A stretch of 63,359 nucleotides of DNA, counting the filler, from Octopus bimaculoides (taxonomy: Eukaryota): NCBI RefSeq assembly GCF_001194135.2. It is 8 parts of 7 records of this genome, joined end to end, with 100 filler letters (N's around TTAATTAATTAA, not from the genome) between each part and the next. Parts side by side here need not be neighbours in the genome. Positions count along the whole stretch, not along the records: positions 46,827 to 50,210 come from NC_069004.1; 7 more parts are not named here. One strand, 5' to 3'. This document shows, in pieces, positions 1 through 63,359 of this stretch. Position numbers and translations under genes: made by a program. The number at the start of each line of letters is the position of its first letter. The first letter of the stretch is position 1. Below the pieces are notes generated by a model. It was given only the letters and a program-made list of their open reading frames with translations, was not told the origin of the DNA and did no database searches.

Positions 1-12990: not shown

Positions 12991-14355
12991 TGTTTTTCTC
13001 TTTACTAATTGTTTTGGTGGGCAGCGCCAATTGGGAAGCACTCAGTCTTATTGTTAAAGGTGCGAAACTGAACAGTACCAATTAGTCGATAACGGATGAA
13101 GAATTATGGATCTTCTATTTGTCTCCCGTTCGTTTTTACATTCAGTTTACGTTACGTCATTTGTTTGTACATGTTTGATTTATCAAGTAATGGAACGCAA
13201 CACCGAATTTCTATTAACAAGTTTTTTATATACCCGTGTGACTCTCTCTCTCCCTCTCTCTCGCCTTCATTTTCCCCCTTTTCTTTCTCTCACCCTCTCA
13301 TTTGTATTTTAGCCTTTCTACTTACCTCTTCTCACTCTCCCTCTTGTGTTGTTAACCTTTCTCCTTCCCCTTCATCCCTTCCCTTTTTTCTCTGTCGGTC
13401 CCTCTGCCTGCTGTCTTTCTACTCTGCTTGCAACTGTCACGTGACCAGCAGCCAGTTGCTCTTTTTCTTCGTTTCTTAGATTGGCCCCTTAGCTGGCCAG
13501 TCGCAAATTCTCTGTTTCTCCGTTCTCCATCCTTTAAGACATTTGCTACACGTTACCCACTGTTCTCGTCTCCTTGACCTTAAGGCCGTATTTTGTTCGC
13601 CTGTACGTTCTCGTCCACCGTCCTAATCCACACTGTGTGTCGTTTTACTTGTTCTGTTTTGTTTTGTTTGATCTTGTCCTTTATTCTCCGCAACAAAAGA
13701 ATTTTTTGCGGGCGTCNNNNNNNNNNNNNNNNNNNNNNNNNNNNNNNNNNNNNNNNNNNNNNNNNNNNNNNNNNNNNNNNNNNNNNNNNNNNNNNNNNNN
13801 NNNNNNNNNNNNNNNNNNNNNNNNNNNNNNNNNNNNNNNNNNNNNNNNNNNNNNNNNNNNNNNNNNNNNNNNNNNNNNNNNNNNNNNNNNNNNNNNNNNN
13901 NNNNNNNNNNNNNNNNNNNNNNNNNNNNNNNNNNNNNNNNNNNNNNNNNNNNNNNNNNNNNNNNNNNNNNNNNNNNNNNNNNNNNNNNNNNNNNNNNNNN
14001 NNNNNNNNNNNNNNNNNNNNNNNNNNNNNNNNNNNNNNNNNNNNNNNNNNNNNNNNNNNNNNNNNNNNNNNNNNNNNNNNNNNNNNNNNNNNNNNNNNNN
14101 NNNNNNNNNNNNNNNNNNNNNNNNNNNNNNNNNNNNNNNNNNNNNNNNNNNNNNNNNNNNNNNNNNNNNNNNNNNNNNNNNNNNNNNNNNNNNNNNNNNN
14201 NNNNNNNNNNNNNNNNNNNNNNNNNNNNNNNNNNNNNNNNNNNNNNNNNNNNNNNNNNNNNNNNNNNNNNNNNNNNNNNNNNNNNNNNNNNNNNNNNTTG
14301 TAATTAATAATAAATTCTCGTATATTCTATATTCCGTCTTTCATTTCAAGCACAC

Positions 14356-14403
<48 letters not shown>

Positions 14404-15122
14404 GAAGTGTAAATACGCACGCACACACACACGTATGTACGTGTGCACGTGTGTGTGTATATAACTTTATACATACGTAATATCACATTATTAGTGTTGT
14501 CCAATTTCTTTATACACAACCCGAGTCTTGTTCCAGCGTATACTTTGGTCTACATTTTGAGAAGATACCGTTATACGTAAATAGCGCGTTGTGACTGAGT
14601 GTGCGTCTGTCTAACAGTTCATATGCATGTATGCCTGGACTATATACGTATATGCGTGGATTTGGTGGCTGTTTCAGTGTACGTTTATACACGGATGTAT
14701 AAGGAATAATGATTTCCAATGATTTCCTTGATGTTATTAATGAATGTCTAATACCGTATTGGCTCCAAGCCAAAGTTTATCTGATCAGTTTGACGATGAA
14801 ATCACCGTTATCATTGATATATCTTCGCCGATTCCTCTCATACCAAACTTCTATTTCCCTATTCATCCATACATGCATATACATACATATATATATATGT
14901 ATATATATATATATATNNNNNNNNNNNNNNNNNNNNNNNNNNNNNNNNNNNNNNNNNNNNTTAATTAATTAANNNNNNNNNNNNNNNNNNNNNNNNNNNN
15001 NNNNNNNNNNNNNNNNGAGAGAGAGAGGGAGCATGAGTGAGAAAGACAGAGAGAAAGATGCATATATACATACATCCATGTATACAAACATACTTGCATA
15101 CATTTATGATATATATATATTA

Positions 15123-15161
<39 letters not shown>

Positions 15162-15557
15162 GAAGCGGTTTTAAAATTTTGTAAGCGGCAGCATAATTAA
15201 GAAGCAATTTGAGCAACAAACAAGATGTTGTCGGTTTAATTGCTGTTGTTCTTATTTGTATTGTTGTCTAGTCTACAGATCATCCATACGTCAAGAGATC
15301 CATGATGATGACAGTCAATTTCACTAGGGACGTTCCAATATATTCCATGACGGCAGAGAATAATTTGAGGGCGATCTATCAACTATTTTTTCGCAAACTG
15401 AGCGACCGTACAAACTTCTCTTCGACTGAACTCTGGTTTCGTAACTAGAGATTGAGATTACTGTCATATACGACTCCCTCTAACATTATAATCCATTGAA
15501 ATATGTTACTTGCGACAAAGTCGCGCTACCTAATATGGTAACTAAACTGCATTGTGT

Positions 15558-15605
<48 letters not shown>

Positions 15606-15870
15606 GGTCATATGAAACACGTTACTTGTATTAATGTCACACAAACCTGATAGGTTAACTAAACTATACCCAGATGTTATGTTATATCATAGAGATTATA
15701 ACACGGCCACAACAAATAATATTAATATTTTCTCTGATATTAAGTTTTCTGCGAGCCTCCTGTCAGAGGGAACCGGTTCAAACGAATAAATGACTTTAAT
15801 ATCACACAGTGCTGTTATTAAGCAATAACTGTGAATTTAATAAAGACATTACTAACACCAACGGCATTGT

Positions 15871-15911
15871 CGCTGCTGCTGCTACTACTGCTACTGCTGA
15901 TACTACTACTG

Positions 15912-15963
<52 letters not shown>
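15871..15963 (+). repeat. (CTG)/(CTA)n compound microsatellite
   Basis: Direct reading of the sequence. Confidence 0.9.
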
Positions 15964-15964
<1 letters not shown>

Positions 15965-16349
15965 GTGTGTACGTCCTGTGTGTAGTGAAGTTATAGACAT
16001 ATTGATTCTCACTCAGTCAAGAAGTTCTTGCATAAAGATTTATTTATTTATTTACTTATTTCGTCAGAGAAAGTAACCATATGATCTTTGCGGGTTGCTT
16101 GTGACTTGTGAGATCGATATAACTTATGTAATTCGTTTAACTGACAGTGATATACTATGGATTTGAAGTGAATTTTGTTTCAAAGACTAGGGACATGTTA
16201 TGTGTAAGATCTGGCTGGAGAAAGATACAGTTGACGTTGACGAATGGAATTGAGATGAGGGTGCCTCATGTAGTATCAAGTGGCGTAGCTAGAAAATAAG
16301 GTGCAGAGGTATAGAGGAATTTATAACTATAAACGTAGCAGCTACAAAT

Positions 16350-16598
16350 CAGTGGTTCTCAACTGGGGCCCGTGTGGCCCTTGTGGGTCCATATAAGATT
16401 TTGTTGTTAAAATTTATCTGAAATAAATTGGTTATGCTTCTACAATTCAAAAATATTTGGACAATTTTGTTTTATACAAATCGTTGTAATATTCAGTTAT
16501 AATTTAATTATTTAAACATCGAATGGCGATGAAGGTCCATCCGAGTAAAACTGAAATCAAAAGTGTCCATAGGTAAAAAAAATGGTTGAGAATCACTG
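16350..16598. mobile_element. hAT (Charlie-type) MITE, 249 bp
   Basis: 14-bp terminal inverted repeats CAGTGGTTCTCAAC / GTTGAGAATCACTG (1 mismatch) around an AT-rich interior. The 8-bp flanks (ctacaaat / cccatcag) do not match, so no TSD is recognisable. Confidence 0.75.
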
Positions 16599-16967
16599 CC
16601 CATCAGTCGGGTAACCTTGAGTGGCTTTTGTGTGGCTTATTCAGACGGTGTGAGCAGACGCTTTGTACCATTTCAAGGTCTCTGAGATTTGTTGAAGGAA
16701 GTAAGAAAATCCTTTTCAATGCGGATCTCTGACTCGTTCGAATGCTTGTAAGAGAGTGGACTCCTTAAAATCATCATCGAGGAACCAGGTGACTGTTTGA
16801 TGGTGGGGTTTAAGAGGCGACAAATTATATATACAATCAATATAGTCCATGGAACTCACAACGCAAAGACAGAGAACAAATACCCGCAAAGCACCCCAAC
16901 GGGCATTCTAACAATTGACACGCCCCTCATACACATACATGCAAACATACGCACGCATACACCTGGA

Positions 16968-17082
16968 ATGGACAGAAGCAACGTGAAATAAAGCATCAAA
17001 CGACGCAACATGCCGCCGAGAATCGAACTGACGACCTTACGATCGTAGTCGAAATACCCAAACCACAAAGCCACACACGTTC
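16968..17082 (-). mobile_element. SINE family C/D 5' fragment, degenerate
   Basis: gcaacgtgaaataaag...gaatcgaactgacgaccttacgatcgt...aaccacaaagccac is the reverse complement of the head seen at 59542 and 20864. Confidence 0.6.
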
Positions 17083-18954
17083 ATCATATATATATCTGTC
17101 TTGTTTTGGTCCATTTTTTTTCTTTCTTATTTTGTTGATCACATGTATGAAAGTTTTACACATCTGAGGTAACTTTTCTGTTTCGCTCGTTATTACTCTT
17201 GTCTCTTAAAACTTAATGATCATTTCTGTGTAATCAAGAGCATCGCCATGCCATTTGACAGTAAATACGTAGGCTTGCCTTTCCAACTCGCCTTTCCTTT
17301 GCTTCTCATTTTCATTTCAGCGAGTTATCATCTCGAGCAAGTTGCCATTTCGTGGTTTTGTCATTGTGAGTTTCAATTCATTCTGTTATATCATTTGTAG
17401 AAACTTCGTCATAAAGCTAGTTTAGCAACCTGAGCTATTGTTTTGATTTTATCACGGATTTCCAAGTTCTCCAAAATTAACGATTACGTTTTGTGAAACA
17501 CAGCTCATATTTTTCTTTGACATTTTGTTGAAAGCAAATTTTACAATTATGATGATATAACGTATCAAAACTATTAAATTATTTTTTGACTGCATAAAAC
17601 AAAGTTAAAACGCAGGAACGTTGTTCGATTTGCCCCCACGTTATTGTTTTACGTCAGCGATGAAATAATTAGAAAAACAATCTTCAAAAAATGAAGTTCC
17701 AATAGAAATGTTTGTGTTGGATTTCCATATAGTTGGGAGATTATATTTCGTTATATTTTCAGGTTTTCTTTTTCCTGAGCTATAAATGGGCAATGAGTTT
17801 GAGTACGCAGTCTGCACCTGTATTTCCAGCAGGTATTAAAGTTAGGCGATTTTGAAAACTTTTAATCTAAGCCAGTCATCAGCAAACTGCGGGACTTTCT
17901 GAATGATACTCTTAAAGAAAAGTTACAATTAAACATTTTCGAGGGGCGGCCCGCACCATGATGAGCGATGTCTCATGGAGCCCATTTCTCGAAAACGGTT
18001 TGTTCTAGACATTGATGTTACTTCTTGGAATTACTTGAAAAGAACGTTGTCTTCTCTTCATCGAAGATTCAGTAGGCATAATTTCCCTTTAATAATTTTC
18101 CATAATTTTTTTTCTAAGTTATGACGGGGGCGAGGATTAGGCCGGTTCATCATGGGTGCTGTCTATTATTTCAAGTAATTTTAACTTATGCAAATCTGCT
18201 CTCTTCTTATAGCTGACAAACAATTCTCTACTTGCACCAATAGTTTCTCTGCTGTATTTTTCATTGCAAAAGCTGGACAAAAATGTATATAAACATGGCA
18301 TCGCAACTTATGTACGCATGTTATAGTAAGAATCAGAGATATTTCATTTCTGTATTTGATCACTAATTTATGCTACTAACATCTTCTGCATTTGAGGAAT
18401 GATACTATCTTCTTTAGTGTTTGGCCAAGTAGATTCCATGAAGTATGCATTCTTGACTTTTATCAAATTCTTTCGTTTTCAAAATTGTACAGACAGTTGA
18501 AGAGTTCAGACAATATGACAGATGTTCTAGCGGTATTTGGGGCTTGATGTTATCTTAAAATTTCATATATTTGTTGTTCTAAAGTTGCGGGTCTTGTGAG
18601 ATTTTTCTTTCATGCTTCAGTCATTGTATCTTTTCTTTTGGCACGTTGAAATAACAAAGGGTGTCAAAAATTTTTAATGACAACACAAAGAAATTAACAG
18701 TAAAAAGGAAGTAGTCTATGCTACAGTGTCAAGTTAATTTCCTGCCAACAGAAACAGCGCTGAATTGAAGCAAGGGAATAGAGTGTTTCAACATGCATCA
18801 ACTTATTTTAATCCAAAACTCAACCGACAGGCATATCCATCCGACCCGAGAAGAGGAGCTCTGGTTTTTGTGACGAAATCTCAAAACGTCTTGTGACGAA
18901 ATCTCAAAACGTTCACTGAGTATTCTTTTTTCACCTAACGGCTGGAGGGAACTC

Positions 18955-19563
18955 AGTGGATATAGTTGATGGCCTGGCTGTCGAAAAAAGAGATCGTCAT
19001 GAGCTTCCAATCGAACTTACTTTGCGTGAACGTATTTGGTCTACGGGAGAGGCAACATGCTTTTATCGGGCTTTCTGTATCTCCATCATAACAATAAATC
19101 CATCATTCTTCACAGGTTACCAGATACTCTAGCACTCTTTCATTAGCGTCAATGAGCTCAACAATCACACTACAATCACAAACTTGTATTTCCTTCTGTT
19201 CGTCAAGGAGCGCCATGGGAACAAACTTTCAACAAATTTGGCGCATATTCAGGCCTTCATGCATAATTCTGTGTAAAGTTGCCACATCAACTCTAAACTT
19301 TGTGTTAATCGCCTTTCTAAACGCACGGCAATCTTGAACCAGAAAAATCGAGAATTTTCTCAACCAGTTGTGATATTCTGACGTCCCTCTCTATCCCATA
19401 ATTCTCATTAACTCTCACATCCTTCTACCGTTATTGAACCTCTTGCGCTAGCAGAAAACTGATGATCAGCTCATGCAAGTTAATCCAAAGGTAATTTAGA
19501 GCTTTTCATAATTTTCTGTAGTGATTTTGCCCAGTTTAACACAAAACTTTATCGTATAGCGAG
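18955..19563 (-). pseudogene. Mariner transposase remnant (N-terminal HTH to first catalytic region)
   Basis: Minus strand reads RYTIKFCVKLGKITTENYEKL*ITFGLTCMS*SSVFC*RKR..., then KFVP, LVTCEE*WIYCYD and KLMTISFFDS, with several stops. Confidence 0.8.
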
Positions 19564-19805
19564 CTTCCAAATTGTCTCCACGTCTGCAAACTAGTCGGCT
19601 GGGACGAGCAGTGTTTACTAGGGTGTGTTAAAAAAGATGTTGTAGCCGCTTCCATTAATCTGTGACACAAAGATGGCAGGTCAGCTTGTTATATGAACAG
19701 TAATAACATACTAAAATTACAATAACCTAGAACAGCTATAACTATCTCTCCTAACATCTCCAGACTACTGGAATGCTACTCCCGTATGTGTGTGTGATTG
19801 AGTGT

Positions 19806-19855
<50 letters not shown>

Positions 19856-20311
19856 GTATGGTAACGACCGGAAGAAAAAAAAGGTCAATAACGGGAACAG
19901 AATTTAATTTAATTCGATTAGTGGAAATCAAACTGACTAAGCCAGTCAAACACCATTGGCTAAAGATATAAGAATAATAGGCGCCTTTCTTCAGTCAAGC
20001 ATGGTTGACTAAGGACACAATCGACTACTACTCCTTATTGAAACTGACAGGTTTATTCGCTTTTAATATTGGCTGACCATATTAAATTTTGTGTGTGTCT
20101 GTGTGTCTATATGTTTGTGTGTGTGTATGTATGTATACGTATGTTTGTATTATATATACATATATATGTATAAATATATATGCAGAAGCATACACACACG
20201 CACAGGCGCAAACACGCATACACACAGATATGTAGATATATAATAAATAATTAGATAGACAGATAGATAAATACATTAAGCGATTCGGAGATAGTTAGAA
20301 AGATAAGATGT

Positions 20312-20344
<33 letters not shown>

Positions 20345-20576
20345 TTGATAAAAATTAATACACGCATAACGGGTGACTACAAACAAGTCAATATGAAACA
20401 TCTTTACTGATGTAGGTGATATATGTTTACTGGATGATGACTGCTGGAACAGCTTTCATATACAATCTGTCGCATCTTGTTGACCAAGGATTAAACAACT
20501 ACGACAATAACAAAGACAACATATCGCCGAATCAATGAAACGGTTCTTCCGAGACCTACAAGAAAATCAGTAACTA

Positions 20577-20864
20577 GCACGTCAACGGTTTACGACGACG
20601 AGGTTTCCAATCAAATGTACATCTTGCTCGTGTAATTAACGTGCAAGTAGCCGAGCACTCCAGAGACGAGGAAATTCAGCGTGACACAGAGTGCGATAAG
20701 GCTGGCCCTTCGAAATACAGGTACAATACATTTTTGCCAGCTGAGTGGACTGGAGCAACGTGAAATAAAATGTGTTGCTCAAGAAAACAACGCACCGCCG
20801 TGTATCGAACTCACAGCCTAACGATCTTGAGTCGAATATTCTCACCCCGTTGCCACGCGCCTTC
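20577..20864 (-). mobile_element. tRNA-derived SINE, family D
   Basis: Head and core (cacgttgctccagtccactcagctggcaaaaatg on minus) shared with 59542; tail shared with 12631 and 60203. Confidence 0.85.
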
Positions 20865-22670
20865 GTTAAGAAAAGAAGTAGGTTATTGATCGCAATCCAA
20901 AAACTACGATTTTCTGTTTTAAAAAATGGAGTTGGCAATATTGCGGATAATATAGTCCTAGATACACTAAAGATGAACAAAATACGGCATTGCAACTACT
21001 TCAAACTCATATGATCACAGGTTTCCTCATTCAGGTTGTCTAGTACAACAGCAGCAATGGTGTCTTTACATCAATTCTGTTGTATCGAATGTATCTGTTT
21101 GATTCAGTTGAAATTATGTAAAAGATTATAACATTGATACAGTGTGGCATAGCGCTTAATAAGCTTCAGATTTTAAATTACTTTATCGATGTATTTAATG
21201 CTAATCGTATGATATTTGATCTTCTTTATTACTCTAATTACATAGCAGATGCATTTACATATTTGAGTGACGATACTTATTTGTTGAATTCACATTCAGA
21301 AAGAGAGAAATGTCAATAGTAATTACTCCCCGACATTAAGAACAACGAGGAATGAAAAGAGATAAATTATGAGGTTGTATGAGGAAAAGTTTTAGTTTTA
21401 CACATTTCTCAATGAAACATACGATGGGGATGTTGTGGAAAATCTGCTGCTGCTGCCGCTACCAAGAACACGACTGCTAAATTAGAAAATGTAATAAAGT
21501 GAGGAACGCCAACTGGGTGTTCGTTAGTGGTATCTCCATTCTTGATATTTTCATATACTGTTTCATAATTGAACCATAATTATATTACACATGTGTGCTC
21601 CCATACATGTATCTGCATATGTCTGTACTGGTATGTGTATGATGAATGGTTTCCTAAATATACAGGAAAAGAGTAGAGGGGCGGATACATAAACGAAGAG
21701 GTAGATAAAGATGTAAATATTTATATATAGATAGATATATGGTTTTATAAACCGACGTAGTGTTAGAAACAAAACACTGTTACGCACATACGTACGTATA
21801 TACATATATATGTGTATGTAGTGCCTATCTTGGTATATGTACGCATATCTATATGTATATATATATACATATATGTGTGTTTGTGTGTGTGTATATATGT
21901 ATGTACGTATCTGTGTGTATGTATAAATATATGAGTTTGTGTGTATGTGCATGATGTATGAATACATATACATGCCCATAAAAACACTGATGAAATATAT
22001 GAGAAAAGTGAAAGACACTTTTAATAAAAGTGGAGGGTATTAGATAATTATGCGAGAAATATCTACATATACAACGTAAAACATCTGTAAATCAGTGAAG
22101 CATTTATTTCTTGGAAATATATATATATATTATTTAACATAATATAACATATACAATCTACAGTGATGGAATTCCTTTCATGGAATGAAGAAAATAAAAA
22201 CATTGGCACTATTTAGCGGTCACAAGTACCCTCTGTGATCGTAGATAATATCGAAGCATTTTGCAACCACATTCTTTAACTCCTATCAAACACAGAGTCC
22301 CCGAAACTAGTATGCTTCTCAAGGTATGGCAGAGATATTCCTGGCCACTAACATGGTGCTCAATACCAAACTAAACGTGTTCTTGTAATTTGTGAAACGT
22401 GTGTACCCTAATACGGAGAGAAGGTCGATATTATTAGCGCAGGGACACATTTCGGGCAACTGAAGACTCTGACTACTTGTACTCGTCTTTGCTTCACAGT
22501 AGAATACTCATCATGTACATATACTCCATCTCCTCTTGGAGAGAGTGAGAATATTGTTCTGGAAAACATTTTTGAAAATTAAAATGGGGATTAAATGAAA
22601 AAATGAGTTACGGGAATATCTCCACAAGTGTGATTGAAATGAATGGTGATATGTATATATGTATATATAT

Positions 22671-22899
22671 CGGTGAGCTGGCAGAAACGTTAACACACCA
22701 GGTGAAATGCTTAGCAGTATTTCGTCTGCTGCTACGTTCTGAGTTCAAATTCCGCCGAGGTCAACTTTGCCTTTCATCCTTTCGGGGTCGATTAAATAAG
22801 TACCAGTTAGGCACTGGGGTCGATATAATCGACTTAATCCGTTTGTCTGTCCTTGTTTGTCCCCTCTATGTTTAGCTCCTTGTGGGCAGTAAAGAAATG
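22671..22899 (+). mobile_element. SINE family A with alternative tail
   Basis: cggtgagctggcagaaacgtta...ttctgagttcaaattccgccgagg...gcctttcatcctttcggggtcgat; the tail gacttaatccgtttgtctgtcc...aaagaaat differs from the other A copies. Confidence 0.9.
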
Positions 22900-22914
22900 A
22901 TATACATGTATATA

Positions 22915-22957
<43 letters not shown>

Positions 22958-23712
22958 GGAGAGAGTGAGAGAGAGAGAGACATCAGTGACAGAAATGGTA
23001 TTCACGAAATTCTCTATTCAAATCCGCTAGAATTGTTTCGACTCATCCTGCATTTGTACCTTAGAGGTGAGATGTGGCTTCACAGGTGCAGGTTGCGTCT
23101 TCTCAAGTGACATTTAAAACAAACACCTCGCTATTTCACTGCCCTCTCGTTCTTCATCTTCTCCTAGATCTCATTACACTTTCTCTGCAAGAAGACATTC
23201 TTATCATGTAAGTAGGGTCTTTATCATATTTTCATCTTCATTGATGAAATCCCTCTACATGAAGATGCAATTGCATAACTCTGGATTCTAGTTACTCCAA
23301 TTTTCTTCAATTTATGGAATCAAAAGTTCATGATGAAGAGGAAAGGAGAAGAAGGATGGTGGGTCAGAGATTTTGACGATGGGGTTCGAATATTTTACTC
23401 AGTTTTGTTCCATTTCAGATCACTATCCGCATTTATTTTAATGTATATATTAAAGTTACCAATGATAATGTTCTTAAATGTATGTGNNNNNNNNNNNNNN
23501 NNNNNNNNNNNNNNNNNNNNNNNNNNNNNNNNNNNNNNNNNNNNNNNNNNNNNNNNNNNNNNNNNNNNNNNNNNNNNNNNNNNNNNNNNNNNNNNNNNNN
23601 NNNNNNNNNNNNNNNNNNNNNNNNNNNNNNNNNNNNNNNNNNNNNNNNNNNNNNNNNNNNNNNNNNNNNNNNNNNNNNNNNNNNNNNNNNNNNNNNNNNN
23701 NNNAAATGCACG

Positions 23713-23744
<32 letters not shown>

Positions 23745-24347
23745 CACACACACTCATACATACATATATATGCATATACATATACATGTGTGAATATATA
23801 TGTGTGCATGTTTGTGTGTACAGTCTCAGTTGTATAGGTTTTTCGCTGGTCAAATGAGTCATTTCAGCTACAAATAGCAGCCAATGTACAACATCTATTT
23901 GATCTTAGTTATTTTCGTGATTTTCTTTCTTGCTCGCCAGCACAATTATTGGAGATATTGTATCTTTAGAACATCGAATCTGTTGTTGTAAGTCATATCA
24001 TATTGGTTCCATTTACTGGTTCATTCTCTACAGAGAGAAAATTATTGAAATTCATTTTCAGTTATAGACATGACTCCATGGGGACCTGGTTAAACTTACG
24101 GTGACCTAGTATCGAAGAAACATCATATACTAATATTTATCCAAAGGATGATTTTTCCAATAAATTTAGCTACCGAAGCAATGATTAACGGGCCAACCAA
24201 TACATTGATTTAATTCTCCTTGTTCGCGATAAATATATTTCTCTCTTATTTCAATTCTGTCTTTATTCCTTTTTCACCCCTCACAGTTATTGCATAGATT
24301 TGTGCCCGTATTTTCTCTAACATACGTCCTAAAAGGAGAGGAAATCC

Positions 24348-24485
24348 GTTGCCTAGTGGTTAGGAAACGGAGCACTCAATTAGAAGACCATGTTTGATAC
24401 CCTGTAAGAGAATCATATCATACATTCGGGCAAGGCACTTTATTCCATGTTACTCCACTTCAATTAGATAATAAAAATGCGTATT
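24348..24485 (+). mobile_element. Degenerate SINE head and core related to family C/D
   Basis: gcctagtggttagg A-box-like motif and gggcaaggcactttattccatgttactccac, similar to the core at 59620-59670. Confidence 0.4.
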
Positions 24486-26499
24486 GAGGCTGACACGGCG
24501 CCTGGGAAACATCAAGTTGGTAGCAGCGTTAACGAGTCGTTAGTGCAACTAAAATCACTCAGGCACAAAGAAGGATATGTCTATATATTATCTTTACTTT
24601 CATTTACTCCCTAAACTGTGAGATCATATTCTCTGTTTATCTACATCAGAACTAAAAGCATGATTGTTCTATTATGCGCAGAAGGCCCACAATTTTTCTG
24701 AGAGAGAAAACCAATAACATTGATTCCAGTGCTCAACTACTATTTTTCTATCTACATCAAATGAAAGACCTCAATGCTATTTGAACTTAGGTTGTAAGGC
24801 CGGATGAAATATCGCTAAGTATTTTGTCCAGTGTGCTAACCATTCTGCTAACTCACATACACATGCAATCAAGGACTAAGTTCATAGAAGAATACGAAAT
24901 GGTTCTAGTCCCTAGAAGTTTCGTACTGACTCTCAGTTATCTAGATAATACGGTTAAAGATAAAATATTATTTCTACTTATGTATTTCATGATATATCTC
25001 ACAGATATTCTGAATTTTATCATCTTTGATATTCTTATAGTCTTAGGGGGCTTCACAGCTTTCGAAACACAGCCTCGTTGAGCTTTCCCAGAGGAAGTTA
25101 ATCAAGTCCCGACTTGCATCTCAGGAGCGACAAGCCACTGGCCTGCTATGTGTGTCTATGGCTTTCTAGTAACATTCTCTGCAGTTTCAGTGATGGAACA
25201 CATGCTCTCCCACTCTCTTTTCCTTTCAATTATAACTGGAGGCTCAGACAGAGTTTTGCAGTGTAATCATCCTCATAAGACCACTGCAACTTCGCAGAAA
25301 TAGAAATTTTTGAAGTGATTAAAAATAATTCGTAGCCAGTGCACAACCTTTACATCAATAAGTCGATTCAGTATTGTATTTACATGGTTTTTACGAGTTA
25401 TGTGTCATAGTTCCACATATCTATCAATAGTGTTGTATAAGCTGGAGAGTTCAGTATTTGCAATCTGAACATTTTTAGCCATGATTTTCTTCACTCATCT
25501 TTAATCTATCATATGGATGTTCATAACTTGCTTATGTTATTACTATATTTCATAAGTAAATTCCGCCATATTATCCGATATGACTACGAGAATATTTCCA
25601 TTATAGAAACATCTACGTAAAATATTCTATGAATTTATGTAACATCTTGAAAAATATAGTGCAAAATTATTGTTTTTTTTTCCCATAAATTTTTTATAAG
25701 GTTTTTCTTCAAAGTTTGTGAAAATGTATGGTATATTAACTAGGGTGTTAAATAGATGATTATAAGGTAGTTTCAATTTCCCTGGAGATTTTACAAATTC
25801 TTTATCTAAACATCTACTCATAAAATCTGTTCTTAAATTTTTATCAAGTTATCTTGAATTCTGACAATCTCCAGATGTATCCTCTGAAGTCTAAACCTGC
25901 TGAAAGGATATGTATGCTATCGTTTGATATAACGGTGGTTATGAAAGTACTAGTGGCTGTGAAATGTGGTAGTACCGGTGGTGGTCGTGGTTTGAGTGGC
26001 GCTTGTAATGGTAATGGTGATACTTAACCTAAGCTTAATTCTGATCAAGCAGACCAACGATGAAAATCATTTAACTTGTATCCACTGTAAGGATAGTGAG
26101 GACGAGATTACGCATTACTTTCTTTATGTAAATACGATTATGCAGCGTGCGATTTAAGTGATATTCGACTGCTATTTCTACATGTCTGACCGACCACGCA
26201 CACAATCACTCGTTGCCTTCTTTATGATTTTTAATTTGGCACCAGTTTAATTCTAATGAATCAGATATAGAATCAAAAGTATTTCAACTTTGACAATCCT
26301 TCCTTTTTATTCATCACGTTCATCGGAAGAATACGCTATCCAGTATATCCCTATGGTTTTTTTTATGATGGTAGAATATGATATGAGGGAACCTAGGATA
26401 CTAGGTCTAGCACATCGTAAAACCACAGCAGGTTATTCAGTCATTCCATGTTCACAAGTAGAGTGTAAGTCTCGATCTATTATTTATTGTAGTTCTCGA

Positions 26500-26710
26500 G
26501 GTGGCAGAATCGTTAGCACGCCGGGCGAAATGCTTAACGGTATTTCGTCTGTCTTTACGTTCTGAGTTCGAATTCCGCCGAGGTCGACTTTGCCTGTCAT
26601 CCATTCGGAGTAGATAAATTAAGTACCAGTTGCGTTCTGGGGTCGATATAATCGATTGCCCCCCACCTCTCCCCATAAATTTCGGGCCTTGTGCCTAGAG
26701 TAGAAAAGAT
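26500..26710 (+). mobile_element. SINE family A, 5'-truncated, with 21-bp TSD
   Basis: Family A body and tail; flanked by attatttattgtagttctcga (26479-26499) and attatttatagtaattctcga (26709-26729). Confidence 0.9.
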
Positions 26711-26750
26711 TATTTATAGTAATTCTCGATATATTATTTAAGATTTACAA

Positions 26751-26966
26751 AGCGGTGAGCTGGCAGAATCGTTAGCATGCTGGGTGAAATGCTCAGCAGT
26801 ATCTCGTCTATAGCTATGTTCTGAGTTCGAATTCCGTCGACTTTGCCTTTCATCCTTTCGGGGTCGATGAAATAATTACCAGTTACGCACTAGAGTCGAT
26901 ATGATCGACTAACCCCTTACCCCCAAAATTTTCAAGGCCTTATGCCTAGAGTAGAAATAATTATTT
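26751..26966 (+). mobile_element. SINE family A
   Basis: Full head gcggtgagctggcagaatcgttagc through tail gcctagagtagaaataattattt. Confidence 0.9.
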
Positions 26967-27239
26967 ATGATTTACGCCCAAATATATTTAATCATATTTT
27001 TATTTTCATCATGAATGCCCAAATTATCTGCGAAAATAAATGCCTCTTTTCACGATTAGCCTACTTCTTTCTGGATTTTCTGTATACGGTGTAGTTTTAA
27101 ATTATACAAATACATCATACACAGAAAAATATGTTTATATATGGGACCATACATTACTAGGTAGAAGACTCTTCCACGTGTTCATAAGCTTTGCTAGAAG
27201 ACGCAGTCAAATTTCCTTTCAATAACATATTGCAGATTA

Positions 27240-27440
27240 AAACAGGAGAGACATATTGGCAGTTACTCAAGAGAATGGCCGAAAATGTTGATTTAAGAGA
27301 GCTCATACGCGACAGCTTGAAGTCTCGGATATTATAAGTGAACATTAGTTCTGCGTACTTTGAAGTTGCTGTGCGAGTCAAGCAAGACTGCGCGTTATTG
27401 TCATTTTATTTATCAGTGAAACTCGAGGAGGCATTCTGCA
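27240..27440 (+). pseudogene. Degenerate non-LTR retrotransposon RT fragment (RTE-like)
   Basis: ETYWQLLKRMAENVDLRELIRDSLKSRIL*VNISSAYFEVAVRVKQDCALLSFYLSVKLEE resembles the LW..L...G...LI.LI...F.V..GV.QGC.LSP.LF segment of APE-LINE RTs; judged by eye only. Confidence 0.45.
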
Positions 27441-28109
27441 ACACAAAATCTCTTTTCTTGTTCGTATCCATGCAGACAAGACTGGTTAGAACAACTACTG
27501 TAATGATGAAGCATAATGAGGTAGAAACACGCTTTTTCCCAGACAATCAGAGCTCTTTTTATAACGACATGAGTATTTCAAAGACGTCTTCATTATTGAA
27601 ATTATATTTCCCTTCTCATTCGAAGTGGATCATAAAATTCACGAAGCGTATAGTTATTCGAATAGTTGGTGAATTTACCAGGTATGTGTTTCAATATAAC
27701 TTTATTCTACTTTATTCCCTCTGTACTACTTTAAGTATGTATGCATGTATGTATTATGTATGTATGTACGTATGCATGTATTTATCTATCAATCTATATA
27801 TCTAGCTATCTCTTTATATATNNNNNNNNNNNNNNNNNNNNNNNNNNNNNNNNNNNNNNNNNNNNNNNNNNNNNNNNNNNNNNNNNNNNNNNNNNATATA
27901 TATATATATATATATATACAGCCGGCAAGATTTAGCCACGAATACTGCTATCTCGTCTTAAACCGCAAGACTTTTACGATCGTAACATGAGACATATCAA
28001 TTTTTGTCTTTTATCCGGGCTTTGGCAGTACGTCTGCTTGATCACAGCTTATCAATTGTTAAATAACCTCAACATCAAAAAGGAAATGCATTAAAAAACA
28101 GCAACGTGA

Positions 28110-28330
28110 TACAGCCTCCATAAATTCGTTTCTAACGTAAGTTATGTAATGCTACGTTTCCTAGTTCATTGCAGAATCTAGGAAAAATTATAAACGATTA
28201 CAGTAAATCACAAAGATCGGTGTCATCTGTTTTATTGACATCCAATTGATGAAGAACGCTGTTGAACCAAATAGATTTAAGTTCGATATAGTTTCATCAT
28301 TTACAAAATTGCAATTGAACTTAAACGTCA
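28110..28330 (+). pseudogene. Degenerate Penelope-like RT fragment
   Basis: FVSNV and FIDIQLMKNAVEPNRFKFDIVSSFTKLQL resemble the PLE RT motifs PIVSN and LEPN...SFDVVSLFTKVP; frameshifted; judged by eye only. Confidence 0.4.
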
Positions 28331-28774
28331 ACGGGAATGACTACGACACAAATAACTATGTACTAAATTATAGCCACCATTGAAAATGAAGCCAGACTCG
28401 CTGGACATTGAATGCTAGAAGAATGTCCGACACAAGAATATTGTAACAAGAATACTGAATATTGTAAGTGACAAGATTAATGGTCGAAAGGTATATCTAA
28501 GAAACGAAAAAATTTAATAGCACCAGCGTGGAAGCATGCTCTTATTCAAGAAACAAACTAACAACTAAGAAAATGTAGCTGAAGATAAGATGAACCGGAA
28601 GCAAGCATGCAAAAGGGAAGCAGTTATTGCGCGTGTAATATAAAATCCCGGCAGAGCATTCGGCGATTGTAATTTCTGCAGCTTCAGTTTTTGTGTTGAA
28701 CTAATCATCAAAACATTCGGAATGCATAGCAAACGTATAAGAAAAACCTTTAATAACACCGATGCAGAAACATC

Positions 28775-28898
28775 GGCGGGCGAGCTGGCAGAAACGTTAG
28801 CACGGCGGGCGAAATGCTTAGCGGTATTTTGTCTGCCGTTACGTTCTGACTTCAAATTCCGCCGAGGTCGACTTTGCCTTTCATCTTTCGGGGTCGAT
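28775..28898 (+). mobile_element. SINE family A, 3'-truncated
   Basis: ggcgggcgagctggcagaaacgttagcacggcgggcgaaatgcttagcgg...ttcggggtcgat. Confidence 0.9.
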
Positions 28899-29230
28899 AC
28901 CGTTGTGAATCACAGTTAAGTTCCCGTTTACGACTAACCACATCGATCAGTATTTAACATCCGTAACTGCTATTGTTAGTCATTCTGTGAAATCCTCCGA
29001 TTGGTAATACTGTGTTCGCTTCGCTGGACAGTAATATTGTCTGGAATATATATTAGTGATAATTATATAAAGAGTAAGAGGATGAACAAGTCTCCATACT
29101 CTTTAAAAAAAAAATATATNNNNNNNNNNNNNNNNNNNNNNNNNNNNNNNNNNTGTGTGTGTGTGTGTGTGTGTGTGTTTGTGTATGTAAGTAGAAACAT
29201 ACCATAGTATGTAAATAATGCATTTGAAGC

Positions 29231-29361
29231 CTTCAAAATTTGGTGCAAGGCTATCAGTTTTTAAGGAGAGGGGACAACTCGGTTATATCGACCTCAAGTA
29301 CTTGACTGGCGCTTCTTTTATCAACACGGAGAGAATGATGGGCAATGTCGACATTGGCGGA
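29231..29361 (-). mobile_element. SINE family A 3' fragment, degenerate
   Basis: Reverse complement of the core and tail (tcgacc...tacttgactgg...tcgac..tggcgga; caaaatttggtgcaaggc). Confidence 0.55.
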
Positions 29362-30093
29362 TGCAACTGAAAATAATAGCTTGTAATATAGCGGGGTGAA
29401 AAATCCGTCGGGGTGGAAAAGGCCGTAGAGTGCGGCCAGATGTATTCTGCCCCGAAGAGAAGAAGGTCGATTTCCGCAACTGAGCACTGCTTTTCTTTCG
29501 ATTAAGCAGTTCTTATCCGTCTTTACGACAAGGTGTCATTTATAGCTGAATTGTATTGTAGATACAGCGTTAGATAAACACAAACACATACGCGTACACA
29601 CAGACATACGCGTACACACACACATACATTCACGCGCACACACACATTCACACGCACACATGCAATCACAATAATTGAATAATACTTATAATAATTGAAT
29701 CGATAGAATTAATGCTTCTGAAGTGGATAAACAAGAGTGTTGCAAAACAACATTCTCATCAACAATAGCAACAATAACAACTTAGGTATGTATCCAGACA
29801 AAAAAATGGGCAGTAATATTATAATAAAATTTTTTTAAAAAAACAGGAGCACAAGTACAACAGCAACAGGTCTTAAGACGGACAACGACAGAAACATTAA
29901 CATGTATCACACATATAATTATTTGTTTTTCTTGTTATTATTGTTATTATTATTGCCCTCAATAACGCTGTTCAATAGAATGTACTCGATCACTAACGTG
30001 TCTGTTCTATCTTTAAAATGTCTTATGTGACAAAGGCAACAAAAATATATACATCTGAGTATTTAATAACGTAAGTAATACATCCTTCAATCT

Positions 30094-30300
30094 GGCGGCG
30101 AGCTGGCAGACTGGTTAGCACGAAATACTTACCAGTATTTCGTCTGTCTTTACGTTCTGAGTTCAAATTCCGCCGAGGTCGGCTTTGTCTTTCATCATTT
30201 CGGGGTCGATAAATTAAATATCAGCTGTGCACTGGGTCGATCTAATCGACTGGCCCCCTCTCCCAAAATTTCGGGCCTTGTGCCTAGAGAAGAAAAGAAT
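30094..30300 (+). mobile_element. SINE family A
   Basis: ggcggcgagctggcaga...ttctgagttcaaattccgccgagg...aaaatttcgggccttgtgcctagagaagaaaag. Confidence 0.9.
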
Positions 30301-30362
30301 ATATCCCTTAATCTATATAAATATACATTTACACACACACACACCCATATATATATATATAT

Positions 30363-30407
<45 letters not shown>

Positions 30408-30980
30408 ACAAATAATAAATGAGTATATGCATATATACGTACAGGTATGTGCATACCTACGTGTACCTGTATATTTAGGTGCATATCTGGGTACAGGACA
30501 TTGCAAACAAAACGTAGACAAGAAAAAAATAATAACCAGAGTACAGAAAACACACCAAGCCACATAGAGAACATTTTCCTTCATCAGCTACGCCCGTTTT
30601 AACACCGTATATATGTATATGTTTATATGTTTATATATGCATAAATGGAAACCTTCAAGCATGCATACATTTATAATTACATAAATGCACACTTAAACCC
30701 ATGTGTATACACACAAACGAGTTTGCATATATGTGTATTTCTATGTATGTATATTGTTATAATATGGAATGTTCCTTTTTGCCAATCGATAGATAGCTAG
30801 ATAGATAGATAGGTATTCTTATATGCATACAAGCATACGTATATGCAATATTTATTTACGTGTAATGTACATGGAAATTATATACAATATCTATATTTAT
30901 ATGTATATAGATACATATAATATATATATATATATATATGTATATACGAGCACACACACATATATATAAACATATATATG

Positions 30981-31042
<62 letters not shown>

Positions 31043-31471
31043 CATCAACATTTACACGTGCATATGCATTTAAATATGCATGCATCCGTTTGAATGTGCG
31101 TATATGTAATTATGTGTGGGCGTACGTGTGTTTGAATGTAGAAAAGAAACACTTTGTATGTATTGAACTATTGATCACACAGCAAAAGACCAATCAAGCC
31201 TTTTAGCTATTATAAAAGAAGCAACTATTGTTAGTTTTGTTTCCTATTTTTACAGCCGTTTTCCAACTCCCGAACCCACATCCGCACGAACACACGTCGT
31301 AACGCTGTCTGAATCAAACACGTGTATGTACACATGCACGCACATAAATATATATATAATACGGATTGTAAATATGCATGCCTAGCGACGAGAAGAACGC
31401 ATTGTTTATATACGATGCTTCATAAGTAAACAACGAATACATTACTCAAGATGTTTAATATATAAATATAT

Positions 31472-32477
31472 ATGGGGTTGGACAAAATAATGGAAACACT
31501 TAAAATTTCAAACAAGGACCGATTTTGGCAGTAATTACAGCTTGAATTCAATGAGGTATGAACTCGTACAAAGATTGAATTGTTTCCAAAGTAAGTTTTG
31601 TCCATTCTTCAGCTAAAACAGTCTCTAGTTCTTGTAGTGATGATGGTGTAAGATATCGACTCCTTACATTTTTGTCTAAAATGCACCATAAATGTTCAAT
31701 AATATTGAGATCTGGGGACTGTGGTCGCCAGATAAGATGCTCAACTTCACTAAAATGTTCCTCGTGTCATTCAGTAACAACCTTAGCTATGTATACTCGG
31801 CCGGTGGTCGGATAAAAGGTAAAGGATGACTTGTCCCAGAAAATGACATCATTCAACCACTCTATGGACCAATTCTGTAGGCTTTTACTCCTCTCTAAAT
31901 GCTTTGCAACATTTGTTTTTGAAAGTAGTAGTTTACTGATTCCAGCCCTCCCGTGAAATCCGGCTTTGTGCACCTCCCGGCGAACAGTTTTTATGGAAAC
32001 TGGGTTCTCGAGGTGGTCATTAAGCTCTGCAGTAATCTTGGGAGCTGTAGTTTTGTGATCCTTTCTAACAATTCGTGTAAGAATCCGACGGTCCCTATCT
32101 GAAAGTTTTGGTTTTCTTCCGGAGTTTCGCTTCGACGAGGAGGTTTTTTTCTCTTTCTCAAAGACTGTCATTACTTTCGAGACAGTATTTCTTGATACAC
32201 CAAGCATTTCGGCTGTTTTCGTTACGCTAGCACCTGCCATACGAGCACCAACAATCTGACCTCTTTGAAAGTCCGATAGATCTGTCATTTTAATGAATTT
32301 TAATTACCTTCTTCTGATGATATCTGAAAAGAAACAGCAATTTTAGCAAAACCTGTTAAGCAACACTAATAATAATTCAAAAAACATAAAAATAAACTAG
32401 CTTTTGACGGTTTCATAGATATTTCAAAATTATAAGGCTATGATGCTAGGTGTTTCCATTATTTTATCCAACCCCTG
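31472..32477 (-). mobile_element. Tc1-family transposon, internally deleted (~1.0 kb), both TIRs present
   Basis: TIRs ggggttggacaaaataatggaaacac (31474-31499) and gtgtttccattattttatccaacccctg (32450-32477), followed by TA; transposase lies inside. Confidence 0.92.
31500..32288 (-). pseudogene. Tc1 transposase with in-frame internal deletion and two nonsense codons
   Basis: MTDLSDFQRGQIVGARMAG..GRKPKL.. paired HTH domain; VIFWDKSSF (first D); then directly IAKVVTE*HEEH..WRPQSPDLNIIEHLW (catalytic E) in the same frame; TGA at 31767-31769 and 31548-31550, TAA at 31500-31502. Confidence 0.92.
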
Positions 32478-33208
32478 TATATATTTCCTGTTGCTCTGCG
32501 ATCATTCCGACATCTGACATGTGGACCCTGTTGCACTTGTACAGGTAATGTCGATCTGATGGAGGGAGTATCTGTGTAGTTGTGCTTATATAATGTGTGT
32601 GTGCATGTGTGTAAGCATAGCCATACGTATAGATATTTGCAGATATATATTGATAGGAATTGCATAAATCAGGTGTTACGGCTTTGAATTTAGCGATGCA
32701 GTTTCCAAATGCCATTCATTCGATTTCGATTCTTTAACAGCCGCATTGTGTGCAGCTGTCTACATGGAAAAGAAACTAAAGTAAAATGAAGACAAATATA
32801 TTGCCTCTTTATTTATATAACTAATATTGATTTCCGCCCAGTTTCCGCAATAACCATGCGCAAGGTACATGCTTATAATAACCATAAAATACATAGAAAC
32901 CACACAAGTACATACACATGCCCCCCCCCCCTCACACACACACACACGCAACACACATTCATTATAAAACATCGCAACAAACGAAATGGAATGTGGCCTC
33001 TGAAAAAAAGCTTTTTATGTCTTTTGCCAATTATAAATATATGACCTGTGATAAATTTTGTTGGTCTGTTAATATTCTTAATCAATGAATCTGTTTATCT
33101 TTTTATATNNNNNNNNNNNNNNNNNNNNNNNNNNNNNNNNNNNNNNNNNNNNTTAATTAATTAANNNNNNNNNNNNNNNNNNNNNNNNNNNNNNNNNNNN
33201 NNNNNNNN

Positions 33209-33675
33209 ACCTTAACCAGTTGAACATGTCCCTTGGTGGCTGACGATATGTGCATCTCTGATCATGAACAGAAGTAGTGGGGGAGCATCATAGCCATGTG
33301 TTGAGAGGAATTCTTTGGTGCTTGAATAATTCACCTTTGGAAACATGGGTGTTTTGCTCAACATCCTTAAACAAACCTTATTCAGGGGCCTTTTGAGCGG
33401 GATGGGCTACTCGACCTGAAGAAAATTCTAACTGGGCCCCACCTGATATGAAGTCACCATGTCGCGTACATATGGTTGTGATGCATGTGCCTGGTGTACC
33501 CTTATCAGACGGGTAGTCATGATGGGTATACTGGGCTTTGTATATTTGTACCCNNNNNNNNNNTGTACCCTTATCAGACGGGTAGTCATGATGGGTATAC
33601 TGGGCTTTGTATATTTGTACCCCAGTGTCATTTTGATGGCATGCACTGCTCTCTCACTCAATAAAAATAATAATA
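33209..33675 (+). mobile_element. Possible 3' end of an unclassified non-LTR retroelement
   Basis: GC-richer complex sequence ending abruptly in ctcactc-AATAAA-(AAT)n; small hairpin tatac-tgggcttt-gtata near the end; no coding homology recognised. Confidence 0.3.
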
Positions 33676-34186
33676 ATGATAATGATGATGATGATGATGA
33701 TCATGATGATGATGATGATGATGATAACCATAATATAAAACGAAATATGAAGAGAACGAGAAGAAGAAGAAGTAAGAAAGAAAGAAAGAATGAAAGATAG
33801 AAGAAATGAAGAAGGAAAGAAAGAACAAGTCGAAAATAAAATAATGACGATGGAAGCAAATGAAAGACAATATTTGAAAACGAATAAAAATAGAAAACAA
33901 CAAAATCAACGTGGACCGGATGGTTGGAAGAAGGAAGGAAGGAAGGAATGAAGGAAGAAAGGAAGGAAGGAATGATGGAAGGAAAAATGGACAGATTATT
34001 AATGGTTCCAGTAAACATGAACACCAAGGCAAGATATCAATTTATTAAGCCACTTTTTTTTATTCTTTCTTGACGAGACAGAAAAAAAGGACGAAATATC
34101 GAAAACTGCTGTTGTCACTAAGGTTGCTGCCACTCCTGCTAAAGTTGTTGTTGTTGTTGTTGTTGTGGTGGTGGTGGTGGTGGTGG

Positions 34187-34242
<56 letters not shown>

Positions 34243-34305
34243 TTGGTGTTGATGATGATGATGATGATGATGATGATTATTATTATTATGTTGATGATGA
34301 TGATT

Positions 34306-34391
<86 letters not shown>

Positions 34392-34577
34392 GGTGATGAT
34401 AATGAAGATGACAATGGTGTTGATGATGATGATAACGAGGATGATGACGATAATGATGATGGCGACGATGTTGATGAAGGGGAGAAAGGGGAGAAGGGGA
34501 ATGAAGATGATAAATATGGTGAGGATGATGACGATAATGATCGTGATGGCGTAGACGACAATAGCAAAGACGACGAT

Positions 34578-34612
<35 letters not shown>

Positions 34613-34730
34613 AACGGATGATGGAGATGATAATGTTTTCGATAAATGGAAGTAATTGGAAGAATAACACCAGCAGCAGCAGTAACAGCAGCAGTAACAG
34701 CAGCAGTAACAGCAGTAGCAGTCACCATCG

Positions 34731-34803
<73 letters not shown>

Positions 34804-34825
34804 GTAGTAGTAGTAGTAGTAGAAA
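33660..34825. repeat. Compound trinucleotide/tetranucleotide microsatellite field (GAT, GAA, GGAA, GTT, GGT, GCC, CAG, ATT, AGT)
   Basis: Direct reading; it explains the poly-I, poly-H, poly-M and poly-S ORFs. Confidence 0.9.
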
Positions 34826-35929
34826 CAACATAATCACTATTACGCAGCATCAAATATATACCTGAATGTTAGTCCGTATCTTGAGAAATCAGAGTTTCAT
34901 ATGCAACATATTATGTTCATAGCATTTATTGTTGGTTATTCAGTGCTACAATGAATTATATACATACATATATATGTATACATACATACATACATACATA
35001 CATACATACATACATACATACATACATACATACAAACATAAATACATACATACGTACATACCCGGGAGACCTCTGAAACAGCTGTAAGACATGAAGTATT
35101 TCTACAACTTCTGTTTTGATTCACCTTACTCTAATTAAAATTCTTGACTTATTAAGGAATCATCGATACTACATGATGGATTAAACCAAATATCTGGATC
35201 TTCTGAGTATATAAGTGAAGGTGTGTCTCTATGTATACTAACTTTTTATTGAAGTAATTTCAAGTTGGTGCGCTGTTATATTAGGAAAGAGCCCTGATAA
35301 AGCTCTCTCTTACCGAGCATGAATAAGAGGTGTAATGTTTTTAATTACAGCCAGAGATATTGGAAATTCTCTTCATATACGGTATTATTTGTCTTTCTGT
35401 AGAACTGATATATTACAGTATTTAAATGTATTGTTAGTGTTCTGTCTCTAAAGTTGGCTATTGTAAAGCTAGTGATGATACTTATGCTTAAATCGTACTT
35501 AAATATTCCTATTAAATCTCGTCTAAACCTACCCATGACGTGGTTATTCATACTGTAGGAAATTGCTTCGTCATTAACACTGCATTGTCCGGAGTCATGA
35601 AGGTGTAATTTCTAGGTGTGTCTATAGTGAACAATCCTTCATCTTCGGCTATCTTAGCTTCATCATAGACCCCTCCCCCATAAGAACGTCGAACAATCAG
35701 CCTCGTTTTTGATATTGTGCAAATCATTGTGGTACAAGAGTGCATTTCTTATATTCATTTATAGTACTGATGTCTGCATCATTAACTTTGAGGAATTATT
35801 TCTGCACACCAAAACCCTACAGATTGGTGGATAAACAAGCATTATGTGAAATTAGGTGACGCTGCAATATAATTTCTGCCGTTCCATTCTTTTACTATTA
35901 TAATACTACTAATGGTAATATTAATTACA

Positions 35930-35989
35930 AGAATGACCTTGTAAAGATTGACCTTGTAAAGAATGACCTTGTACAGAATGACCTTGTAA
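35930..35989 (+). repeat. Minisatellite, 4 x 15 bp (AGAATGACCTTGTAA)
   Basis: Units start at 35930, 35945, 35960 and 35975, each with at most 1 mismatch. Confidence 0.95.
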
Positions 35990-36336
35990 ATTACTTTAAA
36001 CGTATTCTTAAAAGACTTGACAAACTAGCATTTGAAGCTAGAGAGCTAATTGGACTTATGATCGTTAAGAGTAATATATGGTTTGCGTACAGCGAGTTGG
36101 AATACAAAATATTTTATTGGTAGCCATGGCTCTATCGATAGAATATTATTGCATTTGTCATATTCAATGAATAAAACAGTCATTGTTAGAAAGAAACGTC
36201 TACCCCTCTCGTCTTTCTTCACGTGCTTTCACGTGCGTGTTCATGTGTATAACATTGTTGTAATATCTAATGTGAATGTAAATGTATATGTATATACATA
36301 TACACATACACACATATACACAAACGCATGTATGTA

Positions 36337-36373
<37 letters not shown>

Positions 36374-36705
36374 GATTTAAACACGGCTGTTACCACTAAT
36401 TTAACAATACCTAAATTTGTAGAAATAGCAATAGATGTAGAGGTAGTATATGCATATGCATGTGTGTGTGTGTGTGTGCGTATGCGCGCGCGCGTTTGCG
36501 CGAGTATGTGTTTGTGTGTGTGTGCGTACGTACATGTGCGTGCGCATGTGCGGGAGTGTTTGTGTTGTGCTCCGGATTCTTGAAACCCATCCTACTTTCC
36601 TAACTTAAGCTCTGAATTTAATTTATCTAAATCTTCAGTCACGTAATATCATGGAGATTTACCACGTGTTTAGATGAATTAAGACGCATTTTATGGAATG
36701 CATGC

Positions 36706-36774
<69 letters not shown>

Positions 36775-36986
36775 CATATATACATATGTATACAAGCATA
36801 AATAGAACCAACAATATATATATGCATATTTATGTGTGTATACAAGCTTATCTACCAATATGTACATAACCTTTCATTATCTGAACGGTTCATTCGAACA
36901 GCGAAAAACTGCTCACGATAAGAATTATTGTAGTTTTATTTTGTTTCCAATTTAGTAACAAAAGCATGAATACAAACAGAATACTA

Positions 36987-36987
36987 A

Positions 36988-37069
<82 letters not shown>

Positions 37070-37136
37070 TAAGATTATATAAGTCGTAATATTAATGATG
37101 ATGAAATTATAATTATGATCATTATTATTCTTATTC

Positions 37137-37194
<58 letters not shown>

Positions 37195-37230
37195 TAATAA
37201 TAATAATAATAATAATGACAATAATAATAA
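36987..37230 (+). repeat. (TAA)n microsatellite cluster
   Basis: Direct reading of the sequence. Confidence 0.9.
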
Positions 37231-37466
37231 TTGGTGTTATTTTTGTTATCAACATCAATATCATTGAAAGAATGACGAAACGAGCGATTGGATAAATCTG
37301 AATAATAAATAATGAATGACTATGAAAAAAGAACAGGTTTACTTGAAAGATAAAGAAAAAAGATCAAAACCTAAAATAGATGGAAATTAAATAGATCACA
37401 TATAACTGTACTATATTGAGTAAGGCAATAAAGTGAGTGAAAGAGAGGGAGAGAGAGAGAGAGAGT

Positions 37467-37513
<47 letters not shown>

Positions 37514-37570
37514 CGAGAGAGAGAGAGAGAGAGTGATGTATGCATACGGATATGCTCGTCCACACGCACG

Positions 37571-37608
<38 letters not shown>

Positions 37609-38710
37609 NNNNNNNNNNNNNNNNNNNNNNNNNNNNNNNNNNNNNNNNNNNNNNNNNNNNNNNNNNNNNNNNNNNNNNNNNNNNNNNNNNNNNNNNNNNN
37701 NNNNNNNNNNNNNNNNNNNNNNNNNNNNNNNNNNNNNNNNNNNNNNNNNNNNNNNNNNNNNNNNNNNNNNNNNNNNNNNNNNNNNNNNNNNNNNNNNNNN
37801 NNNNNNNNNNNNNNNNNNNNNNNNNNNNNNNNNNNNNNNNNNNNNNNNNNNNNNNNNNNNNNNNNNNNNNNNNNNNNNNNNNNNNNNNNNNNNNNNNNNN
37901 NNNNNNNNNNNNNNNNNNNNNNNNNNNNNNNNNNNNNNNNNNNNNNNNNNNNNNNNNNNNNNNNNNNNNNNNNNNNNNNNNNNNNNNNNNNNNNNNNNNN
38001 NNNNNNNNNNNNNNNNNNNNNNNNNNNNNNNNNNNNNNNNNNNNNNNNNNNNNNNNNNNNNNNNNNNNNNNNNNNNNNNNNNNNNNNNNNNNNNNNNNNN
38101 NNNNNNNNNNNNNNNNNNNNNNNNNNNNNNNNNNNNNNNNNNNNNNNNNNNNNNNNNNNNNNNNNNNNNNNNNNNNNNNNNNNNNNNNNNNNNNNNNNNN
38201 NNNNNNNNNNNNNNNNNNNNNNNNNNNNNNNNNNNNNNNNNNNNNNNNNNNNNNNNNNNNNNNNNNNNNNNNNNNNNNNNNNNNNNNNNNNNNNNNNNNN
38301 NNNNNNNNNNNNNNNNNNNNNNNNNNNNNNNNNNNNNNNNNNNNNNNNNNNNNNNNNNNNNNNNNNNNNNNNNNNNNNNNNNNNNNNNNNNNNNNNNNNN
38401 NNNNNNNNNNNNNNNNNNNNNNNNNNNNNNNNNNNNNNNNNNNNNNNNNNNNNNNNNNNNNNNNNNNNNNNNNNNNNNNNNNNNNNNNNNNNNNNNNNNN
38501 NNNNNTATATATGTATGTATGAACATATAAGTAAAAGTATACATATACGTACACACACATATAAGACAAAAATAAAGACGAGTTTTCATTTGAAGGTGAT
38601 GATAATAAATGATATTAAGTGTTATTAAAGGATATCATATGGCATGCATATATGTAATTGTATATTTTCATCTCTGCAACTATCTATTCATATATCTCTC
38701 TATATGTATG

Positions 38711-38746
<36 letters not shown>

Positions 38747-38927
38747 TTCACACACTTACATATACACATACACACGTAAATACGTAACTGTATGTGTTAA
38801 TGAAAACAATATTCACTGAAGGCCTTATATTAACTAATAACTGTTACAGACTGTAAATAGCTAACCGGTAATTATAGTTTAAAAATGCATCATAGCCTTA
38901 AAGCTAGAAGGAGATAGATAGGTAGAT

Positions 38928-38964
<37 letters not shown>

Positions 38965-39142
38965 AAGAGAGAACTGGAGAGGGATTGAAGGGGTAAGGAT
39001 CTCTCTCTCTCTCTCTCTCTCTCTCTTTCACACACACACACTCATACACACATGTATGTGCATATACAGATTTATATTATATGCATGTGAAGTGTATAGA
39101 AATGATATTAATGAGAATAATTACATGATATTCCTGCTACTA

Positions 39143-39145
39143 CAA

Positions 39146-39198
<53 letters not shown>

Positions 39199-39205
39199 CA
39201 CCACC

Positions 39206-39251
<46 letters not shown>

Positions 39252-39360
39252 ATGATAATGATAACAATCACAACAACAGTAACAACGAAGATTGCGGTGA
39301 TAAAAATGATGATGATGATGATGATGATGAATATTAATAATAATGATCACATTAATGATG

Positions 39361-39421
<61 letters not shown>

Positions 39422-39500
39422 TAATAACAATAACGACAGCCACAACGACAATGCTCATGCTAATGATAATGAGAATGATAATAATAGCAACAATAGCAAT

Positions 39501-39583
<83 letters not shown>

Positions 39584-39620
39584 TAATAATCATTAGGATA
39601 ATAATAAAAAAACGATGATG
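39143..39620 (+). repeat. Compound trinucleotide field (ACT, ACC, GAT, AAT, AAC)
   Basis: Direct reading of the sequence. Confidence 0.9.
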
Positions 39621-40294
39621 ATAATATAGAATTTGAGCGAGACGGCGACACAGATAATTATCTAGCCATTGAGGAAATAAATATTCAGCGTTAACTAACC
39701 TCCGGATATAATCGATGATTTAAACGATCTTTTAATTACGGTCAGGTACAAATGAAGATCAGATCAAGAATTCTTCGAAACACAAAGCATCCAATAAAAA
39801 ATATGTCTCCATTTATCATATATATATTTTTTACATTTTTACTATTTCTTTCTTGTGTTTTTTCTTCAATTACTTTTTTTTATTTCTTTTTCTTATTTGT
39901 TATTTCGCTTTATTTAGTATATTTATTTTTGGAGGGGCAGTTTTTTTCCTTTGTCATCTGCCTTCACTAATTTCTTTCTTTCCTTTTTTTTCTTTTTCTT
40001 TTTTTTTTTTTGCTTTCTCCTCTTTTTTCTTGTTTTGAAGGGAATTTAAATTCCATTTTTAATAATCTTTCGTTCTTTGTTCGTTTTGGATCGTCAAACA
40101 ATCAGCCTCTTTTTTTTTTACTTCTTCTTGATAGAATACGAATCATTGTGGTACGAGAGTGTCGCCATTCTAGCGTTCATTATTATCTGGGTTTNNNNNN
40201 NNNNNNNNNNNNNNNNNNNNNNNNNNNNNNNNNNNNNNTTAATTAATTAANNNNNNNNNNNNNNNNNNNNNNNNNNNNNNNNNNNNNNNNNNNN

Positions 40295-40341
<47 letters not shown>

Positions 40342-40498
40342 CATATATATATATATACATAAATACATATATACATATATACATATATGTACAAACATAT
40401 ATATACATATATATACAAACATATATATACATATATATACATATATATATATATACATATATATATATACATATATATATAGACATATATATATATAC

Positions 40499-40529
<31 letters not shown>

Positions 40530-41031
40530 CATATATATATATACATATATATATATATACATATATATATGTATGTATATACCGAAAGAGACGTACAAAC
40601 ATAGAAATGTGTCTGCATTGTTATACATATATGGGTGCATCTATGTGTGTGATATACTCATAACTGTATCCAGCGTGCAACCATCCATCTGTCCATGCAT
40701 ACGTACAGTCAGACAGACATTATGTTTAGTTATCTATATGGACTATACCAACAAAGCGTTCCCTTTAACAAACCTGATAATCTTAAGCCATATTCTACCT
40801 CTTTAAACCAGTAAACGTAAGAACGATCTAAAATTTTATCTCTAATCGTCTCTTATGATGTCCCAACGTTTTTAACATTATCACGCCGATTCAGCTTAGA
40901 AGCCTGTACGTGATCGATCTCTTGAGCATGAAGAAATCACAAACAAATCACACTCATTTCTCACACTCACCAACAGATACAACAATAGCATTAGCAAACG
41001 TATTTCCTATACTGAGAGTTCTCCTTCGGGG

Positions 41032-41079
<48 letters not shown>

Positions 41080-41540
41080 NNNNNNNNNNNNNNNNNNNNN
41101 NNNNNNNNNNNNNNNNNNNNNNNNNNNNNNNNNNNNNNNNNNNNNNNNNNNNNNNNNNNNNNNNNNNNNNNNNNNNNNNNNNNNNNNNNNNNNNNNNNNN
41201 NNNNNNNNNNNNNNNNNNNNNNNNNNNNNNNNNNNNNNNNNNNNNNNNNNNNNNNNNNNNNNNNNNNNNNNNNNNNNNNNNNNNNNNNNNNNNNNNNNNN
41301 NNNNNNNNNNNNNNNNNNNNNNNNNNNNNNNNNNNNNNNNNNNNNNNNNNNNNNNNNNNNNNNNNNNNNNNNNNNNNNNNNNNNNNNNNNNNNNNNNNNN
41401 NNNNNNNNNNNNNNNNNNNNNNNNNNNNNNNNNNCTGTGTCCTGTTTGCCAAGGGAGTTATCCCTCTCACCTCGGCCAGCAGCACGAACGTATCCGGATT
41501 TCAGGGTTATTTCCCTTCGTCGGCGTTCGACAGCTGATGA

Positions 41541-41578
<38 letters not shown>

Positions 41579-41579
<1 letters not shown>

Positions 41580-41740
41580 GCGCAAGATTGGCTGTGTGTT
41601 AAGTAGCTTGCGTACCAACCACATGCGCCTTTGCATTTTATCCTTTTGGGGTCGATAAAATAAGTACTAGTGGATCCATGGGATCGATGTAAACGACTTT
41701 CCCTCTTCCCCAAAATTGCTGGCCTTGTCCCAAAATTTTT
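41579..41740 (+). mobile_element. Chimeric SINE: family B head fused to family A core and tail
   Basis: ggcgcaagattggctgtgtgttaagtagcttgcgtaccaaccacatg (matches the 57070 head) joined at ~41626 to gcctt..atccttttggggtcgataaaataagtac..aaaattgctggccttgtcccaaaattt. Confidence 0.7.
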
Positions 41741-43045
41741 AATCAATATTATTATATACATAACGATGACAGAGGAATGTTCGAATTGGTAGAGTTTCTG
41801 TGTAAAAGCTTTGGCTTTTTCTGTCACCATTTTTGGTGCTGCATAACTGAAGTTTCTGCCTTGTATTGGTAACCTGCAGCAGGTAAGGAAGTAATGCTCA
41901 TAGTTAAGTGGTCAGCGACTAAACCGACTCTTTACAAGACTTACCAATTAAGGAGGTTATTTCTGATCACTCAACCAGATTAGAATAAATTTAAAACTTG
42001 TCAAAAGTGGTGGAAATTCTTCTGAGTCAACGGTATCTAGATCTTGAGGAGAAAATGGGCGCCGTCAGCAAGTTACACAAAGATTTAGGAATTTACACAA
42101 AGATTTAGTTCTATACATGACCGGCTGGGGTCTAGATTCATGAAGAAATCTCAAGGTCGAAACGGGATGGAAATGGTGTGTTAAAAAATATTTTCAGGTG
42201 CTCCAATGGTAAAATCGTTATATGAACGACTGGACTTCACTTGCAAGATACTGGATGGATTTAATCCCTTACGTGTATTTTTAAACTATGGTTAATGTTT
42301 GTTGTTAGTAAACAATGTATAATTTAGGGAGAGAAAACAGAGGCCTGAAGTGCTGGTAAAAATTTGAGTAGCTAGGACAGGCTAAGTAGTAGGAAGGGAG
42401 GCGTGTATTTTTTTTTTATTTTTATTTTTATGATACTACAAAAAAAAACAGGAGGAGAAAAAGAAAGATAAGGGGAGGGTAGCTGAAAACGGATTACGAT
42501 AATAAGGCAAGGGAATATGTGAGGGAGGTAACTCTTGTTTGCATTATTTAAAGGGTAAACTGCAATTTAAACAGGCTTGCGTTTTGTGAAAGGGATGCAG
42601 AGAAACTGATAAAAGTTGATTTCATCTTTAACTACATCAAGCAAGAGTTACCTTACTTGTTATTCCTTTAACTCCCTTGATTACAATACCTTTATCTTTC
42701 TTCTATCGTTACGAATCAAGATTTCTTCTCTATTTATAGGCCCAGGATACTATATTTAAATTTTGACGTCTGTTGTTTAATTACTAGTTAAAATTACCGC
42801 TAGAAATTATCAAGGTTAGGAGTCTTGCAATTGCTGTAATTTGCAATAGATATGTTTAACCGCGCGCGTGTGTGTGGGGGGGATGTAAGTTTGTGTACAA
42901 ACACACACACACACGCACATACACATGTATATATATAAATATGTATGTATGCACAGACACACACACGAACACGCATGAATGTGTGTGCGCACGGTTGGGT
43001 GGGTTGTGTCATAGTGTTTCAAAGCATAGATGCATAGCGCGACAC

Positions 43046-43142
43046 CTTTTAGCTTTTACTTGCGGTCATGCTGGGGCAATCGAGCATGAAGCACTTTTAA
43101 ACGCGCCGGTCGATCCCAGAACTTAATTTTTAAAGCCTGGTA
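43046..43142 (-). mobile_element. SINE family B 3' end, running into a gap
   Basis: cttttacttgcggtcatgctgg...tcgatcccagaacttaatttttaaagcctggta matches 63073-63180. Confidence 0.6.
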
Positions 43143-44100
43143 NNNNNNNNNNNNNNNNNNNNNNNNNNNNNNNNNNNNNNNNNNNNNNNNNNNNNNNNNN
43201 NNNNNNNNNNNNNNNNNNNNNNNNNNNNNNNNNNNNNNNNNNNNNNNNNNNNNNNNNNNNNNNNNNNNNNNNNNNNNNNNNNNNNNNNNNNNNNNNNNNN
43301 NNNNNNNNNNNNNNNNNNNNNNNNNNNNNNNNNNNNNNNNNNNNNNNNNNNNNNNNNNNNNNNNNNNNNNNNNNNNNNNNNNNNNNNNNNNNNNNNNNNN
43401 NNNNATTCTTAATATATTAGATTTGTGTGTTTATGAGAGCGATTGATGGTGTTTGTAGGTATGTACGCGTGGTTTCACAAATATCTTAAGCATTTGGTTA
43501 CCCCGCAACCATCAAAGTTGACAAAAATACGAGCAGAAGATGGCAGCAGAGACTAGCAGCAGAAGTGGCGTCGGAGGGAGGGGTTTCTTCTGCGACAGCT
43601 GTTAGCATCAATATCATCATCATCAGCAGCAACAGTAGCAGTTTCAGCACTGATAGTAGTAGTAGTAGTAGTAGTAGTAGTAGCAGCAGCAGGAGCAGCA
43701 GTGGAGGCAACAGGCGGATCAGTAATCAGTGGCAGAGGTAATCTGAGATAGAGTGACACAGTAGCCAGGATGATGGTAACTGAGCTAGAAATAGGAATTG
43801 CTCTTTAGATATTAAGTACGTTTGTAATTACGCTCATGAATTTATTTTGCAAGATTCCTGATGTGAAATCGTGTGTTGAATCAGATATTATTGTATTTCG
43901 TAACGGTCATATTTTTTCTTTAAATAAGCACACGCACGATATATTCGTACTTCACTTATTATTATTATTATTATTCATTCATTCATTCGTCACACACCTG
44001 TGACCTCTTCAGCGAATCTACATCCCACGTGTCTCGTCGCTGAAGAGGTCACTGGGGTCTGAAGAAAGATTTCAGACAATAGACATAGAATAAGAACGGT

Positions 44101-44292
44101 AATAATCCTTTTTACTATTGGCAGAAGTCCGGAAAGTTGTGAGGAGTGCGCTAGTGGATTACATCGACTCCGGTACGCAACTGGTACTTATTTTTTCGAC
44201 ACCGAAAGGAACAAAAGGCAAAGTCGACCTCGACGGAATTTGAACACAGAACGTAACGACGGATGCAATGCCGCAAAGCATTTTACCCGGCC
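44101..44292 (-). mobile_element. SINE family A
   Basis: Reverse complement of the A body (actggtacttatttt..cgacaccgaaagga..aaaggcaaagtcgacctcgacggaatttgaacacagaacgta). Confidence 0.8.
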
Positions 44293-44670
44293 AAAGAAGT
44301 GAAGAACGAATATATAGAGCGTGTATTTAATTGGAAAGCAAAAAATGACCGTCCAGAAATATAACAAGAAGTTTGTAATACGCTGGTGTATCTCAGGCAA
44401 CATGGTTGTAGTATAGGATATAGAATAGAAAGACAACAGGGTAACGCGGTTTGTAGGAGAGGATAGGGAGGTAGAAAGGTTGATAAATAGAAAGATAGAA
44501 TATATATGTAGCATGTAATCTGCAGATAAACTTGTGAGCGATTTCAGGTCAGAGATCATTCATCAGACCTTCTTTCTTTATAATAGTCTACAAGGGAGAG
44601 AGAGGCGTGGCCTGGTGGGGCCAGTGAGGATAATGTACTGGTGTACCTCAGCCAACATGGTTATAATATA

Positions 44671-44865
44671 CGAAGCGGAGCTGTAAACTTCTTAGCTTGA
44701 AAGGCCTGGTTGGAGGTTCAAACATCCGAGTTCTTTTACAGGGCTTAGAAAAACCGAAGTGTCGTTGCAATAAGTGTGTGAATCTGAGAGGGGAATATGT
44801 TGAATAAAATCATAAATAACTGTATTTCTTTAACCCAAAGCCAGGAATATTTCAACAAACTCTCG
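44671..44865 (+). mobile_element. Mariner-derived MITE (~195 bp)
   Basis: Flanked by TA on both sides; degenerate TIRs cgaagcggagctgtaaacttcttagct / agccaggaatatttcaacaaactctcg; interior encodes the transposase C-terminus AWLEVQTSEFF...NKCVNLRGEYVE*. Confidence 0.75.
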
Positions 44866-44885
44866 TAGTCCTGGTCAAATTTTCA

Positions 44886-45000
44886 GCTCGCCGGGCAAAA
44901 TGCTTAGCGGCATTTCGTTCGTCTTTATCTTCGGGGTCAAATGGCCCCGAGGTCGAGATTGCCTTTCATTCTTTCGAGATCAATAAAAGAAGTACCAGTT
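44886..45000 (+). mobile_element. SINE family A fragment, degenerate
   Basis: cgccgggcaaaatgcttagcggcatttcg...gaggtcgagattgcctttcattctttcg...aagtaccagtt. Confidence 0.65.
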
Positions 45001-45888
45001 ATGTCAAAACTAGAAACCAATATTTAGTTATATTTATCTTTTGGCCAATGGAGAAGGAACCGGTTTCTAAACTAGATACAAGATTTCTTAATTGCAATTT
45101 CAACATTAGAAGGGTAGTTGTGCATCCTTGTCTATATATGGGCAAGTATTTGGATCATTGCAAATCCCTATCTGTATGCATTATTTTATGTATGTATACT
45201 AATACATATAGCTATACATCTAAACATATGCATATGTACGTATGTATGTGCATTGCATGTATATATAAGAACGTATGTATGCATGAATGTACGTTGTATA
45301 TATGTCTTTATGCATGTATGTATGTATGTATTTGTGTATGTTGTATGTGTGTGTATTGATGGATGGATTGATGAATGTTGCATGTATCTATGCATGTATG
45401 CATATATATGTATGGTGTATGAGCGTATATATCTGTATATGTATATATGTATGTATGTATGTGTGTATGTACCTACAAGTTCATCAATCGCAGATGCTAA
45501 ACTTGCACATTGACATCAATGAACATTTTGCCATAAAAGACGAGTAATTCACCATAGTGGCCAATTTAATCTTTAAATACAAATATTTATTTATTAATAT
45601 TATTTTCTTTATTTACTTTGGATGATACGCTTCAAGCATCTCATATTGCATGTATTTGTATATTATTTTATGCTATTTGTTATAACGAAGCTTGTTGGTT
45701 CAGATTCTGTATGTATAGATGCGTGGTGGTGGTGGCGGTGGTGGTGGCATTGGTGCCTTCGTCGGTGGTGGAAGGGTCTTTGAAATTTAGAACATGAATG
45801 AAGATGATTTAATTAAATGTCAATGCCAGGGGCATGTGAAAATTCTCACTCGCTTTTTCTCACTCACTCCCTCTTCCACTCGTATACA

Positions 45889-45890
<2 letters not shown>

Positions 45891-45975
<85 letters not shown>
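45891..45975 (+). repeat. (CT)n microsatellite
   Basis: Direct reading of the sequence. Confidence 0.95.
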
Positions 45976-45976
<1 letters not shown>

Positions 45977-46241
45977 ATCTATCTATTCCCCATCTCTCTG
46001 TCTCTTTCATAGTCTCTCACTGCTATCTCACTATATATAAATATTTATTTTTATCTGTGTAAATTTATGTATGCCAATATGTACATATGTACATGTGTAT
46101 GTAAGCATTTACATATATATATAATTACACAGACACACGCATACATACACGCGCATATATACACACACTCATATGTATATATGTACATATATCAAAAGGA
46201 TGTGCTATAACACTATTCCACATATACATATATGTTTATAT

Positions 46242-46291
<50 letters not shown>

Positions 46292-46313
46292 GTATATGCA
46301 TATNNNNNNNNNN

Positions 46314-46374
<61 letters not shown>

Positions 46375-46826
46375 CACACAAACATAGAGAGAGAAGGGAG
46401 AGAGAGGGAGAAAAAGACTCATATATACGCGTGTATCTGTGGTGCACGATGGTATGTATACGCCCAATACAATTGAGCTGTATTCTAAATACAAATCTAT
46501 GTAACAATCACCCATCTTCAAGTTAAATAAGCTATAAGCCGATAAAATGTAGTAACAGGCTGGATGAGAAGGGAAGGAAAAAAGGGAAAAAAAAGCGAAC
46601 TGATAACAGGCCCTATACACACAACGACACAATATATACCAGGTGCACCAGCGTGGCCACGGCACAAAATATTGGTTTAAAAGTGTGAGTTGAGGACAGC
46701 AGTTTCGGGCGGGATGTAAGTCGATANNNNNNNNNNNNNNNNNNNNNNNNNNNNNNNNNNNNNNNNNNNNTTAATTAATTAANNNNNNNNNNNNNNNNNN
46801 NNNNNNNNNNNNNNNNNNNNNNNNNN

Positions 46827-47680
46827 ATATTCGTCCAGGAATATGCAAACAAACCAAAGTTTATTGCCCAGACAGCCGGTGATAAGAATAGCCGTTTCCA
46901 CGGTACATTTTTAACTGCATTTTCACATTTTATTGTCTTTTTTAAGTACGAACGTTCTTCTTCACTAATAGTGGGGTGGACGTCTGGATTATCATAAACA
47001 ACATAAAACCACACACAACTAAACATGAATGATATTCCACCAAATACATAGAATATGGAACCCCATCCGTTATCAAATCCATAAACACAGAGGTAACCTG
47101 ATATTGAAAGACCTACAATACTTCCAAGGAGTTGACCTGCAAATGAAAACCCTATCAATATACCTATCTCTTGTGGAGGTCCCCAACGTCCAAATAAGGA
47201 CTGAATTGCTGGAGGCAACAGCCCCGATACTGCTCCTGTCAATATCCTTAGAACAAGCGTAATGTATCCACTAATCCGAGATAAACTTGGGTGAAGAATG
47301 GCCAGAATGGATGCTGAGAGAAGTGAAGCTCCCAGAACTCTTTTCCCACCATATTTATCTGCCAATATGCCGCCCAAAACAGTCACCATATACCCATAGA
47401 AGTACCCAGCCAACATATTGGATTGTAGTGAGTTGCTCCATTCAAACTCTCCTTCAAACGTTTGGTTCGTTGAATGATTCTCTAAACCTGAACAATGTTG
47501 ATCGTTTGTAGTATTGTTAACTTCCTCAGTTGTACGATTGGGTGTTTTCAACATGCATACAAAAGCCATACTTAGATCAACTCTTAAAGTTTGAAGCAGA
47601 AGAAAAGCCATACCACAAGCATAGCATAATCTCCATCGACACGAATAATAACGCTTCAGTTCGTTGGTAAATTTCGACAT
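46827..47680 (-). CDS. SLC17A5-like: Sialin-like SLC17 / anion:cation symporter (MFS) transporter, N-terminal 284 aa; partial, runs into an assembly gap
   Basis: Stop-free non-repetitive frame from ATG at 47680 (MSKFT..). Family motifs: LRVDLSMAFVCM (TM1), N-sequon-rich lumenal loop, FEWS...Q..MLAGYFYGY, GGILADKYGGKRV, LRILTG, RWGPPQE, GWGSIFYVFG, YDNPDVHPTISEEERSYL, VPWKRLFLSPAVWAI. Leu at the VGLUT H128 position and Tyr at the VGLUT R322 position point to a sialin-type rather than VGLUT-type protein. Orthology is not established; the frame is also open upstream to the gap at 47781, so the true start may differ. Confidence 0.9.
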
Positions 47681-47881
47681 TATTGCGTTTCTTTTTACTG
47701 TTTCTTCATAAAGTTGTGCTTGATGTTTGGTGTCCGAAGGTATATTAGTCCATGTGCATTGTAAGTCCAAAATGTTTAAAGNNNNNNNNNNNNNNNNNNN
47801 NNNNNNNNNNNNNNNNNNNNNNNNNNNNNNNNNNNNNNNNNNNNNNNNNNNNNNNNNNNNNNNNNNNNNNNNNNNNNNNNN

Positions 47882-48148
47882 CTGCAACACCAAGGCCGAG
47901 CTGGTGACCAAGATCAATAATGTATTTGAAGATCTTCCTAGAGACACAATGAGGAACGCATACACCATGTTCCGGAGCTCTGTTGAGGCTGTTACGAAAG
48001 CTAATAAAGGCTAACTTTTAATAAAATGTTATTTCTCAGCCATTATCTAGTTGATATTTTTTATATTTTTTAAATTACTGTTATTTTTGGATTGGATATT
48101 GTATTTTCTTGTCCTTTATGCAAAGCGTCAAATTTAATCTGAACACCG
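47882..48148 (+). mobile_element. Tc1/mariner-superfamily element, 3' end (transposase C-terminus plus TIR)
   Basis: CNTKAELVTKINNVFEDLPRDTMRNAYTMFRSSVEAVTKANKG* resembles the ...L...I...F..L.....C..F..R.EAV..A.GG C-terminus; ends aatttaatctgaacaccg-TA. Confidence 0.65.
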
Positions 48149-48695
48149 TATATGCGCATGTGCAAGTCAGTATACATAATGCCTTATCTAATTAGGTATT
48201 TTTATGATTTAGGCTGAATGAAAATAATGTAACAGACGACTGATTCCCCAGTATAATTATATGTATAATTTATTCCTTTACATGTGTTCACAAAGAATAT
48301 TCTTAGTTTTCAAGTAACTTTAGGATCATATATTTCTTGACACTGTAGATTTATTACATATACACAATATAATTGAAGAAGACAGCGTTTCATAATTTTT
48401 GACGAAGTCTACCACAAACTTGGTATTCCAAGGATTACTGAACGGCAGCAATTAAATCGTGTGCAATTATGTCGCCAGAGGATTCACATGACATGAAGGC
48501 AGTCATGGCAGAGTGAAAGGAACGAAATATAGGAGAGAATTTGTTCAGATTCCGTTGCAGGCTGACATAAGAGCGACTACCTGTTTTATTGTGTATGAGG
48601 AGCTAGGACAGACATGAGGAAGATGACAAAGAAACGGTAAGTAAAAAAAAGAGGAACAAACCCACACGCACACACGCTCACGCACACTGAAACAC

Positions 48696-48768
<73 letters not shown>

Positions 48769-49103
48769 GTAACAACAAAAGAATGAGACCTCGATATCAG
48801 ATAAATAGAAGATTATTTATATNNNNNNNNNNNNNNNNNNNNNNNNNNNNNNNNNNNNNNNNNNNNNNNNNNNNNNNNNNNNNNNNNNNNNNNNNNNNNN
48901 NNNNNNNNNNNNNNNNNNNNNNNNNNNNNNNNNNNNNNNNNNNNNNNNNNNNNNNNNNNNNNNNNNNNNNNNNNNNNNNNNNNNNNNNNNNNNNNNNNNN
49001 NNNNNNNNNNNNNNNNNNNNNNNNNNNNNNNNNNNNNNNNNNNNNNNNNNNNNNNNNNNNNNNNNNNNNNNNNNNNNNNNNNNNNNNNNNNNNNNNNNNN
49101 NNN

Positions 49104-49139
<36 letters not shown>

Positions 49140-50177
49140 TTAATAATAGTTTCCAGTGATAACAATTATCCCTTCGAGTATATCAGCCAGAAAAATTCGC
49201 GATGTACCAAGTGCGTGATAGGGGAACCGCTATATGGTGAGGGATTACTCTATAATGTATTTATTCTCAAGATATTATAACGTAAATTTATACGCTTGTA
49301 ATATATTTCATATTTGATGCTTCATTATACAAAGTTGTTTTTCTTCTTGTTTTCGTTTGTTTTTATTGCCGTTTAGCGTTATGTAATCCGTACAACGCCT
49401 GGCCGGCGACCGACTTCGTTCGAACTATGATCACCCCTTGTTCGATAATATTCAATGTATCTATTGCATTTGGTGTAACTAGCACTTAATGATCCGGTAA
49501 GACAAAATACGATTTTTAAAAAAAGGCATTTAACTTGCTTATCAACATCATAGCAGAGTAACCTCCAAATACCTTAGGATAAAAAATCTGATATCACCAA
49601 TAACACATTACCAATCTAATAGATTTTGCACACTTCTAACTCGTTTTACAGATGAATGAGAAGAGTTCGGAGGAAAACATAAATATTGACGCTGTAAAGA
49701 CGACACTTATTCACATTTACTGAATCTTTATTATTTTCCCATGTTTACCCCTACCTGATACGTGGCCGATGATAACCGATGTTATGACTGCCTCTATCAT
49801 TTAGTAGTAAATATCTTCATTTCAATCCGTTGAAAATGTATAATTCACTAATTGAGCAAATTACTTAGGACTTCAATGGTAATCGTCACTAATATATTTA
49901 CACGAGTTTTCTAAATGCATTCGGTTCTCTTCATTAAAATTCTTTCGTTCCATAAACGCAGAACAGACCATTAATACAGCGTGTTTGAGTAGCTATATAT
50001 GAATTGTGTATCATATATTTTAATTACTGTTATGATAACAGCATTATGTCTCTGTAGGGTGTGTGAGAGATAGAGATAGAGAGAGAGATAGAGAAAGAGA
50101 ATCTATATACGAATTAATTACACATATATCTGTTAAACTTATGATTTAGTAGTTAGTTTTGCTGTAACGTTACACGC

Positions 50178-50210
<33 letters not shown>

Positions 50211-50310
50211 NNNNNNNNNNNNNNNNNNNNNNNNNNNNNNNNNNNNNNNNNNNNTTAATTAATTAANNNNNNNNNNNNNNNNNNNNNNNNNNNNNNNNNN
50301 NNNNNNNNNN

Positions 50311-50477
50311 AACTGAGCAAGTATAAAGATCTTGAAATAGAAATTAGCAAAATGTTGAACCTGGAGACTGCAACAATACCTGTTGTCATAGGTGCCCTAG
50401 GAATGATAGCAAAAGGGGCTGTTTGCTACCTAGCTCAGATACCAGGAAACCCCAAAATGGCAGAAATTCAAAAGATA
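50311..50477 (+). pseudogene. R4/Dong-type LINE, C-terminal restriction-like endonuclease fragment
   Basis: LSKYKDLEIEISKMLNLETATIPVVIGALGMIAKGAVCYLAQIPGNPKMAEIQKI, containing the K..KY..L and P.V.GALG motifs. Confidence 0.8.
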
Positions 50478-51610
50478 AACTGTGGCGAGTCAGTGCTTTT
50501 ATCAATGTGCTATTTAGAGTAATTTGTTCTGAGAGCTTGATCTTGAGCGCTGCACACTAATGCCTCAGTGGGCCCTTTTTAGTCTCTTTTCTGAAATCAT
50601 TGCCAGCTTCTATTCCAATCAATCTCATCTTTATTCTTCAAGAACTGACAGTGCATTTCATGTCCTGTCAAATTTTCTCCATCTGCTCTCTTTGGTCTTT
50701 CATAAATTGTGTTGGATCTACGGCTTCGTCTACTTTTAAGGTTCCCTGCATTTTCCCTGCTTCAATCATTTCTTCTTTACTCCCCTTGACATACCAAGCC
50801 AAGCTATTCTCCTCTTCCCTCACACAACCTTCAAAACACACTAATCCCCGTCCTCCTTCCCTCCTCTTTACATACAATCTTGACTCATCACCCTTGGGGG
50901 TGTAGTTCCTTGTTCATCATCATTAATTTACGTGTTCTCCAGTCTATTTGTTATGATTCATGCTTCTTCCAAGATGCTATTCCTGCCTCATATTTCATCA
51001 AACCAACAACCCACGTGTTAATTGCTCTAATCTTAAAGCGGCCATTTAGCTTTGATTGGAACACAAGCCAAGTTCTCCTCAAATACTCTTTCCTGTACAT
51101 TTCTTTCGTCTTGTGTTCATTCATCTTATCTCTTTCAATGATACCCAGGTACTTATATCTTTCCTCTCCGATTTCCTTTATAGTTTCATCACTTTCCAGC
51201 TTGATCCCATGGCTATTACTGATCTTCTCCCTTTTGAGAATCATTACACCACATTTCTCGATCCCAAATTCCATGCCAATATCTTTGCTAATCATCTGCA
51301 CAGTTGCCGTCAAACTCTCAATTTCTTTCTCAGTCTTAGTGAATAGCTTTAGGTCATCCATAAACCACAGGTTGTCTACTTTCACCCTGCCTAGCATGTA
51401 CTCCACATGCATCTTTCTTAAAACACTGGTTATTGGCAGTATGCAGACAACAATTAGGAGAGGCGACAGACTGTCCCCTTGAAAGATTCCTCTTTTGATA
51501 TTTACTTCTCCTAGTTTATCTCCCCATGTTGTGAGTTCAGTTCGCCACGTTGCCATTGAGGTTCGTATTAGCTTCAGGATATTGTATGAGACCTTAAGCA
51601 GTTTAAGGCA
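50478..51610 (-). pseudogene. R4/Dong-type non-LTR retrotransposon, RT/thumb fragment, 5'-truncated
   Basis: GIFQGDSLSPLL, FMDDLKL, KCG.M, YKYLG, SKLNG..KIRAINTW, LHPKGD..RLYV.R.EGGRGL, TEAL.CSAQDQALRTNY..HID...SP; scattered stops; ends just before the expected zinc knuckle. Confidence 0.9.
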
Positions 51611-51701
<91 letters not shown>

Positions 51702-51703
51702 AA

Positions 51704-51883
51704 GGCGGTGAGCTGGCAGAATAGTTAGCATGCTGGACGTTCTGAGTTCAAATTCCGCCGAGGTCGACTTTGCCTTTCATCCTTTCGGAGTCGATAAAAT
51801 AAATACCAGTTGAACATTGGGATCGATGTAATCGACTCATCTCCTCCCCTCAAATTACTTCCCTTGTGTCAAAATTTGAAACC
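51704..51883 (+). mobile_element. SINE family A with internal deletion
   Basis: ggcggtgagctggcagaatagttagcatgctggacg|ttctgagttc lacks the ~30-nt aaatgcttagcggtatttcgtc segment; tail aaaatttgaaacc-(ATT)n. Confidence 0.88.
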
Positions 51884-53134
51884 ATTATTATTATTGTTGT
51901 GATTATTATTATTATTTTGTTGTTGCTGTTATCATTATTATTTCATATCTATATTATATCGTTTAAAAAAAAATATTTCTCAAATCATCGAAACAATACG
52001 AGGTTCGGAAACCGAGGATAGTTCTTCGTGAGATTAAAAGAAACAGTGTGTAAGACCGATATACAGACCGCATAAAACTATTAACACAATTCTCAGAGCA
52101 ATTTGACAGGAGACGCGATGACGAGAAGGCTTTCTTGCGCTGTGTCTGTGTGACTCACATCGTGGACATGATTCAAACAACTTAGGTATAATTGATAACA
52201 ACGTAAATGAACAATTAAACACCTCCTTCTCTAAACAACCCAAACATTAAACAAGGCTTTCTCTATTCACCTGAAAGTAGATTAGGTTCAATGCCTTACC
52301 AACTATTCCGATTATTATTTGACACAGTTTTGGATATACTTAGAATGAATATGAATATGTCAGTTGGTGGCTACGAGGATGGTGTCTAAAAGTAAGTGAA
52401 TTGGGGTTAATTATCTGGAAGCTAATTCATTGAGATAAAGTGTGCGCATATATATATATATANNNNNNNNNNNNNNNNNNNNNNNNNNNNNNNNNNNNNN
52501 NNNNATATATAGATAGATAGATAGATAAGCCAAGGCACTTATAGCAAATACATTCACAAACATTTTATACGATTTTTATATATGAAATAGGAAACGGGAT
52601 TAAGATTGTACGTGTTGAGACGTAAGAATATGAAGTGTCGTTTTATTGAAGAATTACGGCAGATTTATTCAAGAGGAAAATTAAATAAATCCGGTGTTAT
52701 CAGGTGTAAGTATAGAATGTTAGATGGTTAGGAATTTAAGTTGTGAAAGAGATTAAAATTATTAAACCCCGCCCTTTCTCTCTCTCTCTCACACACACAC
52801 ATATATTTTTATACATGCATACATACATACATACATACATACATAATACATAAATACGTGTGTGTGTGGGAGAGAGAAAGACTGTGTGTGTCAGTGTTCT
52901 GCAACATATGCGCGCTACAGTATAGATTCAATAAGCAGATGCACCCTGTAGGGCCATCATTGTTGACAAACACATCGTCAAGTAGTTGAAAAAAATACAG
53001 TTCTCTGACGATGTTTGCTAACTATTGCGTACATGCGTTGCAGAATACAGACACATTGAATAAAAACTTCCAATGAAACAATGTGCATGGGCATTGACCA
53101 GTTCATTGACCATGTTCCTTTTCTCTTAAACGTA

Positions 53135-53277
53135 CGAGGCTGGGCTGAAAAGTCCATAGGTTGACTGTGAAGGAGTGATGCCACAGCTATGAAATCTTGC
53201 GTGCGTTAATTTTAACACTTCTTAATAGCTACATTGGTAGTAAACTTTCTAGGTAAACTGACATCTCGTTGTTCATA
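53135..53277 (+). mobile_element. Mariner terminal fragment (TIR plus non-coding interior), running into a gap
   Basis: TA-cgaggctgggctgaaaagtccatagg, similar to the TIR at 10834. Confidence 0.6.
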
Positions 53278-53716
53278 TATNNNNNNNNNNNNNNNNNNNN
53301 NNNNNNNNNNNNNNNNNNNNNNNNNNNNNNNNNNNNNNNNNNNNNNNNNNNNNNNNNNNNNNNNNNNNNNNNNNNNNNNNNNNNNNNNNNNNNNNNNNNN
53401 NNNNNNNNNNNNNNNNNNNNNNNNNNNNNNNNNNNNNNNNNNNNNNNNNNNNNNNNNNNNNNNNNNNNNNNNNNNNNNNNNNNNNNNNNNNNNNNNNNNN
53501 NNNNNNNNNNNNNNNNNNNNNNNNNNNNNNNNNNNNNNNNNNNNNNNNNNNNNNNNNNNNNNNNNNNNNNNNNNNNNNNNNNNNNNNNNNNNNNNNNNNN
53601 NNNNNNNNNNNNNNNNNNNNNNNNNNNNNNNNNNNNNNNNNNNNNNNNNNNNNNNNNNNTAAAAGAGTAAAAGAATATCTTTTATTCTTTAACTTATATA
53701 CATACACACACACACA

Positions 53717-53800
<84 letters not shown>

Positions 53801-55158
53801 CGCATACTCATCCACCCATCCACCCCATACGAATCATTGAGGTGAAACGTAATAAGCTCTTTCTACAATACAAACACTGTTTTTTAATCCTTGGCAACCT
53901 ACAATTTCATTCATCATATATTGTCCTTCCATTTATATACACTTATATATATATATATCTATGTGTGTGTGTGTGTGTGTACAGGAAATACTTAAATACT
54001 AAATGAATGAAATTGTAAGCTGCCACGGATTAAAATACAGGTATAGTAGGAGCTTATTACGTTACCCCGCGCTGATTCATGAATAGAAATGCGAATGACA
54101 GGAATACAAAAGAAAAGACATTTATAGCACTAAGAGTTACGAACTGAAAAAATTGTGTGAAAATAACGATTCATGGACTCCATTGGTAATGTAAATTGTA
54201 TTTTAATTTCGATTAGAATAGAAAATTAATAGGGAAATAGAAAACGGAGTGAACCTAGATATGGTTGTTAATTTAATTATACGCGCATTGAAGAGGAAAA
54301 TATCTTAATGATAAATTTTAATTAAAAAATAAATGTCATGCCTATTTGAATCGAGACTCTTGATTCAAATAGGTATAACTCCAAGAACGAATACAATGGT
54401 CCTAAAATGATAACTAAGAGAAAATCTATGTGCTTCTAACGTCTTTTTAAGTTTTTATATCAGCTGCTGATGAGTATTACGATTTTCTATTTATGAATAT
54501 TTAAGTCTTTTTGTATGAAACAAATTGTATAGCAGCATGACAAATAAAAACTATAATCCATTTTAAAAACTATAATCCATTACATAAATATGAAGGATTT
54601 TGTTGAACTGTGTTTAATAAGATAAATCATACACTGATTATTTCTATACAAATTTTCATATCTACACTAATTTACACTAGTAAATTCAAAAGTACACAAT
54701 GAAGAAAAGACATTAGAAATCTTTGGAAATAATTCCAATTAAACGACAAACATATTCATCCGTTAAAAAATATATTTGAAAATATATATGATATATATAT
54801 ATATANNNNNNNNNNNNNNNNNNNNNNNNNNNNNNNNNNNNNNNNNNNNNNNNNNNNNNNNNNNNNNNNNNNNNNNNNNNNNNNNNNNNNNNNNNNNNNN
54901 NNNNNNNNNNNNNNNNNNNNNNNNNNNNNNNNNNNNNNNNNNNNNNNNNNNNNNNNNNNNNNNNNNNNNNNNNNNNNNNNNNNNNNNNNNNNNNNNNNNN
55001 NNNNNNNNNNNNNNNNNNNNNNNNNNNNNNNNNNNNNNNNNNNNNNNNNNNNNNNNNNNNNNNNNNNNNNNNNNNNNNNNNNNNNNNNNNNNNNNNNNNN
55101 NNNNNNNNNNNNNNNNNNNNNNNNNNNNNNNNNNNNNNNNNNNNNNNNNNNNNNNNNN

Positions 55159-55472
55159 AACTGGCGATGCAAGTGCTTGATTACGTCGTACGATGGTGCA
55201 TCGTCACCATAAACTTCTTTCATCTCATCGAAAGTCACTTTTGGTGCACGACCTTTCAAGTATAAGAACCTGATCACTGATCTGCATTCAACTGTCGCCA
55301 TTATAACAACACTTTAGTCCAATTCAGCAGCCGTAAAAGACAAACGAATACTAGTGGAGAGCTGCAATTTACAATGTTACATGTAGAGACATGCATGATT
55401 ATATCTGTACAAGTTCCGTTTCCTGCAATAACTCGAAGTGGTCAGGGGAAATCTTTAATGAACACCTGTCGT
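55159..55472 (-). mobile_element. Mariner 5' end with transposase N-terminus
   Basis: ATG at 55301: MATVECRSVIRFLYLKGRAPKVTFDEMKEVYGDDAPSYDVIKHLHRQ (mariner HTH; cf. R.VI.FL..KG.....I..EM..VYG..APS...VK.W...F); TIR-like end near 55470. Confidence 0.8.
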
Positions 55473-55507
55473 GTATGTGTGTATGTGTGTATATGTGTGT
55501 GTGTGTA

Positions 55508-55538
<31 letters not shown>

Positions 55539-55875
55539 NNNNNNNNNNNNNNNNNNNNNNNNNNNNNNNNNNNNNNNNNNNNNNNNNNNNNNNNNNNNNN
55601 NNNNNNNNNNNNNNNNNNNNNNNNNNNNNNNNNNNNNNNNNNNNNNNNNNNNNNNNNNNNNNNNNNNNNNNNNNNNNNNNNNNNNNNNNNNNNNNNNNNN
55701 NNNNNNNNNNNNNNNNNNNNNNNNNNNNNNNNNNNNNNNNNNNNNNNNNNNNNNNNNNNNNNNNNNNNNNNNNNNNNNNNNNNNNNNNNNNNNNNNNNNN
55801 NNNNNNNNNNNNNNNNNNNNNNNNNNNNNNNNNNNNNNNNNNNNNNNNNNNNNNNNNNNNNNNNNNNNNCATATA

Positions 55876-56034
55876 AGACGAGTTTCGTTCAGTTTCCGTA
55901 TACCAAATCCACTCACAAGGATTTGGTCGGCTCGCGGCTAGAGTAGAAGACACTTGCGCAAGGTCCCACGGAGTAGGACTGAACTCGGTACCATGTAGCT
56001 GGAAAGCAAGCTTCTTACCACACAGCCACTCCTG
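55876..56034 (-). mobile_element. SINE family B 5' part
   Basis: ccaaatccactcacaagg...agtagaagacacttgcgcaagg...cttaccacacagccactcctg matches 56941-57070. Confidence 0.8.
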
Positions 56035-56167
56035 TTTGTATAGAAAGTACAGGTATGAGGAGAGAAGAAAAGAGTAAAGTTGAGAGGGAGAGGGAGAGAG
56101 AGAGAGACAGAGACAGAGAGAGAAAGAGAACGACAGAGAGGAAGAAAGGGAGAGGAAGAGAGAGAGA

Positions 56168-56207
<40 letters not shown>

Positions 56208-56750
56208 TATTTTTAGCAAGAGAGATGGATATCAATGCGCATAGTTATTTACCAGATGCTATCGTATCAACTTGTGTAAAGTTATCTGAGAAATATCTAA
56301 ATTCTAAATTACTTCCGCCCAGCTATTGATCTTTCCAACGAAACGCCGCCTATGCCTAAACAGCCAGCATCCTGTAAGGGTTACAATCGTTTAGAACTAG
56401 ACTAAATCAAGCGTTTAGGTGTCAGTTGAAGAAAGATATAAGCTTTTATAAAAGAAATCTCACCGACTACTCACTGGTAACATGGCTGCCGAAAGTGTTC
56501 TCGTTGACCAGCGAATGTCCTTGGTGGAAAGTTGTTCATAATCAGAGGGTTTTAAAATGGCTTATGATATTTACTCTTTTTGTATACTTACATACACTAC
56601 ATACATACATATATACATACATACACACACACATACATGTGTATGTATACATGCACATATGTATGTATATGTATACATATTCTTGTTCACTAAGTTGATT
56701 CAGCCATGCGGCTGCGGTTATAATGGAGCACCACCGTACGTTTATATATG

Positions 56751-56803
<53 letters not shown>

Positions 56804-56805
<2 letters not shown>

Positions 56806-56936
56806 AGGCGCGTGACCTAGTGCTTTGGGTGTCACCACGATGATCGTAAGATTGTGGTTTCGATTCCTGGCAAAAATGAGTAACGCAAAAATGAGTAACG
56901 CTGCGATGGACTGGCGTCCCGTCTAGCTGGAGAACA
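56804..56936 (+). mobile_element. SINE family C with internal deletion and 15-bp tandem duplication
   Basis: Head as at 59542; jumps attcctgg|caaaaatgag; gcaaaaatgagtaac repeated at 56870 and 56885. Confidence 0.8.
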
Positions 56937-56940
56937 AAAT

Positions 56941-57070
56941 TCACTCACAAGGCTTTGGTCAGCCCGAGGCTATAGTAGAAGACATTTGCCCAAGGTGTCA
57001 CGCAGTGGGACTGAACCCGGAACCATGTGGTTGGTAAGCAAGCTACTTACCACACAGCAACTCCTACGCC
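56941..57070 (-). mobile_element. SINE family B 5' part
   Basis: Minus strand ggcgtaggagttgctgtgtggtaagtagcttgcttaccaaccacatggttccgggttcagtccc, with A- and B-box-like motifs. Confidence 0.85.
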
Positions 57071-58493
57071 TATACTGGATATTTTTTCTATTATTTTTAT
57101 AATTTGCATATATTTATTTCATCATAATTGCAAAACACTACGGAGGAATCGACGTAAGCTTAAATAATACATCGCGATATGGCGAGGGATTACTGTAATA
57201 CTCACCAGACCTTTTCTTTCCATTAAGTCACATGATCCAGTTGCTTGCTAAACTAGTTGCATGTATTGGTCGGTTAGTAAATGTCCAATCGCGCGTTTGC
57301 GAGTTTGTTTTCAACGCTGGGAAGACCACTTTGTCTCTGGAGCCTACCAAAGGTTATAAAAGCCCTTGTCTTGTGCCTCGCTTGGTCTTTGGCAGCAGCC
57401 ATTGACCACACACCACGTCTCTTTGGACCATCGTCGATGAACCAGAAATTCAGCCTGTCTCAGAGATTTCTTCAACCAGCCTTCGGTCTTCAACGTTACC
57501 GCAACAGACAGCAGACCACAGCTACACCAACAGGCCCAGCAGAACTGAAGGCATATAAATCCTTGTTCCAGACTGTAATATAGCCATCATTTTCTTTTGG
57601 CAACCTTATTCTTATAACGAGAGGAATAAATCGTCGCTTATTCAACTTATCCATGTCTTATCGTTTGCCACTTTTTTCTTCGTTATAGAAGCATACAAAG
57701 GCAACAGGAAACCACCTTTCAAAATTCTCTGAAATGAATATAGCACTTGTTAAGGAAGTCAGCAAATAAGAAAATATACCTGTGTGTGTGTGTGTGTTTG
57801 TGTGTGTTTGCGCATGTGCGTGCGTGTGTATATAGACTATTGGAAGTTATGCGCCGCTGGTCACAAAGCGCTTCCTCGCATTGTTATCGCTTTCAAATGA
57901 TGCTACTTCACTGGTTTGGCAGGCAGGCCAATTTATATATATGCATGAGCATGCGCGTGAGCCCAAGTATAAAATACGAGTGCATATATGTATCGGAGGT
58001 GACATATTTCGTCTAAGCATGGTTGTGAATACAGCTTATTGATAAGGCACAACTAAGCAGAAATGCGCAACTAGCGTTCTCAATAGCCGCTGCTGAGATG
58101 ATTTTTATCTCTGATATGTATATATTGTGTTTTTAACCACAGCCCGTACATAAAAGATTTTTATGCTTGGGTGAATAAATTGCATTTCAACGATGTATTT
58201 ACATAAAGTATGGTACATAGATGGCTATTTTATTTTAAGACTGCTTCAATTGCATATAACGATAGGCGGAGAATTTTAACTGAAGTATGGTGACAAAAGG
58301 TATCTCTGAGTGACTGTTATTGTTGTTGATGATGTTCAACCCTAAGCTGACTCTAGCTGAGGAGAACTGTGATCAAAACCATTCGACTCATAACTATGCC
58401 GGCATTTTCTTATTCGCAAGAAGCCCAGGAATTGTTACGAAATCCAATAAGACTAAAAATCTGGGTCGGAATCTATGAACCAGTTAAGATGAT

Positions 58494-58916
58494 AGAATAT
58501 GATTTGAGAGATTGGCAGAAACGTTAGCGAAATGCTTAGCGGTATTTCGTCTGCCGCTACGTTCTGAGTTCAAATTCCGCCGATGTCGACTTTGCCTTTC
58601 ATCCATTCGGGGTCGATAAATTAAGTACCAGTTGCGTACTGCGGTCGCTCTAATCGACTGGCCCTCTCCCACCAAATTTCAGGCCTTGTGCCTAGATTAG
58701 AAAGGCTGGCAGAGTATGATTTGAGAAATTGGCGGAACCGTTAGCGCGCCAGGCGAAATGCTTAGCGGCATTTCGTCTGCCGCTACATTCTGAGTTCAAA
58801 TTCCGCCGATGTCGGCTTTGCCTTTCATCCTTTCGGGATCGATAAATTAAGTACCAGTTGCGTACTGTGGTTATTCTAATCGACTGGCCCCTCCTCCCAC
58901 CAAATTTCAGGCCTTG
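58494..58916 (+). mobile_element. Two family A SINE copies produced by tandem duplication (period 217 bp)
   Basis: Both copies are preceded by aga(a/g)tatgatttgaga and share ccgccgATgtcg and caccaaatttcaggccttg variants. Confidence 0.85.
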
Positions 58917-59541
58917 TTTCCTGTTTACAGCAGACTGAACGACATCGTAAAGGCGTTGTTGTTAGTTTGGCGATGACTTAGTTGCGAGCAGTTATTATGA
59001 ATGGTTGATGAAAATTACGATAAAAGTCACGCGAAATATTAAAAAGCATTTTTTAAATCACTCGAGATCGGCAGGTGACTTTTGTTTTATACATTTCATG
59101 TTTTCACTAACCACAATCAGTGGATGTCAACATATTTTACTAACATTTTATTTCCTTCAGTTTTTGTCAGTCCTCTTTTCACATCTCTCTCTCTTTCTCT
59201 CCCTATCTCTCCTTCTCTCTCTCTCTCTTTCTCTCTCTCCCTCTCTATCTCTTGTTTTTACTTTCTCTCGCTTCTTTTATCTCTCTTTGTCCTGCTTAAT
59301 ATCATAACAGAGCGTATATTTTAAATACTAAATGAAAAGTATAGTTATATAAAATTTCGCCGTGAACATTTTTGTCTAAGGAAACCTCACCATAAGGAAT
59401 CGCATTTTAAATGACTCCATCACATTTTTTTGCATGTTTGACGTTGAATAAAGACTTGTCTGTTTAATGCTTTTATAAAGCCTTTTATCATTCTATTTTT
59501 ATTTCATTTTTAAAAATACGCTTCATTATTTCTTACGGCGT

Positions 59542-59771
59542 GGAGGCGCGTGGCTTAGTGGTTAGGGTGTCAGTATCATGATCATAAGATTGTGGTTTCG
59601 ATTCCTGGACAACTCGTTGTGTTCTTGAGCAAAACACTTCATTTCACGTTGCTCCAGTCCACTCAGCTGGCAAAAATGAGTAACGTTGGCATCCCGTCCA
59701 GCTGGGGAACAGATACGCCATTGAAACCGGGAAACCGGGCCCATGAGCCTGGCTAGTCTTTAAAAGGGCGC
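59542..59771 (+). mobile_element. tRNA-derived SINE, family C, near full length
   Basis: A-box tggcttagtgg, B-box gtttcgattcc, core ttgagcaaaacacttcatttcacgttgctccagtccactcagctggcaaaaatgag, distinct tail. Confidence 0.88.
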
Positions 59772-60202
59772 CTTTAATTTATTTTATTTCTTACGACAAA
59801 TATTCCGGATACTGTAAAGTGTCTTTTTTTTCTTTTTTTTTTATATAATTTTGTTCCCGACAAGATTTGGGGCTATTTAGCATAAGAGACCGCAAAAAAA
59901 AAAGAAGAGAAAAGGATCACAAATTCAAAAGATATCGATTGACTGGAAGTTCAAAAGATAGAATATCACAGATAAGCTGAAAACAAGATGGTGGCAATGG
60001 GTTTTAGAGAGCAGCAGTTGGAGAAAAGAAAATAAGACGATGTTTAGAAGAGAAATGGCCAAATAGATAAGGCAATTAGACTATTGGCTCATAAATTTTG
60101 AATAGACAGGGAGGTTGTACAATAAAAATAAGCTTTGTGATAGCCAGATCTTTGACTGGATAGTGCCTTCTAGTAAGCACTTAACTAACAAATTAACTTA
60201 TT

Positions 60203-60476
60203 GGTACTCCGTCGGTTATGGCGATGAGTGTTCCATTTGATCCGATCAACGAGATAGCTTGATCGTGAAATTAACTCCGCAAACACGCGAACCCTTAACG
60301 TAACTCTCAGGGAAAGTCAACGTGACACAGAATGTGACAAGGCTGGTTCTTTTGCATTAGAAGTAGAACTCATTTTTGCCAGCTGAGTGGACTGGAAATG
60401 AGGTGTCTTGCTCAAGGACACAATGGTCCGCCGGGAATTGAACTCACGGCCTTACAATCCCTAATTACTAAGCCGT
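60203..60476 (-). mobile_element. SINE family D
   Basis: Matches 20577-20864 in core and tail. Confidence 0.8.
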
Positions 60477-60831
60477 CTTCACTTAGCACTTAATCACTTC
60501 AAAAATGGTACCAAGAAAAGATATAGAGCCACTCTCTCCTCCCAAGCTTTCTTCTAACATTTTCAGATTAAATTTCCAAGAACACCTATTCAATTATCCA
60601 ACTACCTAATCCGATGACTAATTAAGCGGTTAATTGGCTGAACATTTGTAATCAGAGGTTAAGTATTTTTCGCTGACACACAACCCCAATAGAATGTAAA
60701 TTTGTTTTTGTGGGTTAACGTTGAATACACGATTATGGTAATTAAAACGTTTGTAAATTATCGTTTTTCTGTTTGGCATGAGGTTAAAGTAGAAAGCGAA
60801 CACAACCAAATGTTTCTGAGTTGTTTAACTA

Positions 60832-61024
60832 TGGAGTAAAGATTGTTTGCCAACATAACATGGCAGTCCTGGTTTAGGACGAATATTGCTGTAATTTAGC
60901 CTCAGGAGACATCGTCTCCAGCTGGCTATACGACACGATCTGTGTCCTTACATTTTCATCCTAAACTTTACATTCGTCCTAAACCAGGACTGCCATGTTA
61001 TGTTGGCAAGCAATCTTTACTCCA
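60832..61024. mobile_element. Foldback MITE-like element with 53-bp inverted repeats
   Basis: Arms 60832-60884 and 60972-61024 are reverse complements with 1 mismatch; spacer 87 bp; superfamily not assignable. Confidence 0.7.
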
Positions 61025-61123
61025 AAGAACTGTTGCTGAATATCTCACGTGGTGAGATTTACAAATAGTAATTTTCTAGTTCTTTTGTTTAAATATGATG
61101 CAGATTTATAGAATTATAGCAAA

Positions 61124-61317
61124 GGCAGTGAGCTGATAGAAAGGTTAACAGGCCGGACAAAATGCCTAGCGGTATTTCATCCGTCTTTAGGTTCCACCGA
61201 CGTCGACTTCTCCTTTCATTCTTTCGGGGTCGATGAAATAATACTAGTTGAACACTGGGGTCGATGTAATCGACTTTCACCTACCCCGAAGTTGCTGGCC
61301 GTGTATCAAAATTTGAA
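61124..61317 (+). mobile_element. SINE family A
   Basis: ggcagtgagctg...ctttcattctttcggggtcgat...aaaatttgaa. Confidence 0.8.
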
Positions 61318-61318
61318 A

Positions 61319-61405
61319 GGCGGTGAGCTAGCTGAATCGTTAGCGCACCGAACGAAATGTTTAGCGGCATCTCATCTGTCCTAATGTTCTGAGTTCAAAT
61401 ACCAC
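61319..61405 (+). mobile_element. SINE family A 5' fragment abutting the previous copy
   Basis: ggcggtgagctagctgaatcgttagc...ttctgagttcaaatacc. Confidence 0.75.
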
Positions 61406-61634
61406 CAAACATTTGCTGTAATACTCTCGCTATTCTGATGATCCCTAGCTCCATTGCAATCCGATAAGCTTGCGCTGAACAAATTATTGTTCTATTGTAT
61501 TTATGACAGTAAAAATGGCCAGGGAATGTCTTTAACTTTATGGAAAGGACATCGTTCTTTACGGCTAGGTTTGAAGAACCTCGGTCATTCGCCAATGTTA
61601 TCAAACTTCGTCGATTCGTCGATATGTATTAAAG

Positions 61635-61713
<79 letters not shown>

Positions 61714-62430
61714 CACACACATACTCTCTCACACACACACATACTCTCTCACACACACAAATACTCTCTCTCTCGCTCACACACAAAATTGCACCTACAT
61801 GCACACATATACATGCATTCATACATAGGACAGCTTCCGTCTCTCAGATATGCCTCACAAAATTAAACAGAAGACATTTGTCCAAGGTACTACGCAGAGG
61901 GCTTGAACTTGAAATCTTGAGGTTTCTAAGGTGAATTTCATAGGCACACAGTTTTTTTTTATGATTGTAGCATTCAGTATGTTAACACTAACTTAACAAT
62001 AGAAATCATTATTATTTGTAACAGCTAAATTACAGCAAAATAAGGTTAATGAAAACATGATAGATTTCATCTTTCCTCGTTAGATAATGATAGTTTCAGG
62101 CAATAAATAAGTAAATAAATAAATAAATAAATAAATAGAAAATAATTATTAACGACAGAAGCAGTATTTGTGCCAAAAGGCAGTCTTTATAGCCACCTAA
62201 ACATTGATATTTATTTAGAACGCAGAATACTGTGGTTTTCGACTTGAGAGGGCCACTCACATGAACGCATGGTGCATTAAAGCAAACATATTTATGTCGT
62301 TAGTAGATGAAAATTGTTTGCTATGGGCATCGGAACTGGCAAATCACATGATTTCGATCTACTGTGTCTCTTCAATGACAGCTGACCGCTAGCTGCATAC
62401 CAGTCAAATCTCACTACGCCATATGCCCAC

Positions 62431-62713
62431 GGGCATATGGTGTAGTGGTTAAGAGCGCAGGCTACTAACCCCAAAATTCCGAGTTCGATTCCAGGCAGTG
62501 ACCTGAATAATAATAATAATAATAATAATAACAACAACAATATCGAAAAATACCTTAGGAATGAGAACCCAGGTTCGAAAATTCTCCAAGACACCTGATG
62601 AAGGCTGGAGGGTATATCAGCCGAAACGGTGTGTTAACAACAAACAAGATGAGGACAAAATCCGTCAAAATGTAAATAACGTAAATAATGTACATAATTC
62701 CTCATCTCTTAAA
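62431..62713 (+). mobile_element. tRNA-headed (Pol III) element carrying a hammerhead-ribozyme module
   Basis: A-box TGGTGTAGTGG (62438-62448), ACT anticodon-loop remnant ctACTaa, B-box GTTCGATTCC (62483-62492), (AAT)n(AAC)n spacer, then the hammerhead fold; the right boundary is interrupted by a MITE. Confidence 0.6.
62590..62635 (+). ncRNA. Minimal type I hammerhead ribozyme motif (Penelope-type); this copy has a variant at 16.1
   Basis: Stem I GACAC/GTGTT, core CTGATGA(A), stem II GGCTG/CAGCC with a 10-nt loop, GAAA, then CG-G-T. Confidence 0.7.
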
Positions 62714-62714
62714 T

Positions 62715-62940
62715 TTGTTGTCCGGAAAGTTCGTGCCGATTTTTAAAGGAAAGAAAATGGTCAATAAATACTTGCCATTACATTTTTAATCAGCCAAATA
62801 TGAACCATTTTGTTGCACAATGCGTCTCCATCTTTCCTTTAACTTGAAAATACCCTCTTCCCAGAATTGAGGTGGTTTCATGGCAAATAAGTCGAAAGGT
62901 AAGCTACTATAAATGGGCACGAACTTTCCGGACAACCCAA
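62715..62940 (-). mobile_element. Mariner-derived MITE (~225 bp)
   Basis: Perfect 21-bp IR gttgtccggaaagttcgtgcc (62717-62737 / 62916-62936); interior on minus encodes FDLFAMKPPQFWEEGIFKLKERWRRIVQQNGSYLAD*, a mariner C-terminus. Confidence 0.85.
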
Positions 62941-63032
62941 CAGGACTGTATAGTTGAATCAAACTGTTTTGATCCATACAAGTAACTCCCATTAAATTGG
63001 TTGAGTGCCCTTCTTTCGTTTGTCCACTCACT

Positions 63033-63072
<40 letters not shown>

Positions 63073-63075
<3 letters not shown>

Positions 63076-63359
63076 TTTTATCCTTTTATTTGTTTCAGTC
63101 ATTTAACTGCGGCCATGCTGGAGCACCGCCATTAGTCGAGCAAATCGACCCCAGAACTTATTTTTTGTAAACTTAGTACTTATTCTATCGGTCTCTTTTG
63201 CCGAACCAGCATCGGTTATCATACAATGTTGGGGTGACAAACACAGACACACACACACACACACACACACATGCATACGCACACTCACACACACAAACAC
63301 ACACACATACATATATACGACATACATATATACGACGGGCTTCTTTTAGTTTCCGTCTA
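63073..63359 (-). mobile_element. SINE family B 3' half with internal (CA)/(TA) microsatellite; continues past the window end
   Basis: tttcagtcatttaactgcggccatgctggagcaccgcc...; ends gacgggcttcttttagtttccgtcta, which overlaps the 55876 copy. Confidence 0.75.

Follow-up and report, generated by a model that had tools for sequence, protein, structure and literature searches.

An intronless sialin-like SLC17 gene in a tandem array of octopods, with both TM4 glutamates replaced

The window, that is, the whole stretch of 63,359 nucleotides of Octopus bimaculoides DNA analyzed here, contains the 5′ part of a mis-annotated gene that is new within the published expansion of a known transporter family. 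Its product is a sialin-like member of the SLC17 family, built on the 12-helix MFS scaffold of organic-anion carriers. The two TM4 carboxylates of human sialin, E171 and E175, are replaced in the cephalopod proteins, and a carboxylate (D59) and an imidazole (H153) have been gained which, judged from the published description of sialin, would lie one shell away. We assign a probability of about one half to the reading that the protein sits at the cell surface and carries organic anions independently of pH, driven by the membrane potential; its H+-independence is plausible but unproven.

Gene structure and annotation of the locus

The piece of the window that carries the gene (46,827-50,210) comes from the O. 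bimaculoides chromosome CM046624.1 (36.2 Mb); it is identical to positions 8214-11597 of the fetched locus (L001) and is flanked by N runs of 1994 and 2423 bases. It shows a single long minus-strand frame, which stays open from an N gap at 47,781 to the edge of the piece without a stop codon (Table 1). The 284-residue product of this frame matches Pfam MFS_1 (4e-28), and in HMMER it aligns with residues 37-304 of human sialin (PDB 8dwi_A, which carries the native sialin numbering; E=1.9e-43). The preliminary description of this DNA had compared one segment with human sialin by eye and without gaps, and the HMMER alignment is likewise ungapped across that segment, the minus-strand translation of 47,159-47,248 reading RILTGAVSGLLPPAIQSLFGRWGPPQEIGI. 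All of its residue calls are reproduced by HMMER, namely the retention of R57 and R168 and the changes Y54Q, N59D, E171T, E175S, H183Q, R195I, and H298L.

The 194 bases at the edge of the piece are repeated in inverted orientation at one end of a 911-base contig that lies ~5 kb away in the chromosome record (CM046624.1, ~2,486,359-2,487,269). Joining the two contigs in silico through this overlap gives an uninterrupted single-exon ORF of 486 codons followed by a stop codon, with the 3′ half of the gene residing in the mis-oriented contig. The joined ORF matches sialin residues 37-486 with E=1e-89 and ~34% identity. The end of the ORF at 46,827 is thus due to an assembly gap and not to a stop codon or gene decay, and the earlier remark that the ORF is otherwise stop-free holds for its whole length. 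The NCBI model at the locus, P0057 ('sialin-like', 273 aa), is an artefact that arose from the wrong orientation of this contig, a chimera in which a spurious exon (48,616-48,638, plus strand, MRKMTKKR) is spliced to an internal AG of the ORF and followed by the 3′ half of the gene. For the annotation, this means that the locus is mis-scaffolded and that the real gene encodes an intact 486-residue single-exon transporter. A short plus-strand ORF at 47,883-48,014 looked like the C-terminus of a transposase but had no match in a Pfam search.

Table 1. Positions of the gene, its diagnostic residues, and the contig overlap in the window (residue numbers of human sialin unless stated otherwise)
Feature	Positions	Strand	Remarks
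5′ part of intronless sialin-like SLC17 gene	46827..47680	-	first 284 codons, ATG 47680-47678, TM1 to the start of TM7
TM1 motif QTLRVDLS	47570..47593	-	Y54Q, R57 kept, N59D, S61 kept
Y54 to Q codon	47591-47593	-	
R57 codon	47582-47584	-	retained
N59 to D codon (D35 of the window protein)	47576-47578	-	
His codon aligned with sialin T153 (TM3)	47291..47293	-	cephalopod-specific titratable residue; H130 of the window protein
TM4-TM5 segment LRILTGAVSGLLPPAIQSLFGRWGPPQEI	47165..47251	-	R168 kept; E171T, E175S, H183Q, R195I
R168 codon	47246-47248	-	retained; R145 of the window protein
E171 to T codon	47237-47239	-	T148 of the window protein
E175 to S codon	47225-47227	-	S152 of the window protein
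H183 to Q codon	47201-47203	-	Q160 of the window protein
R195 to I codon	47165-47167	-	I172 of the window protein
TM7 start LFAYSWTN	46829..46852	-	H298L, Y301 kept, N302S; pocket positions, variable between array copies
H298 to L codon	46850-46852	-	
194-base overlap	46827..47020	-	100% identical to an inverted copy at one end of a separate contig

Fold and family membership

The matches to MFS_1 and to sialin given above bear out the assignment of the protein to the sialin-like SLC17 transporters in the preliminary description. The joined protein also matches VGLUT2 (1.6e-69) and VGLUT3 (1.1e-68), and the window protein matches DgoT (6.6e-6). For the paralogue P0003, which is 84% identical and serves here as a stand-in for the window protein, AlphaFold2 gives a model with 12 TM helices, a pLDDT of 82.8, and a pTM of 0.82; the best Foldseek hits of this model are the sialin structures 8u3f and 9ayb (TM-score 0.92-0.94), with VGLUT2 at 0.89-0.91. 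Both arginines of the SLC17 family, R57 and R168 (R47 and R126 of DgoT), are present in the octopus protein, and a Ser is found in place of the TM4 glutamate (E175 of sialin, E133 of DgoT, and E191 of VGLUT2). This glutamate is not a defining feature of the SLC17 family as a whole.

Among solved structures, human sialin (SLC17A5; 8dwi and 8u3d) is the best match, and the two proteins have in common the 12-TM MFS fold and R57, S61, Y119, R168, Y301, A422, and N430. The octopus protein differs in T171/S175, in the gate pair H183/R195 changed to Q/I, in the absence of an N-terminal dileucine, and in its intronless gene. The changes in the pocket are Y54Q, H298L, N302S, F305N, Y306I, and S411I. 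With the 14 pocket and constriction sites defined by Hu et al. (PMC9858498), nine are replaced (the six just listed together with Q183, I195, and N415), and R57, Y119, Y301, A422, and N430 are kept. Compared to a sialin orthologue, the protein is without the E171/E175 pair, the Neu5Ac pocket, and the dileucine motif, and it falls outside the canonical clade. Read from the first Met, its N-terminus, MSKFTNELKRYYS, has no [DE]xxxL[LI] motif, although translation may begin further upstream, as the frame is open to the gap. In the array proteins, the N-terminus is 13 residues long and contains no dileucine, whereas a canonical sialin of Babylonia has the sequence EKDTLL.

Escherichia coli DgoT, a D-galactonate/H+ symporter, and rat VGLUT2 resemble the octopus protein in their fold, in the arginines of TM1 and TM4, and in an N-domain polar pocket, but unlike it they retain the TM4 glutamate. 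D46, the TM1 acid of DgoT, has no more than a loose analogue in the cephalopod D59.

The octopod array and its phylogenetic position

A protein search recovered ~44 cluster representatives with 60-84% identity from O. bimaculoides, O. sinensis, O. vulgaris, and Argonauta hians, and nine fetched loci from the four octopods yielded 18 copies that are intact over their full length, all of them consisting of one exon with 470-497 codons. In O. bimaculoides, the array lies at ~2.47-2.64 Mb of CM046624.1, where copies spaced 2.5-10 kb apart span at least 170 kb, with fragments and at least one true pseudogene interspersed. Such a pseudogene copy, with TM1 missing and an internal stop, lies ~10 kb from the window gene. 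The window gene itself has a single exon, tandem neighbors, and all of Q54, D59, H153, T171, and S175, as expected for a copy of the array, and it is a member of the 'sialin' expansion of Albertin et al. 2015, to whom the expansion of this octopus gene family is credited in two reviews (PMC6110919, PMC6062618). The NCBI names of the array copies are 'sialin-like' or 'uncharacterized transporter slc-17.2-like'. A search of the cephalopod SLC17/sialin literature returned nothing at the residue level, and the residue signature, the intronless structure, the multi-exon parent, and the pocket diversification were not found in the literature that was covered, in which the expansion is represented by the two reviews.

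Neighbor-joining (NJ) trees with 200 bootstraps recover the array as monophyletic (200/200), with the window copy nested inside it (200/200). The array, the multi-exon cephalopod genes, and a second intronless cephalopod lineage form one clade (199/200). A separate clade, which excludes the array, unites the canonical sialins of animals from cnidarians to human (187/200). The cephalopod clade is nearest to molluscan sialin-like genes that are already without both glutamates. Derivation of the array from canonical sialin was ruled out by these trees. The nearest non-cephalopod relatives, the molluscan and lophotrochozoan 'sialin-like / slc-17.2-like' genes (for example, Haliotis P0048, Mytilus P0079, and chiton P0392), have ~40-46% identity to the octopus protein and likewise combine R57/R168 with the absence of E171/E175. 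They differ from it in being multi-exon (the gastropod gene P0048 has 10 coding exons), and in keeping Y54, H183, R195, H298, N302, and Y306; most of them show N59 and, at position 153, T, L, or M.

The intronless structure of the array, set against its multi-exon relatives, is best explained by retrocopy descent, and from intron loss alone we infer that this is its most likely origin. The source was most likely the multi-exon cephalopod 'sialin' gene, which already carried T171/S175, D59, and H153, and the retrocopy would then have been duplicated in tandem, with diversification of the substrate-pocket and cytosolic-gate residues. The multi-exon cephalopod 'sialin' P0381 has at least 10 exons over ~20 kb and lies on a different chromosome. 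Against this origin, the NJ tree shows the array as the sister group of a pair formed by the parent gene and the second intronless lineage and does not nest it inside the parent.

The canonical sialin of Babylonia, P0114, which has E171/E175, H183/R195, and the EKDTLL motif, was used as a query for canonical sialin in cephalopods. No cephalopod was found among the best 120 of 1392 matches; these 120, at 50-76% identity, come from gastropods, bivalves, a chiton, a brachiopod, annelids, nemerteans, echinoderms, cnidarians, and vertebrates. On this weak evidence, the canonical gene may be absent in cephalopods. The multi-exon cephalopod gene with T171/S175 is named simply 'sialin' by NCBI.

Distribution of the substitutions

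Across the array, R168 is invariant (43/43) and R57 nearly so (31/33), and T171 (42/43), S175 (40/42), Q54 (28/30), and D59 (88%) prevail. H153 is the rule and Q309 is mostly fixed, and N59 occurs in some members (P0014, P0024, P0026, and P0031). Position 183 is occupied by Q, H, L, Y, or F, position 195 by I, S, N, R, or K, and position 298 by L, H, W, M, or F, so the residues seen at these three positions are features of the window copy and its near relatives and not of the clade. The multi-exon cephalopod genes P0378, P0380, and P0381 have D59, H153, T171, and S175 and keep Y54, H183, R195, H298, Y301, N302, and Y306, and two further multi-exon cephalopod relatives show the same residues at all of these positions. 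Q54 is specific to the array. The second intronless lineage has G59 and Y153.

Beyond cephalopods, the nearest relatives, which are genes of bivalves, gastropods, and chitons, have L/T, L/S, I/A, or A/T in place of E171/E175, with the arginines and the canonical pocket kept. A wider sample was provided by the 150 best representatives of 50%-identity clusters out of 1.84 billion proteins, which gave 157 aligned domains. Both glutamates are present in 22 of the 157 and no acid stands at either site in 114, the TM4 glutamate E175 being absent in 121; R168 is found in 153 of the 157 and R57 in 111 of 123. Judged from these alignments, arginines kept with glutamates gone is the common state in this part of SLC17. 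E171 and E175 have been described as absolutely conserved in SLC17 (PMC9858498); this remark fails in view of the 114 domains without either acid and of rat VGLUT2, which has a Gln at the E171 position. The same count, together with the position of the array outside the canonical clade, does not support the earlier picture of a sialin that has 'lost' its coupling residues. Moreover, T171/S175 are present throughout the cephalopod lineage and the glutamates are absent in most invertebrate relatives, so the substitutions were inherited. The possibility that they are private to the window copy was rejected, as T171/S175 occur in the array and in the parent gene.

D59 was found in only 4 of 123 other representatives, all four of them without both glutamates. 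Carriers noted among molluscs (two chiton proteins and one Lottia protein) are also without both. This association between D59 and glutamate loss, with four carriers, is anecdotal and does not reach statistical significance when relatedness is taken into account.

Selection on the window copy and on the array

The window copy is intact and under purifying selection. Its pairwise dN/dS against neighbors or O. sinensis copies is 0.20-0.30, and per-branch counts on an NJ tree of the 18 copies with parsimony ancestors give 42.5 synonymous and 34.5 nonsynonymous changes on its terminal branch (omega 0.24, P=6e-10 versus omega=1). The preliminary description had leaned away from decay and had looked to dN/dS below 1, and these values agree with it. 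The window gene has a one-codon deletion in common with P0002, the nearest counterpart in O. sinensis. The entire alternating-access scaffold, with both domains and the conserved glycines and prolines, is under purifying selection in the array.

Among the 18 copies, codon 171 has 4 synonymous changes and 1 nonsynonymous change, and codon 175 has 5 and 0, respectively, indicating that Thr and Ser themselves are under selection; codon 59 has 3 synonymous changes and 1 nonsynonymous change. These are counts from a method that, owing to CGN/AGR changes, scores nonsynonymous paths even at the codon of the invariant Arg57. The suggestion that T, S, Q, and I define a conserved clade is thus sustained for T171/S175, with 0-1 nonsynonymous versus 4-5 synonymous changes, and not for Q183 and I195, which vary between copies as L298 does.

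The 14 pocket and constriction sites accumulated 77 nonsynonymous changes, compared to 37 +/- 10 in random sets of TM sites (P<1e-4), and omega is 0.49 at pocket and gate sites, 0.30 at TM sites overall, and 0.16 at the N-domain relay sites. Replacement at the pocket is thus elevated, which could reflect relaxed constraint instead of adaptive diversification. Positive selection at the pocket is not claimed, omega being below 1 and the counting method crude.

Proposed mechanism and alternatives

In human sialin, H+ coupling has been proposed to depend on the pair E171 and E175, and ~95% of transport is lost with either E171Q or E175Q (PMC9858498). The E171A/E175A and E171Q/E175Q double mutants, however, leave partial activity in HEK cells (PMC11116495), from which it follows that the glutamates are not the only determinant. 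The coupling role that had been taken as established in the preliminary description is thereby upheld for the single mutants and weakened by the double ones, and the statement that H183 is essential goes back to H183R, a pathogenic change at the cytosolic constriction, and not to a catalytic role (PMC9858498). Three residues of sialin, N59, T153, and R168, line a lumen-accessible tunnel ending at E171, which T153 contacts (PMC9858498). In DgoT, the N59 equivalent, Asn49, is located in a buried charged pocket, and TM1 Asp46 is a proton site (PMC6532931, PMC11649914).

In the reading that we prefer, the conserved pair R57/R168 would still bind the substrate carboxylate, whereas the TM4 proton relay formed by Glu171 and Glu175 in sialin is not available to the octopus protein. 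Transport would then work as in NPT1-4, driven by the membrane potential and independent of low pH, with the cell surface, and not lysosomes, as its probable site; each copy of the array may prefer different anions. The mammalian NPT1-4 (SLC17A1-4), plasma-membrane organic-anion transporters that are also without the TM4 glutamate, provide the best functional analogy by description, although they are not closely related to the octopod clade, whose glutamate loss appears to be independent and to have occurred in a lophotrochozoan lineage. The short N-terminus without a dileucine fits the cell-surface reading, as removal of the motif sends sialin to the surface: L22/L23 direct sialin to lysosomes, and with L22G/L23G the protein arrives at the cell surface (PMC11116495). 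The H+-independence raised in the preliminary description does not follow from the sequence, in which D59 and H153 have been gained along the tunnel to position 171.

Since D59 and H153 are titratable, conserved, and predicted to line this tunnel, proton sensing may have moved and not been lost. We tentatively entertain this as a second reading, in which a D59 carboxylate in TM1, helped by H153 in TM3, would replace E171/E175 in H+ coupling or sensing, in a manner reminiscent of DgoT Asp46, which lies beside a conserved arginine and is one of two proton sites. The conservation of both residues in the cephalopod parent and in the array, the rarity of D59 elsewhere, the excess of synonymous changes at codon 59, the absence of both glutamates in the other D59 carriers noted above, and the published sialin and DgoT pockets described above speak for it. 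However, D59 is three residues away from the DgoT Asp46 position, which corresponds to sialin L56, and is not equivalent to it; N59 is found in some array members, the sister intronless lineage has G59/Y153, and the association with glutamate loss is not significant given relatedness. A different use of the arginines, as in the chloride conductance of VGLUT, would give a protein that acts chiefly as an anion channel, or as a sensor that does not transport. R168 (R184 of VGLUT2) is indeed invariant in an intact fold, and the change of the gate pair H183/R195 to Q/I in the window copy could loosen the constriction (PMC9858498), but we consider this unlikely, because the gate residues vary from copy to copy and are not fixed, purifying selection covers the entire alternating-access scaffold, and no channel-specific feature was found.

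It is highly improbable that the protein, with its substitutions, still performs the canonical H+/sialic acid (acidic sugar) export from lysosomes. The absence of cephalopods among the best 120 of the 1392 canonical-sialin matches means that another candidate for this role may be absent, and R57, S61, Y119, R168, Y301, and N430 are retained; both coupling glutamates are gone, however, six pocket residues are replaced, the N-terminal dileucine sorting motif is missing, and the multi-exon P0381, with its canonical pocket, is a better candidate if any cephalopod gene keeps this role. That the window gene is a decaying pseudogene copy within the array is scarcely credible. The truncated ORF in the window, the fragmentary public model, and the genuine pseudogene nearby could suggest it, but the truncation is an assembly gap, the terminal branch shows strong constraint, and the one-codon deletion is shared with O. 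sinensis; with the joined ORF intact and an omega of 0.24, the pseudogene reading was rejected.

Concluding remarks

The signature D59/H153/T171/S175 and the diversification of the pocket are additions of modest weight to the published expansion, and the basic picture of the SLC17 family is unchanged. Most invertebrate sialin-like proteins keep the arginines without both glutamates, so Glu-less SLC17 carriers, presumably pH-independent, are common. In a wider and rather doubtful scenario, canonical sialin was lost in cephalopods and the sole gene of the sialin lineage would be the one with T171/S175 and a rewired D59/H153 relay, an intronless copy of which seeded an octopod array of ~40 genes where the relay is fixed and the pocket diversifies into an organic-anion repertoire. 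If true, such a repertoire might serve, for example, excretion, xenobiotic handling, or chemosensory tissues. The octopod array offers ~40 natural pocket variants on one scaffold for the study of substrate specificity, and the combination of T171/S175 with D59/H153 in cephalopods constitutes a natural experiment on whether a proton site can move within the fold.

Scaffold Error and the Interrupted Transporter Gene

The same 194 bases occur twice around the intronless sialin-like gene, at window 46827-47020 and at positions 14021-14214 of L001 (its locus on O. bimaculoides CM046624.1), in inverted orientation and with 100% identity. Both copies form contig edges, and N gaps lie between the two contigs. 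In the CM046624.1 scaffold, one contig has the wrong orientation or place, and consequently the single-exon transporter gene is cut into two. The NCBI model of this gene, P0057, begins with a short exon joined by splicing to an AG inside the transporter ORF. This exon looks like an annotation artefact arising from the scaffold error rather than a true exon of the gene.

Upstream of the MSKF start, 33 codons of open frame (window 47681-47779, minus strand) reach the N gap and hold no additional Met, and a 5′ extension of the ORF may be concealed within that gap. The MSKF start itself is nevertheless probably real, to judge from the other members of the octopod tandem array of intronless genes, because these paralogues begin at the same conserved MSKF/MAKF. 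Compared with the other array members, the gene has one codon deleted at about window 47380-47382, between the T and V codons of GYMVTVLGG, at the position of human sialin Q123, which is Asn in the array. The same deletion is found in P0002, the closest O. sinensis protein, indicating that it was inherited and is no damage.

Repeats and the Neighboring Array Copy

Features located in the window and at related loci
Feature	Position	Strand	Remarks
Exon 1 of P0057	window 48616-48638	+	ATGAGGAAGATGACAAAGAAACG, then GTAAGT; encodes MRKMTKKR
Short ORF end CNTKAELVTKINNVFEDLPRDTMRNAYTMFRSSVEAVTKANKG*	window 47883-48014	+	tail within 47882-48199
Microsatellite (ATA)23	window 48696-48765
Microsatellite (AT)17	window 49104-49138
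Microsatellite, imperfect AGAGAT-type	window 50065-50100
Microsatellite (TG)14	window 50182-50210		piece edge, adjoining gap
Pseudogene array copy P0032	L001 18554-19909	-	neighbor of the gene in the array; annotated as 220-residue fragment
Multi-exon 'sialin' gene	L012 3001-22515		O. bimaculoides CM046603.1; at least 10 coding exons
Second intronless sialin-like lineage	L010 10001-11611		ENA ERZ21867824 contig ctg109893l, metagenome assembly; P0074, P0375, P0376

The 318-base plus-strand stretch at window 47882-48199 is probably an interspersed repeat; a second, inverted copy with 92% identity adjoins the next paralogue (L001 697-993). Its short ORF end looks like the C-terminus of a Tc1/mariner-type transposase but gave no match against Pfam. 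The neighboring array copy lacks the TM1 region and has stops ahead of the homology and an internal stop; it is a true pseudogene.

Cephalopod Sialin Genes and Their Relatives

When a canonical (E171/E175) molluscan sialin was used as a query, no cephalopod protein appeared among the best 120 of 1392 matches, although these 120 include orthologues with 50-76% identity from a chiton, bivalves, gastropods, cnidarians, and vertebrates. The canonical gene may have been lost in cephalopods. The second intronless lineage, whose proteins carry S171/S175, G59, and Y153 and have long, acidic N-termini, falls with the cephalopod genes. In the multi-exon cephalopod 'sialin' (P0381, P0378, and P0380), D59, H153, T171, and S175 are already present, and the canonical pocket and gate residues are retained. 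This multi-exon gene is likely the parent of the intronless array.
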